From NCBI GenBank assembly GCA_963682135.1, contig OY821645.1:2400001-2464000 (forward strand): 64,000 bases of DNA, read 5' to 3'. The notes beneath the pieces are model-generated. The model had not been told where the DNA came from and searched no databases. It saw only the letters and a program-made list of their open reading frames with translations. Origin of the DNA: Methanothrix sp. Lineage in GTDB: Archaea; Halobacteriota; Methanosarcinia; Methanotrichales; Methanotrichaceae. The translations under genes were made by a program, and so were the position numbers. Positions within the stretch are counted from its first letter, which is position 1. Every line of letters begins with the position of its first letter. Of this stretch, positions 1-64,000 are shown piece by piece.

Positions 1-363
1 GCCGATCCTGGCCTTCTTCTGAATCTGATTGGCTACATCGTCCATGCTGGCACCGCTGGCAGCCAGGGAGCGGATCTCTTCCAAAGTGGCATCTTCCACG
101 GTGAAGTATTCATCGAGATCCTTTCTGTGGCCCCAGACATCTCCTTCCAGAAGCTCAATGCCCTGCATATCCAGGAATACCTGGATGGCATTGGACATGG
201 TCTTGCGGTAGGAGGGTGGTACCTGAATCATTCTCAGCCTGGGGCATCTCTGCATCAGATTGAGGAAGTCTACATTGCTGGCGCGAAAAGCAAGGTGAAC
301 CGTCTTTTCATTAGGGTTGAGATTTGGAATCTCATTTCTAGCGCTGACAACTCTAAGTCTCAT
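1..363 (-). CDS. DUF1699 family protein (3' end runs off the window)
   Basis: Manual translation from ATG at 363: MRLRVVSARNEIPNLNPNEKTVHLAFRASNVDF...GDVWGHRKDLDEYF, typical of Methanosarcinales DUF1699; no stop within the window. Confidence 0.8.
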   Translation of the reverse strand, partial: MRLRVVSARNEIPNLNPNEKTVHLAFRASNVDFLNLMQRCPRLRMIQVPPSYRKTMSNAIQVFLDMQGIELLEGDVWGHRKDLDEYFTVEDATLEEIRSLAASGASMDDVANQIQKKARIG

Positions 364-784
364 AGATTCTCCAGTTTAGCAAATAGTGTATCATAGTATT
401 AATAGACGCTTCAGCTGGACACATACGTACAGAACGGTATCAACAACACATATACAAGTCAATAAAACAAATCTCAAAACGCTGCTAAATCGATTTATTT
501 AAGTCCTCCTATCTTGAAGAAGACTATTGGCAATAATGAATAATTCACAGATACGAAAAAAGAGCAAGCATTTTAGAATTCGCCATTAATTGCTCCGGCA
601 ATGATTCTTACAGACTCCTGCTAGATCCATATTCTGATGATCATGTAGCAAGAATAGGAAAGCTTATGCCTAATCCTTCTGCTTGCCATTAGCCTTATAT
701 AACTTATCCGTGGTTCTGGTCCAGAATTGAAAAGCAAAGGCGATGGGGTTATAAAGAAGAGGGACCGTATAGGAGAAGATCTTC

Positions 785-2491
785 ATGGGCAGGGTTAAGC
801 TTACAGACACGGTTTTTAGGGATGCTCACCAGTCTCTTCTGGCCACCAGGATGAGGACCAGGGATATGCTACCCATAGCAGAGAAGATGGACCAGGTTGG
901 ATTCTTCTCATTGGAAACATGGGGCGGAGCGACGTTCGATACCTGTATTCGGTACCTGAACGAAGATCCCTGGGAAAGGCTAAGGGCATTAAAGAAGGCC
1001 ATGCCGAATACTCCGATGCAGATGCTGCTTCGCGGGCAGAACCTGGTCGGATACAGGCATTATGCTGACGATGTAGTGGATAAGTTTGTGGAGAAGGCAG
1101 CCAATAATGGTGTCGATATTTTCAGGATATTCGATGCCGTTAACGACATTCGCAACATGGAGCGGTCGATCACAGCTGCGAAAAAAATGGAGAAGCATGT
1201 TCAGGGTGGCATTAGCTACACCATCAGTCCCGTACATAGTATAGAGGTCTTCGTGCAGTTTGCCGTAAAGCTGGCGGAGCTCGGATGCGACTCGATCTGC
1301 ATCAAGGATATGGCAGGACTGATAACCCCTCAAAATGCCTATGACCTCATCCGGGCTTTGAAAAAGGAGGTTAACCTGCCGGTGAATCTCCATACGCACT
1401 GCACCAGCGGTATGGCTCAGATGAGCTACTTCCATGCCTGTCAGGCAGGAGTCGACATCCTGGATACGGCCATATCGCCGCTCTCCGGCGGCAGCTCGCA
1501 GCCCGCCACAGAGAGCCTGGTGGCATCACTGCAGGGAACGTCCTACGACACTGGCCTGGATCTGGAGCTGCTTACCGAGATCAAGAGGTACTTCGAGAAG
1601 ATTGTGGAAATTTATGCGCCCGTATTTAACCCTATAACGGCACGCGTGGATACCAATGTCCTCATCTATCAGGTTCCTGGCGGCATGCTTTCCAATCTGG
1701 TATCCCAGCTCATCGAGCAAAAGGCAATGGACAAGTGGGAGGATGTGCTGGCCGAGATACCTAAGGTTCGAAAGGACCTGGGATATCCTCCCCTGGTCAC
1801 CCCCACCAGCCAGATAGTAGGCACGCAAGCAGTTCTTAATGTAATTACTGGCGACCGATACAAGATGGTCCCCAAAGAGGTCAAAGACTATGTCAAGGGC
1901 CTCTATGGAAAGTCGCCGGCGATGATCGACCCCCAGGTCAGGCTGAAGGTGCTCTGCGATGAGGAGCCCATTACAGTGCGCCCCGCAGATCTGCTGCAGC
2001 CGGAATATGAAAACGCCAGGAAAGCAGTCGATGCTTTGAAATTGGCCAAACAGGAAGAGGATTATCTTACTTATGCTCTCTATCCACAGGTGGCCATTAA
2101 GTTCCTGCAGGGAGCAGCTGTAGAAGAGCAACTTGTCAAAAAGATGCCAGCGGCAGCAGCGTCAGCTCCTCTGAAGGCAGAACCTATGGCACTCAATGTA
2201 GAGATTGACGGCGAGTCCTATCTGGTCAAGGTTGCCCCTGCCGGCATGACTATCGCAGAGGCTGTGCCCAAAGCTCCCAAGGATGGATTAACCGTGCCCA
2301 TGCAAGGCGTTATCATTCGCTATAAGGTTAAAAAGGGCGAAAAGGTGGCCGAAGGAGATGCAGTGGTCGTCATAGAGGCTATGAAGATGGAGCAAAACAT
2401 CCTGGCCAATAAGAATGGAACTGTAAAAGAGATCTATATCAATGAAGGGACCACAGTCAATCCCGGCGACGTACTGATGTCCATAGAATAG
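785..2491 (+). CDS. pycB: Pyruvate carboxylase subunit B / oxaloacetate decarboxylase alpha-type carboxyltransferase with biotin carrier domain
   Basis: RDAHQSLLATRMR, GGATFD, HTHCTSG, and C-terminal biotinylation motif EAMKME. Confidence 0.9.
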   Translation: MGRVKLTDTVFRDAHQSLLATRMRTRDMLPIAEKMDQVGFFSLETWGGATFDTCIRYLNEDPWERLRALKKAMPNTPMQMLLRGQNLVGYRHYADDVVDKFVEKAANNGVDIFRIFDAVNDIRNMERSITAAKKMEKHVQGGISYTISPVHSIEVFVQFAVKLAELGCDSICIKDMAGLITPQNAYDLIRALKKEVNLPVNLHTHCTSGMAQMSYFHACQAGVDILDTAISPLSGGSSQPATESLVASLQGTSYDTGLDLELLTEIKRYFEKIVEIYAPVFNPITARVDTNVLIYQVPGGMLSNLVSQLIEQKAMDKWEDVLAEIPKVRKDLGYPPLVTPTSQIVGTQAVLNVITGDRYKMVPKEVKDYVKGLYGKSPAMIDPQVRLKVLCDEEPITVRPADLLQPEYENARKAVDALKLAKQEEDYLTYALYPQVAIKFLQGAAVEEQLVKKMPAAAASAPLKAEPMALNVEIDGESYLVKVAPAGMTIAEAVPKAPKDGLTVPMQGVIIRYKVKKGEKVAEGDAVVVIEAMKMEQNILANKNGTVKEIYINEGTTVNPGDVLMSIE

Positions 2492-2504
2492 AGGTGTATG
2501 ATAA

Positions 2505-3380
2505 GTGACCGTTAAGAGAGAACAGGTGCTCATTGAGGCTTTGCCTTACATTCGTGAGTTCTATGACAGCATCATGGTCTTCAAGATAGGGGGATCTATC
2601 ATGTCCGATCGCACCGTCCTGGAGGATTTCATACAGGACGTGGTGCTTTTGCGCTATATCGGCATTCATCCCATCATTGTGCACGGCGGCGGACCAGAGA
2701 TCTCCCAGGCCATGGAGAAATTCGGCAAGAAGGCCGAGTTCGTGGGAGGCCTGCGTGTCACCGATAAAGAGACACTGGGCATCGCACGCATGGTATTGCT
2801 GGGCAATATCAACGCGGAGCTTGTTAATCTCATCGGCAAGCATGGTGGCAAGGGCATTGGACTTTCCGGCCAGGACGGCATGTTCCTTAAGGCCAGGAAG
2901 AAGGCACTGCTCAAGGTGGAGGGCATGGAGCCTGTGGACCTGGGATTCGTGGGCGATGTGGATAAGGTGGACCCGGAGATACTCATGATCATGGCCGGCA
3001 AGGGCTATATTCCTGTCATCTCTCCAATTGCGGCAGATGGCGAGGGCAATAACCTCAATGTTAATGCCGATACTGTGGCCGGAGCTGTGGCCGTGGCCAT
3101 GCGGGCCAAGAAGCTCTTCTCCATCACCGATGTGGAAGGCGTGCGCATGAATCCAAATGACCCGGCAAGCGTCATCTCTGAGTTTCCTGCTTCTGACTTC
3201 GACCGCTTGGTGGCGGAGGGCGTCATCAAGGGCGGCATGATCCCAAAGGTGGAAGCCTGCGTTGCAGTAGTGCGAAGCGGTGTGGAGAAAGCCCACATCA
3301 TAGACGGCAGAAAGCATCATGCCATACTGCTGGAGCTGCTCACCACGGAAGGCGTGGGCACCATGATCCGCAGAAGCTAA
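2505..3380 (+). CDS. argB: Acetylglutamate kinase
   Basis: LIEALPYI, KIGG, VHGGGPEI, GLRVTD, NVNAD, GGMIPKV motifs. Confidence 0.95.
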   Translation: MTVKREQVLIEALPYIREFYDSIMVFKIGGSIMSDRTVLEDFIQDVVLLRYIGIHPIIVHGGGPEISQAMEKFGKKAEFVGGLRVTDKETLGIARMVLLGNINAELVNLIGKHGGKGIGLSGQDGMFLKARKKALLKVEGMEPVDLGFVGDVDKVDPEILMIMAGKGYIPVISPIAADGEGNNLNVNADTVAGAVAVAMRAKKLFSITDVEGVRMNPNDPASVISEFPASDFDRLVAEGVIKGGMIPKVEACVAVVRSGVEKAHIIDGRKHHAILLELLTTEGVGTMIRRS

Positions 3381-3385
3381 AGGAG

Positions 3386-3417
3386 TTGAGGGCGGGGCCA
3401 AGCCAAACCGCCCTTAA
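3386..3417. terminator. Hairpin between convergent argB and peptidase genes
   Basis: TTGAGGGCGG...CCGCCCTTAA inverted repeat between the two stop codons. Confidence 0.35.
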
Positions 3418-3445
3418 AATCTCCCAAAAATGTTTAAAATCTTTC

Positions 3446-4336
3446 CTAAATATTGAACATGCCGGTGTCAACCCATTCGGCTTTCAGCAGTGACCACCAA
3501 TCGCTGGCCAGACCGTTTAGGACATAATCGTACGGCAACCAGCCATAGCCTTTGCTGCCCCAACCTATGCCCCAGCTATTCCTGATCAATAAGGCCCCTT
3601 TAGTGGATTTTTTATTATTGGCGTTGGTGATGACCTTCGCGTCATCGTATCCCACTGCATCTATGGCATGACCTCCCATCACTTTTTCGCCACTAGCTGG
3701 ATATGGTATCTCGCCGGATGCAGAAGCTTGACTGATTGAGCTGTAGACTGTGAATCCGAACATGGAAGGCAGTCCTGCAGAGAGGTTTTCCTTTATGGAC
3801 GTCAATAGTTTCGCTTTAGCAGTTCCTGGTGGGTCGTATCGGTAGTACTGGAGCGCCTTATAGTTCTTCGCGAATGAATACAAAAATGCGTTAGGTTCCT
3901 CATCGAACTTGCCGATTATGTATTGATAGTATTTTTCAGGTGGAACTCCGAAGAGAAGCATGGCTTCCGCAGTAGTCCTGAGGTACGCGCCGGTATCGCC
4001 GGTGACGCCCATGAGATTTCTGGTGGTCTTGTAAAGGAATAGACGGGAAGCGTCGAGATATGAATTAGCGGTTTTCTTCTCAAAGTACTCGAATATGCCC
4101 ACACCCGCGTTTGCTGTACATGAACCTAGCTGGCCCTGGTCTTCAATTGGAGGGCACCAGGCCCTCAAGTCTGCTGAAGCAGGCGTCGCTTTAGGGAAAG
4201 CGATCTTGCCGAGCAAGTCCTTAATTGCGGGTGTATTAATGGTGTAGTCTCTGATATCTGGCAGTTCGCGCAGCCATCCCATTCCTATAAATCCTTCTTT
4301 CTCCAGCCCCAGCTCATCAGCTCTTAATAATAACAT
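3446..4336 (-). CDS. Papain-like (C1A) cysteine peptidase
   Basis: DQGQLGSCTA (catalytic Cys), GGHAI (His), IRNSWG (Asn); ATG at 4336 follows a GGAGG RBS. Confidence 0.9.
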   Translation of the reverse strand: MLLLRADELGLEKEGFIGMGWLRELPDIRDYTINTPAIKDLLGKIAFPKATPASADLRAWCPPIEDQGQLGSCTANAGVGIFEYFEKKTANSYLDASRLFLYKTTRNLMGVTGDTGAYLRTTAEAMLLFGVPPEKYYQYIIGKFDEEPNAFLYSFAKNYKALQYYRYDPPGTAKAKLLTSIKENLSAGLPSMFGFTVYSSISQASASGEIPYPASGEKVMGGHAIDAVGYDDAKVITNANNKKSTKGALLIRNSWGIGWGSKGYGWLPYDYVLNGLASDWWSLLKAEWVDTGMFNI

Positions 4337-4438
4337 ATTGCTTCCTCCAATAATGACGCCAAAAAAAGTGCGGCGTTTCAAATTTTTTGGACACTAATCT
4401 AAGCGGAATCTATTTAAGTTTTTTGTATGTCCCTCAAA

Positions 4439-5704
4439 TCATTTCACCTTGATTGTCATCTCTGCAATATTGCTCATTACGTTAGATGCATTATCTTCTG
4501 CCTTGACTATGGCAATATATTCACCCATGCCTGCATTCGATCGCAATAATTTGAGATCGTAATGGGAAGATGGCATGCCTGAGAGCACTATCGGCCCGAT
4601 TATCTCCGATGCCTGTTCATCTTGTCTGACGGGTACCTTCGTATTGACAAAACCGATCTTGCTCTTATCTTTGATTATGGTAATATTATTCTTCGCGAAC
4701 TTTTCGTAATCTGTTCCTGGCACTGTGATATTCAGGATATCCTGCGAGATGTAATGAGTGAACCCATACGAATCCATTAATGCATTAAGCTGCCCATCCT
4801 CTCCGAAATAAGCCTGCGCACTGAAGTTCACTTTTTCATTCAGCTCAATGATGCAGGGGGCAGAGTAGGCGAGCAGACTGCTCAAATTCGCCATAACTCC
4901 CAGGTTATTGATTGCATATATCGCGCCCTTATCCTGGCCGTCTGCCGAAATTCTGAACCTGGCCCCTGGCCAGGTGAACTCCACCTCAGAGCTGCTGCCC
5001 GTCATTTCCTTCGTCTGTGCCCAGACGATCTCTCTGGTCTTATTGTCTACAATGTATTCTGTGGCGATCTTAAGATTGCCATCCGGGTCTGTGGCCACTG
5101 CCTTTATCTTCGAAGGGCTCTTTTCGCTCGCCGTATCAGATATAACTGAAATGGTAAGCTTGGGCTCTGGAGAGTGTCCGATAGCCTGAATCATCCAATT
5201 GGTCTGGTTCTGGGTGCTATTTTGCATACTCCAATTCGATATTCTGTTGGGATTTCTGGAGACCAGAACGGATCTGCCTGATGAAGGGGACTTGTCAACT
5301 CCCTGCCACACCCCGGCAAACTCGAAGAAGGCGATGAGAAAATTGCCGGATACCTTGACATCGGGCAGGTCAACTATTGACCAGGTCAGGTTATCACCGA
5401 AATATGAACTGGCTTTATCGGTAATCCTATACAGAAGAGATAGGTTTTGATCCCAAACCTCAATCACAAATATCTCGGATGGTGACGGCACAACCTGCTT
5501 TCCTAAAATGGCCACCTGGGATAGACTCCAATTATCGGCAGGAGCCGTGAAGACCACGCCGTGGCCCCTCTGTCCATCGATCCAGGCCGCATCTTCTACA
5601 CTGCCGTCATCATAAGTCAGGCTGACCATACTCGCGCTGACACAATCGAGGGTTAGTAATATGGCAATTGCCACCATTATGCAAGTCTTGCTCATTGATT
5701 TCAT
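4439..5704 (-). CDS. Secreted hypothetical protein
   Basis: 421-aa ORF with N-terminal signal peptide; overlaps nfeD stop. Confidence 0.7.
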   Translation of the reverse strand: MKSMSKTCIMVAIAILLTLDCVSASMVSLTYDDGSVEDAAWIDGQRGHGVVFTAPADNWSLSQVAILGKQVVPSPSEIFVIEVWDQNLSLLYRITDKASSYFGDNLTWSIVDLPDVKVSGNFLIAFFEFAGVWQGVDKSPSSGRSVLVSRNPNRISNWSMQNSTQNQTNWMIQAIGHSPEPKLTISVISDTASEKSPSKIKAVATDPDGNLKIATEYIVDNKTREIVWAQTKEMTGSSSEVEFTWPGARFRISADGQDKGAIYAINNLGVMANLSSLLAYSAPCIIELNEKVNFSAQAYFGEDGQLNALMDSYGFTHYISQDILNITVPGTDYEKFAKNNITIIKDKSKIGFVNTKVPVRQDEQASEIIGPIVLSGMPSSHYDLKLLRSNAGMGEYIAIVKAEDNASNVMSNIAEMTIKVK

Positions 5705-7056
5705 CTTCTCCCTGGTTTCACCAACAGTCTGGCACCTTCCTTGCCGGTGATCACAACATTCTCGCCTTTCTCTACCGTATCTTCCGCTTCTGCCTGCCAG
5801 TACTCTCCCTGGAAGAGCACGTAGCCCTCCCGGTCCAGCCTGTCAATGGCCACTGCTTCCTCTCCAACAATATGACCTAACAATGGCGGAGCAAACCGGG
5901 CTCGTGCTACCTTGTAAATGGCAAAGGCCAGGAATGCGCCTAAAATGAGCGAGGGCAGGATGATGGCCAGGGCCATAGACTTCTGGTAGCTTCCCGGCAC
6001 ATACCACTGGGGAAAGCTGGTGGGGATAAGAAGGATGCTGCCCACTATCACGCATATCAGCCCGGCTGCCGCCAGCATCCCAAAGGAATGGCTGTGCAGC
6101 TCTGCCAAGATCAGACCCAGGCCAAGCAGCAACAGAAAAACAGCACCTATATTCACACTATAGCCCATTCCGATCAGCCCTAAAGCCAGGGCTGCCACGC
6201 CCAATGCCTCTGAGCCGATGCCGGGACTGGACAGGCCGAAAACAAGGGCATAAAGGCCCACCAGCATGAGCAGCCCGGCAAGCGTCGGATCGGAGAGTAG
6301 CCTTAAGAGCTGCAAGTTTATAGGCGGGGAAAAGTGCTGCACAGCGACGGCCGCGGTGAGCAGGGTGGTATTCTTGACATGACTGCCGTTGATCTGATTT
6401 GCCAGGGTCTCGGGAGAAGGCGCGATATATTCGATCACTCCATAATCCATGGCCTCATCAGCATTAAGATTGAGATTGGAGACGACAAACTCTTTGGCAG
6501 CGGTCGTGTTTCGTCCGTGAGCTCTCGCTTTCTCCTCGATCAGGGCCACAATGGCATTAGTGGTCTTGCTGTCGTTGATAGGCTCGGTTTCGCCCAACGC
6601 TGAGAGCCGTACCGGCTGGGCTGAGCCTATTATGGCATGCGGCGCCATTGCCGCCACATCGGAGCCTATCAGGATGAGCGTTCCTGCCGACCAAGCTGCA
6701 GCACCCGAGGGATAGACATAGGCTATCACGGGTATCTCGGTTTCTTCTATCTGCCTGAGTATTTCATAGGTCTCTGTCAGGCCGCCGCCCGGCGTGTCCA
6801 ATAGAAGCATCACTGCCTGAAAGCCGCCCGCCTCTGCCTCCTGCAAAGCAGCAGCAACGATATCATCGCTGGCCGGCGTGATAGGGCCCTGCAGCTCTAC
6901 AGCCAAAACCGGTCCGGGATCGGCAGAGGCAATGGGAAGTCCCGGTAACAGTAGCAAGAACGATATGAGTAAAATGGTGGCTACTCTCTGCGTCCTGGGA
7001 GGAGATAGCCGGCCCGTTCTCCTCACAAATTCCGAGCAGGACCGGATCTTCTCCAT
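5701..7056 (-). CDS. nfeD: NfeD family membrane-bound serine protease (ClpP class)
   Basis: LDTPGG, AWSAG, IGSAQP, TM block, C-terminal OB domain with GEYWQA; adjacent to stomatin gene. Confidence 0.9.
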   Translation of the reverse strand: MEKIRSCSEFVRRTGRLSPPRTQRVATILLISFLLLLPGLPIASADPGPVLAVELQGPITPASDDIVAAALQEAEAGGFQAVMLLLDTPGGGLTETYEILRQIEETEIPVIAYVYPSGAAAWSAGTLILIGSDVAAMAPHAIIGSAQPVRLSALGETEPINDSKTTNAIVALIEEKARAHGRNTTAAKEFVVSNLNLNADEAMDYGVIEYIAPSPETLANQINGSHVKNTTLLTAAVAVQHFSPPINLQLLRLLSDPTLAGLLMLVGLYALVFGLSSPGIGSEALGVAALALGLIGMGYSVNIGAVFLLLLGLGLILAELHSHSFGMLAAAGLICVIVGSILLIPTSFPQWYVPGSYQKSMALAIILPSLILGAFLAFAIYKVARARFAPPLLGHIVGEEAVAIDRLDREGYVLFQGEYWQAEAEDTVEKGENVVITGKEGARLLVKPGRR

Positions 7057-7064
7057 CTACTTTT

Positions 7065-7922
7065 TCATCTCCTGGTTCTTGCGGTTTCGCTCTCTGCAAC
7101 TTTCAAGGCATCTTTCTTGGCCTCATCTTTTCGGGCTGTCTCTCTCTCGGAAAGCTCCCGGTTCAAGGCTGCTGTCAGGCCGGCCATAGAACCGGTCCCC
7201 GCGTCCCCACTGGGTGTGACCACAATGAGCGTCTTCTCCCTGGCGATATCGACCAATGTCTGCAGCTCCCTCAGCTTGAGGGCAGCAGGCACTTCTTCAT
7301 AAAGCCGGGCGGCATCGGTCATGGTCTTGGATGCCTGGAATTCGCCGTCTGCCAGGATTATGCGCGACCTCTTTTCTCTTTCCGATTCGGCCTGCTTGGC
7401 AATCGCTCTTCTCATAGACTCGGGCAGAGATACGTCTCTTAATGTGACTGCAGTAACTTTGATTCCCCAGGGATCAGTGTGCTGGTCCAAGATGGTCTGC
7501 AGTTTCTTGTTCAATTCGTCGCGCTTGGAGAGCAGATCGTCCAGTTCAATCTGTCCCAGGACGTCTCGCAAGGTAGTCTGTGCCAGCAAGGAGGTAGCAA
7601 GCTTGTAATTTTCCACCTGTATGATGGCCAGAGACGGATCCACAACCCGGTAGTAGATGACTGCGTCCACCTCCACGCTCACGTTGTCCTTGGTGATGAC
7701 CACTTGCTTGGCCACATCGATGGTAAAGACCCTCAGGTCAAGCAGCATGACGCGATCGATGATGGGGATAATGAAGAATATGCCAGGACCCTTCACTCCG
7801 GAAAAGCGCCCCAAACGAAATATAACCACTCGTTCATACTCACGAACGATCTTTATGGCCTGTGATAAGATAATAAACGCTACCAGAAGTGCTATTAGAG
7901 TAGATAAACCAATTTCTGCCAA
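7065..7922 (-). CDS. Stomatin/slipin (SPFH domain) protein
   Basis: EYERVVIFRLGR, ITKDNV, AQTTLR, WGIKV, ALKLRELQTL. Confidence 0.92.
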   Translation of the reverse strand: MAEIGLSTLIALLVAFIILSQAIKIVREYERVVIFRLGRFSGVKGPGIFFIIPIIDRVMLLDLRVFTIDVAKQVVITKDNVSVEVDAVIYYRVVDPSLAIIQVENYKLATSLLAQTTLRDVLGQIELDDLLSKRDELNKKLQTILDQHTDPWGIKVTAVTLRDVSLPESMRRAIAKQAESEREKRSRIILADGEFQASKTMTDAARLYEEVPAALKLRELQTLVDIAREKTLIVVTPSGDAGTGSMAGLTAALNRELSERETARKDEAKKDALKVAESETARTRR

Positions 7923-8095
7923 ATTAACACCATAATATTAATTGTGCTCTTGTCTTAAATAAGTACCCTGCCGCAAAATCCTGCGGATGACCACTTATCA
8001 AAACCGCGGTATTGGCACTACCATGCAGGAAAGTATAGAGTCCCGAAACACTCGGGACTATACAAGACTAAGAAGAAATCTGTCGGGATTGTGCC

Positions 8096-8593
8096 CTAGC
8101 TTATCACCTTTGCGCTCTCTATCTTCACCTCTTTTACCGGCCGGTCATTGGCACCCTTCTTCACCTTGGCCATGGCATCCACCACATCCATGCCCTCGAT
8201 CACTTTCCCGAAGACCGGATGCTTGCTGTCCAGGAAGTTGTTGTCCACCAGGTTGATGAAGAACTGGCTGCCGCCCGTGTTGGGCCCGGCATTGGCCATG
8301 CTGATGGTGCCGCGATCGTTCCTGTTCTTGCGGCTCAGCTCATCCTTGATGGCATAGCCCGGTCCCCCACAGCCTGTGCCGGTAGGGTCTCCGCCCTGGA
8401 CCATGAAGCCGTCTATGATGCGGTGAAAGATGACTCCGTCATAAAATCCCTTCTCTGCCAGCTTCTGGAAGTTGCCCGATGTGATGGGCGTGTCCTTGTA
8501 AAGCTGGATTGTGATGTCACCCATACTGGTCATAAGCCGTACTTTGACACCGTCTGAATTTGATGCTCCTTCTGCCATATTTATCAATTCCAT
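8096..8593 (-). CDS. Cyclophilin-type peptidyl-prolyl isomerase (cytoplasmic)
   Basis: FHRIIDGFMVQGGDP, SMANAGPNTGGSQFFIN, HPVFG. Confidence 0.92.
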   Translation of the reverse strand: MELINMAEGASNSDGVKVRLMTSMGDITIQLYKDTPITSGNFQKLAEKGFYDGVIFHRIIDGFMVQGGDPTGTGCGGPGYAIKDELSRKNRNDRGTISMANAGPNTGGSQFFINLVDNNFLDSKHPVFGKVIEGMDVVDAMAKVKKGANDRPVKEVKIESAKVIS

Positions 8594-8611
8594 TTGTTAA
8601 TATCAAGATGA

Positions 8612-9148
8612 TTAAGAGACCATCTTTGCCTCTATTATCTTCACATCAGTGAGCGGTCGATCATTGGCGTCTTTTTGCACCTTGGCTATGGCGTCTACCA
8701 CATCCATGCCGGCAATCACCTTTCCAAAAGCTGGGTGTTTGCTGTCCAGGAAGCTGTTGTCCTCCAGATTGATGAAGAACTGGCTGCCGCCTGTGTTCGG
8801 TCCGGCGTTGGCCATGCTGATGGTGCCGCGCTCGTTTCGATTGTGATCGGTGAACTCATCTTTGATGGAATAGCCCGGTCCACCCATGCCCGTGCCCTCC
8901 GGATCTCCGCCCTGAATCATGAAGCCGTCTATGACTCTATGAAAGATTACACCATTGTAGAATCCCTTATCCACCAGGCTCTTGAAATTATCTGTCGTAA
9001 TGGGCATGTCGTCGTAAAGCTGGATTGTGATGTCGCCCATGCTGGTCTTTAAGAGAACTTTATTCGCGCCTTCCTCTGCAGTTGCAGACGAACATCCGGA
9101 TATTACCAGTACCAGGATGACTATGGGTAAATAAAATATGGTTTTCAT
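8612..9148 (-). CDS. Cyclophilin-type peptidyl-prolyl isomerase with signal peptide
   Basis: Same cyclophilin motifs; N-terminal hydrophobic leader ending ISGC. Confidence 0.92.
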   Translation of the reverse strand: MKTIFYLPIVILVLVISGCSSATAEEGANKVLLKTSMGDITIQLYDDMPITTDNFKSLVDKGFYNGVIFHRVIDGFMIQGGDPEGTGMGGPGYSIKDEFTDHNRNERGTISMANAGPNTGGSQFFINLEDNSFLDSKHPAFGKVIAGMDVVDAIAKVQKDANDRPLTDVKIIEAKMVS

Positions 9149-9225
9149 CAGAATGACTCGTTATAACTGGAATAAATTAAACCTTTCCAGTCACATCGAG
9201 ATACTAAAGGAAATGTTGCATCATC

Positions 9226-9489
9226 TCATGTCTTCATAGCCCGGCTCTCATCGATCACAATGTAGTCCTTGATAGCCACCACTGACGTAAAAGGTATGAG
9301 CACAAACCTTCCGCTCTCCCTGTATTTCGAGCGGTTCAGCTCCCGGTTCGGCTTGACCAACAGGTCCACCAGCTTTCCTGTCTGCACCTCAAAAACCACA
9401 TCTTCAAGATCGCCCAACACCATGCCATCGATGTTTACGACCTCTTTTCCAGCAATGCTTGCCGAGAACACCTTTCCCATCCCTTTCAC
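9226..9489 (-). CDS. PRC-barrel domain protein
   Basis: GKEVVNIDGMVLGDLEDVVF...IPFTSVVAIKDYIVID. Confidence 0.85.
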   Translation of the reverse strand: MKGMGKVFSASIAGKEVVNIDGMVLGDLEDVVFEVQTGKLVDLLVKPNRELNRSKYRESGRFVLIPFTSVVAIKDYIVIDESRAMKT

Positions 9490-9539
9490 CTAATGATCCC
9501 TTTTACGGTTGAAAACATCTTTGCTTCCTGGCCAGGGCG

Positions 9540-11762
<2,223 letters not shown>

Positions 11763-11865
11763 TTATTTTAGCCCAATCGATATAAGTTTATCCGACTCCG
11801 AAGCTAATTTTATCGTCATATTTGATAGATAATCTAAATAAGGCTTCGAGAGATAAGCGAACTCC

Positions 11866-13587
11866 ATGGTTATTGGTCCCCAACAAGAACTGATTGCAGC
11901 CGCGCGCGGTGAAATCGAGGTTGATCTCCTCCTGGCAGGAGGCAGCGTGGCCAATGTTCTCTCCGGCGAGGTGTACCGGGCGGATGTGGCTATTCATAAA
12001 GGCCGGATAGCTGGCTTTGACTGCTCCAGCGCCCGGCAGACCCTGGAGCTGGAGGGAAAGGTTCTCGCACCGGGATTCATTGACGGCCACGTTCACATTG
12101 AGAGCAGCATGGTCACCGTGCCCGAGTACGCCCGGGCAGTCGTGCCCAGGGGCACCACCACCGTGGTTGCCGACCCGCACGAGATCGCCAATGTTTGGGG
12201 CGAGGCGGGTATTCGCTACATGCTACAGTCCTCCAGAGATCTCCCCCTGAACGTTTTTGTCATGCTGCCCACTTGCGTGCCCGCCACCAATCTGGAGACC
12301 GCCGGAGCGGCCCTGGGTGCGGACGCACTGGTCGGGCTGATCGAGGAAGAGGGGGTCATTGGCCTGGCCGAGGTCATGAACTATCCTGGCGTCATCTTCC
12401 GTGATGCGGAAGTGATGAAGAAGCTGGCTCTGGCCGGCCGACGGCCTGTGGACGGGCACGCTCCCGGCCTGTCGGGGCGCGACCTCTCGGCTTACATCTC
12501 CGCCGGCATCCGGTCCGATCACGAGTGCACCACAATAGATGAAGCCCGGGAAAAGCTTCGCTCCGGGATGTACATCATGCTGCGAGAGGGCAGCGCTGCG
12601 AAAAATTTGCGGGATCTGCTGCCCCTGATCAGCCCCCTCAATGCCCGTCGATTCCTCTTCGTTTCGGACGACCGGCATCCAGCAGATATCCTTAGCGAGG
12701 GGCATATCGACTTCATGGTGAGGACATGCATCGAGCAGGGCCTCGACCCCATTGTCGCCCTGCAGATCGCCAGTCTCAATGCCGCCCAGTACTTTGGCCT
12801 CTCCGACCTGGGGGCCATAGCTCCCGGTTACAGAGCAGACATCGCCGTGCTGGAGGATCTGGAAGGAATTCGCGTGGCCAGGGTCATCAAAGACGGAAAG
12901 GTGGTGGCGGAAGATGGACGCTTCACAATGCAGTTGGTGAAAGCACCGGCACCCAGAATTAAGTCCCTGCAGATAGGCAAAATCGCAGCCGAATCGTTTG
13001 CCATCCCGGCAGAAAGCGGCCCGGCCAGGGTGATTGGCGTTGTGCCCGATCAGATCTTCACCAGGTCGCTGCAACTCTTGCCCAAAATTCGGGATGGAAA
13101 GGTTGTCTCCGACACAGACCGGGATATCCTGAAGATGAGTGTGGTGGAGAGGCACAAGACCACGGGCAATGTGGGCCTGGGGCTGGTGCAGGGCTTCGGC
13201 CTGCGCAGCGGCGCTCTAGCAACTTCCGTAGCCCATGATTCGCACAACATCGCCGCCGTTGGCGCAACGGACGAGGATATGCTGGCGGCGGTGCGGGCTA
13301 TCGAGCAGATGGGCGGCGGGCTGGTGGCGGTGGCAGAAGGAAAGGTGCTGGCCAGCCTGCCTCTGCCTGTGGCCGGGCTGCTCTCGGAGGCGAGTATGCA
13401 GGATGTGGCGCGGGGCATGGAGAGCTGCATTGCTGCGGCTGCCAAGCTGGGATGCAAGCTTAAGGACCCGTTCATGACGCTCTCGTTTCTCTGCCTGCCG
13501 GTGATCCCGGAGCTGAAGCTGACGGACAGGGGGCTGGTGGATGTGAGGGACTTCAAGTTAGTTCCTTTGTTTTTGGAGGATTTCTGA
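11866..13587 (+). CDS. ade: Adenine deaminase
   Basis: PGFIDGHVHIESSM, DPHEIANV, DGHAP, SDHEC, SVAHDSHN, LPVIPELKLTD. Confidence 0.95.
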   Translation: MVIGPQQELIAAARGEIEVDLLLAGGSVANVLSGEVYRADVAIHKGRIAGFDCSSARQTLELEGKVLAPGFIDGHVHIESSMVTVPEYARAVVPRGTTTVVADPHEIANVWGEAGIRYMLQSSRDLPLNVFVMLPTCVPATNLETAGAALGADALVGLIEEEGVIGLAEVMNYPGVIFRDAEVMKKLALAGRRPVDGHAPGLSGRDLSAYISAGIRSDHECTTIDEAREKLRSGMYIMLREGSAAKNLRDLLPLISPLNARRFLFVSDDRHPADILSEGHIDFMVRTCIEQGLDPIVALQIASLNAAQYFGLSDLGAIAPGYRADIAVLEDLEGIRVARVIKDGKVVAEDGRFTMQLVKAPAPRIKSLQIGKIAAESFAIPAESGPARVIGVVPDQIFTRSLQLLPKIRDGKVVSDTDRDILKMSVVERHKTTGNVGLGLVQGFGLRSGALATSVAHDSHNIAAVGATDEDMLAAVRAIEQMGGGLVAVAEGKVLASLPLPVAGLLSEASMQDVARGMESCIAAAAKLGCKLKDPFMTLSFLCLPVIPELKLTDRGLVDVRDFKLVPLFLEDF

Positions 13588-14120
13588 AAATTTTCGGCAG
13601 ATTGGCCTGTTTTAGGCGGCAATCCTTTTAGTGCTGCAGAGGTTGCGGGCATTCAGGGCTGCGGTTTCGGCGGATGGGCTGGGGTTCGAAGCCAGCGTGG
13701 CAGAGGGCGGTCTTGATGATAGCGATCTCCTTGTCGCTGGTGAGAGTCGGCAGGTGGCCTTTAATGCATCTCTTTTATAGCACTTGCTCAGATATTTCCC
13801 AATGAATTTTTGTGCTTAGAGCTAATTTTTTCCCAGAATCGCATAAAGCCTTTATGCGTACCATTTCATTATCCTGCCATCTCACATTCCCAGATTCAAC
13901 TGCAAGAAATTCAATTATGCCAAAATAGGAATCCACCATTCAGGAAGACCGTGAATTTCGAGAGACCATGAACATGGAATATAGTGTTCAAGAACATAGC
14001 GAAGTTGATTTTTCATGAACTCAATTGCTTTTTTTTGTTCCTCATTGACGATGAGAGTTTTTGAGGAAATATTATATCTCTTTGAAATTCTTCGATCATT
14101 TTTTATGCATCCATTTAAGT

Positions 14121-14218
14121 GAGGATTCCTATTAACCCTTGGTTAAGCCATGAGGTGAGCCAAATACGGTATGCGTGATACTGTGCTCATTTAAAATTAT
14201 AGGTTAATAGGAATCCTC
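14121..14218. mobile_element. 98-bp MITE / internally deleted IS with 17-bp terminal inverted repeats and 4-bp target duplication
   Basis: GAGGATTCCTATTAACC (14121-14137) and its perfect reverse complement (14202-14218), flanked on both sides by AAGT. Confidence 0.75.
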
Positions 14219-14230
14219 AAGTTTAGATTT

Positions 14231-15046
14231 CTATACATCAGCTGCATTGGCCAAAGAATGCTTTAATTCTTCCTGCAGTCTAGGTGAGTATAATTTGAAA
14301 TGTGAATCTAATAATGCATCGGAGAGCAAAAGCGACATATAGCAGGTTTCATAAGCTAATAGCCCTATCCATTTCGTTTCATTAGAATAACTAAAACAAC
14401 TACCATCAAATTGCAGGACCTGACCGATTATAAAAGAATCCCAATGGATCCAACCTGATGTCATGGAATATACAGTTTTTTCCAGCGGTCCAAGATTAAC
14501 ACTTTTAATTATATCATTAATTCTTACAGGAGGGGAGTTTTGGCCTGATATATACCATCTATTGTAATAATCATCAGGAATGATCTGAGTTATGTCTTTA
14601 TCTACGGATTTTTTCTTGAGGAATTGAGTGCAATAAGCCTTCAGACCATCCTCGATTTCTGTTTTATGAGATGGATCGATGCTCTTACCATACGACCGCT
14701 TAAATTCTTCTACCCAATAATATGATTTCCAATTATAAGGACGATTAGCAGGATCTTGACTGGCCCAATATAGGAAGGCCAGACCTTCAAACATAATTCG
14801 GGATAATAGCCAAGCATCTCGATATTTATTGTTGTCTTCCAATAGGCAAATGCTTTCGACATGATCTATCTGTTTGCTCACGAAACATAGAGCCATAAAG
14901 CCCATATGATCCTTCCTGCGATCAAAGCTCACGCTTTTCATTAGGGTGTTAGTTATCTGCAATAGTCTATCAATCTCTTCTCGCAAATGATATAGTTCTT
15001 CATCTATCGTAGATCCATTACTCATAAAATCAATTTGTGCATGCAA
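14231..15046 (-). CDS. Hypothetical protein (DUF5677-like), AT-rich, probably horizontally acquired
   Basis: 271-aa ORF with RIMFE and Y...SGWIH motifs reminiscent of DUF5677; low GC. Confidence 0.55.
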   Translation of the reverse strand: MHAQIDFMSNGSTIDEELYHLREEIDRLLQITNTLMKSVSFDRRKDHMGFMALCFVSKQIDHVESICLLEDNNKYRDAWLLSRIMFEGLAFLYWASQDPANRPYNWKSYYWVEEFKRSYGKSIDPSHKTEIEDGLKAYCTQFLKKKSVDKDITQIIPDDYYNRWYISGQNSPPVRINDIIKSVNLGPLEKTVYSMTSGWIHWDSFIIGQVLQFDGSCFSYSNETKWIGLLAYETCYMSLLLSDALLDSHFKLYSPRLQEELKHSLANAADV

Positions 15047-15256
15047 ATCTTATAGAGTTATCCAATCATTTCGATGCAAAATAGTCTTAATTTGGCCAGT
15101 ACGGTACAATTTGGCCTTACCTGCTGGCCGACTAATCTAGAAGAAGGAATCAGCCCGTTTATTTTTGTCTGTAAATATTAAAAACAGTTTCCAATCAACA
15201 TCCCTGCTGCTGCTCCTGCAGCTTCAAGCATGCTAGAATCTCGGCCACCCACGACC

Positions 15257-15329
15257 CCGCTCGACCGCAAACGAGCCGCCCGAGTGGTCCTCCGGCCCCC
15301 CTGGCGTGCGGGCATCCGTGCTCAACTGG
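15257..15329. repeat. GC-rich dispersed repeat, copy A (partial)
   Basis: Shares CCGCTCGACCGCAA and GGCGTGCGGGCATCCGTGCTC with copies B and C. Confidence 0.6.
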
Positions 15330-15453
15330 ATTCCTGCCAGCCATCCCAGCCGCCCCCAATTTACACTCGCCGCCTTCCAAGCTGATTATGAATCCCGGTC
15401 CGATCCACGGCCTTTTCGCAATCCTTATAGCTCTGCGGTGAGAAGTACTTATC

Positions 15454-15609
15454 ATGGCAGGTGCGAAAGAGAAAGCAGTCATTCAGGAATCTACAATTGA
15501 AGAAATAGAATTAGAGGTCTCTGAGATAAAAGAGTTGGATCAATTAGCAGAAGAGACTCGCAAGTGTGGCATATCCTGGGAAGATCTTAAGGCAGAACTT
15601 GGTCTATGA
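15454..15609 (+). CDS. Putative RelB-like antitoxin (51 aa)
   Basis: Manual translation MAGAKEKAVIQESTIEE...GISWEDLKAELGL; acidic; ATGA overlap with downstream RelE. Confidence 0.75.
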   Translation: MAGAKEKAVIQESTIEEIELEVSEIKELDQLAEETRKCGISWEDLKAELGL

Positions 15610-15896
15610 ACTTTCATGTTAGCTTAAACAGAGAAATCAGGTCTATTCTATTATCGCTTCCTCGCGCACATAAAGAAAAAGTCGGAAAACTAATCGATCG
15701 CATAAGCGAGAATCCATATCCTTCAAGGTTCAAATTCATTGATATTTCATCAACCAATTTTGATATCAGAAAGTGCAAAGGCCATCAAACCAGATTTAGG
15801 GTAAGACTTGGCGAATACAGGCTTGTTTATGAAATAGATGAAGCAAGCCAAACGATCCTTATTCTGAAGCTTGATACTAGAGGCGATATATATTAG
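15606..15896 (+). CDS. RelE/ParE family toxin
   Basis: ENPYP...FRVRLGEYRLVYEID...LDTRGDIY. Confidence 0.88.
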   Translation: MNFHVSLNREIRSILLSLPRAHKEKVGKLIDRISENPYPSRFKFIDISSTNFDIRKCKGHQTRFRVRLGEYRLVYEIDEASQTILILKLDTRGDIY

Positions 15897-16000
15897 ATCC
15901 CTAATTGCGGTATTCACGCACGATAAGCCTCTATTTCAGCACCTCCAAATAGAATGTGGTCATAGATATCGGTAGCATCTTTCCGTCTCCCTCAAAGCTG
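15893..16000 (-). pseudogene. Degenerate 3' end of an archaeal tyrosine recombinase/integrase
   Basis: Frame-broken translation ..GD..KDATDIYDHI...EAYRA*IPQLGI*, matching the Methanosarcinales integrase C-terminus (RGD..AIDIYDHID..L...Y...IPQLGI). Confidence 0.65.
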
Positions 16001-16012
16001 CAGGCAAGTGAA

Positions 16013-16163
16013 CCGCTCGACCGCAAGCGCACCCGCGCAAGCGTCTCCCCGGGCGTGCGAGCGTCCCCCGGCCATCTCTGCTCGACGAGAAGGCATGCAG
16101 CGAGTGCTCAAGGCTTGCCCGCCGGAGCATCGTGATCTTGCCATCTTCGTCAGCTTTAAATAT
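16013..16163. repeat. GC-rich dispersed repeat, copy B
   Basis: CCGCTCGACCGCAAGC...GGCGTGCG...TGCTCGAC...GCTCAAGGC...CCGGAGC...CTTCGTCAGCTTTAAATAT. Confidence 0.65.
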
Positions 16164-16185
16164 CAAGCTTGATGTATATTATCTT

Positions 16186-16266
16186 GAGTAGTGTTGTAAG
16201 TCCTTCCCGAAAAGGATGAGGCCGCCCTGAGGCGGATGGGACGAAGTAAGGAAGGGTTCACTACAC
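16186..16266 (+). ncRNA. Putative structured ncRNA adjoining a DUF3800 gene remnant (DUF3800-RNA-like)
   Basis: Nested helices GTAGTG/CACTAC, CCTTCC/GGAAGG and CCGCC-CTGA-GGCGG; TTTAAATA box about 25 nt upstream; strand inferred from the promoter. Confidence 0.55.
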
Positions 16267-16434
16267 AATTAATTCAGGAATTTGTTTATATTTCTTAGGG
16301 AGTCTTTGTTCTCTTACTCTCTTGATACACCGGCCAACCTCGGAGGGATTTCTGGCGATGACCGCGGCCAAGATAAAATGCTGGGAGGCCCGCGGCCCAA
16401 ATCCTAAATCTCCAGACTCATCCAGGTATATCAT
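16261..16434 (-). pseudogene. Truncated DUF3800 domain protein (57-aa N-terminal part)
   Basis: MIYLDESGDLGFGPRASQHFILAAVI...KQIPELIV*; the DESG signature is present and the C-terminal ~70% is missing. Confidence 0.7.
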
Positions 16435-16487
16435 TTGATCCGCTTGTTCTTTTATTGGACCTCAATAAAAGCTTTGGGCATTGCACG

Positions 16488-16638
16488 CCGGACCGCAAGC
16501 TGGACCAAGCGAACCCCCGGTTCCCCTGGAGTGCGGGCGTCCGCGGGCATCCGTGCTCGACCGGGAAGCGTGCTACGGGCGCTCAAGGCCGGCCACCGGA
16601 GCCCTTGCAGTCTTGCGTTCTTCGTCATCTTCAAATAT
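16488..16638. repeat. GC-rich dispersed repeat, copy C
   Basis: GACCGCAAGC...GTGCGGGC...GGGCATCCGTGCTCGAC...GCTCAAGGC...CCGGAGC...CTTCGTCATCTTCAAATAT. Confidence 0.65.
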
Positions 16639-16662
16639 TAAGCTATGCCGGGTGGTTATGAG

Positions 16663-16809
16663 ATGACAGCCGTCGTGAGAGCAAAAGAAGAGAGGATAGA
16701 TTACAGCGAGGCGGCCCATGTGGACGAAGAATATGAATACCTCCTTAAAAACAAAGATCCGGGAGTTACTTTTGATGATTATTGCCGTAGGCGTGGCATC
16801 ACGCTCTAA
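16663..16809 (+). CDS. Small orphan antitoxin-like protein (48 aa)
   Basis: MTAVVRAKEERIDYSEAAHVDEEYEYLLKNKDPGVTFDDYCRRRGITL; the C-terminus resembles RelB-type antitoxins; no toxin follows. Confidence 0.45.
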   Translation: MTAVVRAKEERIDYSEAAHVDEEYEYLLKNKDPGVTFDDYCRRRGITL

Positions 16810-17004
16810 GTCAATCCTATTTTCTCTGCGCACTTTTCCGAATTGAGACCCTCGGCCTTACACAAAGCAAATCTCCTGCCACCCTGCCATGCAGTCGTTC
16901 CCAGCAATCTCGTACAATCCGTCTAGTTCAGCTCGACGCCTCGCGATTTCTCGCCCCATGGCACCTCGCTGCCGTTTGACTCGTTGTTATTCATCGCAAG
17001 ATCA

Positions 17005-17041
17005 TTGCTACTAAAATCAAAAAGCTTATTAACTAGTAATA
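17005..17041 (+). promoter_or_regulatory. BRE/TATA promoter embedded in a TACTA...TAGTA palindrome (candidate metal-responsive repressor operator)
   Basis: TACTAAAATCAAAAAGCTTATTAACTAGTAATA; related motifs near 17630, 20763 and 21007. Confidence 0.4.
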
Positions 17042-17187
17042 TCCTAAACCAAAGAATGACGACAGACCACCGTTGACCTCCTTTATCGTCGTCTACCTGT
17101 TGTCAGGTTCCGGCCGCTGCCAGGCCGGACTCCTCTTCTGAAAGAGACGATTAAGATCATAGAGATCATACGGATAGGAGCCATGCT

Positions 17188-17493
17188 ATGACCCAACTGA
17201 TAATCACCGATATCAGAAAAAGCTGCTGCGACACAAGATTCGATCTTATCACCGCTATTTTTCTCAGTCGAGACGGCTCTGGGACCAGAGGACGGATGTA
17301 TCTAGACGAAAGAAGCATCCTGGTACTGGAGAGTGCCACAGCACAAGGGGAGATCCCGGCAATTGGCGTGCGATGCGGGGATCAGTACATCCGCCTGAGG
17401 GCAAAGCCGGACCACGGGCTGATGGTGGGAGATGAGATACAATTTGGTAAGGATCTAGATAAAAAACCTGTCATTCAGCTACCGCAGTCGTAA
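17188..17493 (+). CDS. Hypothetical protein
   Basis: 101-aa ORF with AGGAG RBS. Confidence 0.5.
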   Translation: MTQLIITDIRKSCCDTRFDLITAIFLSRDGSGTRGRMYLDERSILVLESATAQGEIPAIGVRCGDQYIRLRAKPDHGLMVGDEIQFGKDLDKKPVIQLPQS

Positions 17494-17684
17494 GATAGGA
17501 GCGCTGTACCTGGGAAGCATTGGTCACAAGGCTACATTAATTGAACATACTCGGGCCGTAAAGTTACTCCACCGCGATTCTTGGTCCGTAATCCGGATGC
17601 ACAGCATTCTGTACGTACGGTTTAGCCCAAAAGCTTTAAGTCAAGTAATAATGAGTTAATTCTAATTATGTTTAATTAACTGAG

Positions 17685-18620
17685 ATGAGGAACTTGAACT
17701 TGATCTTGAAGTTGATGATATTATCTCTGGTCATATTGCCGTTACTATGCTCTGTAACCCTGGCAGAAGAAAACACGACCAGTGCGCTGAACGTTACGGA
17801 CGATCTCGGGCGGGAGGTCGGCATGGCCAAAACTCCGGAGAGAATAGTCTCCCTCTCTCCTTCCAACACGGAGATCCTCTTCGCTCTCGGCCTGGGGGAT
17901 CGAGTAGTGGGGGCGACAAAGTACTGCAATTATCCTCCTTTGGTAAAGGAACTGAAGGAAAGCAAAAAGATCGAGGATGTGGGCGGGTACGTTGATCCGG
18001 ATATCGAGACGATTCTCTCGCTGCACCCTGATCTCGTCTTGGCCAGCCGGACGCGCAGCAGCGGGGCAGTATCTCTGCTGGAAAAGGAGGGTATTGCCAC
18101 TTTTGTCGTCGATGTGAATAATCTGAGCAGCATCATTCGATCCATTGAAAAGGTCGGAAAAATTTCAGGCAAGGAAGCGGATGCTTCAAAGCTATGTAAT
18201 CAGATGGAGTCGCGAATAAAGGCCGTATCTGACAAGACCTCATCCCTTCCTAAAACTAGGGTCCTTTATATCGTCTGGCACGATCCGGTCAAGACAGCCG
18301 GTGCGGGAACCTTCGAGGACGAGCTTATCGAGAAGGCAGGTGGTGTGAACATCTTCCATGATCTGTCAGGATATGCTCAGATAGATCCGGAAGCCATTGC
18401 CGTGCGAAACCCTGAGGTAATTATTGCCTGCTCAGGCATGGGTAGCGGAGCGGACTTGCCTATGCAATGGGCAAAAACCGAACGAGGCCTGAATCAGACT
18501 GACGCCCGCAAGAATGGCAGGATCTATCAGGCAGAAGGAGATCTCATAACCCGCACCGGTCCCAGGGTTGTGGATGGCCTGGAGATGTTGGCCAGGTTCA
18601 TCCATCCCGAGGCGTTCTGA
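17685..18620 (+). CDS. ABC transporter substrate-binding protein (BtuF/Fe-siderophore/cobalamin class)
   Basis: Signal peptide; VTDDLGREV, PERIVSLSPSNTEILFALG, RTGPRVVDGLE. Confidence 0.9.
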   Translation: MRNLNLILKLMILSLVILPLLCSVTLAEENTTSALNVTDDLGREVGMAKTPERIVSLSPSNTEILFALGLGDRVVGATKYCNYPPLVKELKESKKIEDVGGYVDPDIETILSLHPDLVLASRTRSSGAVSLLEKEGIATFVVDVNNLSSIIRSIEKVGKISGKEADASKLCNQMESRIKAVSDKTSSLPKTRVLYIVWHDPVKTAGAGTFEDELIEKAGGVNIFHDLSGYAQIDPEAIAVRNPEVIIACSGMGSGADLPMQWAKTERGLNQTDARKNGRIYQAEGDLITRTGPRVVDGLEMLARFIHPEAF

Positions 18621-18640
18621 GGCATTGGTCTGGGAAGCCC

Positions 18641-19445
18641 ATGTTTGGCCACAATGCCATATCCGTAGCCCTGAAGCCCGCCGCAAGCGAGAGAGCCAAT
18701 TTGGGGGAGCAGTATCGGCAATTCACCGGACGAAAGGTGCTCTTCTTTCTGGTCCTGGCAATGGCGATAGCCCTACTTGCAGGTGTAGCAGTAATTCTCG
18801 GCTCAGCAGAGATCGGCATTATGGATGTGTACGCCTGCATTCTGGCCAGACTCTTTCCCGGACACTTTCAAACCACCGCATTTACGGATATGATTGTCTG
18901 GGACCTGCGACTGCACAGGGTCTTGATGAGCATCGTCGCCGGCATGGGCCTTGGCGCCTCCGGGGCGGTAATGCAGGGAATTCTTAAGAATCCGCTCGCC
19001 AGCCCCTTCACTCTGGGAGAGGATAGGAATGGTCTTGACCATTCTTGTCATCTGTCTGCCTTATCTCATCATCAAATCATGGGACCTCAACGCCCTGGGG
19101 GCTGGTGATGAGACTGCCCAGAGCCTGGGGGTGAACGTGGAGAAGACGAGGGTGATTTACATGATGCTGGCCTCGCTCATAACCGCCAGCATCATCTGCT
19201 TCACGGGAACCATCGGCTTCATAGACCTGGTCGCACCCCATATTACCAGGATGGCCATAGGCGGTGACCACCGTTTTCTTCTGCCGGGCTCTGCCCTGGT
19301 GGGAGCCTTGCTTTTGCTGGGTGCGGATACCCTGGCAAGAGTGGTCCTGGCCCCTGTGGTTCTGCCAGTGGGCATTATGACCTCCTTCCTGGGCGTTCCC
19401 TTCTTCGTGTACCTGTTTCTGCAAAGGAGGAGGACATTTTGGTGA
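18641..19445 (+). pseudogene. FecCD/BtuC-type ABC permease with internal deletion and frameshift
   Basis: N-terminal part ends ..NPLASPFTLG and the C-terminal part (WERIGMVL..LGAGDETAQSLG..GTIGFIDLVAPH) continues in another frame; central TM block absent; junction at CTGGGA 19013-19018. Confidence 0.8.
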
Positions 19446-19549
19446 GGATTATCAACAATGGTCCGCCAATACAATGATGATGGGCACGCATTCGCCTGAA
19501 AGACGGTAGTTGGGAAAAGGATTGCCTAGAAAAAAGTCGTTGATTAATG

Positions 19550-19744
19550 TCATGCGGTTTTCAGAATCATCTCCTGAGTGAAGGTATTAGCCTCATCGAT
19601 TATTGCGTTCTCAATAGGAATCGTCAAGCCAAAAGCATCCATGAGAAGTATTTTCCCTTCTCTTCTCCTGGCAACGACAATATTCTTTGCCACCTCTTTG
19701 CGACCTGCACTTTTCTCTTCCAGGTAAACCGTAAACTCGCACAT
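19550..19744 (-). CDS. cooT: CooT family nickel-binding protein
   Basis: MCEFTVYL...LMDAFG; size 64 aa; directly downstream of cooC. Confidence 0.75.
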   Translation of the reverse strand: MCEFTVYLEEKSAGRKEVAKNIVVARRREGKILLMDAFGLTIPIENAIIDEANTFTQEMILKTA

Positions 19745-19747
19745 AGT

Positions 19748-20429
19748 TTAATCCTCCACCATCCTGTTTTTGATTTTCAATATGTCCTGCAGAGCCTTTT
19801 GCGAAGAATTCGAGGTATTGGCCAGATCCAAGAGATGGATACCCTTCTTGTCCGCCTCGACTACCAATGAGTCGTATCTCACTGCATCGATCAAGTCCCC
19901 GTTCAGGTCCAATGCATCTGCAATCGATTGGCATTCGCTCTCATCCTCTGCCATATTTACAATAACTATCTGCTTCTTGACACCCAGATCTCGTGACAGC
20001 TTCATGCTGTGCTTTGCCACTTCGATTGATTTAGGCGTGGGCTCGGTTATCACCATGCTCAGGTCAAATTCAGCAGACAGGCCTCTGCCCAGGATTTCCA
20101 CGCCTGCCTGTGAGTCAACCATGATAAAATCAAACTCCTCGGAGTTGCCGGTAAGGTGATTTATCAGGAACTTGACCAGAGAGATAGGAGAGCACAGGCA
20201 ACCGGAGCCGCCGTGGGGCACAGTGCCCATCACAATCAGATTGAGATCTGTCCTCGGCAAGAGCTGTGACCTGAGCAATATGAATTCCCATAGACATGGC
20301 CAGATTCATGCTGGGGTCACAGTCAACCACCAAAACCCTATGGCCTTCTCTGGACAGGAGCCTGGCCACGGTGGAGAGGATGGTGGTCTTTCCAACGCCG
20401 CCTTTGCCGGTAAAGATTATTCGCTTCAT
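19748..20429 (-). pseudogene. cooC: CooC/AcsF nickel-insertion ATPase, split by deletion/frameshift
   Basis: GKGGVGKTT and DCDPSMNL in one frame; GSGCLC and DSQAGVE in another; junction near 20245. Confidence 0.8.
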
Positions 20430-20587
20430 TTTGCCCCCCTGATCGAGGTGGTGATGAAAACGGATTCATCCGGGTGCATGTTGTGCCCATAAGCTAAAGA
20501 AAGCACAACATCCGCATTCTTGCACGCGGACTTCCCCCGGCAAATCTCATGGCCCCGGACCATAAGGTGCATATTGTTATCGATCAT
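20426..20587 (-). pseudogene. Short ORF/gene remnant upstream of cooC
   Basis: 53-codon ORF MIDNNMHLMVRGHEIC...GAK* overlapping the cooC start (ATGA). Confidence 0.3.
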
Positions 20588-21072
20588 AGCGCCATCCCTG
20601 CCAATCGTATGCTACAACAGTATCTCATAATGATTCATCCAATCATTATTAGCCTGAATCTTCGTGGTAATAAATCTATCCGTTATAGTAATATTTGATT
20701 TTACTAAATTAAAAACTAGTACGAATAAAAATAAATATTCGATTAACAGCAAATGGTTTAAGTATTACCAAAAAGCTTATTATTAAGAAGAATTAACTTT
20801 TACTCGCGTCAGGTCGATCCGATACACTCCATCTGGGGCGTTAGGCTTGCTCATTTGTGCTACGGTCATCTACCATTAGTCGGTAAAACGCTAGCCTAGT
20901 CCAAAAGCTCATAGTAGGATCGACTTGACTCAAACTCATTGTGCAAATTCATGTTTTTTAAAGGTTTGAAAAAGGCGCACATATTCCTCGACCTATTTTA
21001 ATAGCAATACTATCAAAAAGTTTATTACTTAGTAAGACCTCTATCTATTAAATCACACGATACGAGGTTTGC

Positions 21073-21267
21073 ATGATGTCAGATGCGGATAAATCGTCAA
21101 TAAGCAAGGTAGTGGTATCGGATGCAGCGGTTTCATTCATTGCTCGGGGAGGCAGACTGTTCTCAGGGCAAGTGATTGATTCAGATCCAGGAATTGAGGA
21201 TGGAGAAGAAGTCCTCGTGGTAGACAGAAAGAACAATCCACTTGGTAGGGTCCAAGTCTATCACTGA
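21073..21267 (+). CDS. Stand-alone PUA domain protein
   Basis: KVVVSDAAVSFIARGGRLFSGQVIDSDPGIEDGEEVLVVD resembles the ArcTGT PUA domain. Confidence 0.75.
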   Translation: MMSDADKSSISKVVVSDAAVSFIARGGRLFSGQVIDSDPGIEDGEEVLVVDRKNNPLGRVQVYH

Positions 21268-21874
21268 GTGGGGGTGAGCAAAAAATAAATAAAAGTGGTT
21301 GGCTCTGCAAAACCAGAAAGATTGAGCCACGCTGCTGAGGAATTACCCTGGCTTTGAATCCTTGCTGTTCGCCCAAGGAACATTTGCCAGCGTCTCTTCA
21401 GCCGTATGATATTTCGGGCAAATTATTCGGGAATCTTATTGCTAGCTTTTCTTAGGCCAATTCGGATCTGATCTGCTGAAAAAAGCCAAAAAAACGCACC
21501 ACCTCAGGAAACCGGCAGCTTCCCCCACAACACTAGGGCTCCAAATAATACATTGTTTGATATGCGGGAAGAATCTGGTAGTGTCCGAGCTAAAGGAAAG
21601 ATAATAAGCGCCCGTCTCCTCGGCAGCATTGCCTGCGGAGTCGGAATCAGTGGTATGAGTGGTATTTGAAGAAAGACTATCGCGAACGATCTCCCGGGAA
21701 GAGCAAGTGAGGAAACCGGCAGAAGAGAGTATATCGTCCTTCATCGCAATAGAAACAAGCTCAATCACCTTTTTTCCTGCTGGCCGGATTTTTCGACAAA
21801 TTCTTTGCCAGGAAGTATTTATATAGTGATCACCATCAATTCCTGGTCATTACAATCCTTAAGGAGATTTCAAT

Positions 21875-23170
21875 TTGGCAAAATCCGATATCAAATCTGA
21901 GACTAGTTCAGAAACAAAAGCCGAGGCCAAAAAGCCTGCGGCCCCTAAACCGGAGGTCAACATCGGCATGGTGGGCCATGTCGATCATGGCAAAACCACC
22001 CTTGTCAAGTCACTCTCCGGCGTCTGGACCGATCAGCACAGCGAGGAAGTTAAAAGAGGCATCTCAATCCGTCTGGGGTATGCAGATGCAACCTTCCGAA
22101 AGTGCCCAAGCTGTCCAGAACCGGATGCTTATACTGTGGATGAAAAGTGCTCCCACTGCGGCAAAGAGACACAGATATTGCGCACCGTTTCTTTCGTGGA
22201 CTCCCCCGGCCACGAGACTCTCATGGCCACCATGCTCTGCGGAGCGGCTATTATGGATGGAGCCGTGCTGGTCATATCTGCCAATGAGCCCTGCCCCCAG
22301 CCCCAGACCAAAGAGCACCTCATGGCCCTCAACATCACAGGCATCGACAGAATCGTGATAGTGCAAAACAAGATCGATCTCATGTCCCGTGAACAAGTAA
22401 TGGAGCACTATCGCCAGATCAAGGATTTTATAAAGGGAACCGTGGCGGAGAATGCGCCCATTGTGCCTATTTCCGCTCAGCAGAATCTCAACGTAGATAT
22501 GGTCATTGAGTCCATCGAAAAGACCATACCCACTCCTATCCGAGATCTCAATAAGCCGCCTCTTCTGAAGATCGCCCGCTCCTTCGATATCAATCGACCG
22601 GGGGCAACTCCCGAAGCCCTCAAAGGCGGGGTCATAGGCGGCTCTCTCAGCCAGGGCGTCTTGCATACTGGTGATAAGATCGAGATCTGTCCAGGTCGCC
22701 TCGTGGATTACGAGGGCAGGAAACAATGGGTGCCCATCCAGACCAAGGTGGTAACGCTGCTGGCAGGCAAACAAGTTCAGGATGATATCTCTCCTGGCGG
22801 CCTGATGGGCGTAGGCACGCTGCTCGACCCCGTCATGACCAAGAGCGACGCTCTGGTGGGACAGGTGGCTGGAGAGCCTGGCAAACTTCCGCCTGCAAGG
22901 AGTGCATTTACCATGAACATGCGGCTATTGGAGCGCGTCGTGGGCGTCACAGACGAGTCCAGTGTTGAGCCTATCCACTCCAGCGAACCCTTGATGCTCA
23001 ATGTCGGCACGGCCACAACCGTAGGTGTCGTAACCAGCGCTCGTGAGGGCGGTATTGTTCAAGTGCAGCTCAAGAGGCCGGTATGCGCTGAGAAAGGAGA
23101 ACGTGTGGCGGTTAGCAGGCGAATTGGGGCCAGGTGGCGTCTTATCGGCGTTGGCACCATAACCGAGTAG
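21875..23170 (+). CDS. eif2g: Translation initiation factor 2 gamma subunit
   Basis: [44 protein letters not shown]. Confidence 0.97.
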
Positions 23171-23171
23171 C

Positions 23172-23582
23172 ATGAAGGCATACATCGATACCAGTAGCAT
23201 AAAGGTAATTCTCGATACCAACGCATTGATGGTACCCGAGCAGTTCAACGTAGACATCTTCAGCGAGCTTCTCCGTTTGGGATATGCAGAGTGGCTGGTC
23301 CCGGCCTCTGTGCTGGGAGAGCTTCGCTCGCTAGCAACGCGGGCCGACAAAGGAAAGGATAAAATCGCCGCCCGCGTGGCACTGAGCCTTGCGAAAGGCT
23401 GCAATGCAGTTGGGGTGGACAATTATAACGCCGATCAGGCAATCATTGAGCTTGCCCTGGAGACGGGCGCGGCAGTCTTTACCAATGACAAAGCCTTGAA
23501 GAAAAGGTTATTTAGTAAAGGCATCACCGTAGTATACCTGCGCCAGGGGCAATATCTAGAGGCGTCGAAGAAGGAGTACTAG
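23172..23582 (+). CDS. PIN domain protein (Fcf1/Utp24-like)
   Basis: ILDTNALM, AD, TNDKAL; conserved position between eif2g and rpoE'. Confidence 0.85.
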   Translation: MKAYIDTSSIKVILDTNALMVPEQFNVDIFSELLRLGYAEWLVPASVLGELRSLATRADKGKDKIAARVALSLAKGCNAVGVDNYNADQAIIELALETGAAVFTNDKALKKRLFSKGITVVYLRQGQYLEASKKEY

Positions 23583-24167
23583 ATGTATAAGAAGATGAAG
23601 CTTAAGGGTGTGGCCAAGATAGAACCGGATCATCTGGGTGATCCCCTCGAAGCGGCAGTGGACAGGTCGCTGCGCGAAAAATATGAGGCAGTAGTTGACA
23701 AGTCGCTGGGAACCATCGTGGCCGTGCTCGGAGCAGATGACATTGGAGAAGGTCACATCCTGGCAGGGGATGGATCTATTTACTACGAAGTCAATTTTGA
23801 TGCTCTTGTCTTTAAGCCGGAGATGCAGGAGATCATCGAAGGCGAGGTTGTGGAAATAGTCAAATTCGGAGCTTTTCTCTCATTGGGACCATTCGATGGC
23901 CTTCTGCACGTAAGCCAGATCACCAATGAGTATATATCTTATGATGAAAAGAACGCGCGGCTGGTCAGCAAAGAGTCGAGCAAGTCCTTAGGTGAAGGAG
24001 ATAAGGTTCGAGCCAGGGTTATTGCCGTAAGCCTGAATGAAAAAGAGCCTCGTGAGAGCAAGATTGGCCTCACTATGAGGCAGACGGGCCTGGGAAGGCT
24101 GGAGTGGCTGGAGGCCAATCCTGGAAATTCTGGTGCTGAAGAGACAAGTGAGGCAGAGGCGAAATGA
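23583..24167 (+). CDS. rpoE1: DNA-directed RNA polymerase subunit E' (Rpo7)
   Basis: FGAFLSLGPFDGLLHVSQI, KIGLTMRQTGLG. Confidence 0.95.
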   Translation: MYKKMKLKGVAKIEPDHLGDPLEAAVDRSLREKYEAVVDKSLGTIVAVLGADDIGEGHILAGDGSIYYEVNFDALVFKPEMQEIIEGEVVEIVKFGAFLSLGPFDGLLHVSQITNEYISYDEKNARLVSKESSKSLGEGDKVRARVIAVSLNEKEPRESKIGLTMRQTGLGRLEWLEANPGNSGAEETSEAEAK

Positions 24168-24349
24168 CAGAGCAGGCATGCAGAGAATGTCGCAGAATCG
24201 TAGAGGGTCAGGTCTGTCCCATCTGTAATTCAGCCTCGCTCAGCAAGGATTGGAGCGGATATGTCGTGATCATCGATCCAAAGGATTCGATCCTCGCGCA
24301 AAAGCTGGAGATTACCCTTCCCGGCAGATATGCTCTGAAGGTGCGTTAA
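24164..24349 (+). CDS. spt4: Transcription elongation factor Spt4 (RpoE'')
   Basis: ACREC..CPIC..WSG..PGRYALKVR. Confidence 0.95.
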   Translation: MTEQACRECRRIVEGQVCPICNSASLSKDWSGYVVIIDPKDSILAQKLEITLPGRYALKVR

Positions 24350-24351
24350 AA

Positions 24352-24882
24352 TTGCGTCTCCTCCTTCTACCAGATGAAATGCGCACATCTCTGAAAGAGC
24401 CGCTCGGCAGGCTATACAGAGGAAACGGCCTGGAGTGCGTAAAGGCCATGGAAAAGGAGCTTCTTTCTGCCAGGAAAGTTGTTGCCATCGGTGATATGAC
24501 TGCCTTCTATCTCCTGAAGGCATCTATTGTGCCCGATCTGTTAGTCGTGGACAATAAGACTAAGAGGATGCCGGTTTCCGATCATGTCATGGAGACGCTG
24601 GGTCGTGAAAGCTATAGGACGGTAAGAGTAAAAAATCCGGCGGCGACAATCAGCAAAGATCTTATAGACCTGATCTCGGAATCTCTGCATGGCACTGAGC
24701 ATGTAAAGATCATAGTAGAGGGCGAAGAAGATCTGGCAACGCTTCCTGCCATTCTTTATGCGCCTCTTGGCTCCGTGGTTGTCTACGGCCAGCCCAATGA
24801 GGGAAGCGTTCTGGTTGATGTTACTCCGGAAAGGAAGCTACATATAGAAAAATTTATGAAACAAATGATTGTGGAGGAATGA
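24352..24882 (+). CDS. GTP-dependent dephospho-CoA kinase (DUF359)
   Basis: LKEPLG, GDMT, DNKTKR, NPAATI, GEEDLA, YGQPNEG; TTG start chosen after spt4. Confidence 0.88.
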   Translation: MRLLLLPDEMRTSLKEPLGRLYRGNGLECVKAMEKELLSARKVVAIGDMTAFYLLKASIVPDLLVVDNKTKRMPVSDHVMETLGRESYRTVRVKNPAATISKDLIDLISESLHGTEHVKIIVEGEEDLATLPAILYAPLGSVVVYGQPNEGSVLVDVTPERKLHIEKFMKQMIVEE

Positions 24883-25190
24883 AGTTGGATATTCAAGTAA
24901 TAGAAGAAAAGAAAAACACCATCTTGAACCGGCGGGAGCTTGTTTTCAAGGTTATTCACGAAGAAGCGACGCCTTCTCGAAAGAGCGTCGTGGAGAGGCT
25001 GGCGGCAACTCAAAACTCTAAGGTTGGCCTGGTCTATGTGGACAACCTGAAGACTGAGTTTGGAAAGCGCGAGACAATCGGATATGCCAAGATCTATGAG
25101 ACAGCCGATAGGGCCAAAGAAATAGAGAGAGCCCATATCATTACGCGCAATACATTCACCAAGCCACAAGAAACCAAGACGGAGGCCTAG
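24879..25190 (+). CDS. rps24e: 30S ribosomal protein S24e
   Basis: N.LNRRE, TPSR, GYAKIYE. Confidence 0.95.
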   Translation: MKLDIQVIEEKKNTILNRRELVFKVIHEEATPSRKSVVERLAATQNSKVGLVYVDNLKTEFGKRETIGYAKIYETADRAKEIERAHIITRNTFTKPQETKTEA

Positions 25191-25194
25191 CTAG

Positions 25195-25380
25195 ATGGCT
25201 GCTAAAAAGGGTGCTAAGAAGGGCGCAGTTATGGGCGCCTCCAGATTTTATGAGGTATCCGGGGACACCATCAAGTCCAAGAGGGCAGTCTGTCCCAGGT
25301 GCGGAAACGGCGTATTTCTGGCCAGCCACGTCGACCGGCAAAGCTGCGGCAAGTGCGGTTACACCGAGTTCAAGAAATAG
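25195..25380 (+). CDS. rps27ae: 30S ribosomal protein S27ae
   Basis: [25 protein letters not shown]. Confidence 0.95.
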
Positions 25381-25576
25381 ACCCCAGGTTTTTCCCGGGT
25401 CTTATTCTTGGACCGGACTTTCCTATTTTATTAGATTCTGTCGCCATATAGAAAAATCTGGTGACTGCAGATCATGGCCCGCAGTCAGCATTGCTGTTAT
25501 GGCTGCCCGTTTAGGCCGAGGATTTGATTAATATCCGTCATCTGTCGCGTCTTAGCCAAATCCAGGCAGTTGGAAC

Positions 25577-27224
25577 CCTGACCTCCCCATTTTTTAGGCA
25601 CACATATGAATGGCATCCAGAATTTGACGCTGTTTCTTAGTGATCTCGGTCGTGATTCTTTCTCCATCCGGCAAGACCATGATCTTGATTTTTTCGAGTT
25701 CAGTGAACAATCCCTCAACCGAGTATCTTTTATTCAGCTCGGCATCGATCATCATTCGCATGAGCTTCATCCTCAAGATCAGAGCAAGGAATGAAATGAA
25801 TAGGTAGCCCCTTAGACTACTGTTGGTCCTCAGGTTCGCGGGCATCAAATCGATGTCGTTCTTCAGAACATCGAATCCCTTTTCAACGATATCCTTGCTT
25901 CTATAAAGCGCAAGACATTCCACCCACGTGAACTCGCCTCGATAAAGCAAGATAAACTTTCCCATTTTATTAATAGCCTGGGAGACCGCATTTTTTCTAA
26001 GTGATACCTGAAACTTACCGTCTATTGCTTTCCATTCTATAAACTTGGCATCTCTTTTCGCAGTCGCCCTGAAAACTTCTCCAGGATTCATCCAGGGTTT
26101 CAGGTTCTTGGACTTGAGCACTTCCATCAAATCGTAGAGTCGCTTATAAAACGTATTTCTTTCCTGCTGCTCTCTTTTCTGATCGTAATATGCATATCCG
26201 TTCAGCTTGTTTTCACCAACATCGATCTCTACAGGCATCACAAACAGCGGCTCTTTTTCATAGAGTTTTAGATGCTCTGGATCGTCAATGCTTTTGTGGA
26301 TAGCAGATATCGCTTCTTTGACGTTCTTGAGATTACTCGTTGGCGGAATAATGAACGACAGATCTGCAGATATCATCTCCTCGATATTGTCGGTTGAAAA
26401 GAAGCCTCTATCCATGATCAGAGTATAATTTCTGACGCCCTGTGCATTCATTTTCTTGATAGTATTCTTAAGCGTAGATACATCTGCGATGCTTCCTGGG
26501 TAGAGATCATACATCAACGGTATGCCCAGATCTTTGTCCACGACTAGAGACAGATTGATTTGAGGCAGGTCGAGGCCATCTCGATTATAGCCGTATTCAA
26601 GGAGGCTGATGCTCTGAGAGTAAGACGAAAAGGAGGTTATATCGTAGACTAGCGTGCTGGCTGTGGATACTTGCTCAATGAGTTTGCGAGAGAATTCCAG
26701 ATTCACAGTACCTTCACCGATACTGCTTAGCATTCGTGAAAGGCTCTGTGATGATAAGGGAAGATTCGGATGGTCTTCAGACATGACCGTACCTTCATAC
26801 CAGCTCTGGATATGGGTTAGTGCTCGGGGGTGTGTGGCATAGTTCATTGCCAGTGTCAAAATCGGCCGGACTTCTTTACCAGGAAGAACATCAGAGAGGA
26901 TCTTTTCTAGCTTAAGGTCCTCTGTGATCTTCTTGAGTGGAACGAATTCGCCATGCGATAGCACTTTCTTGGGGATTTGGTCTTTGGCGCGAACCTTCAC
27001 GGGAACTCCATTGACATTCTTTCCCAAGTATTTGCTTTTCTGCCGAATTTGCTTCTTTTCCTTATCGTAATAAGGTGTAATTTCATATATGTATTCCAGG
27101 CCATTTATCTTTTTGGTTCGAATAAAAGATTTCATGTTGTATTTAGGCACAGCATACTATTTATAGTTTTTGGTCATCGATGGCGAAAATTGATCAGATA
27201 TGCCTAAATTTCGGGGAGCTTAGG
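25577..27224 (-). mobile_element. IS1634 family insertion sequence
   Basis: Imperfect terminal IRs CCTGACCTCCCCATTTTTTAGGCA / CCTAAGCTCCCCGAAATTTAGGCA; TTGGAAC direct repeat at 25570-25576 and 27225-27231. Confidence 0.85.
25594..27150 (-). CDS. IS1634 family DDE transposase
   Basis: YDITS, GYNRDG..LPQI, DRGF, Y..K..VEKGF..LK; intact 518 aa. Confidence 0.92.
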   Translation of the reverse strand: MPKYNMKSFIRTKKINGLEYIYEITPYYDKEKKQIRQKSKYLGKNVNGVPVKVRAKDQIPKKVLSHGEFVPLKKITEDLKLEKILSDVLPGKEVRPILTLAMNYATHPRALTHIQSWYEGTVMSEDHPNLPLSSQSLSRMLSSIGEGTVNLEFSRKLIEQVSTASTLVYDITSFSSYSQSISLLEYGYNRDGLDLPQINLSLVVDKDLGIPLMYDLYPGSIADVSTLKNTIKKMNAQGVRNYTLIMDRGFFSTDNIEEMISADLSFIIPPTSNLKNVKEAISAIHKSIDDPEHLKLYEKEPLFVMPVEIDVGENKLNGYAYYDQKREQQERNTFYKRLYDLMEVLKSKNLKPWMNPGEVFRATAKRDAKFIEWKAIDGKFQVSLRKNAVSQAINKMGKFILLYRGEFTWVECLALYRSKDIVEKGFDVLKNDIDLMPANLRTNSSLRGYLFISFLALILRMKLMRMMIDAELNKRYSVEGLFTELEKIKIMVLPDGERITTEITKKQRQILDAIHMCA

Positions 27225-27324
27225 TTGGAACTGCAATTAGTGAGTTGCCTAATCGTGTCTCTCATGCCTGCAAAATTGCAGAAGGCATATTATCTAATGA
27301 ATCATCTGTTTATTGAGGATCCAG

Positions 27325-27498
27325 ATGAGGCTAAAGGTTCTGATCAGCGAAGGAGAAGATGGATGGCTTGTCGTGGAATGTCCGTCTATTCCCGGTTGCA
27401 TCTCTCAGGGAAAGACCCTGGAAGAAGCCCTTGACAATATCAAAGAGTCCATAGAAGGCTGCCTGGAAGTGATGGCGGAAAAGTGTCAAGGCAATTAG
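27325..27498 (+). CDS. hicB: HicB family antitoxin (orphan)
   Basis: EDGWLVVECPSIPGCISQGKTLEEALDNIKESI; no hicA adjacent. Confidence 0.85.
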   Translation: MRLKVLISEGEDGWLVVECPSIPGCISQGKTLEEALDNIKESIEGCLEVMAEKCQGN

Positions 27499-27535
27499 CG
27501 GCAAGCGATTGAAGTTGATTTGCTTTGAACGGAAA

Positions 27536-27670
27536 TCATAAATTTACATCATGTATCTTTGACCTGCGCATCTCCTGGGTGGACGCCTCGATTCTGTCTG
27601 CCAACTCGTCGTCTCTGCCGATTTCGTCCAGGATCTCGGAGAGCTTCCTTTTGCCGGGAGAATTCTGCAT
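27536..27670 (-). pseudogene. VapB-like antitoxin remnant
   Basis: Manual translation MQNSPGKRKLSEILDEIGRDDELADRIEASTQEMRRSKIHDVNL resembles the C-terminal half of archaeal VapB antitoxins. Confidence 0.4.
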
Positions 27671-27812
27671 AGCAACCTCTTAGAGACTTTCTCACTTTGC
27701 CTCTTAACTTTTTCTAGTGCTCCTTCCTAAGGTAATTGAATCAATTGATCGCATAACTTATTTAGTCTTCCTGAATTACTGCTCATAAAAACTCGACGAA
27801 GGAGTCAAGCCT

Positions 27813-30038
27813 ATGGGCCAAGAGCCAACCATCACTTTATCCATAAAGGAAGCAGGAGAGCATCCCAACAGTACTTATCTCTTTCATATACTCCTAAATG
27901 GAAATCCTATCACCAGCAACCAGAGCCTCTCCCTGCCGGACTCCCGGGCAGTGCGAGAGATCTCCCGCAGCTTTGGCGCTCTTTTCGAGCAGGGCCGCAT
28001 GCCGGAAAAAGATGCCGACGCCCAGCGTGCTCTGGGCAGGCAGCTCTTCGACCTCTGGCTGGCAACATCCTGGGAGAAGATCAGGGCAGTCGTTCCCGTG
28101 GGCTCTCTGCGTTTCCTGGTCATCGCCTCCGAGATCCCTGAGATCCTCAACCTCCCCTGGGAGCTTCTGCTTCCGCCCGAAAGTGACTTCCTGGGCATCA
28201 ATCCGCTCTTTCGCATCCGTCGCTTCCCCTCTTCCGCCAGGCAGATGGCCTCCTTCACCGGAGAGCTGCGACCCAGGCCCCTGCGCCTGCTCTTCATGGC
28301 TTGCTCTCCCTCGAATCAGGCGACTCTGGATTATGAAAAAGAGGAAGAGGCTCTTTTCCGGGCGGTCTACGGTCAGGACGTAGCCTTTGATTCCTGCGAC
28401 CTGGGCACCTTTGAGGAGCTGAAGGAGAAGGTAAGCGAGTTTCAGCCCCACATTGTCCACCTGACCGGCCACGGTGCCGTTCTGGAAGGCAAGGGCCGCT
28501 TTGCTTTCGAGAAAGAAGACGGCAGCTCAGATCTCGTTCCTTCGGAAGATCTGCGCCGGTTCCTGGCGGGCTCGGGCGTGCAGTGCGTCTTTGTGAGCGG
28601 CTGCCAGTCGGGCAAGGCTCCTCGGGAGGCTCTGGCCGGCATCTGCCAGAGCCTGGTGGGTGCCGAGGTGCCTCTGGCCGTGGGCTGGGCGGCATCCATC
28701 GCCGACGACCTGGCCACCAATTTCGCACGCAGGTTTTATGGGGCGCTCAAAGCCGGCCAGCCGGTGGACCGGGCCCTTTCTCTTGCGCGCCAGGATGCCT
28801 GGAAGGACTACGAGGGGAGAAGCGATCCATCATGGACTCTGCCCGTTCTCTATTCGGCCACAAATCAGGGAGAGATATTCGATTCGGATCCGCGAAGGCC
28901 GGTCGAGCTGCCCACCCGCCCGACCATCATCCAGCGGGCTTTGCCAGGGATGAAGGAGGGCTACGCAGAGCACTTCGTGGGCCGCAGGCGCGAGCAGCAG
29001 CGGCTCCTGCCAGCTCTCAAGAGCGGAGACATAGATATCTTGATTCTCACGGGTCTTGGAGGCAGCGGCAAGAGCACTCTCGCCACAAGGCTCGCACGCA
29101 AGCTGGAGACTTATGGTTTTGTTCCCGTTCCCGTTTCCAGCTCGAAAACCAATCCTTTGAACTCAGTGCGTCTCTTGCAGGCCTTTGGAGATGCCTTCAG
29201 AAAGACTGCAAGAAAGCTAAAGACGAGCAATGCTCAGAAGGCCAACGAGCTATTTTCCCTGGCTGAAGAACTGAACGATCCTAATATTTCGGTCGAAAGC
29301 AGAATGCACGATGCTGTTTCTGCTCTTAATGAAGGAAGCTTCCTCCTGCTGCTTGACAACTTTGAGTCCAATATGGATGAGGCAGACCGGTACATTTTGG
29401 ATGCGGAAATCTCAGGATTTTATAAATATCTGCTCGAAAACCTGTCTGGCGGCTCCAGGGCTATTATCACTACCAGGTATCCGCCTTCAGATGCATCTGT
29501 TTTGCCGCCCAAGGTTCATCCTGAGGCTCTAAGCGACTTCTCACTGTCATCGTTCATCAAGATCCTGCAGCGCGACCCTGAGCTGGAGCGCCGCATCCGA
29601 TCCGGAGAGCTGCCCATGAGCCTCTTGAGGATGCTGCATGAGAAATTCGGAGGAACGCCGCGTTTTCTCCTCCAGATCAAGGAGGCCCTCAAGGAGATGG
29701 ATGCTGTGGAGCTTGAGAAAGAGCTTAAGAACATCACGCTTCCATCTGATGCCAAATCATCAGAATTGCAGAAATTAAAGGACAAATACTTTGCGGACAT
29801 ATTCGCCGAGCGCCTCTTCGGCTACCTCAGTCCCAGGTCTCAGCAAGCTCTCTGTAGGTCGGCTGTCTACGGCGTCCCTGTGACGCTGGACGGCTTGAAA
29901 GCGGTCTCTCTGGAGTCTCCGGATGATGTGCAAGAATTCGTTAGAAGTTGGCAGGAACGGGCCTTCGTCTACCAGGATACCGAAAGATCCAAGAGCCTCT
30001 CTGGATCGTCTATGGGCTCCTTCGTGGCTGGCTTCTAG
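27813..30038 (+). CDS. CHAT (caspase-like) protease + STAND/NB-ARC-type NTPase, N-terminal part of a frameshifted gene
   Basis: LPWELL, HLTGHG (His), SGCQSG (Cys), FVGRRRE, GLGGSGKST, LLLLDNFE, IITTR, GGTP. Confidence 0.85.
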   Translation: MGQEPTITLSIKEAGEHPNSTYLFHILLNGNPITSNQSLSLPDSRAVREISRSFGALFEQGRMPEKDADAQRALGRQLFDLWLATSWEKIRAVVPVGSLRFLVIASEIPEILNLPWELLLPPESDFLGINPLFRIRRFPSSARQMASFTGELRPRPLRLLFMACSPSNQATLDYEKEEEALFRAVYGQDVAFDSCDLGTFEELKEKVSEFQPHIVHLTGHGAVLEGKGRFAFEKEDGSSDLVPSEDLRRFLAGSGVQCVFVSGCQSGKAPREALAGICQSLVGAEVPLAVGWAASIADDLATNFARRFYGALKAGQPVDRALSLARQDAWKDYEGRSDPSWTLPVLYSATNQGEIFDSDPRRPVELPTRPTIIQRALPGMKEGYAEHFVGRRREQQRLLPALKSGDIDILILTGLGGSGKSTLATRLARKLETYGFVPVPVSSSKTNPLNSVRLLQAFGDAFRKTARKLKTSNAQKANELFSLAEELNDPNISVESRMHDAVSALNEGSFLLLLDNFESNMDEADRYILDAEISGFYKYLLENLSGGSRAIITTRYPPSDASVLPPKVHPEALSDFSLSSFIKILQRDPELERRIRSGELPMSLLRMLHEKFGGTPRFLLQIKEALKEMDAVELEKELKNITLPSDAKSSELQKLKDKYFADIFAERLFGYLSPRSQQALCRSAVYGVPVTLDGLKAVSLESPDDVQEFVRSWQERAFVYQDTERSKSLSGSSMGSFVAGF

Positions 30039-31042
30039 CTAAGCTCTCTCTTGAAGAGCGAAATCAAGCATACAAGGCTGCCGGCGATTTTTTATTTGAA
30101 ATGGGGAAGCAGAATAAATTGGGAGAGCTTGGCTTATCCTGGGTGGATTGCCTGTTGGAGGCGCGATCAATGTATCTGCATGGGCAATTGCATGGCCAGG
30201 CTAGAGATGCAACCGATCGCCTTTCCAGTGCATTTGGACGAAGTGGATTTTACGATGGTGTGAGATCACTGAATTCTGAATTGCTGGAATTCGAAGAGCA
30301 TCCATCACCTTTGAATTGGATAGCACGAACATATTTCTATCAAGGAGATTATGCCTCGGCTCAATCTTGGTATCAAAGAGCCCTTGTTGCATCTTCAAGT
30401 TCAAATCCGCAAGAGAATGCATTAGCCATTTATGGTTTGGCTTCAATCGACTTTAACAAAGGCAACTACGCTTCGGCGTTTGAGATGCTCGAAAGATCAC
30501 TGAGGATCTTTCAGCAGATCGGCAACCAAACAGGGGAGGCCTCAACTTGGAATGTTATGGCTATGATCGACGCAGATAAGGGCAACTACTCTTCGGCGAT
30601 TGAAAAGCTCGTGATTTCGCTGAGGATTTTTCAGCAGATTGACGATCAACAAGGCGAGGCCTCATCCTGGCATACTCTGGCCACGATCGATTTTAGGAGG
30701 GAGGATTATGCATTGGCGTATGAGAAGTACAAGAAGTCGCTGGAGATCACGCAACAAATCGGTGATAGGGAGGGCGAAGCAGCAACGTTTCATCAGCTCG
30801 GATTATTATCTTGGAGCAGAAACCATGCAGATAATGGGCTTCGGATGATAGCTCTCAGCTATTTGATATCATTATCTATCGGCCATGAGAAATCCCAGTT
30901 GAGCTTTGAAAATCTCAAGGTCATGGCCTCGCAGCTTAAGCACACCCAAGAGTCATTCGATGCCATGCTAAAGGAAGTCGCCGAGTCCTATCGCAAAGAC
31001 CGAGGCCAAAGCCTCATCAATGCCGTATTCCAAAAATCCTGA
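29948..31042 (+). CDS. TPR-repeat C-terminal part of the CHAT-NTPase-TPR protein (after frameshift at about 29990)
   Basis: Overlapping frame continues ..EPLWIVYGLLR..; repeated 40-aa units (SLRIFQQIG...GEA). Confidence 0.8.
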   Translation: MAGTGLRLPGYRKIQEPLWIVYGLLRGWLLAKLSLEERNQAYKAAGDFLFEMGKQNKLGELGLSWVDCLLEARSMYLHGQLHGQARDATDRLSSAFGRSGFYDGVRSLNSELLEFEEHPSPLNWIARTYFYQGDYASAQSWYQRALVASSSSNPQENALAIYGLASIDFNKGNYASAFEMLERSLRIFQQIGNQTGEASTWNVMAMIDADKGNYSSAIEKLVISLRIFQQIDDQQGEASSWHTLATIDFRREDYALAYEKYKKSLEITQQIGDREGEAATFHQLGLLSWSRNHADNGLRMIALSYLISLSIGHEKSQLSFENLKVMASQLKHTQESFDAMLKEVAESYRKDRGQSLINAVFQKS

Positions 31043-31044
31043 TC

Positions 31045-31416
31045 CTATCTCCCTATCGCTTCTACAAACGCCGCAAGCTCCTCAGGAGCAACGCCTGCTT
31101 TTGCCAAAGTAGCGAGCAGTTCCTTATCATCGACAAGAGCCTTTGCGATTTCTTGGGCTGCTGCATATGCCTTATCATGATGGTCCACATGCACAAAAAC
31201 GATGATATCACCAAAGACGCCATAGACGATAACAAAAGGATCTACATGCTCTCCTCTGAGGCCCTTCAGCTTATGGCTCTTGGCTTTTCCTATCCCTGGA
31301 TTTTCGCATATTGCTTTGATCTTCTTTCCAAGCCTCTTCTCCAAGGCAGCATCCTTTTTTGTCAGCTTCTTGAACTGCTTTTTAAAATGACCGGGAAGCA
31401 GGGGCTTAAATGTCAT
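31045..31416 (-). CDS. RelE/ParE superfamily toxin
   Basis: FKKQFKKL..ENPGIG..LKGLRGEHVDPFVIVY..DHHDKAY. Confidence 0.8.
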   Translation of the reverse strand: MTFKPLLPGHFKKQFKKLTKKDAALEKRLGKKIKAICENPGIGKAKSHKLKGLRGEHVDPFVIVYGVFGDIIVFVHVDHHDKAYAAAQEIAKALVDDKELLATLAKAGVAPEELAAFVEAIGR

Positions 31417-31438
31417 TGAGGATCAAAACAGGTTTACT

Positions 31439-31627
31439 TCATTTGCTCAATAGCTCATCGAGCAGCTCATCTGCATTCTTAAAAACCTTGTAGCGGCCCT
31501 CTGCGTAATCCTCCAGGCCTTTTCTGATGCCCTCAATGAAATCCATGCCAGCTTCTGCGTCAGCCCGTTCAGGCTCGACTGCGGACGGCATTATATTTGT
31601 CTTCTCCCGGGCGTTTGAGCAGATCAC
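31439..31627 (-). CDS. Cognate antitoxin
   Basis: Small acidic ORF upstream of the toxin: FIEGIRKGLEDYAEGRYKVF..ADELLDEL. Confidence 0.7.
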   Translation of the reverse strand: MICSNAREKTNIMPSAVEPERADAEAGMDFIEGIRKGLEDYAEGRYKVFKNADELLDELLSK

Positions 31628-31786
31628 GACTGTACCTCGATTGAACTTTATAGTTAGCCATCTATTTAATCCTCTCGTCTTCCGGGTCTTTGTGCTTGTT
31701 GCACAACTCCAGCCCTGACTCTCATGAGACCTTTTTCTCCTCCAAACCTTTTTATATATCCACTATCTTCAGAGAAGGGAAACCTG

Positions 31787-32632
31787 ATGACCGGACAGCG
31801 CGAGAGAGCCATCCTTATCCCGTCCTCTCTCAACATGGAGAGTAGGGATCGGCGTGAGAGCACGCTCAAAGTTGGCCAAATCGCCCGGGCAGCAGCAGTC
31901 TTCCAATATAACCGCATCGTGATCTATCGCGATCCCGAGCACAATGACTCGCGGTTCATGGCTATGGTTCTGCGCTACATGGATACACCGCAGTACCTGC
32001 GAAAGATGCTCATCCCCCGTCGGGAGGAGCTGCGCCATGTGGGAATGCTGCCGCCGCTACGTACGGCTCATCACCCAATAAACTCAAAATCAGAATCGCT
32101 CAAGATTGGCGAGTTTCGCGTCGGAGCAGTCGTTGAAAGCGTCGGATCTGATAGCGGCGTCTGGGTGGAAATCGGAATCAATCGCCCAATTCCCCTTCGC
32201 ACCGAAAGTAGGTACTCGGTAGGGCAGCGCCTGAATGTCAGAATCTTTTCGCAGCAGCCGCTCGCCGCTGAGCCTGTGGACCCGAAGGATATCCCTCATT
32301 ACTGGGGATACGAGACCGAGATAGTGGAGAGCCTGGAGAGCTACCTTGCTGCAAAGCATGAGCAGAGTGGCTACGTGGTTCTTACTTCTCGGCGCGGAAA
32401 AGGCATAACGCCTGAAATCCTCTCCAACATGGGACACACTGGCTACCAGCGCGATCTTGCGGTCGTCTTCGGCTCACCAACACGGGGCGTAGATGCATTC
32501 TTGAGCAAAGAGTCAATGGACAGATATGAAATGATCAACACCATTCCGCATCAAGGAACTGAGACGGTTCGCGTGGAAGAGGCTGTCTTTGCCACTTTAG
32601 CCCTGCTCAACCTTATGCGTTTGGAGGACTAA
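31787..32632 (+). CDS. SPOUT family RNA methyltransferase (DUF171)
   Basis: KVGQIARAAAVF, TPQYLRK, PPLRTAHH, NTIPHQGTETVRVEEA; conserved position before rpl3. Confidence 0.9.
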   Translation: MTGQRERAILIPSSLNMESRDRRESTLKVGQIARAAAVFQYNRIVIYRDPEHNDSRFMAMVLRYMDTPQYLRKMLIPRREELRHVGMLPPLRTAHHPINSKSESLKIGEFRVGAVVESVGSDSGVWVEIGINRPIPLRTESRYSVGQRLNVRIFSQQPLAAEPVDPKDIPHYWGYETEIVESLESYLAAKHEQSGYVVLTSRRGKGITPEILSNMGHTGYQRDLAVVFGSPTRGVDAFLSKESMDRYEMINTIPHQGTETVRVEEAVFATLALLNLMRLED

Positions 32633-33637
32633 ATGGCAACAATACACCGACCAAGACGAGGTTCGCTGGCCTACAGCCCGAGAAAGAGGGCCAAGAGCGA
32701 AGTCCCCAGAATCAGAAGCTGGCCCGATGAGGATAAGGCCAGGATGGCAGGCTTTGCCGGTTATAAGGCCGGCATGACCCACATCATGATGATCGACGAC
32801 AGACCGCGCAGCCTCACCGAGGGCGTGGAGATCTCCATGCCCGTAACAGTTCTGGAGGTGCCCCCCATGAATGTGGTGGCTGTGCGCGCCTACGAGAACT
32901 ACAACGGCGGCCTGCGGCCTGCTGGCGAGGCCTGGTCTGAGAACCTGAGTCCCGATCTAGCTCGCGCTCTGACCGTCCCCAAAAAGACTCACGGAACCTC
33001 AGCAGACGACCTGCGGGCTCTGGGCGACGATATCGTAGATGTTAGAGTACTGGTTCACACCAATCCCATGCTCATAACCGGAATTCCCAAGAAGACTCCT
33101 GAGCTCATGGAGATGCCCATCAATGGCGGCTCCATGCTGGACCGTCTCGCTTTTGCCCAGAAATTGCTGGGCCAGCAGGTTCCAATCTCCAGCGTATTTG
33201 AGCTGGGTGATCTTCTGGATGCATCTGCCGTCACCAAAGGCAAGGGTACCCAGGGTCCAGTACGACGCTGGGGAATTGCCATCGCCAAGAGAAAGCACGC
33301 CCGTACCGGCAAGCTGCGGCACGTAGGCAACCTCGGTCCCTGGCATCCATCTCATATCAGCTGGCGCGTACCGCAGCTGGGCCAGATGGGCTACCACCAG
33401 AGGACAGAGTTCAATAAAAGACTCATGTTCATCGGAAATGACAGCGCACAAATTAATCCGCAAGGCGGATTTCCCGGCTATGGCTTGGTAAGAAACCAAT
33501 ATATCCTGATCAAGGGAAGCGTTCCCGGTCCCATCAAGAGGATGGTCAGAATAAGACACGCCATAAGACCCGGAAAGAACTTCGTGAAAGTGCCTGAGTT
33601 TCTCTATGTGAGCCAAGAGTCCAAGCAGGGGGTCTAG
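32633..33637 (+). CDS. rpl3: 50S ribosomal protein L3
   Basis: RPRRGSLAYSPRKRA, GYKAGMTH, GQMGYHQRTE. Confidence 0.97.
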   Translation: MATIHRPRRGSLAYSPRKRAKSEVPRIRSWPDEDKARMAGFAGYKAGMTHIMMIDDRPRSLTEGVEISMPVTVLEVPPMNVVAVRAYENYNGGLRPAGEAWSENLSPDLARALTVPKKTHGTSADDLRALGDDIVDVRVLVHTNPMLITGIPKKTPELMEMPINGGSMLDRLAFAQKLLGQQVPISSVFELGDLLDASAVTKGKGTQGPVRRWGIAIAKRKHARTGKLRHVGNLGPWHPSHISWRVPQLGQMGYHQRTEFNKRLMFIGNDSAQINPQGGFPGYGLVRNQYILIKGSVPGPIKRMVRIRHAIRPGKNFVKVPEFLYVSQESKQGV

Positions 33638-34414
33638 ATGATGTTGGCAAATATCATTGATCTATCAGGAAACGCAAACGGCCAGATACAGCTGCCTCCC
33701 GTCTTCGAGGAGGAATACCGGCCGGATATCATCAAGAGGGCCGTCCTAGCCGCACAGGCAAACAGGCTCCAGGCCTATGGACCTCACTTCTATGCTGGCA
33801 TGAATACCTCTGCCCTGTCCTGGGGTCCGGGACACGGCGTCTCCAGGGTTCCCAGATTGAAGAACGGCAGGAAAGCTGCAGGCGTACCAATGGCCGTAGG
33901 CGGCCGCAGGTCTCACGCTCCCCAGCCTAATGCAGACTATACCGAAAAGGTCAACAAAAAGGAGAGGCGCAAGGCCATCCGCTCTGCGATCGCCGCTACT
34001 GCATCTTCGGGATTAGTCGAGGCAAGAGGCCACAGGTTTACAAGAGAGCTGCCCGTTGTAGCTAAAAACGAGCTGGAATCCTTGAGCAAGACCACAGACG
34101 TCATCAAGTTCCTGGTGGCTGCGGGCCTCTGGGATGACGTTCAGAGAGCAAAGGATGGAAGACATATTCGTGCAGGCAAGGGCAAACTGCGGGGAAGGAA
34201 ATATAAAGGCCGCAAGAGCCTGCTCATTGTCGCCGGAAACGATAAGGGCCTCGGAAAAGCTGCCCGCAATCTTCCCGGTGTGGACTTCGTAACCGTAGAG
34301 AAGCTTAATGCTGAGCTGCTTGCGCCTGGGACCAAAGCCGGAAGGCTGACCGTCTGGACTGAGTCTTCCCTGGAGAAGCTGGCCAAGAAGAGCGGAGCGG
34401 AGGCAGTACAATGA
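33638..34414 (+). CDS. rpl4: 50S ribosomal protein L4
   Basis: [32 protein letters not shown]. Confidence 0.97.
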
Positions 34415-34659
34415 TTATCAAGAGCCCCTACGTCACAGAAAAGGTCACCGGCATGATCGACTCCAATGATACCCTGGAGTTTCTGGTGAACATGAAATCC
34501 ACCAAGCCGGAGATCAAGAAAGCCCTGGAAGATCTTTACGATATCGATATCCTGGCAGTCAGGACCATGATAACCTCCCGGGGAGAAAAGAAGGCCATTG
34601 TGAAACTGGCGAAAGAGGGTAGTGCGAACGAGCTTGCCACAAGGCTAGGACTGCTGTAG
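34411..34659 (+). CDS. rpl23: 50S ribosomal protein L23
   Basis: PYVTEK, KPEIKKA, KKAIVKL; operon position. Confidence 0.95.
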
Positions 34660-34669
34660 GTGGGTAAAT

Positions 34670-35383
34670 ATGGGACATCGAATCATATCTCAGAATAGAG
34701 GTGCAGGTGGTCCAACGTATCGGGCACCCTCTCACAGGTACAGGGCGGACATCAAGCACATCAAAGTCGATAGCGATGAGACAATAAGCGGCGTGGTCCA
34801 GGAAATAGTGCGTGACCCCGCGAGAACAGCTCCCGTTGCGCTCATAGCCTTGAGCAACGGTGAGACGAGATACATCCTGGTTCCCGAGGGTATGTATGTG
34901 GGCCAGGAAGTCTCATGCGGCATATCGGCCCCCATAGAGCCGGGAAACACTCTGCATCTGGCGGAGATCCCCGAGGGCATACCGATCTGCAACGTCGAAT
35001 CGCAGCCGGGTCACGGTGGCCAGTTTGCGAGAGCTTCGGGAGTGTGCGCCATTCTCGTAGCTCATGATGCAGGTCAAACCGTCGTCCAGTTGCCCAGTGG
35101 TGAGATGAAGTGGCTCTCCCCGAAATGCATGGCGACCATAGGGGTCGTTGCCGGGGGAGGCCGTTTGGACAAACCTCTGGTCAAAGCAGGTAAGAGCTTC
35201 TTTAAGTTCCAGTCCAAGGCCAAGAAGTGGCCCATCGTAAGAGGCGTTGCAATGAACGCCGTAGACCACCCCTTCGGTGGCGGTGGACGCCAGCATCCAG
35301 GACGGCCCAAGACAGTCAGCAGGAATACGCCTCCTGGCCGAAAAGTAGGTTCAATTGCCGCAAGAAGAACCGGTAAGCGCTAG
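34670..35383 (+). CDS. rpl2: 50S ribosomal protein L2
   Basis: DPARTAP, VRGVAMNAVDHPFGGG. Confidence 0.97.
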   Translation: MGHRIISQNRGAGGPTYRAPSHRYRADIKHIKVDSDETISGVVQEIVRDPARTAPVALIALSNGETRYILVPEGMYVGQEVSCGISAPIEPGNTLHLAEIPEGIPICNVESQPGHGGQFARASGVCAILVAHDAGQTVVQLPSGEMKWLSPKCMATIGVVAGGGRLDKPLVKAGKSFFKFQSKAKKWPIVRGVAMNAVDHPFGGGGRQHPGRPKTVSRNTPPGRKVGSIAARRTGKR

Positions 35384-35393
35384 GTGATAGGTT

Positions 35394-35804
35394 TTGGCTA
35401 AAAAAGCAGGATCCAAGCTTCCTAAGAGAAAGGAAGAATTCTTGTATCGGGGCCGGAAGGTTGCCGACCTCGCCAAGTTGAGTGTAGAGGAGCTTGCCGG
35501 GCTCTTACCAGCGCGGCAACGCAGAACGATCAAGAGAGGCCTTGTCAAGGATAACAAAAAACTCATGACAAGCCTGAAGAACAAGGACTCGGTTCGAACC
35601 CACATCAGGAATATGATAGTTATGCCTGATATGGTGGGCAAGAATCTCGAGATCTACAACGGCAAGAGCTTTGAAAAGGTAGAGGTCATGCCCGAGATGA
35701 TCGGACACTTCTTCGGCGAGTTTTCGCTCACGCGCGGTCGCGTGCAGCACGGTGCCGCAGGCGTGGGCGCTACCAGATCAAGCAAATATGTGCCGCTGAA
35801 GTGA
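35394..35804 (+). CDS. rps19: 30S ribosomal protein S19
   Basis: RTHIRNM, GHFFGEF, GATRSSKYVPLK. Confidence 0.97.
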   Translation: MAKKAGSKLPKRKEEFLYRGRKVADLAKLSVEELAGLLPARQRRTIKRGLVKDNKKLMTSLKNKDSVRTHIRNMIVMPDMVGKNLEIYNGKSFEKVEVMPEMIGHFFGEFSLTRGRVQHGAAGVGATRSSKYVPLK

Positions 35805-35807
35805 GGT

Positions 35808-36275
35808 GTGAGATTGGGCAGATTGAATTATTCGCTTACGCCTGCAGGACGCTCTTCAAGGGCCATGGGGATGGAGCTTCACATCTCACCGAAAGCAGCC
35901 CACGAGATCTGCAGGACGCTAAAAGGCATGAGGGCTAACCTCGCCCGAGCCTATCTGGAAGATGTAATCGCCTTGAAGAGGTCTATTCCCTTCAAGCGCT
36001 ACAGAAGAAATGTGGCCCACAAACATGGCCTGGTGGGATGGGATGCCGGCAGATTTCCGCAGAAGGCTGCCAGGGCAGTCTTGGTCGTCCTTGATAATGC
36101 GCTTGCCAATGCCGAGTACAAGGGAATGGAATCCGAGAAGATGAGGATCTTCCATGCCGGTACTAAGAAGGGCAGGACCATCCAGGGATGGATGCCTCGC
36201 GCCATGGGAAGAGCCACACCCAAGAACACAGAGACGGTCTCCGTTGAGATGGTCCTCACCGAGGTGAAGAGCTGA
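35808..36275 (+). CDS. rpl22: 50S ribosomal protein L22
   Basis: [21 protein letters not shown]. Confidence 0.95.
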
Positions 36276-37105
36276 TGTCCGTAGAAAAGAAGTTCGTAGC
36301 AGAGGGCCTCTCCAAAGCACTCGTAAATGAGTATCTGGCAGAAGAGCTGGAACGCGCCGGATACGGCGGCATGGTCATGAATCGTACTCCCATGGGCACT
36401 CAGATTACCGTCTATGCGGAAAAGCCGGGCATGGTCATCGGAAAAGGCGGCAAATTGATCCGCAAGATCACCCGCGACCTGGATCGCAAATTCCATCTGG
36501 ATAATCCCCAGATAGATGTACAGGATGTGGGCCGTGGCGATTTGAACGGCAGAGTTGTAGCCAATCGTCTGGCATCCTCTTTGGAGCGTGGCTGGTACTT
36601 CCGAAAGGCAGGTCAGTCCATGATGAGAAGAGTGATGGACGCCGGGGCATTGGGTTGTGAGATTGTCATCAGCGGCAAGCTAACCGGCCCGCGCTCCCGA
36701 ACCGAGAAATTCATTTCCGGTTATATCAAGCACTCTGGAAAGCCAGCCATCGATCTCGTTGATAAGGGCTACTCCGTAGCCGTTAAGAAACTGGGTGTAA
36801 TTGGCTGTCAGGTCAGGATCATCCCGCCCGACGTGCGACTTCCTGATGACTTCCTGATTGAAAAGCCGCCGGTCGTGGCCCCAGTCGCGGAAACAAAGCC
36901 CGCAAAGGGTCCTGTAGCACCGGCGCCAGTGGCAACGCCCGCTCCCGAGAAGAAGAGCGATCTGGATCAGCTCTTAGAGTCTGAACCCGTGGCTGCGCCG
37001 TCACCTCTGGATGAGTCAAGTGTGAAGGGCAGCGAGGGCGTGGCAGAGGATGCGCCTCTCCCCGAAGAGATGGCTGATATTGAGCCCTGCGCCAAGGAAG
37101 AGTGA
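36275..37105 (+). CDS. rps3: 30S ribosomal protein S3
   Basis: [24 protein letters not shown]; acidic/Pro-rich tail. Confidence 0.97.
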
Positions 37106-37111
37106 TCCGGT

Positions 37112-37342
37112 ATGGCGATCTTTAAGATTGATGAGATCAGAAACATGAACGCGGAGGAGATTGCAGAGGAGCTGAGAAAGCTTCAAACCGAACTCATCCG
37201 AGAGAGAGGCATCGTAACTGCAGGTGGCGCCCCGGAAAAGCCTGGGAGAATCAGAGACCTGCGCAGAACGGTGGCCAGGATCAAAACGGTTCAAACGGAG
37301 CGAAGCGGATCAAGACGATCCAAGCGGAGCGAAGTTTTGTGA
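37112..37342 (+). CDS. rpl29: 50S ribosomal protein L29
   Basis: [16 protein letters not shown]. Confidence 0.95.
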
Positions 37343-37632
37343 ACCTGAATCCTGAAAGCCTGGCAAGGCACGAGCTTATCGGCCTTGAGGTAGCGGTTGC
37401 TGCGAGCAGCAACCCCAGCCAGATCGGGCTTAAGGCCCTGGTTGTGGATGAGACCAGGAATACATTCCTTTTGGAGACGAAATCCAAGGTCTTGCGCCTT
37501 GCCAAAAAGGATACAAACCTGATCTTCACATTGCCCGATGGACAGAATGTGAGTGTCTTCGGCACAATGTTGATCTCACAACCAGAGAACAGAATTAGCA
37601 AGAGAATGCAAAAAACGAGGTGGAAGTTATGA
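37339..37632 (+). CDS. rnp1: Ribonuclease P protein component 1 (Rpp29)
   Basis: [20 protein letters not shown]. Confidence 0.92.
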
Positions 37633-37949
37633 GGGATATCGGACTGGACGTTAGCGCTCCGCAAAAGGAATGCAATGATCCTAAGTGTCCCTTCCATGGT
37701 AGCCTGCCCGTACGTGGCCAGGTCTTTAGTTGCACCGTGGTCAGCGACAAGATGGACAGTACCGTGGTAGTAATGCGTAAGTTCGAGAAGAAAGCAACGA
37801 AGTATGAACGATTCGAGAAGAGGCAGTCCAAGATCCATGCGCACAATCCCCCATGCATTGATGCCAAGGCAGGGGATCGTGTCAAGATAGCGGAGTGTAG
37901 GCCCCTTTCCAAGACCAAATCCTATGTAGTGGTGGAGGTCCTGAAATGA
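37629..37949 (+). CDS. rps17: 30S ribosomal protein S17
   Basis: [26 protein letters not shown]. Confidence 0.96.
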
Positions 37950-38344
37950 AAGGACAAAAGGCCAAGATCCCAAGGGCGATCAACACTGGCGCATACCTGG
38001 ATTGTGTAGACAATACAGGTGCGCGGACGCTACACGTCATCGCTGTTAAGAACTATCGAGGCGTGAAAAATAGACAGCCCTGCGCAGGGATTGGGGATGT
38101 AGTCGTAGTATCTGTAAAAAAGGGAAGTCCGGAGATGAGAAAGCAGATCTTTAAAGCTGTCATCATCCGCCAGAGAAAGGAGTTTCGCAGGCCCGATGGC
38201 CTCAGGGTCAAATTCGAGGATAATGCCGCCGTTATAGTAGATGACGAGGGCGTTCCCAAGGGTTCTGAGGTCAAGGGACCTGTGGCCCGCGAGGTAGCAG
38301 AAAGATTTAGCAAGATTGCTTCCGCGGCATCCATGATTGTGTGA
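37946..38344 (+). CDS. rpl14: 50S ribosomal protein L14
   Basis: DNTGA, FEDNAAV, GPVARE. Confidence 0.97.
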
Positions 38345-38709
38345 TGATTATGATTACAAAACAGCCAAGGAAGCAGCGGAAGGCGAGGTATACCGCACCG
38401 CTGCACAAGCGTCAAAAGTACATGCATGCACCCTTGAGCAAAGCTTTGCGTGAGGAGCTGAAGAGGCGCAATGCACAGCTTCGCAAGGGCGATACCGTCA
38501 AGGTCATGCGCGGCGATCACGCCGGCACCGAAGGAGAGGTCGAAGATGTAGACCTTAAGAGGTGCACCATCAAAGTGGCAGGCGTGAGCAACTACCGGGC
38601 TGACGGAACTGAAGTGCCGAGAACTATCCACCCCTCCAATGTCATGATAATCAAGCTCGTTCTTGAAGACTCCGAGAGGGAAAAGATTTTCGCGAGGCGA
38701 TCAGAATGA
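38341..38709 (+). CDS. rpl24: 50S ribosomal protein L24
   Basis: [23 protein letters not shown]. Confidence 0.96.
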
Positions 38710-39410
38710 GCAGACATCAAAAGAGAATAACGGTTCCCGTAAGCTGGCCCATTGCAAAAAAAACTCATGTATGGGTTGCCAAGACCAGTCCCGGGCCTCA
38801 TTCCGCTGGGAATAGCATACCTCTCGTGGTAGTAATCCGAGACATGCTTAAGCTGGTAGATAATGCCCGCGAGGCAAAGAGGGTTCTGTATGAGGGTAAG
38901 GTATTGGTGGACGGAAAAATCCAGAAGGATTACAAGCTTCCTATCGGCATATTCGATGTCATAGCCGTTCCTTCAAACAACCAGCAATACAGAATGCTCA
39001 AGGATGAGAAGGGAATGTTTTATCTCAGCTCTCTTGAGGCTGGCAATATAAGAAAGCTGGCTCGAATTGAGAATAAAACCTTCCTTAAGGGCAAAAAGCA
39101 GCAGCTCAATCTGTCCGACGGATCCAATAAGCTGGCAGAAGGCGACTATAAGGTTGGCGACTCGCTGGTCCTCTCACTGCCGAAAAAAGATATCGAAGAT
39201 AAGATCGGCTTCGAGATAGGCAATCTGGCAATGGTCGTAGGTGGAAAGCATTCCGGCCAAACGGGGAAGATCAAAGAGATCATAACCGTGAAGAGCTCCC
39301 AGCATAATCGCATCATAATCTCGGGAGACGAGGAGTTTGAGACCATCAAGGATTACGTTTACATGATCGGAATAGATCAGCCTGTCATCAAGCTGGGGGC
39401 CGTTAGATGA
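38706..39410 (+). CDS. rps4e: 30S ribosomal protein S4e
   Basis: HQKR, PGPH, VDGK, GGKHSG. Confidence 0.96.
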
Positions 39411-39922
39411 ATGCCAATCTAATTCCCCGCATCGACAAGATTGTCGTGCATGTAGGCGTAGGAGAGAGCGGTCAGAGGCTGGTAAATGCTGAATCTATCA
39501 TGAAGGCCATTACCAAACAGCAGCCCGTTCGTTCTATTGCTAAAAAGACTCTGCCTACCTTCGGCATTAAAAAGAATGAGCCCATCGGTGCAAAGCTTAC
39601 CTTGCGAGGCAAAGCGGCTGAGGATTTTCTGGTCATAGCCCTTAAGGCTGCCGGAAATACCTTAAGAAAGAGCCAGTTTGACATGCAGGGCAACTTCTCT
39701 TTCGGTATTGAGGAGCACACCGACTTTCCAGGAATGCGATACGATCCCGAAATAGGAATATTCGGAATGGATGTGTCCGTTGCCTTGAAGAGGGCCGGCT
39801 ATAGGATTGCAATGCGGCGCGTGGCGCAAAAGAAACTTCCCAGCCGGCAGAGGCTGAATAAAGACGACTCTGTGGAGTTTGTCTCAAAGAAGTTCGGCAT
39901 TGAGATCTTGGAGGCAGCATGA
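39407..39922 (+). CDS. rpl5: 50S ribosomal protein L5
   Basis: [31 protein letters not shown]. Confidence 0.97.
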
Positions 39923-40071
39923 AGAAAGGAAAAAAGGTCTTCGGAAGAGGGTCAAACCCGTGCAAGCGCTGTGGAAACAAAAACGGCCTGATAAGAAAGT
40001 ACGGGATATACGTTTGCCGTCAGTGCTTCCGAGAGATCGCCCCTGAGATGGGTTTTGAAAAATATTCATAG
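39919..40071 (+). CDS. rps14: 30S ribosomal protein S14 (Zn-binding type)
   Basis: Manual translation [19 protein letters not shown]...[19 protein letters not shown] (below the ORF-track cutoff). Confidence 0.95.
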
Positions 40072-40080
40072 GTGGCTACT

Positions 40081-40470
40081 ATGTTATTGGATCCACTGGC
40101 CGATGCCCTATCCGTAATTAAGAATGCGGAGAGCGTAGGCAAGCCTGAATGTATCATTCATCCCGCCTCCAAGCTCATTGGAAGAGCTCTGAAGGTTATG
40201 GCGGATAGAGGATATATAGGCGAGTTCGAATTTGTTGACGACGGAAAGTCGGGAATGTTCCGAGTGAAGCTCCTGGGAAGGATCAACCGATGCGGCGTGA
40301 TTAAGCCCCGGTTTTCAACCAAGGTGGCCGAGATGGAGAAATGGGAGAAGCGATTTCTACCCGCCAGAAACTTCGGTGTTCTTATATTGAGCACCAGTAA
40401 GGGAGTCATGGCCCATTCTGATGCCAGGAACCAATTCCTGGGCGGTCAGCTCCTGGCTTACGTATATTAG
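40081..40470 (+). CDS. rps8: 30S ribosomal protein S8
   Basis: [32 protein letters not shown]. Confidence 0.97.
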
Positions 40471-40479
40471 GTGGTCGCA

Positions 40480-41010
40480 ATGGTCAAAGAGATTGCACGA
40501 GCGGTAGAGATCCCTGAAGGAGTTGCCGTAACCGTAGACGGGAGTAGCGTCACGGTTAAAGGACCCAAAGGTGAGGTTCGCAGGCAGCTTTGCTATCCTA
40601 TGATAGATATCACTAAAGAGGATTCTCAACTGATCGTGAATTCCAGGCTCGATAGAAAGCAGCACCGGGCAATGGTGGGAACACTGGCCGCGCACATCAG
40701 CAATATGATTGCAGGCGTAAGCCGGGGTTATGAGTACAAGATGAAGGTCGTGTACTCTCACTTTCCCATACAGCTCAAGGAAGCTTCCAACGAGCTCATC
40801 ATAAACAATTTCCTGGGCGAAAGGAAGTCTCGGTCCGCCAAGATCCTTCCGGGCGCCAAGGTCGAGATAGGCAAAGATGAAGTAACGATCACAGGCATCG
40901 ACAAGGAGCAGGTTGGCCAGACCATGGCCAATATTGAGCAGGCTACCAGGGTGCATGGTTTCGATATCAGGATATTCCAAGACGGAATTTACCTGGTGGA
41001 CAAGAGGTGA
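40480..41010 (+). CDS. rpl6: 50S ribosomal protein L6
   Basis: VKGPKG, YSHFPI, NFLGE, DIRIFQDGIY. Confidence 0.96.
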   Translation: MVKEIARAVEIPEGVAVTVDGSSVTVKGPKGEVRRQLCYPMIDITKEDSQLIVNSRLDRKQHRAMVGTLAAHISNMIAGVSRGYEYKMKVVYSHFPIQLKEASNELIINNFLGERKSRSAKILPGAKVEIGKDEVTITGIDKEQVGQTMANIEQATRVHGFDIRIFQDGIYLVDKR

Positions 41011-41390
41011 CGAGGATGGCAGAGAGGTTGCTGAGAGTAAGAACCAGGCAGAAATCTAAAAAGCCTGAGTTCACCTTTCATGATTCACATAAAAAGAAGC
41101 GTCTGACCACCAGCTGGCGAAAGCCTCGCGGCCTGCACAACAAACTCCGGCAGCAGATTGCTGCCAAAGGCAAGCTGGTTAGAGTGGGCTATGGAAGCCC
41201 TAAGGCTGTCAAGGGATTTCATCCCTGTGGCCTTCCTGAAGTGCTGGTTAATAACGTCGCAGAGGTGCAAAAAGCGCAGGGATCTGTGGTACGTATAGCA
41301 GCGGGTGTTGGCATGAAGAAGCGCCTGGAGATGCAGGCAAAAGCAGCTGAGTCAGGCATTAGGGTGCTAAATCCCAAGGGTGGTGCCTAG
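41007..41390 (+). CDS. rpl32e: 50S ribosomal protein L32e
   Basis: WRKPRG, GYGSP, HPCG, VLNP. Confidence 0.95.
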   Translation: MTRMAERLLRVRTRQKSKKPEFTFHDSHKKKRLTTSWRKPRGLHNKLRQQIAAKGKLVRVGYGSPKAVKGFHPCGLPEVLVNNVAEVQKAQGSVVRIAAGVGMKKRLEMQAKAAESGIRVLNPKGGA

Positions 41391-41392
41391 AT

Positions 41393-41854
41393 ATGCCGGG
41401 TTTAACAACTCAGCGGCGCCTGGCAGCATCCGAGCTGAAAATCGGCGAGAGCCGGGTCTGGATCGATCCCGATCCAGAGGTAGCAAGCGAGCTTTCCGAT
41501 GCCATTACCCGGGAGGACATTCGCTCCCTGATAGATGCCGGAAAGATCAAGGCCAAGCCTAAGAAGGGTAACAGCCGGGGCAGAATTAGGGCTCGGGCAA
41601 TAAAGCGAGCCTACGGACACTGCAAAGGTGCGGGACATAGAAGAGGAGCCAAGGGTGCTCGGTCCCCGAGAAAAGAGCAGTGGATGACCAAAATCCGGGC
41701 TCTAAGAAAGAAGCTTAGGGAGCTTCGTGAAGGCGGCCAGATAGATCGCCATGCTTACCGCTTGCTCTACCGCAAATCCAAGGGCGGCGAGTACCGAAGC
41801 CTCGCGCACATGAACTCATTCATCAAGGCTAAGGGCCTTGCCAGGGGTGAATAA
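41393..41854 (+). CDS. rpl19e: 50S ribosomal protein L19e
   Basis: QRRLAA, RVWIDP, TREDIR, WMTKIRALR. Confidence 0.96.
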   Translation: MPGLTTQRRLAASELKIGESRVWIDPDPEVASELSDAITREDIRSLIDAGKIKAKPKKGNSRGRIRARAIKRAYGHCKGAGHRRGAKGARSPRKEQWMTKIRALRKKLRELREGGQIDRHAYRLLYRKSKGGEYRSLAHMNSFIKAKGLARGE

Positions 41855-41856
41855 AC

Positions 41857-42366
41857 TTGGCTACAGGACCGAGATATAGAGTCCCCTTCCGAAGAAGAAG
41901 AGAGGGCAAGACCAACTATCACGTTAGATACAAGCTAATACTATCGAAGAAACCCCGTGTTGTTGTCAGAAAGAGCAATGCCAACACATTGCTGCAATTA
42001 GTGGTAGCGGAGCAGAAAGGCGATAAAACGCTCCTGACGGTCAATTCACGAGAGCTGCAAAGCTATGGATATACCTTTAGCAAGAGCAACATACCTGCAG
42101 CCTATCTCACAGGCCTTCTCTTCGGCAAGAAGATGCTGGCCCTGGGCATTGACGAGGGAATCGCAGATATTGGTCTGCATGCATCTACCAAAGGCAACCG
42201 AATTTATTCTGCTATTAAAGGCATCGTAGATGCAGGTGTAAATGTGCCCCATGGCGAGGAGATCTTACCTGATGAGAAGAGAATTCGCGGCGAGCACATA
42301 AAGAAGTACACGGGAGCAGATATCGTGGCCCAATTCGAGCAGGTCCGAGAGAAGATACTGGGGTGA
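41857..42366 (+). CDS. rpl18: 50S ribosomal protein L18
   Basis: [24 protein letters not shown]. Confidence 0.96.
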
Positions 42367-42370
42367 ACTT

Positions 42371-42994
42371 ATGGATCGGAAAAAGAAGCGTGATTTTTAC
42401 CAGGAAGAGTGGGTCCCCAGGACAAGGCTGGGCAAGCTCGTCTTTGAGGGCCAAGTAACTTCCTTCGATGAAGCAATTGCCTCAGGTCTGCCTATTAAGG
42501 AGGCTGGCCTGATAGATGTACTGATACCGGGACTTGAGGATGAGGTTCTGGATATCAACATGGTTCAGAGGATGACGGACTCCGGAAGGAGGGTCAAATT
42601 CAGAACTACGGTAATTGTTGGAAATAGAGATGGATACATCGGCTTGGGCGAAGGAAAAGATGTCCAGGTTGGCAAAGCCATCAAGAAGGGCATCGATAGT
42701 GCCAAGCGCAATATCATGAAGGTAAAGCGAGGCTGCGGTAGCTGGGAATGCGGCTGCGGCCAGGCGCACACTGTGCCATACCAGGTAGTCGGAGAATCGG
42801 GAAGCGTCAGGGTCGTACTTATCCCGGCGCCTCGCGGGCTTGGGATAGCAGCCGGTGACACATCCAAGAAGGTCATGGACATGGCAGGCATCAAGGATGT
42901 CTGGACAAGAACGGCAGGATCGACCAGGACGACTATCAACTTCGCCAAGGCCACCTACAATGCACTCATCAATACTGTAACTGTGAGGGCTTGA
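42371..42994 (+). CDS. rps5: 30S ribosomal protein S5
   Basis: [33 protein letters not shown]. Confidence 0.97.
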
Positions 42995-43452
42995 AGATGT
43001 TTGCCATAGTGAGATTGAGAGGCGAGCTGAACCTTCGGCCGGATATCAAGTCCACTTTAGCCATGTTGCACATAAATCGAGTCAACCACTGCATCGTCGT
43101 CCGAGAGGATGAACATTACCGGGGCATGATCCAGAAAGTAAAGGACTATGTAGCCTGGGGCAAGATAGACGATGACACGCTGGCTCTGCTCCTCGAGAAG
43201 CGGGGACGACTGAGTGCCAACCGGCGGCTGACAGAGCAGTTTCTGAAGGAGAATACATCCTACGGCTCCTTCAAGGAATTGGCCAGTGCCATCACATCCG
43301 GCAAAGCAAGCCTGAAGGATCTGGAAATTAAACCCATATTCCGGCTCCATCCGGCCCGGAAGGGTTTGAAGACCATCAAGAAGACCGCGCAACAGGGCGG
43401 AGATCTGGGCTTTCGCACAGACTTGACGGATCTTATCAAGAGGATGAGGTAA
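42991..43452 (+). CDS. rpl30: 50S ribosomal protein L30
   Basis: [22 protein letters not shown]. Confidence 0.95.
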
Positions 43453-43458
43453 GAAACC

Positions 43459-43836
43459 ATGGTTAGACCAAATGGAAAAGACAAGAGAGGGCATAGAACC
43501 TATCACGGCAAGCACAAGAATGCGCGCGGAGGCGGGTCTCGCGGCGGTCGTGGCGATTCTGGGAAGTGCAAACATCACTTCATGCGCTCTATGCTTCTTG
43601 GAACTCAGATGGGCAAGCACGGATTCGTTAAGCTGCCCCTTTCTGTGGAGCTTGAGGTGGTCAACGTGGACGTGCTAGACCAGATGGCAGGCCCGGATGG
43701 CAAGATTGAGCTTTCCGAGATGAAGGTGCTGGGTCGCGGCAAAGTAACCAGAACGCTTAACGTTAGCGCGGCTGAATTCACTGCGACAGCAAAGAGCAAA
43801 ATTGAGGCTGCTGGTGGTCAGGCAGTAGTAGTATGA
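43459..43836 (+). CDS. rpl15: 50S ribosomal protein L15
   Basis: RGGGSRGGRG, GKHGF, KVLGRG, KIEAAGG. Confidence 0.95.
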   Translation: MVRPNGKDKRGHRTYHGKHKNARGGGSRGGRGDSGKCKHHFMRSMLLGTQMGKHGFVKLPLSVELEVVNVDVLDQMAGPDGKIELSEMKVLGRGKVTRTLNVSAAEFTATAKSKIEAAGGQAVVV

Positions 43837-45443
43837 ACCAGCAGAGTTTCTTTTATGCGATAGAGCCCTTTGTGCGCCGGCTCCCCTCCGTGGAGCGGCC
43901 CACTGGGCACGTCCATTTTAAGAGAAAGCTAAGCTGGACTCTGGCCATACTGCTGCTTTACTTTACCCTGGGAAATATACCCCTCTTTGGGCTTTCCACA
44001 GCATCCATTGATATATTCAGTGCTTATCGTGCCTTTTTTGCCGGTTCCTTCGGCTCGATGATGCTCCTTGGCATAGGTCCAATTGTCACTGCATCCATCG
44101 TGTTGCAGCTTCTCGTGGGTGCTCAGATCATCAAGCTCAATCTGAGCGAACCTCGCGATCAGGCCATTTATCAGGGCACGCAAAAAGCTCTGGTGTTTGT
44201 CATGGTCGCGGTTGAGGCTCTGCCGCAGGTGTTGGGGGGCTATCTGCTTCCTGATGCAGGTTTGGCCAGTACGCTGGGCACCTCCCTGGGCATGATATCA
44301 TTATTGATCTTTATTCAGGTCTTCGTAGGCGGATCTCTCATCGTTTATATGGATGAGGTAGTCTCAAAATGGGGCGTCGGTTCGGGTGTGGGGCTATTTA
44401 TCGTAGCAGGAATTAGCCAGCAGCTGGTCACGGGCATCATCAATCCGGCCAGTGGCGACGCTGGGCTTCCTGTGGGCATCATACCAAAATGGATCGATAT
44501 CATTCGGCTACAGCTGATCAGCTTCGATACTCTCTTCACATCGGAGGGGCTGAGATTCATTCTGGTCACGGGCGGAATTCTGGCGCTCATATCTACCATA
44601 ATGATAATTTTGCTGGTCGTCTTTGTGGAGTCCACGAGAATTGAGATACCACTGGCCCACAGCCGCGTGCGGGGCGCGCGGGGACGTTTTCCCGTCAAGC
44701 TGGTTTATGCCTCAGTTCTTCCCATGATCCTGGTGCGGGCCATTCAAGCCAACATCGAGATGATCGGAGCGTTGCTGGCAGCCAAGCTTGGCACGGTAAC
44801 TTCGGCCACGATAACCGGCCAGGGAGTTACCACTATTTATACCGGCTACTCCAGCATTCTGGGAACATTTGTCTCAGAAGCCAAAATCAATTCTGCTACG
44901 GGCGCTGCTATGAGTGGCTCGTCGCCTCAACCGGTTTCGGGCTTGATGTATTATCTGTCAGCTCTGCGGGGTCCCAGTGACTGGATGCCGGGAATGGTGC
45001 AGCCCCATGCAGGCATGACGGAATTGGGCTTTTCGGCTCTGGCCGGCTGGCAGATATTTCTGCATGTGGTTGTGGACGCTTCCTTCCTGATCATCGGCGG
45101 CATTATCTTCGCTATCTTCTGGATTGAAACCACGGGCATGGGCCCCAAGAGCGTGGCTGCCAAGATCCACAACTCAGGTCTACAGGTTCCGGGCTACAGA
45201 AGAAATCCGGCCTCCATTGAGAAGCTGATGGAGAGGTATATCCCCAAGGTGACCGTTATTGGCGGCGTGATCATAGGCGTTCTAACTCTGATAGCCAGCC
45301 TCTTGGGCACACTGGGAGGAGCGGGCGGCACGGGTTTGCTCCTGGCTGTGAGCATTGTCTATCGGCTCTATGAGCAGGTAGCCAGCGAGCAGATTCAGGA
45401 GATGTATCCCATGATGCAGAAGTTCTTCGGAGCATCGGCATGA
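43833..45443 (+). CDS. secY: Preprotein translocase subunit SecY
   Basis: LGIGPIVTASIVLQLL, SKWGVGSG, FPVKLVYAS, GTGLLLAV. Confidence 0.97.
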   Translation: MNQQSFFYAIEPFVRRLPSVERPTGHVHFKRKLSWTLAILLLYFTLGNIPLFGLSTASIDIFSAYRAFFAGSFGSMMLLGIGPIVTASIVLQLLVGAQIIKLNLSEPRDQAIYQGTQKALVFVMVAVEALPQVLGGYLLPDAGLASTLGTSLGMISLLIFIQVFVGGSLIVYMDEVVSKWGVGSGVGLFIVAGISQQLVTGIINPASGDAGLPVGIIPKWIDIIRLQLISFDTLFTSEGLRFILVTGGILALISTIMIILLVVFVESTRIEIPLAHSRVRGARGRFPVKLVYASVLPMILVRAIQANIEMIGALLAAKLGTVTSATITGQGVTTIYTGYSSILGTFVSEAKINSATGAAMSGSSPQPVSGLMYYLSALRGPSDWMPGMVQPHAGMTELGFSALAGWQIFLHVVVDASFLIIGGIIFAIFWIETTGMGPKSVAAKIHNSGLQVPGYRRNPASIEKLMERYIPKVTVIGGVIIGVLTLIASLLGTLGGAGGTGLLLAVSIVYRLYEQVASEQIQEMYPMMQKFFGASA

Positions 45444-46048
45444 ACGCCCAGCTGACCAAGTCCCTGGACAAAGCCGCCATGGCGGTGGGCTTTGTCCTTT
45501 TTTTTGGGGTAATGATCAGCACCGAATTAAGGACCGGCCTGGGAGTGGCTACCGGCCATTTGCTGGGGTGGCTACCTGAAATGCTTCCATTCCATGTGGT
45601 GCTCTTCATTTTAGCAGCAGTCACCGGTCTGTATGCCAGCCTGATTCAGAAGTACACTATGGACTGGGAGTACATGCGCAGTTCCCAAGAGAAGATGAAG
45701 ACACTGCAAAGAAGAATGAAAGAAGCGCAGCTTTCCGGTGATCAGGCCAGAATTCAAGCCATGCAAAACGAGCAGATGAAGGCGGTAGCCGATCAGGGTA
45801 AGATGATGCAGATGCAGTTTAAACCCATGCTCTACATAGGCATTGTTTCCATACCGCTCTTCATGTGGGCTTATAGTTTTATAGCCGCTAACCCGGAATT
45901 TACGATGACTTTTCCTTTCTGGGGGACGCATCTCATCCATTCCACGGTCTTGGGGCCGATCCTTTACTGGTTCTACTGGTACTTTATCTGTTCACTACCC
46001 GTATCGCAGATCATTCGTAAGGCTCTGGACATCGGGAGCATGAGCTAG
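45440..46048 (+). CDS. DUF106 (EMC3/TMCO1/Oxa1 superfamily) membrane protein
   Basis: TM-coiled coil-TM layout, QFKPM, WFYWYFICS; position after secY. Confidence 0.85.
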   Translation: MNAQLTKSLDKAAMAVGFVLFFGVMISTELRTGLGVATGHLLGWLPEMLPFHVVLFILAAVTGLYASLIQKYTMDWEYMRSSQEKMKTLQRRMKEAQLSGDQARIQAMQNEQMKAVADQGKMMQMQFKPMLYIGIVSIPLFMWAYSFIAANPEFTMTFPFWGTHLIHSTVLGPILYWFYWYFICSLPVSQIIRKALDIGSMS

Positions 46049-46050
46049 AG

Positions 46051-46575
46051 ATGATAATAACTATCAGCGGTGCGCCGGGAACGGGCACCTCAACACTGGC
46101 TCGTTCTCTTTCCCAGCAGCTAAAACTGCGCTGGGTTAACTCCGGGGATCTCTTTCGCAAGATCGCTGCCGAGAAGAATATTACCGTCCGGGAGATGAAC
46201 CGTCTGGCAGAGAAAGGTCCGGAGATCGATTATCTCATTGATGATGCTCAGAAGGTCCTGGCCAGGGATGGGGGCGGAATCTTTGAGGGTCGGCTGTCCG
46301 GGCATCTGTTGCCGGCGGATTTGAAGGTCCTTTTAAAGGCTGACCTTCGCACAAGAGCCGAGCGGATCGCCAAACGCGAGGCAAAGCTGACTGAAGATGC
46401 TATGCAGGAGACGCGCGCTCGAGAGGAGAGCGAATCCCGGCGGTATAAGATGTACTACAACATTGATATAAGCGACTTTTCCGCTTATGATCTGGTAGTG
46501 GATAGCGGAAAGTTCGATGAAGCGGCGACGCTGGCAATTGTGCTCGCCGGCGTGAGGGTCTGCTCGTGTCCGTGA
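46051..46575 (+). CDS. cmk: Cytidylate kinase
   Basis: ITISGAPGTGTST, SGDLFR, EGRLSG, RY..YY.ID. Confidence 0.9.
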   Translation: MIITISGAPGTGTSTLARSLSQQLKLRWVNSGDLFRKIAAEKNITVREMNRLAEKGPEIDYLIDDAQKVLARDGGGIFEGRLSGHLLPADLKVLLKADLRTRAERIAKREAKLTEDAMQETRAREESESRRYKMYYNIDISDFSAYDLVVDSGKFDEAATLAIVLAGVRVCSCP

Positions 46576-47744
46576 TCCATCGCGCTGATCGGGCAGAGAA
46601 GACATCCGACCGCAGAACCGGGCGCCCGAGCTCAGGCTCGTCTGTAGCCCCTTCCTCATCGACTTCATCGTCTTCTCCATTGTCTTCGTCCTCAAATGGC
46701 GGCACATATCCTCAAATTCTTCCTTCCGACAAGGCTCGGTCTGTGCTGGTAAAGAGAAGCGGCAAGACCAACCCTGCTTACGGCACCCCGCCCGAGAAGC
46801 GCAGTATCGAGATGCACATGTCATTGGGGGCCATCAATTTGGACAAGACCTCCGGGCCAACCAGCCACGAGATCGCGGCCTGGGTGAAACGCATCCTGGA
46901 AGTAGAGAAAGCAGGCCACAGCGGTACCCTGGACCCCAAGGTGACGGGAATCTTGCCCGTTCTCCTGGGAGACGCGACCAGGATTATGGACACTCTTCTC
47001 CTGGCAGGAAAGGAATATATCTGCCTCATGCGGGTGCATAAGCCCCAGCCCAAGAAGCGTCTCCTTGATGTCTGCAAAGAATTCATGGGACCCATCTTCC
47101 AGAAGCCTCCTCTGAAGAGTTCGGTGGTAAAGGAACTGCGCATTCGCACCATCTATTATCTGGATGTTCTGGAGATTGAGGAGCAGCGCGTGCTCATGCG
47201 CGTGGGCTGCCAGGCGGGCACCTACATGCGCAAACTTTGTTTTGATATAGGTCTTGCTTTAGGCACAGGTGCAAACATGGAGGAGCTGCGCCGCACGCGA
47301 GCCGGTCCCTTCCGGGAGGATGAGACGCTGGTCACGCTGCACCAACTGACGGATGCCTATGCAGCCTGGAAGGAGACGGGCGATGAGACCGGCCTGAGGC
47401 GCTGCATACTGCCTGTGGAGGCGGCCTTGCGGCATCTTCCCCGGCTGGTCATCGCTGATAATAGCGTGGATGCCGTCTGTCACGGCGCGCCCCTGGCTCT
47501 GCCCGGGCTGCTTCGCCTGGAGACAGACATAAGCAAGGGCGATATTGTGGCTCTCTTTACCTTAAAAGGCGAAGCAGTGGCCATTGGCCGGGCTGATATG
47601 AATAGCCGGCAGATGCTTGACGGCAAGACGGGAATTGCCGTTCTGACCGAAAGGGTAATAATGGAGCCGGGCACGTATCCCAAGGCGTGGAAGCTGGCCG
47701 AGAGGGATGCTTCCCGGGCAGCAAAAATAGCTGCCAAGCGCTAA
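46566..47744 (+). CDS. cbf5: H/ACA pseudouridine synthase Cbf5 / TruB
   Basis: GPTSHE, GHSGTLDPKVTG, GTYMRKLC, PUA domain; start uncertain. Confidence 0.95.
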   Translation: MSVIHRADRAEKTSDRRTGRPSSGSSVAPSSSTSSSSPLSSSSNGGTYPQILPSDKARSVLVKRSGKTNPAYGTPPEKRSIEMHMSLGAINLDKTSGPTSHEIAAWVKRILEVEKAGHSGTLDPKVTGILPVLLGDATRIMDTLLLAGKEYICLMRVHKPQPKKRLLDVCKEFMGPIFQKPPLKSSVVKELRIRTIYYLDVLEIEEQRVLMRVGCQAGTYMRKLCFDIGLALGTGANMEELRRTRAGPFREDETLVTLHQLTDAYAAWKETGDETGLRRCILPVEAALRHLPRLVIADNSVDAVCHGAPLALPGLLRLETDISKGDIVALFTLKGEAVAIGRADMNSRQMLDGKTGIAVLTERVIMEPGTYPKAWKLAERDASRAAKIAAKR

Positions 47745-47763
47745 AACCTGAAACCTAATCTAT

Positions 47764-47862
47764 GCCGAGGTCGTCTAGCGGTAGGGCGCCAGCCTGGAGT
47801 GAGTTCTCCTGGATAGCTGGTGATCCGCAAGGGTCTCGTGAGTTCGAATCTCACCCTCGGCG
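47764..47862 (+). tRNA. tRNA-Ser(GGA) with 15-nt intron at 37/38 (47800-47814)
   Basis: Acceptor GCCGAGG/CCTCGGC, anticodon stem CCAGC/GCTGG, long variable arm, GTTCGAATC T-loop, BHB-compatible intron, discriminator G, no encoded CCA. Confidence 0.9.
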
Positions 47863-47948
47863 CTTTATAATTAACAATTTCATGGCAGTTATTTTTTGAG
47901 GCATAAGTAGTTGGCAAAAAGTCTTTATCATAATCTTGCTGGTTATCA

Positions 47949-48443
47949 ATGATTGAGGCGCAAGTTATGGTCGAGATCGGAGATGTAGCTCCCCAATTCT
48001 GTCTGCCCGGCGATAGTGAGCAGGATATTTGTCTCAAGGACTTTCTGGGAAAATGGCTGGTGCTTTACTTTTATCCCAAGGACAATACCAGCGGCTGCAC
48101 TCGTGAAGCGGCGGATTTTACCGCCGCCCTTCCCGTCCTGCTGGATTTGGGTGCAGTGGTCCTGGGCATCAGTCGCGATTCGCCAGCCAGCCACAGGAAA
48201 TTTGCCGAGAAGCATGGCCTGAAGGTGATGCTGGCCAGCGATCAGGACCACAGGGTTACCGAAGCTTACGCAGCCTGGGCTCTCAAGAAAATGTACGGCA
48301 AAGAGAACTATGGCGTTATCAGGACGACTTTTCTCATCGATACGCAGGGAAAGATCGCCCACATCTGGAAGAAGGTTGCTGTAAAAGGGCATGCTGACGC
48401 AGTAGTCAAGAAGCTGCAGGAGCAGCTGCAAGAAACGCCATAG
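47949..48443 (+). CDS. bcp: Peroxiredoxin, Bcp type
   Basis: YFYPKDNTSGCTREA, RTTFLID. Confidence 0.92.
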   Translation: MIEAQVMVEIGDVAPQFCLPGDSEQDICLKDFLGKWLVLYFYPKDNTSGCTREAADFTAALPVLLDLGAVVLGISRDSPASHRKFAEKHGLKVMLASDQDHRVTEAYAAWALKKMYGKENYGVIRTTFLIDTQGKIAHIWKKVAVKGHADAVVKKLQEQLQETP

Positions 48444-48486
48444 ACAAGGACCAATCCTTATTTAACATCACAGGCAAGTTTTTCGA

Positions 48487-49695
48487 TTGATGAAAGTCCT
48501 ACTCTTCGATCCCAGTGCCGGAGCCTCCGGAGATATGATTATGGCATCTCTTCTGGACCTGGGGGCAGATCTCGACACAGTTCGAGATGCTGTCGAGTCC
48601 ACAGGGTGCACCCTGGAGGTCTCCCGTCAGGAGAAGAGCCACATCATGGCCTGCCGGGCTCGCATCATCTCGGACAGGAGATTTCAGTCCTTGAGTGATG
48701 CCGTATCCATACTCAACAATTCCAGCTTGCAGGGCAAAGCCCTGGAAAATGCTCTTACTGCCCTGAACATCCTGGCCGAAGCTGAGAGCAGGGTGCATGG
48801 CATGGCCGCAGAGCAGGTTCGATTTCATGAGATCGGCGCTCTGGATGCACTGGCCGACATCGCCGGATCCTGTGCCGCGCTGCGGAGCCTGGCCGTGGAG
48901 CGGGTTCTCTCCCGGCCGGTATCTGTGGGCGGGGGCTTTGTTCAGTCGGCGCACGGGCTGCTTGCTGTACCCGGCCCGGCGGCCCTGGAGATATTGAGAT
49001 CGCATGAAATACCCTGGAAGGGGGGGCCGGTAGACGAGGAGCTATTTACCCCCACGGGTGCGGCCCTGCTGGCAACTTTGGTCGATGAATTTGTGCCCGA
49101 ATTTCCCCTTATTCAGGCGAAGAGGGTGGGCTACGGGGCAGGCAAAAGAGAGCTTATCCTGCCCAATGTTCTGCGGTCCATGGTCGCGGAAACTCTCTCG
49201 GCACCTGAGGCGGCAGCAAAGCACATGTCGCATGGGAACCGAATTGTGCAGCTTGAGACCAATGTGGACGATGTGACCGGCGAGGTGCTGGGCCATTTGA
49301 TCGAGCTGCTCATGCAGGCCGGGGCCCTGGATGTCTCCGTTCTGCCGGCCTTGATGAAGAAGGGGCGTGCAGGGTCTGTGATCCGGGCTATTGCCGGGCA
49401 GGAAGATATGGAATTGCTGGCCAAAGTAATGATGCGAGAGACGGGGTCGTTGGGAGTACGCATCTTTCCCAGCATCCATCGTCTGGTGGCGGAGAGGGAG
49501 CAGAGAGGTGTGCAGGTGGATATATGCGGCGAAATCTTCACCGCACAGGTGAAAGAAAGCCGCCTGGATGGCGAGCTTCTAAGCATCAAGCCTGAGTATG
49601 AGGATTGCAGGAGAATAGCCTGTGAGACAAATCAGCCTCTGCGCATGGTTATCAAAAAAGTGGAAGAGGCTGGTTGGCGTGGGGCAGCTTTATAA
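48487..49695 (+). CDS. larC: Nickel pincer cofactor biosynthesis protein LarC
   Basis: GASGDM, FHEIGALD, TPTGAA, ETNVDD, MKKGR, KPEYED. Confidence 0.92.
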   Translation: MMKVLLFDPSAGASGDMIMASLLDLGADLDTVRDAVESTGCTLEVSRQEKSHIMACRARIISDRRFQSLSDAVSILNNSSLQGKALENALTALNILAEAESRVHGMAAEQVRFHEIGALDALADIAGSCAALRSLAVERVLSRPVSVGGGFVQSAHGLLAVPGPAALEILRSHEIPWKGGPVDEELFTPTGAALLATLVDEFVPEFPLIQAKRVGYGAGKRELILPNVLRSMVAETLSAPEAAAKHMSHGNRIVQLETNVDDVTGEVLGHLIELLMQAGALDVSVLPALMKKGRAGSVIRAIAGQEDMELLAKVMMRETGSLGVRIFPSIHRLVAEREQRGVQVDICGEIFTAQVKESRLDGELLSIKPEYEDCRRIACETNQPLRMVIKKVEEAGWRGAAL

Positions 49696-49962
49696 CTCGT
49701 GCCATCCCTTCTAACATATTTATTATATTATTACTAAGCTACCTGACCAATTCGCCTCTATTTCCTCATTGATTTTTCTTACTAACTTATAATACTAATA
49801 TAGTTAGGATTGTAGCCGATATTATATATACTTTTCGTAAATAATAATAGTAACAGCATGCTGGGGATTGAATGGGCATCTGTATATAACGATTTATAAA
49901 GAATACTGATGATGCGCTGGCTCGCAAGTTTGATTAATCTGCCCCGCAGGGTATCTCTTCTC

Positions 49963-51231
49963 ATGCAAATTGACTCATCCATCCGGCTCTTTGATTGCGC
50001 CAAAAAGCTGATGCCCGGCGGCGTATCCAGCCCTGTGCGCGCCATCTCTCCCTGCCCCTTTTACACGGCCCGAGCAGATGGCCCCTATCTATGGGATGCG
50101 GACGCGAACCGGTATATCGATTACTGCCTGGCTTATGGGCCCATGATCCTGGGTCACTGCCATCCGGCCATCGTTCGGGCTGTAGCCGATCAGATGACCC
50201 GCGGCTGGCTCTATGGGACTCCCTCCTTGCTGGAGGTTGCGGCGGCAAAGAGAATATCTCGACTCTATCCCAGCATGGAGATGCTCCGTTTCGTCAGCTC
50301 CGGCACGGAAGCCACCATGGCGGCCATTCGCGTGGCGCGCGGCGCTACGGGTCGCGATAAAATCATCAAGATAGAGGGCGGCTTTCATGGAGCACATGAC
50401 AGCGTACTGGTGAAGGCCGGTTCAGGGGCCACGACTCTGAGCACTCCTGATTCAAAGGGCGTGCCTTTTGACACGGCTAAGAATACCTTGCAAGTGCCCT
50501 ACAACGACCTGGCTGCCCTGGAGAGCGTCCTCACGAGCCATCCTGGTCAGATAGCCTGTCTGATCATGGAACCTGTCCTGGGCAATATCGGCCCTATCCT
50601 GCCCCAGCCTGGCTACCTGGAGGGCGTGCGCCGCCTCACAAAGGAGCATGATGTGCTTCTCATCTTCGACGAGGTGATAACCGGTTTCAGGCTGTCACTG
50701 GGCGGAGCGCAAGAGCTCTTCGGAGTTATGCCGGATCTTACCACTCTGGGCAAGATCATTGGTGGGGGCTTTCCGGTGGGCATCTTTGGCGGTCGGCGCG
50801 ATCTAATGGAGCAGGTGGCGCCCGGCGGGGGCATCTATCAGGCAGGAACCTTCAACGGCAGTCCCGTCTCACTTGCCTGCGGCATGGCCACCCTGGACGT
50901 CATGGAAAAGGAAAAGGTTCTTGAGAAGCTCAATATCACAGGAAAGCATATGAGAGAAGGGCTGCAGGAGATTGTAGACGACCTGGGATTGGGCTACCAT
51001 GTGGTTGGCATAGCCTCCATGTTCAAGATCTTCTTTGGGGAGGAGCCCCATGATTATAATCAGGCCCTCAAATGTGACAAGAATGGCTATCTGGCCTTCT
51101 TCCGTCGCATGCTCAGTGCCGGCATCTTCCTTACTCCCAGCCAGTATGAGACCGATTTCATCTCGGCTGCTCACAGCCCGCAAGTCATAGAAACCACCCT
51201 GGAGGCAACTCTATCCTGTCTGAAAAGCTGA
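49963..51231 (+). CDS. hemL: Glutamate-1-semialdehyde 2,1-aminomutase
   Basis: [40 protein letters not shown]. Confidence 0.96.
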
Positions 51232-52154
51232 TCGTGGGTAGCCGGGGTAGCCCTCTGGCAATGCGTCAGACCCAAATTGTGCAGGATGAGCTTCTGTCTC
51301 AAGGCATAGAGACGCAACTGACCCTGGTCAAGACCAGCGGGGATGTCTTCCTGGACAAGCCTTTGCACCAGCTCACCGGTTTTGGCGTCTTCGTGGCGGA
51401 GATAGATGAGCGCATGCTAAGCGGCGAGATCGATCTGGCCGTGCATAGTATGAAGGACCTCCCCACAAAAAGGCCGGAAGAGTTGATTATCTCCGCGATC
51501 TTGAAACGCGACTCGCCTTATGATATTATGCTTTGCCGGGACGGATCAGTAAAACGCCTGGAAGAGCTGAAAGAAGGTGCAATTGTGGGTACTTCCAGCA
51601 TGCGGCGCACGGCGCAGCTTCGCAGGGCTCGGCCCGATCTCAATATATCTAACTTGCGAGGAAATCTGCAGACTAGGATGCGCAAACTGGATGAGGGCAA
51701 CTATGATGCTATAGTCCTTGCCAAAGCAGGCCTCGAGAGGATGGGTCTGAAAAATAATTACGTGCGACTGGATGATGAGTGGTTTGTTCCCTCTGCCAAC
51801 CAGGGAACCATAATCGTCGTGGCCAAGAAGGGGTCAAAGGCAGAATCTTATTCCCGATTACTGGATGATGCACCCACCAGAACTGAGACCATGATTGAGC
51901 GCAAGATCCTGGAAACGGTGGGCGGAGGCTGCGTGGTGCCCATGGCAGTGCACGCCGTTGTCTCCAGCGAAAAGGTGCGTGTCCTGGCCGAGGTCCTCTC
52001 CTTAGATGGCAAGAGGTTTGTGCGATTGGATGAGAATATCTCTTTACTTGAAGAAGATCCTTTGAGCCGGGCAGAGGATATGGGGCATAGGCTCATGAAG
52101 ATGGGGGGAAGAGAGTTGGTGGACGAGGCGGTGAAGGAATTTGGCACGCGGTAA
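51216..52154 (+). CDS. hemC: Porphobilinogen deaminase
   Basis: [33 protein letters not shown]; start either CTG 51216 or GTG 51234. Confidence 0.93.
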
Positions 52155-53601
52155 AGTATATCTGGTGGGAGCCGGCCCTGGTGACCCCGAGCTCATGACC
52201 TTGAAGGCGAAAAGGCTGCTAGGCGATGCGGATGTGGTCTTATTCGATAGGCTGCTTGACCCCAGGATGCTGGAAGGAGTAAAGGCGGAATTAATCGACG
52301 TAGGAAAGAATGCCGGCAGGCATAAGCTGAATCAGGAAGGAATCAATTCGCTTCTTATCGAGAAGGCGCAGGCCGGAAATATTGTGGTTCGGCTGAAGGG
52401 TGGAGACCCCTACCTCTTTGGCCGGGGCGGGGAAGAGGCACTGGCCTTGCAAGAAAAAGGCATACCTTTTGAGGTTGTGCCCGGTGTGACATCTTCCATT
52501 GCCGCTCCTGAGCTCGCTGGAATTCCCGTGACCCATCGGGGTGTGGCCTCTTCGCTGGTCATTGTCACCGGTCACGAGGAGCCGGGAAAAGAGACCCCAT
52601 TGGACTGGGCGGCCATTGCCGCCCTGGGCGGAACTCTGGTTGTCCTGATGGGCGTCTCCCGTCTGGAGCAAAATGCAGCGGCCCTGATTGAAGCGGGAAA
52701 ATCGCCCCAGACTCCGGCGGCAATGGTGGAAAAGGGCGGCTGGCCGGAGCAGAGGATGATTAGCGCAACTCTGGCAGATATCGCAGAAAAGGCCAAAGAG
52801 GCAAGGATCGAGTCGCCGGCAATATTGGTAGTAGGCGAGGTGGTCTTGCTGGCTGAGAAATTAGGAAAAAAGAGAATCGCCATTCTTCGGCCTGCTGCTC
52901 AGCAAAAGGAGTCGGCAGCTCTTGCTGAAAGCTACGGTTTCTCACCTATCTCTGCCCCAGCTATTGCTCTTGCGAAAAAACCACTGCCGGATGATCTGCT
53001 GGAGAGGCTAAGCAAAGCAGAATGCGTGGCTTTTACCAGCGCTAATGGCGTGAATATGGCGCTGCACAGTCCCGACCTTCGAAAGGCATTGGCGGAGAAG
53101 ATGATCGTGGCCATTGGTCCCAAGACTGCCCAGGCTCTGGCTGTGCAGGGCTTGACTGCCCTGGTGCCTGAGGAGTACAGCTCGGAAGGAATGGAGAAAT
53201 TGCTGCGGGCAAGATGCAGGAGCATTCTCTTCCTGCGCAGCGCTCAGGGTAGCCTTTACCTCTCGGAAGGCTTGAAAGCGGCGGGGCTTAATGTTGATGA
53301 CATTGCCCTTTACGAGGTTGTACCATCCGGCGATCCCCTGCTGGACGAGCTGATAAAGAGGGCGAATAGCGTGGACATCTTTGCCTTCACCAGCTCATCG
53401 ACGGCTCGCTTTTTGATCGAAAGGGCAGGAGCGATGGGCCTGGAAAAGCAGCTTCGTCTGGCGCTCGCTGCCGGCACGGTGGCTGCTATCGGCAAGCCCA
53501 CTGCAGATGAGCTGGCCCGGCTGGGGGTGGAAGTGGACATAATGCCGGATAATTTCACATTTGAAGCTATGCTTGCTGTTTTGAGGGAGTTGACCCGATA
53601 A
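52141..53601 (+). CDS. cobA: Uroporphyrinogen-III C-methyltransferase / uroporphyrinogen-III synthase fusion (CobA-HemD)
   Basis: GAGPGDPEL, RLKGGDP, GIPVTHRG, then HemD motifs FTSANGV, AIGPKTA, FTSSST. Confidence 0.93.
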   Translation: MARGKVYLVGAGPGDPELMTLKAKRLLGDADVVLFDRLLDPRMLEGVKAELIDVGKNAGRHKLNQEGINSLLIEKAQAGNIVVRLKGGDPYLFGRGGEEALALQEKGIPFEVVPGVTSSIAAPELAGIPVTHRGVASSLVIVTGHEEPGKETPLDWAAIAALGGTLVVLMGVSRLEQNAAALIEAGKSPQTPAAMVEKGGWPEQRMISATLADIAEKAKEARIESPAILVVGEVVLLAEKLGKKRIAILRPAAQQKESAALAESYGFSPISAPAIALAKKPLPDDLLERLSKAECVAFTSANGVNMALHSPDLRKALAEKMIVAIGPKTAQALAVQGLTALVPEEYSSEGMEKLLRARCRSILFLRSAQGSLYLSEGLKAAGLNVDDIALYEVVPSGDPLLDELIKRANSVDIFAFTSSSTARFLIERAGAMGLEKQLRLALAAGTVAAIGKPTADELARLGVEVDIMPDNFTFEAMLAVLRELTR

Positions 53602-53602
53602 A

Positions 53603-54763
53603 ATGATAATATTCTCCAAAGCCCTGGCGGATCAGGCCACTGTTTGGGAAGCACTGCGCGCCTCTGAGTCGTGCCAGAATCTGCCGCCTGATTTGCTGCG
53701 GTTCTCGGCCCAGTCAAAACCTGTGGTGATGTGGAATTTGACAGCGCACTGCAATCTGGCCTGCCGGCATTGCTACATGGATGCCAGCCGCGAGGCCCGG
53801 GAGGAGATGTCTCTGGAAGAGGGCATACATCTGGTGGATGAACTGGCGGATATGAAGGTGCCCATCCTTATCTTTACCGGAGGAGAGCCCCTTCTCAGTC
53901 GCAATTTCTACGCCCTGGCCTTCCATGCCCGTGAGGTGGGGCTACGCACTGTCATCTCCACCAATGGAACCTTGATCACCCCGGAGGTGGCCAGGCTCCT
54001 GGCGGAGGCCAAGATCAGATACGTGGGAGTGAGCCTGGACGCGGCTAAGCCGGAGCAGCACGATGCCTTTCGGGGCGTGGCAGGAGCGCATGCCCGGGCC
54101 TTGCAGGGCATCAAAAACGCCCGCGATGCCGGACTGAAGACCGGGCTACGCATCACACTCACACGCGACAACTGGCAGGATGTTCCTGCTCTGCTCAGTC
54201 TGGCATTGCAGGAGGGTATCCCCAGATTCTGTCTTTATCACCTTGTCCCAACGGGCCGGGGAGCGGGCATGGCCGACAGGGACGTCACGCCCGAACAAAG
54301 ACGCAGCGTTATCCGTCTGCTGGCTGAGGCGGCAGAGGAGCTGAAAGGCGAAAACATCGAGATTCTGACCACTGACTCGCCTATGGATGGGGCCTATTTG
54401 CTGGAACTCTTAAAGGATGATCCCCGCAGCGAGAACGTGAGAAAGCTGCTCACCAATGCCGGAGGCTGCTCCACGGGAGTAAAGGTTGCCAATATCAATC
54501 AGCGAGGTGATGTGCATCCCTGTCATTTCATGCCTCAGGTGGTGGTGGGCAATGTGCGGGAGCGTACCTTCCGGGATATCTGGATAGATCATCCAACACC
54601 CGAGCTGCAGGGGCTGCGGGATATCAAGTCCAGACTCAAAGGCGCCTGTGGAAGTTGCCAGTACCTGGATTTGTGCGGAGGATGCCGCCAGAAGGCTTAC
54701 CACTATCATGGAGACATATTGGCCGAGGATCCTACCTGCATTCTGGAGCAGAAGAGCCTCTGA
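53603..54763 (+). CDS. ahbC: Radical SAM/SPASM protein, probable AhbC (Fe-coproporphyrin III synthase, alternative heme pathway)
   Basis: KPVVMWNLT.HCNLACRHCY, YVGVSLD, RFCLYHLV, SPASM cysteines; located in the tetrapyrrole operon. Confidence 0.8.
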   Translation: MIIFSKALADQATVWEALRASESCQNLPPDLLRFSAQSKPVVMWNLTAHCNLACRHCYMDASREAREEMSLEEGIHLVDELADMKVPILIFTGGEPLLSRNFYALAFHAREVGLRTVISTNGTLITPEVARLLAEAKIRYVGVSLDAAKPEQHDAFRGVAGAHARALQGIKNARDAGLKTGLRITLTRDNWQDVPALLSLALQEGIPRFCLYHLVPTGRGAGMADRDVTPEQRRSVIRLLAEAAEELKGENIEILTTDSPMDGAYLLELLKDDPRSENVRKLLTNAGGCSTGVKVANINQRGDVHPCHFMPQVVVGNVRERTFRDIWIDHPTPELQGLRDIKSRLKGACGSCQYLDLCGGCRQKAYHYHGDILAEDPTCILEQKSL

Positions 54764-54840
54764 TCAATTTCTATTTTTTTTCTATCGTTAACCGTAAGTT
54801 ATAATTATGATCAGCAGTTATAATAAATGGGGGCTGTAAA

Positions 54841-54960
54841 TTGACGCACCATGAAGAAAAGAAACCGAAGAAGGATGAGCCAGAAGCGAAGGTAGATCCA
54901 ATCAAGCTCGGTGATAAGAGGGGCGGAAAGAAGAAGGGCCTGCTCGATACATGCGAATAA
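54841..54960 (+). CDS. Small basic hypothetical protein (39 aa)
   Basis: TTG-started ORF MTHHEEKKPKKDEPEAKVDPIKLGDKRGGKKKGLLDTCE with upstream TATA-like sequence and downstream T-tract. Confidence 0.4.
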   Translation: MTHHEEKKPKKDEPEAKVDPIKLGDKRGGKKKGLLDTCE

Positions 54961-55029
54961 ACGATTTTACGCCAGTATAATTTTTTGCTTTCTCGTGAAT
55001 CTCTAAGATATTATCAATAAAAATTGTTT

Positions 55030-55296
55030 TTACGCCTCTATTTCGTCGACCTGCTTATGTGCATTAGGTAGAAAGTCATGAACGCTATCATTTCCTCTTA
55101 TATTTTCCACATCATATCCGGTTTCTATTGGAACCTTCGATTTCTTAATCCATCTCACGTTCGTTCGTTCGTACGTTTCTCCGGTCGAATAACACCTGAC
55201 CATTGGTGCGCCAATAAATTCTACCCGCAAGCCGCATAACGGGCAAATGGCTATCTCAGCTTCTCCCTTTTCATTCTTGCATTCTGTATTAAACAA
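55030..55296 (-). CDS. Hypothetical protein with CxxC
   Basis: 88-aa ORF, AGGAG RBS, CPLC. Confidence 0.45.
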   Translation of the reverse strand: MFNTECKNEKGEAEIAICPLCGLRVEFIGAPMVRCYSTGETYERTNVRWIKKSKVPIETGYDVENIRGNDSVHDFLPNAHKQVDEIEA

Positions 55297-55647
55297 GTTT
55301 TATTCTCCTTGACGTACTTTTCGTGTGGTGTTTCTAATGAGATACTTCAAAGCAGAAATCACCCAAAGATTTGATCACAATGCATATTCTGCATATTTTC
55401 TATTTAAGTTTGTTTATGAAAGATTCATAACTTTTCATAACGATCGTCTGTCATGGTTTTTTTATCAGCCTCAGCACGTAAGTATCTGATTATTTTTTCA
55501 TAATTTCGTCGTTGCTCGAAACAAGCTGCAACTTAGCTCGAATTGATTTAAAAACGATGACAATATACAAACCATTATAATGAATTTGTGAAATTTAGTA
55601 TACGTGCTACAAATACTGATAAACTGAAATACTAGCGAATAATTCAT

Positions 55648-56257
55648 ACAGATGGCCGCATATTTGTTGTAGGCGATAAGCCCAGGCGAAAAAGCCGCAA
55701 GCGTGCCGATTACCTGCTTTGCTTTACACGTGATTTCAAGATCGCCGTTGTCGAAGCTAAAGCAAAATACAAGAGCCCAAGCGAAGGGCTGCAGCAAGCC
55801 AAAGAGTATGCACTGATGCTGGGGCTGAAATTCGCCTATGCCACCAACGGAGAAGGTATCGTCGAATTCGACTTCACCACTGGAAAGGAATGTTTTAGGG
55901 AAGCATTTCCTTCCCCGCAGGAGCTGTGGTCGCGATATTGCCGGGCATCAAAAATTGAGGACGAGCAGACCAAAGGACGAATTCTATCCCCCTACTACCA
56001 CTCGCCGGGAAAGGCTGCTCGCTACTACCAGGAGATTGCTATCAATCGATCGATTGAGGCCATACTGCAGGGCAAAAAGCGCGTTCTTCTGACCATGGCC
56101 ACGGGAACCGGCAAGACCTTCGTGGCCTTCCAGATCTGCTGGAAGCTTTGGGAGTCCGGCTGGAATGCGCGGGCCGAGAAGCGACGCCCTAGAATTCTCT
56201 ATCTGGCAGACAGGAATATTCTCATCGATGATCCCAAGGACAAGACTTTCACGCCCT
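55648..56257 (+). pseudogene. hsdR: Type I restriction enzyme HsdR fragment (EcoAI/EcoEI-like), truncated at both ends
   Basis: TDGRI..RADYLL..VVEAK..GLQQAKEYA..ATNG, RYYQEIAINR, MATGTGKT, ILYLADRNIL; stops at the hsdS-end repeat. Confidence 0.88.
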
Positions 56258-56342
56258 CAAGCGCCAACATGGCAAGACCGCCGCCGCCCTGGATGCGCTC
56301 CTGCCAGCTGTGCTGGAGAGGGCCTTTCGGGGCGAGCTCTAG
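56251..56342 (+). repeat. hsdS 3'-end direct repeat, copy 1
   Basis: Encodes ALKRQHGKTAAALDALLPAVLERAFRGEL*, the conserved C-terminal helix of type I HsdS. Confidence 0.85.
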
Positions 56343-56364
56343 GCCAAGATGCGGATATATAACC

Positions 56365-56634
56365 ATGAGGACTGAAATATCCATGATGAGTGAAGATGCC
56401 AGCATCGTCATCACAGTCGATGACATAAAGACATTTGAAAGGCTAAAGCTCATCTCACAGATGGCTCCTGTCAAAGAAATAATCAACTCCTTTAAGAGGA
56501 AGTACGGCTGCGGCCTCAAAGCATTCGAGGATCGAATAGCACGCCTTCCGGAGGACTTCGAGCGCTGGGACGATTTTATTGAGTGGAAGGCCTATGCAGA
56601 CAGCTTGAGAGATCTTGAAAAGAGAGAAATATAA
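56365..56634 (+). CDS. Small antitoxin-like protein (cassette 1)
   Basis: ..FKRKYGC..FE....WDDFIEWKAY.. resembles TumA-like antitoxins; own TATATAA box at 56356. Confidence 0.55.
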   Translation: MRTEISMMSEDASIVITVDDIKTFERLKLISQMAPVKEIINSFKRKYGCGLKAFEDRIARLPEDFERWDDFIEWKAYADSLRDLEKREI

Positions 56635-56639
56635 GGCTC

Positions 56640-56732
56640 GACGCCCTCAAGCGCCACCAGGCACAGACCGCCGCCGAGCTGGACGCGCTCCTTCCGGCTG
56701 TACTGGAGAGGGCCTTTCGGGGCGAGCTTTGA
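56640..56732 (+). repeat. hsdS 3'-end direct repeat, copy 2
   Basis: Encodes DALKRHQAQTAAELDALLPAVLERAFRGEL*. Confidence 0.85.
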
Positions 56733-56779
56733 GGAAAAAGCTTACATCTTGCATTTGATGATACTATTACGAGGATCTC

Positions 56780-58078
56780 ATGGTTGAAGGAATCACGCGC
56801 ATCTCTGTGAAGGGTTTTAAGTCCCTGGCTGAAGAATGCTCCCTTGAAATTCGCCCTCTGACGATATTGGCAGGTGCTAACAGCTCAGGTAAGTCGAGCA
56901 TAATGCAGCCGCTCTTGATGATGAAGCAGACTCTGGAAGCGAGTTACGATCCAGGCCCGCTCTTGCTTGACGGTCCCAATGTTCGCTTCACATCAGCAGA
57001 TCAGTTTCTTTCTCGATCGGGTGGCCAAAACCAGGGGCAATTTAGCGTGGGGCTTGAGATCGATGGCGCGATTTCATTTTACGAAACCTTCATTCGCAAG
57101 GCGCAAGAAGGAATGGAGATCGCTGAAATATCATATAAAGTTAATAGCAAGACCACCATCCTACGGCCTGAAATGACACGAGACGTGATTATATCTCATC
57201 AACAGGAGAGAGGATTGCCTAAAGATTATCAAAATAAAAAGTCAGAGTTTCTTAGGGGCTCTCTTAAAATAGAACGGGATAGATGCTTTTTGGAGCAAAA
57301 ATTGAGAGGAGATATAGTATTAAGTTTTCGTGATTGTAATTTAAGATTAAATTTTTTTGGGTCGATTTTAAGTCTCGTTCATTTGCCCGCACTGCGAGGC
57401 AACCCCGAAAGAAACTATAAAAGGACCTCTGTTGGCCCCAGGTTTCCAGGAACCTTTGAGATTTATGCCGCCAGTATAATTCACAACTGGCAATCAACCA
57501 AAGATCCACGACTCAATTATATGGGAGCTGCCCTTGAATTACTGGGTTTGACCTGGAAGGTCGGCTCAAGACAGGTCGATGATGTGAGTTTTGAGGTGAT
57601 GGTCGGCCGTCTCATTCATCAAGAAGGAAAAGATACCAATGATTTAGTTAGCATTGCAGATGTTGGATTTGGTGTATCCCAAACCTTGCCGATTCTTGTC
57701 GCACTTCTTGCAGCAGAGCCTGGCCAGATGGTCTACATCGAACAGCCCGAGATTCACCTGCACCCGCGCGCCCAGATGGCAATGGCTCAGATCCTGGCGG
57801 AGGCTGCTAACCGGGGCGTCCGAGTCGTGGCGGAAACACATAGTTCCCTATTGCTCCTGGGCGTTCAATCTCTTGTAGCCGAAGGCAAGCTCTCTCCAGA
57901 TAAGGTCAAGCTTCATTGGTTTAAGAGAAGGCCGGAGGACGGCATTACAGAAGTCTCCAGCGCTGACTTAGACAAAGCAGGTGCCTTTGGCGATTGGCCG
58001 GAGGATTTCTCCTCGGCGGAGATGGACGCAGATACTCGTTATATTCATGCCGCGGAAACGAGACTGGAGTCCAATTGA
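56780..58078 (+). CDS. ABC/AAA_15-type ATPase (DUF3696-like C-terminus), cassette 2
   Basis: GFKS, GANSSGKSS, VGFGVSQTLP, IEQPEIHLHPRAQ, ETHS, WPEDF. Confidence 0.85.
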   Translation: MVEGITRISVKGFKSLAEECSLEIRPLTILAGANSSGKSSIMQPLLMMKQTLEASYDPGPLLLDGPNVRFTSADQFLSRSGGQNQGQFSVGLEIDGAISFYETFIRKAQEGMEIAEISYKVNSKTTILRPEMTRDVIISHQQERGLPKDYQNKKSEFLRGSLKIERDRCFLEQKLRGDIVLSFRDCNLRLNFFGSILSLVHLPALRGNPERNYKRTSVGPRFPGTFEIYAASIIHNWQSTKDPRLNYMGAALELLGLTWKVGSRQVDDVSFEVMVGRLIHQEGKDTNDLVSIADVGFGVSQTLPILVALLAAEPGQMVYIEQPEIHLHPRAQMAMAQILAEAANRGVRVVAETHSSLLLLGVQSLVAEGKLSPDKVKLHWFKRRPEDGITEVSSADLDKAGAFGDWPEDFSSAEMDADTRYIHAAETRLESN

Positions 58079-58602
58079 TGTCATCTGGGGATTCAAAGCG
58101 GTTGGTCATTGACGCCTCCGTTGCTACATCTACTGGCGAGAGAGGTGTGCGGGGAGAACGGTGCCAGGCCTTCCTGAGGATTATGATTGATGATACATAC
58201 CATCGCTTGGTGATGACGCGAGAGATCGGTGCTGAATGGGATATACATTCTCATCCCTTTGCTCGCCGCTGGCGAAGAAGCATGAATGCCAAGAGAAGAG
58301 TCGATCGGCCAAATGTCGATCATGATGACGTATTTTGCCTGAAGATTGAAAGAGCAAGTCAAACTGAAAAGGCACTTTGCGCTATGAAGAAGGATCTTCA
58401 TCTCATACAAGCTGCAAAAACAACAGACAAACGTGTTATTTCTCTGGACGATACTGCCAGAAACTATTTTTCTGAAGTCTCAATCCAGGTGGGCGAGCTG
58501 AGGGACATTCTGTGGGTAAATCCTGTTAATGATGACGAGACGCCGACAAAATGGTTGACGGACGGGGCTCCGAACGAGGAGCAACGACGACTTGGCACAT
58601 GA
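58078..58602 (+). CDS. PIN-like protein coupled to the ATPase (cassette 2)
   Basis: LVIDASVA..KDLHLIQAA..VISLDD..WVNP; TGATG overlap with the ATPase. Confidence 0.65.
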   Translation: MSSGDSKRLVIDASVATSTGERGVRGERCQAFLRIMIDDTYHRLVMTREIGAEWDIHSHPFARRWRRSMNAKRRVDRPNVDHDDVFCLKIERASQTEKALCAMKKDLHLIQAAKTTDKRVISLDDTARNYFSEVSIQVGELRDILWVNPVNDDETPTKWLTDGAPNEEQRRLGT

Positions 58603-58604
58603 CC

Positions 58605-58697
58605 GACGCTCTCAAGCGCCACCAGTCCGAGACCGCCGCCGCCCTGGATGCGCTCCTGCCGGCTGTGCTGGAGAGGGCCTTTCGGGGCGAGCTTTGA
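58605..58697 (+). repeat. hsdS 3'-end direct repeat, copy 3
   Basis: Encodes DALKRHQSETAAALDALLPAVLERAFRGEL*. Confidence 0.85.
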
Positions 58698-58803
58698 AGT
58701 AGCCGCTCGCATCATTTTGCATTTCCGGGATTACTCCGCAAGAAGAATACTTTCGCCCGGCACGCGGTGAGCTTTTATGGCATTAACTCACTTGTCCCTT
58801 TGA

Positions 58804-59346
58804 ATGTTAAAACAAATGCAGCGAGACGCCATTTTGCTCTCGCTGATGAATGAGATGAGAGCAAAAGGCAGTTGGTGCGGCGAGACTCACATCCAGAAAT
58901 CTGTGTATCTCCTGCAAGAACTGCTGGATGTACCAATGAATCTCGAGTTCATACTCTACAAGCATGGACCTTACTCATTCGATCTGGCCGATGCAGTCAC
59001 CGCCATGCGGGCGGATAACCTGCTTGAGTATAAATTGCGTCGTCCCTACGGGCCAAGCCTTATCCCTACAAAAACAGGCCAGAATTTCCTGAATCAGTAC
59101 CCTAAGACGCAGGAGAAATACGCCGAAAGAGCGCAATTTGTTGCCGAGAAGATCGGGAAGATAGGTGTTGCAGAGCTGGAGCGTCTGGCCACTGCCCTTT
59201 ACGTCACACTCAACGAGAAATGTGCAGGAAATTCACGAGCAATCTTGATTACGAAGCTGAAGCCTCATATCAAAATCGAAGAGGCCGAAAAAGCTCTGGA
59301 AAACGTTGATGCCATGATAAAAGAGGTTGCTGAAAAAGGATTGTGA
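58804..59346 (+). CDS. YwgA/SocA(Panacea)-like winged-helix protein (cassette 3)
   Basis: GETHIQKSVYLLQ..F..YKHGPYSFDL..LERLAT. Confidence 0.6.
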   Translation: MLKQMQRDAILLSLMNEMRAKGSWCGETHIQKSVYLLQELLDVPMNLEFILYKHGPYSFDLADAVTAMRADNLLEYKLRRPYGPSLIPTKTGQNFLNQYPKTQEKYAERAQFVAEKIGKIGVAELERLATALYVTLNEKCAGNSRAILITKLKPHIKIEEAEKALENVDAMIKEVAEKGL

Positions 59347-59360
59347 AGTGGGCTGCATAC

Positions 59361-59571
59361 ATGAATTTCATGGTTGTTCTTTAGGAAGCAGAAGATGGTG
59401 GCTACATAGTAAGCTGCCCGGCACTTCCCGGATGCCGCTCCCAGGGCGATAGCATTGGAAGAAGCCTTGGAGAACATCAAAGAGGTGATAGAAGGCTGCG
59501 TGCAGTCTCTGGCGGAAGAGCGAACGAGGCTGCTGGGCGCTCCTGGTAGAATCGTAGAAGTAGCAGTCTGA
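59361..59571 (+). pseudogene. hicB: HicB antitoxin pseudogene
   Basis: MNFMVVL*EAEDGGYIVSCPALPGCRSQGDS/EEALENIKEVIEGC..; in-frame TAG and a frameshift. Confidence 0.75.
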
Positions 59572-59772
59572 TTTCCGATGCTGAAAATGGCAGACGCTGA
59601 TTCCTCCGAGATTTATATTGACTACAGGCCGTATTTCTTTCGCGTCTCGCTCCATGCCTTCTCTCTTGCGGTTTCCAGCTCCATCAGGTCATCCTTGGTA
59701 AGGGAAAGCTCCTCCTTGCATCTCTGAAGGATCACAGATATATCCTATTGCTGCCATAACGTCACCTTAGTT

Positions 59773-60351
59773 ATGTATGCAATCATTGCTTGCGGCATCT
59801 TTGAAAAGGAGATCGAAGCTCTGCGCAGAGAGCTGGGATTTCCCTTTGAGGCCCACTATCTGGGAGCAGGCCTGCACGTAGACTTCGACGATCTCAAAGG
59901 AGCTCTGGTGGCAGAGCTGGAGAAGTGCCGGAAAAATGGAAATGAGGGCATGATAGTAGTATACGGCCAGTGCCACCCAAATATTGAAGAAATCTTAAGG
60001 CCCTACCATGCGTCGCTTGTAGCGTGCCAGAATTGTGTGGACGCCTTCATCACCCGCAAGGGAATGGAGACGAAGGCCAGGGATGGGCTCTTCTTCTACC
60101 TCTCTCCCGGCTGGCTGGATGCCTGGAAGGACATCTTCCGCCGCCTGAACTGGGACCAGGAGGCAGCCAGGATGCAGATGGGCTCATTTCGGGGATTTGT
60201 TTACCTCGACACTCTGAAAGATGCGCAAGAACGCGAGGAAGAGCTATTGGAATTCTTTGATTTCACTAACCTGCCCTTCGAGATTATGCCCGTAGATCTG
60301 GGCTACTTCAAATCCCTCATAGTCAAGGCCAAAGAAAGATTGGAGGATTGA
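59773..60351 (+). CDS. DUF1638 domain protein
   Basis: IACGIFEKEI, GLH, YGQCHP, NCVD, FYLSPGW. Confidence 0.8.
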   Translation: MYAIIACGIFEKEIEALRRELGFPFEAHYLGAGLHVDFDDLKGALVAELEKCRKNGNEGMIVVYGQCHPNIEEILRPYHASLVACQNCVDAFITRKGMETKARDGLFFYLSPGWLDAWKDIFRRLNWDQEAARMQMGSFRGFVYLDTLKDAQEREEELLEFFDFTNLPFEIMPVDLGYFKSLIVKAKERLED

Positions 60352-60761
60352 GCTTGGACGAGTTGGAAGAGATAAAGAGGAAGAAAATGGAGCAGATGAA
60401 AAAAGAGATGAGCGCACCCGCTAAACCGACCGTAGAGCTGCCTGATAAACCCGTCGTTGTCACTGACGCGACTATTGATGCAGCAGCCAGCCAGTATCCT
60501 ATCTTCATCCTGGACTGCTGGGCGGAGTGGTGCGGACCATGTCGCACCATCGGGCCGATTATCGAGCAACTCGCTAAGGAGATGAAGGGAAAGGTCGTCT
60601 TCGGCAAGCTGAACATCGATGAGAATATGCAAACCGCCAACAAGTACAGGATCTCGGCGATTCCTACTCTGATGGTCTTCAAGGATGGCAAACTCATCGA
60701 TAAGCTAGTGGGGGCCTATCCCAAGCCGGCATTGGCTGCAAAAATTCAAAGGTTCCTCTGA
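60348..60761 (+). CDS. trxA: Thioredoxin
   Basis: WAEWCGPC, AIPTL, VGAYPK. Confidence 0.95.
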   Translation: MSLDELEEIKRKKMEQMKKEMSAPAKPTVELPDKPVVVTDATIDAAASQYPIFILDCWAEWCGPCRTIGPIIEQLAKEMKGKVVFGKLNIDENMQTANKYRISAIPTLMVFKDGKLIDKLVGAYPKPALAAKIQRFL

Positions 60762-60831
60762 AAGGTCTGAGAGCTTTCCTTTCGAGGATCCTCTCTTCGA
60801 TTACCTTTATGGCATTTTTCTTCTTTTTCCA

Positions 60832-61422
60832 TCAAGGTATGCTATTTACAGTCTTGATATTGGGATAGCCGGAGATGCTGTAAACCGGTTTGGACGAAAT
60901 AGTGCCGGGTACTTCGTAAAGGGGCTTGGTTCTTGAGTATTGACTGATATTGTAAAGGGGCTTATAATTGTCGGTGTTATAGGTGAATTGAGATACATTT
61001 CCCAGGCGCGAGCTTACATCAAATGGGGCGCTTTGGGATGCACGAAATGGTATATTGTATGTGGATTTGTTGCCGTACACATCCAGATTGTTTACGGGCT
61101 TGGTCTTCTCGAAGCCTGCCCGAAGAACCTTGCTGTGAGTGGGGGCGTTTCCAGTACCCAATTGGGTGGCGGCGGGGGCGCTTTCTGGGCTATCATCTGC
61201 AGGCTTGGTTATTGTAGCATTGGGGGTAGCAGCCGGCACCAGGCTCTCAGTGAGATTCGTTGTCGCATTTAGCATGATGCTGGTCGTGGCGTTTTGTGTC
61301 CCGTTTTGCGTTGTGTTCGCGGTGGCATTCTGACTTTCTTCTGCAGTTGTGGCCGGCATTAAAAATACCAGCAGCGCTAGCATGCAGATAAGACTAACAA
61401 GGTTTTTTTGCATGGTATTCAT
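60832..61422 (-). CDS. Secreted Thr/Asn-rich hypothetical protein
   Basis: Signal peptide, many N-x-T sequons, repeated (K)P(V/L)Y motifs. Confidence 0.65.
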   Translation of the reverse strand: MNTMQKNLVSLICMLALLVFLMPATTAEESQNATANTTQNGTQNATTSIMLNATTNLTESLVPAATPNATITKPADDSPESAPAATQLGTGNAPTHSKVLRAGFEKTKPVNNLDVYGNKSTYNIPFRASQSAPFDVSSRLGNVSQFTYNTDNYKPLYNISQYSRTKPLYEVPGTISSKPVYSISGYPNIKTVNSIP

Positions 61423-62465
61423 CTCTTTCTCCTAAGAAATACAATCATGAGCATTGCTAATGCTGCAGCCCCAGCCGGAAAGCTTGCCTTCTTTGCCGTA
61501 TCTGTGGCATTGCTCCTCACCAGTGGCTTGGCTTCAATCACATTCTCCTCCAAATCCATAACTGCGCCGCCCTGGTCGAGTAAAACCGTGCGCAGCATAT
61601 AAATGCCCGGCTCGAGAGTCTTATTCCAGGTAATCTCTACCGTCTCATCGTCTCCCGTAAGAAGCACCGGCGTTGTCTTCTCGGTGGTATTGAGAACTTT
61701 GCCGTTTTGAGATAGAATAAAGCGCAAAGATCCTTCAAAGGGAACGCGAGAGTTGCCTATGACTGTAGCGCTGGCACCGGTCTCATCCTGGTAGGTCTCG
61801 GTGATCTTGGCATCATCCACAGCCAAAAAGGAGTTCATGAAAGACCTTGTTTGGTTGTGATTCAATTCAACGATCTTCACCCTGCCGGCATACTCATGTC
61901 CGCTTTCCAGGATCTGCTTCCAAGCATAGTCTTTGGTAATCGGCATTGCAAAGCTTCCTGAGATCGGTACCACCTGCTCTCGGGTGATATAAGCTGCCTT
62001 GTTCCCATCTATCAGCATGTAGTAAATATCCACGACGGTAGGATCACTGGCACTTATGGCAAGGTGCATGCCCCGAGAATCGGCCCGAAAATCGCGCACA
62101 TCAAACCTTATGGGCTCCACTCCACCGTAAAAGAAGTTGTAACATTTCCTGGAGACGGTTGTCCCGTTCTTTATTAAGAGCGCGCAGACATCATAGCTGC
62201 CTTTCTCGGCTAATAGCTTCGGCCAGCGAACGATCCAGGTACCTGCACCATCCAGCGACAGATTCCGGCTGGTGAGCAGCCTTCCATCATCGATCAGATC
62301 CAGCTGCAAAGCCATGCCGGCCACGTTTCCTTCCACCGTAACATCTGCGGATTCGATGTTGGAGTAGAGGTCTGCAATCTCCGAAGAATGGGCAGTGCCC
62401 GCCATTGCCAGTAGGACTGCCAGGGCCACCAGGACCGCTAAATGCCAAACCGCGCTTTTTCTCAT
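61419..62465 (-). CDS. Secreted/surface protein with C-terminal membrane anchor
   Basis: Signal peptide; C-terminal hydrophobic helix followed by RRKR. Confidence 0.7.
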   Translation of the reverse strand: MRKSAVWHLAVLVALAVLLAMAGTAHSSEIADLYSNIESADVTVEGNVAGMALQLDLIDDGRLLTSRNLSLDGAGTWIVRWPKLLAEKGSYDVCALLIKNGTTVSRKCYNFFYGGVEPIRFDVRDFRADSRGMHLAISASDPTVVDIYYMLIDGNKAAYITREQVVPISGSFAMPITKDYAWKQILESGHEYAGRVKIVELNHNQTRSFMNSFLAVDDAKITETYQDETGASATVIGNSRVPFEGSLRFILSQNGKVLNTTEKTTPVLLTGDDETVEITWNKTLEPGIYMLRTVLLDQGGAVMDLEENVIEAKPLVRSNATDTAKKASFPAGAAALAMLMIVFLRRKR

Positions 62466-62568
62466 AAGGTTACCTTACCTGCCAGCAATTGCCATTGTTG
62501 CCATTGTAGTCATTTTATTCTGTTTTATCCTAATAGGTTTAAAACTAACGTGTCGAAAAAAAAGGAAC

Positions 62569-64000
62569 TCAAATAGTCAGCCAATTGGTGAATGGCGCGA
62601 CCAGGGTTATAAGCAGGGATGTCAGCACCAACCAGGTGAGAATGGCCACTGTGGTCTTGGTGAATCTTTCTGCCTCTTTGGGCCGGACAATCTTCTCAAA
62701 GCCGGACTGCACCAGATCCCTGAAGATGTGTCCGCCATCCAATGGCACCGCGGGAAGGCAGTTGAACAGGCCGGCATAAAGGTTGATCCAGCCGATCCAG
62801 AGCAGGAGATTGGCAATCCAGAATAATTTGCCGCCCAGAGGCTCAGCCCATCCACTGGGTTCAAAGACGGCAGTCAGCCAGCCGCTAAAACCGGGAAAGC
62901 CCTTCTGGGTGAATCCCGGTATACCCGAAAAAGGCAGGCTGAGCATTAAGTGGAAACCCGTTATGCCCATGCTGGGTATATCCTTGAGTGTCTGCAAGAA
63001 TTGCCTGGCAGGAACCTCCTGAAAGAGTGCGCCTCCTGATAAAACCGCATTCCCGGAGATGCCGATGCCTATGAATCCACCGCTATCTTCCTTGGCCCCG
63101 GTCTCTTTCTTAGTCAAATTGACCTGGTAGGTATTCCCCTGGCCGGTTGTAATGGCGATGATTTGGCCGGGGTGAGTGGTGTTCATCAGCTTTCGAAAGC
63201 CCTCCAGATTTACGATCTTTATCCCGTCAATTTCTGTAATCAAGCTCTTGGAAGGAAGGCCGGAAGATTCGGCGGACGAGCCCTTGAAGGTAGATGCAAC
63301 CATGATGCCACGCATAGGCTCGCCGGAGAGTGGCAAGATCTCTTCTCTGTCGTCAAAAAACACATTTACGTTGTTCGTAGAACTGCCCAGATGGCTGTAA
63401 AGCTGCTCGAGATTGCTATCTTTGTTGCCATTTACATCCAATAGCACCATGCCACTCTCAAAACCAGCCTTATCTGCAGCTGAGCCATCCTGAACATCGA
63501 CTGCGATCAGCTTGTCCATGGGTGATATGGCACCGATAACCGGCCCGAAGAAGAGGGCCATAGCCACCGCTGCCACAATGAAATTGGAGATGACGCCCGC
63601 CGATAGGATCCTGATTCTTGCACCCTTGCTTACCTTTGCCGGTACATCTTTGCTGCCGAAGAGGTCCACATCATCCGGTTCCACAAAAGCTGCTATTGGG
63701 GCAAATAAAACGGCGACAATTCCCATAGACTTGACGCGCACGCCCTCGACACGGCTGAGTATGCCGTGCGCGAACTCGTGCACCACCATGGTCACAAAGA
63801 GCGCAATCCAGCCCCAAACGAAGGGTATGTACTCATTTAAGCCGGGAATGAGGAGAATGTTTCTCGGAGCATTATAGCTGCTGGGCATGGGCGGCTCCTG
63901 AATCATAAAATAGGTCATGGCCAGAACCAGTATCAAAAAATAGGTCATGCTCAAGACGACCAGTGGTATGCCGGCAGAGGCCACAATCCTCCAGAAACTC
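62569..64000 (-). CDS. Site-2 protease (M50) with PDZ domains, 5' end outside the window
   Basis: HEFAH, AFVEPD, AGVISN, NCLPAVPLDGG, two PDZ-like segments. Confidence 0.9.
   Translation of the reverse strand, partial: SFWRIVASAGIPLVVLSMTYFLILVLAMTYFMIQEPPMPSSYNAPRNILLIPGLNEYIPFVWGWIALFVTMVVHEFAHGILSRVEGVRVKSMGIVAVLFAPIAAFVEPDDVDLFGSKDVPAKVSKGARIRILSAGVISNFIVAAVAMALFFGPVIGAISPMDKLIAVDVQDGSAADKAGFESGMVLLDVNGNKDSNLEQLYSHLGSSTNNVNVFFDDREEILPLSGEPMRGIMVASTFKGSSAESSGLPSKSLITEIDGIKIVNLEGFRKLMNTTHPGQIIAITTGQGNTYQVNLTKKETGAKEDSGGFIGIGISGNAVLSGGALFQEVPARQFLQTLKDIPSMGITGFHLMLSLPFSGIPGFTQKGFPGFSGWLTAVFEPSGWAEPLGGKLFWIANLLLWIGWINLYAGLFNCLPAVPLDGGHIFRDLVQSGFEKIVRPKEAERFTKTTVAILTWLVLTSLLITLVAPFTNWLTI

What the first reader, a model, noticed from the sequence alone, without database searches (positions are those of the whole stretch)
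56251..59346. Integron-like cassette array delimited by repeated hsdS 3' ends
Seen: three ~92-bp direct repeats (56251-56342, 56640-56732, 58605-58697), each encoding the last 29-30 codons and stop of a type I HsdS (DALKR....TAA.LDALLPAVLERAFRGEL*). All begin at the same point, ACGC(C/T)CTCAAGCGCCA. Copies 2 and 3 start only 5 and 2 nt after the stop codon of the preceding cargo gene. Each copy is followed by promoter-like sequence and a different cargo: an antitoxin-like ORF, ATPase+PIN, or a SocA/YwgA-like gene. Differences between copies keep the frame and are largely synonymous in the 3' half (GAT/GAC, CTG/CTT, CCA/CCG, GTG/GTA, TAG/TGA), as if each came from a different functional hsdS allele. 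Known: tandem islands regenerate the 3' end of their target gene; integron cassettes end in a recombination site right after the stop; the pneumococcal tvr type I locus shuffles hsdS parts through direct repeats using a tyrosine recombinase. Inference: an apparently undescribed archaeal system in which the conserved hsdS tail acts as an attachment site for stacking small, integrase-less defence/TA cassettes behind an R-M locus. No recombinase is encoded nearby, so it would act in trans or be lost.
Basis: partly seen in the sequence, partly recalled or inferred. Interest (0 to 1): 0.88.

Follow-up and report, generated by a model that had tools for sequence, protein, structure and literature searches.

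The report
Repeated hsdS tails between defence modules
The last 93 bases of a type I restriction specificity gene survive as three direct repeats between small toxin-antitoxin and defence genes in a decayed restriction locus, and comparison with related archaea shows that ordinary homologous recombination between these repeats adds, removes and reshuffles the genes.

Summary
Three 92-93-nt copies of an hsdS 3' end sit at the stated coordinates, and they are the only copies in this genome. The pattern recurs across the genus: 39 of 59 Methanothrix-type genomes carry such tails, often 2-4 per locus, between varying modules in varying order (AAA ATPase plus partner, HD plus DarG-C-like, HicB-like, TumA/TumE, Gabija, DarTG, PIN_2).

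The integron-like reading is only partly supported. Tails do act as recombination joints:
- Upstream and downstream partners combine freely.
- Tails within an array evolve in concert.
- The closest relative has one hybrid tail (5' like window tail 2, 3' like tail 3) exactly where the window holds the 1965-bp ATPase cassette.

Several results argue against a dedicated site-specific system:
- Left boundaries are ragged, from beyond -12 to +25.
- Copy 1 arose by a 7-nt microhomology deletion from hsdR.
- Modules A, B and C each also follow a full-length hsdS somewhere in the genus.
- Half of the stubs are frame-broken.
- The tail folds no better than shuffled sequence.
- The nearest tyrosine recombinase lies about 350 kb away.

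Best reading: these are relic hsdS ends that serve as portable homology for recombinase-independent cassette exchange. The window's array is largely decayed.

The parts
55636..56250 (+). hsdR pseudogene fragment. It lacks about 37 N-terminal codons and everything after helicase motif I.
   Evidence: Pfam ResIII 1.7e-15, with weaker HSDR_N hits. It is 89% identical to the intact hsdR of L052 and L060. There is no in-frame start between the upstream stop and 55816.
56251..56342 (+). hsdS tail copy 1 (30 codons, TAG stop), fused to the hsdR fragment
   Evidence: The junction lies within the 7-nt microhomology ACGCCCT shared by native hsdR and the tail.
56343..56382 (+). Spacer with an AT-rich TATA-like motif about 25 nt before the ATG
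   Evidence: Read from the sequence. The promoter role is inferred, not tested.
56383..56634 (+). 83-codon ORF, a TumA-like orphan antitoxin candidate. Its TumE partner is absent here.
   Evidence: It falls in the same blastp cluster (C18) as ORFs that precede and overlap a TumE (PF20126, 7.4e-22) gene in L035, L052 and L059. It has no family hit of its own.
56640..56732 (+). hsdS tail copy 2 (30 codons, TGA stop)
   Evidence: It is bridged without mismatch by a 2351-nt contig in runs of two studies.
56733..56779 (+). Spacer class A, conserved between tail and ATPase gene in 15 tails of the genus
   Evidence: Downstream class D1. The same spacer follows full-length hsdS in L045, L052 and L058.
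56780..58078 (+). AAA_15/AAA_21 (OLD/ABC-type) ATPase, NsnB-like
   Evidence: Pfam AAA_21 1.2e-26 and AAA_15 1.2e-24. PADLOC NsnB 1.2e-57.
58078..58602 (+). 174-aa partner ORF, possibly PIN-like. It always accompanies the ATPase.
   Evidence: There are 14 homologues at 66-87% identity. No family hit. Atlas lead to PIN clusters. The fold model failed.
58605..58697 (+). hsdS tail copy 3 (30 codons, TGA stop)
   Evidence: The same junction (partner-ORF stop, 2-4 nt, then tail) occurs in 7 genus loci, class U1.
58698..58803 (+). Spacer class B carrying the scar of a deleted HD-domain gene
   Evidence: Bases 1-81 after the tail match the region upstream of the HD gene in L052 and L053. Bases 105-203 match the start of the downstream gene there.
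58804..59346 (+). It is an orphan because its HD-domain partner is deleted.
   Evidence: PADLOC DarG 1e-12. NCBIfam antitoxin_DarG 2.8e-11, below cut-off. It is paired with a 439-aa HD/HD_assoc_2 gene in relatives.
59361..59571 (+). HicB-like pseudogene with a TAG at codon 8
   Evidence: Sequence. The intact homologue L037:11900-12118 hits PF15919 HicB_lk_antitox at 1.5e-11.

Best explanation
[quoted passage not shown] In this archaeal genus the last 93 nt of hsdS have been multiplied as direct repeats that flank the modules.

The tails are relics of hsdS 3' ends. Each arrived together with the module that once followed an hsdS gene. Because the tail is nearly identical between alleles, it acts as portable homology. 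Ordinary homologous recombination and gene conversion between tails inserts, deletes and reorders the units (tail, then a promoter-bearing spacer, then genes). No dedicated recombinase or precise attachment site is needed. The R-M genes themselves are lost through microhomology deletions.

Shown here: the repeats, their spread across the genus, variable cargo and order, a hybrid-tail crossover footprint, concerted evolution within arrays, the microhomology at copy 1, and the decay of the stubs.

Inferred: that the recombination depends on RadA, that it passes through excised circles or unequal exchange, and that spread by homologous recombination explains why mostly complete tails are seen.
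For: 1. Tail hits occur in 39 of 59 genus genomes and in 0 of 16 relatives outside the genus. There are 74 tails in 48 loci, and only 7 end a full-length hsdS. In metagenome contigs, 41 of 52 carry tails and 18 carry two or more.

2. The same chromosomal site as the window holds hsdR-hsdM-hsdS-HicB in L060, with hsdR in two ORFs.

3. Module order differs between genomes: the window has TumA-like, ATPase pair, DarG-C-like, HicB'; L051 has HD pair then ATPase pair; L052 has ATPase pair, HD pair, HicB, TumA; L053 has HicB, TumA, HD pair.

4. Upstream junction classes and downstream spacer classes combine freely. The ATPase spacer follows at least 9 upstream classes. The partner-ORF end precedes 3 spacer classes plus 2 unclassified (singleton) spacers.

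5. G053 is one of the two closest relatives by core genes, at 91% identity. It has one tail where the window has tail 2, the ATPase pair and tail 3. That tail matches tail 2 at 3 of 3 informative 5' sites and tail 3 at 5 of 5 informative 3' sites, and one site matches neither. The flanks are 97.7% and 82% identical. In 13 filled-versus-single comparisons, the last informative site matches the downstream tail in 13 of 13 and the first matches the upstream tail in 9 of 13.

6. Within-array tail pairs average 0.842 identity (17 pairs) against 0.768 between genomes (1463 pairs), with 0 of 5000 label shuffles reaching this. In the orthologous arrays of L037 and L050, paralogues (0.911, 0.957) are more alike than orthologues (0.837, 0.88).

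7. Copy 1 is a 7-nt microhomology deletion, since 6 of 6 intact hsdR genes read ACGCCCTT at that point.

8. Stubs decay. 24 of 48 are frame-broken, and second-position changes rise from 5 of 66 in full-length tails to 76 of 271 in broken stubs.

9. Identity of the ATPase module to the window does not track core identity (G010: core 90, module 71; G052: core 74, module 81).
Against: - Homologous recombination alone does not explain how each 'gene stop | tail' junction first formed. It also does not explain why so many independent junction classes lie within about 12 nt of the same point, with the preceding stop codon only 2-9 nt away.
- 55 of 74 tails are near-complete, which is more than simple neutral trimming would leave.
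- Even frame-broken stubs keep the 3' block well conserved. The stubs listed look more alike than synonymous sites of flanking core genes (0.46-0.82); this comparison was not quantified. A DNA-level function, or a precise mechanism, is therefore not excluded.
- No excised circle or deletion variant was seen, but only contigs could be laid, not reads.
- Genomes of one genus are not independent samples, so the permutation result overstates support.
Confidence: 0.6

Rival explanations
1. A dedicated, integron-like site-specific system. The start of the hsdS tail is an attachment site, and a recombinase acting in trans inserts integrase-less cassettes there, regenerating the hsdS end each time.
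For: About 9 of 26 stub junction classes fall between -10 and -2 of the same point. The upstream gene's stop codon is only 2-9 nt away for the partner ORF, the TumA-like ORF, SocA-like and one TumE junction. Intact hsdRMS loci carry tail, ATPase pair, tail, like an insertion flanked by a duplicated target (L127, L151; L058/L107 with a partial second tail). Most tails are complete (55 of 74).
Against: - Boundaries range from beyond -12 to +25.
- Junctions show microhomology of 7 nt and 4 nt.
- The tail's single-strand fold is no better than shuffles, with z from -0.02 to +1.39.
- Own-genome PF00589 hits number 4. The nearest is about 350 kb away and is interrupted by stops.
- No recombinase family turned up among the cargo proteins scanned, about 30 in all.
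- The crossover in the G053 tail lies mid-tail, between positions 25 and 38, not at the boundary.
Confidence: 0.13
2. Passive relics with a local function. The tails are leftovers of successive hsdS genes, kept because the tail DNA serves the downstream module (for example an upstream promoter element). They play no real part in rearrangement.
For: Modules A, B and C each follow a full-length hsdS somewhere in the genus. TATA/BRE-like motifs lie just after the tails. The 3' block stays conserved in frame-broken stubs. A bacterial homologue keeps the tail at 84-86% identity while hsdM is about 70%, so the tail is strongly constrained in functional genes.
Against: The hybrid tail in G053, the free pairing of upstream and downstream classes, the order permutations and the concerted evolution all require exchange within tails. 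The promoter-like motifs lie in the spacers, not in the tails.
Confidence: 0.22
3. Assembly chimera of strain variants that collapsed or were joined at a repeat.
For: Short-read unitigs break inside tails 1 and 3. One low-depth contig in run X1 continues as intact hsdR past the junction.
Against: A 2351-nt contig (56309-58659, 0 mismatches) bridges tail 2 in runs of two studies. An 88-nt contig in run X1 bridges hsdR-tail 1, and in X3 a long contig (54500-56304) runs across the same junction. The genome is one 3.04-Mb contig. Similar arrays occur in many independent assemblies.
Confidence: 0.02

Closest known systems
Pneumococcal tvr (SpnIV) type I locus: excision-reintegration through direct repeats (PMC6265443; abstract and passages read)
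   Same: Direct repeats inside hsdS-derived sequence flank a segment that includes toxin-antitoxin genes, and excision and reintegration at another repeat reshuffles the locus. That paper also reports inefficient recombinase-independent and recA-independent excision at the longer repeats.
   Different: tvr shuffles target-recognition domains to change specificity, and it encodes its own recombinase, TvrR. Here the repeats carry no TRD, no recombinase is linked, the cargo is defence or TA modules, and in the window the R-M system itself is dead. Circles have not been observed.
Accessory genes embedded in type I R-M loci, such as prrC in EcoprrI (PMC12707154, passages read). The Campylobacter 'rlo' genes are recalled, not read.
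   Same: Small defence or abortive-infection genes ride next to hsd genes. OLD/ABC-type ATPase pairs are typical of such positions.
   Different: Those loci are not described as carrying repeated hsdS 3' ends between stacked modules.
Integron cassette arrays (general knowledge; archaeal integrons recalled, not read)
   Same: Stacked small units, each bounded by a similar repeat placed right after the preceding stop codon. Cargo and order vary between relatives.
   Different: There is no IntI, no attC-type hairpin, boundaries are ragged, cassettes appear to carry their own promoters, and the repeat is a gene relic.
Defence islands and chromosomal hotspots (PMC10121019, search listing only)
   Same: A fixed chromosomal site between core genes (radical-SAM gene and DUF1638 gene) holds different defence content in different genomes.
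   Different: Here the turnover is organised around an internal repeat and not only around the flanking core genes.

Membership tests
Integron | Linked IntI tyrosine recombinase | tested here: not met
   PF00589 in the own genome gives 4 hits. The nearest is at about 2.807 Mb against the array at 2.456 Mb, and it is interrupted by stops. None was found among the scanned cargo proteins.
Integron | attC-type imperfect palindrome that folds as single-stranded DNA | tested here: not met
   Tails 2 and 3, both strands: z-scores -0.02, -0.09, +1.35 and +1.39 against 200 shuffles.
Integron | Exact, invariant cassette boundaries | tested here: not met
   31 junction classes are spread from -12 or beyond to +25. 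Microhomology occurs at junctions.
tvr-like excision-reintegration locus | Direct repeats derived from hsdS flanking a movable segment | tested here: met
tvr-like excision-reintegration locus | Locus-encoded recombinase and shuffled TRD segments | tested here: not met
   No recombinase. The three window stubs and the stub classes whose upstream gene ends 2-9 nt before the tail hold only the last 30 codons; other stubs keep longer hsdS remnants, up to 171 open codons upstream.
tvr-like excision-reintegration locus | Circular intermediates | not testable with these tools
   Only assembled contigs of public runs could be laid, and they showed no such joint.
Type I R-M locus (hsdR, hsdM, hsdS) | All three genes present and intact | tested here: not met
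   The window holds only an hsdR fragment and three hsdS tails. Full hsdR-hsdM-hsdS sets exist in relatives: L052, L058 and L066 uninterrupted, L060 with hsdR in two ORFs, L051 with hsdS in two ORFs.
R-M-linked accessory or defence modules | Defence or TA genes directly adjoining hsd genes | tested here: met
   In relatives, hsdS is followed by the NsnB-like ATPase pair, HD pair, HicB or Gabija; DarT-DarG and TumA/TumE follow hsdS tail stubs.

The most novel reading that the evidence does not exclude
The start of the hsdS tail is a true, mechanistically preferred joining point in these archaea. One possibility is flap clipping at the homology edge followed by end joining. Another is an unrecognised trans-acting enzyme. 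Either way the tail would be a dedicated docking site through which integrase-less, promoter-bearing defence cassettes are captured and exchanged between Methanothrix species, a recombinase-free archaeal analogue of an integron.
Probability: 0.15. Interest if true: 0.8.

Novelty: new variant of a known kind. Interest (0 to 1): 0.55.

Why it matters
How integrase-less defence and toxin-antitoxin modules move and stack in chromosomes is poorly understood, especially in archaea. Here a short, highly conserved gene end appears to organise a defence hotspot across a whole genus of environmentally dominant methanogens. A crossover footprint ties gain or loss of one cassette to recombination within the repeat. 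If this holds more widely, conserved 3' ends of R-M specificity genes could be a general scaffold for defence-island turnover, and a practical landmark for finding new defence modules. For this particular window the array is mostly a relic: two orphan antitoxin-like genes, one pseudogene and one intact ATPase pair.

Tried and rejected
- **RNA evidence.** No RNA holder was listed for the stretch, so expression and transcription starts could not be examined.
- **Excised circles or deletion variants.** Only Logan contigs could be laid. No tail-to-tail joint appeared, and contigs drop rare variants, so this says nothing either way.
- **Fold of the 174-aa partner ORF.** The AlphaFold2 model from 14 sequences gave pLDDT 43. 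It was not used for a fold search.
- **Plasmid and phage collections.** blastn of 56251-59346 found no match in either.
- **Sigma-70 promoter scanner.** Not used, because it does not cover archaeal promoters. Promoter statements rest on reading the sequence.
- **Early idea that L037 copy 1 was an hsdR-tail fusion.** Rejected. The sequence upstream is a degenerate hsdS remnant shared with L050 and L070.
- **Idea that the sharp onset of DNA identity in full-length hsdS proves recombination.** Weakened. A bacterial homologue (L102) keeps the tail at 84-86% identity, so protein constraint plus GC-rich codons explains much of it.
- **Automated junction offsets.** These over-extend by a few chance matches. 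They were used only to show the spread.
- **Literature.** Four searches found no description of repeated hsdS 3' ends between defence modules. Subscription journals and supplementary files were not seen.


Full report
**Observation.** The three repeats are real. The repeat finder reports one family with copies at 56249-56358, 56639-56748 and 58604-58713, spaced 390 and 1965 nt apart. The alignment shows identity starting at ACGCC and running to the stop codon, and copies 2 and 3 share a few more bases beyond it. In the complete 3.04-Mb genome these are the only three matches at 90-100% identity, and the next best has E 0.25. Each copy reads as 30 codons plus a stop, and the last 17 residues are identical in all three. 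Copy 2 begins 5 nt after the TAA of ORF 56383-56634. Copy 3 begins 2 nt after the TGA of ORF 58078-58602.

**What surrounds the repeats.**
- Upstream of copy 1 lies a fragment of hsdR (55636-56250; ResIII 1.7e-15, weak HSDR_N hits). It has lost both its start and everything after helicase motif I.
- Cargo 2 is an AAA_15/AAA_21 ATPase, NsnB-like in PADLOC at 1.2e-57. It comes with a 174-aa partner that has no family hit. Its AlphaFold model is unusable at pLDDT 43, and only an Atlas lead points to PIN clusters.
- Cargo 1 has no family hit, but it clusters with ORFs that precede and overlap a TumE toxin gene in relatives. Here it is an orphan antitoxin-like gene.
- Cargo 3 resembles the C-terminal part of DarG. 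Its usual partner, a 439-aa HD/HD_assoc_2 gene, has been deleted, leaving a scar in the spacer.
- Downstream lies a HicB-like pseudogene with a stop at codon 8.
- The genome has one other hsdS, elsewhere.

**Relatives.** Tail matches occur in 15 of 24 same-genus genomes and in 0 of 16 relatives outside the genus in a first draw. Across the whole genus sample they occur in 39 of 59 genomes, and in 24 of 30 high-quality ones. Titles of matching public records name the genus Methanothrix. In 47 fetched loci plus the window, nhmmer finds 74 tails in 48 loci. 55 of these are near-complete, and only 7 end a full-length hsdS.

Intact loci have the order hsdR-hsdM-hsdS-cargo. The same chromosomal site as the window, between a radical-SAM gene and a DUF1638 gene, holds hsdR (in two ORFs)-hsdM-hsdS-HicB in L060.

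The cargo in relatives includes the ATPase pair, the HD pair, HicB-like, TumA/TumE, Gabija (GajA/GajB), DarT-DarG, a PIN_2 pair and AAA_21+DUF4276. Module order differs between genomes. In metagenome contigs, 41 of 52 pattern hits carry tails and 18 carry two or more. These include intact hsdRMS-tail-ATPase pair-tail.

**Evidence that tails are recombination joints.**
1. Upstream junction classes and downstream spacer classes combine freely. The ATPase spacer follows at least 9 upstream classes, and the partner-ORF end precedes three spacer classes.
2. G053 is one of the two closest relatives by core genes, at 91%. It has cargo 1, one tail and spacer B where the window has cargo 1, tail 2, the ATPase pair, tail 3 and spacer B. 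At the 9 sites where tails 2 and 3 differ, the G053 tail matches tail 2 at 3 of 3 sites in the 5' part and tail 3 at 5 of 5 sites in the 3' part, and one site matches neither. The flanks are 97.7% and 82% identical. This is the footprint of a single crossover inside the tail that adds or removes the 1965-bp unit.
3. Across 13 filled-versus-single comparisons, some of them redundant, the last informative site matches the downstream tail in 13 of 13 and the first matches the upstream tail in 9 of 13. Most patterns are noisy because the genomes are divergent.
4. Tails within one array are more alike (0.842, 17 pairs) than tails of different genomes (0.768, 1463 pairs), and 0 of 5000 shuffles reach this. 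In the orthologous arrays of L037 and L050, paralogues (0.911, 0.957) exceed orthologues (0.837, 0.88) and share a private indel variant. Kinship inflates the permutation result, but the orthologue/paralogue contrast does not depend on it.
5. Identity of the ATPase module to the window does not track core identity (G010: 90 against 71; G052: 74 against 81).

**Evidence against a dedicated attachment site.**
- Copy 1's shared start is explained by a deletion. 6 of 6 intact hsdR genes read ACGCCCTT right after the fusion point, so the junction lies within a 7-nt microhomology with the tail. Two other hsdR-tail fusions (L042, L079) break at other hsdR positions and at about -7 and -9 of the tail.
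- Over 31 junction classes, the left edge ranges from beyond -12 to +25. Longer hsdS remnants also exist, with up to 171 codons open upstream of the tail.
- Tails followed by the ATPase pair, the HD pair and HicB are also the genuine ends of full-length hsdS genes. Their spacers are the same as behind the stubs.
- Of 48 near-complete stubs, 24 are frame-broken, and second-codon-position changes are enriched in stubs.
- The tail folds no better than shuffles.
- The nearest tyrosine-recombinase match is about 350 kb away and broken.
- A bacterial MAG (L102) has a homologous hsdRMS with a single tail at 84-86% identity, while its hsdM is about 70% identical. Much of the tail's DNA conservation in functional genes therefore reflects protein constraint.

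**What remains unexplained.** Several independent classes place the tail start within a few bases of the preceding stop codon: 2-4 nt for the partner ORF, 5 for the TumA-like ORF, 4-7 for SocA-like and 9 for one TumE junction. Complete tails predominate. A filter for mobility by homologous recombination, under which only units with a whole tail spread, would produce this pattern, and so would a mechanism that cuts at the homology edge. Neither was tested. The 3' block of the tail also stays conserved in frame-broken stubs, which leaves room for a DNA-level role.

**Assembly.** Contigs from runs of two studies bridge tail 2 (56309-58659, no mismatch), and contigs bridge the hsdR-tail 1 junction (an 88-nt contig in X1, a long contig in X3). 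Unitigs break in tails 1 and 3, as expected for repeats. No RNA run was listed.

**Comparison with known systems.** The closest mechanistic analogue is the pneumococcal tvr locus. There, direct repeats in hsdS sequence guide excision and reintegration of a segment that includes toxin-antitoxin genes, and the long repeats recombine inefficiently even without the recombinase (PMC6265443, passages). Accessory defence genes embedded in type I loci are known, for example prrC (PMC12707154, passages). Four literature searches found no description of stacked modules separated by repeated hsdS 3' ends. Supplements and subscription journals were not seen.

**Verdict.** The tails are recombination joints for variable defence cassettes across a genus, but they are relic gene ends used by general recombination and do not form a site-specific integron-like system. 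This is a new variant of known kinds, and the window's own array is mostly decayed.

Noticed in passing
L040 (G009:C17), about 7926-9104 in the oriented locus; raw L040:9898-11073 (+): A 392-aa DDE_3/IS630-type transposase gene (PF13358, 2.6e-23) sits between the body of hsdS and its tail, so in that genome the hsdS was split by an insertion sequence.
   Followed up: partly
L102 (Hydrogenophilales MAG contig), 2700-7015: A bacterial MAG carries a homologous hsdR-hsdM-hsdS. Its hsdS tail is 84-86% identical in DNA to the archaeal tails, while its hsdM is about 70% identical. It has a single tail and no array. This suggests the R-M family is shared across domains.
   Followed up: partly
window 56217-56255, run X1: A low-depth contig (depth 2.7) in run X1 continues past the hsdR-tail 1 junction as intact hsdR sequence. 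A minor strain or relative with an undeleted hsdR seems to be present in that sample.
   Followed up: no
window 55030-55296 (-): An 88-aa cysteine-containing ORF with no family hit is conserved next to the hsdR side of this locus in at least five genomes (cluster C38). Its function is unknown.
   Followed up: no
L052:11394-13337 (-) and L051:5574-6608 (+): Extra genes sit inside otherwise intact hsd operons of relatives: a 648-aa HATPase_c_3 protein between hsdM and hsdS, and a 345-aa PDC-S11-like (NucS_C/DUF4268) protein between hsdR and hsdM.
   Followed up: partly
L106 (metagenome contig), 61-3061 in the oriented locus: Two tails flank a 3-kb AT-rich segment (contig GC 0.39) with two minus-strand ORFs of 418 and 383 aa that match none of the cargo families seen elsewhere. 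This may be a further, recently acquired module.
   Followed up: no
G000:C1:2934640-2934963: The genome's only other Methylase_S match lies in a 465-aa open frame about 480 kb from the array. It does not carry a detectable copy of this tail.
   Followed up: no
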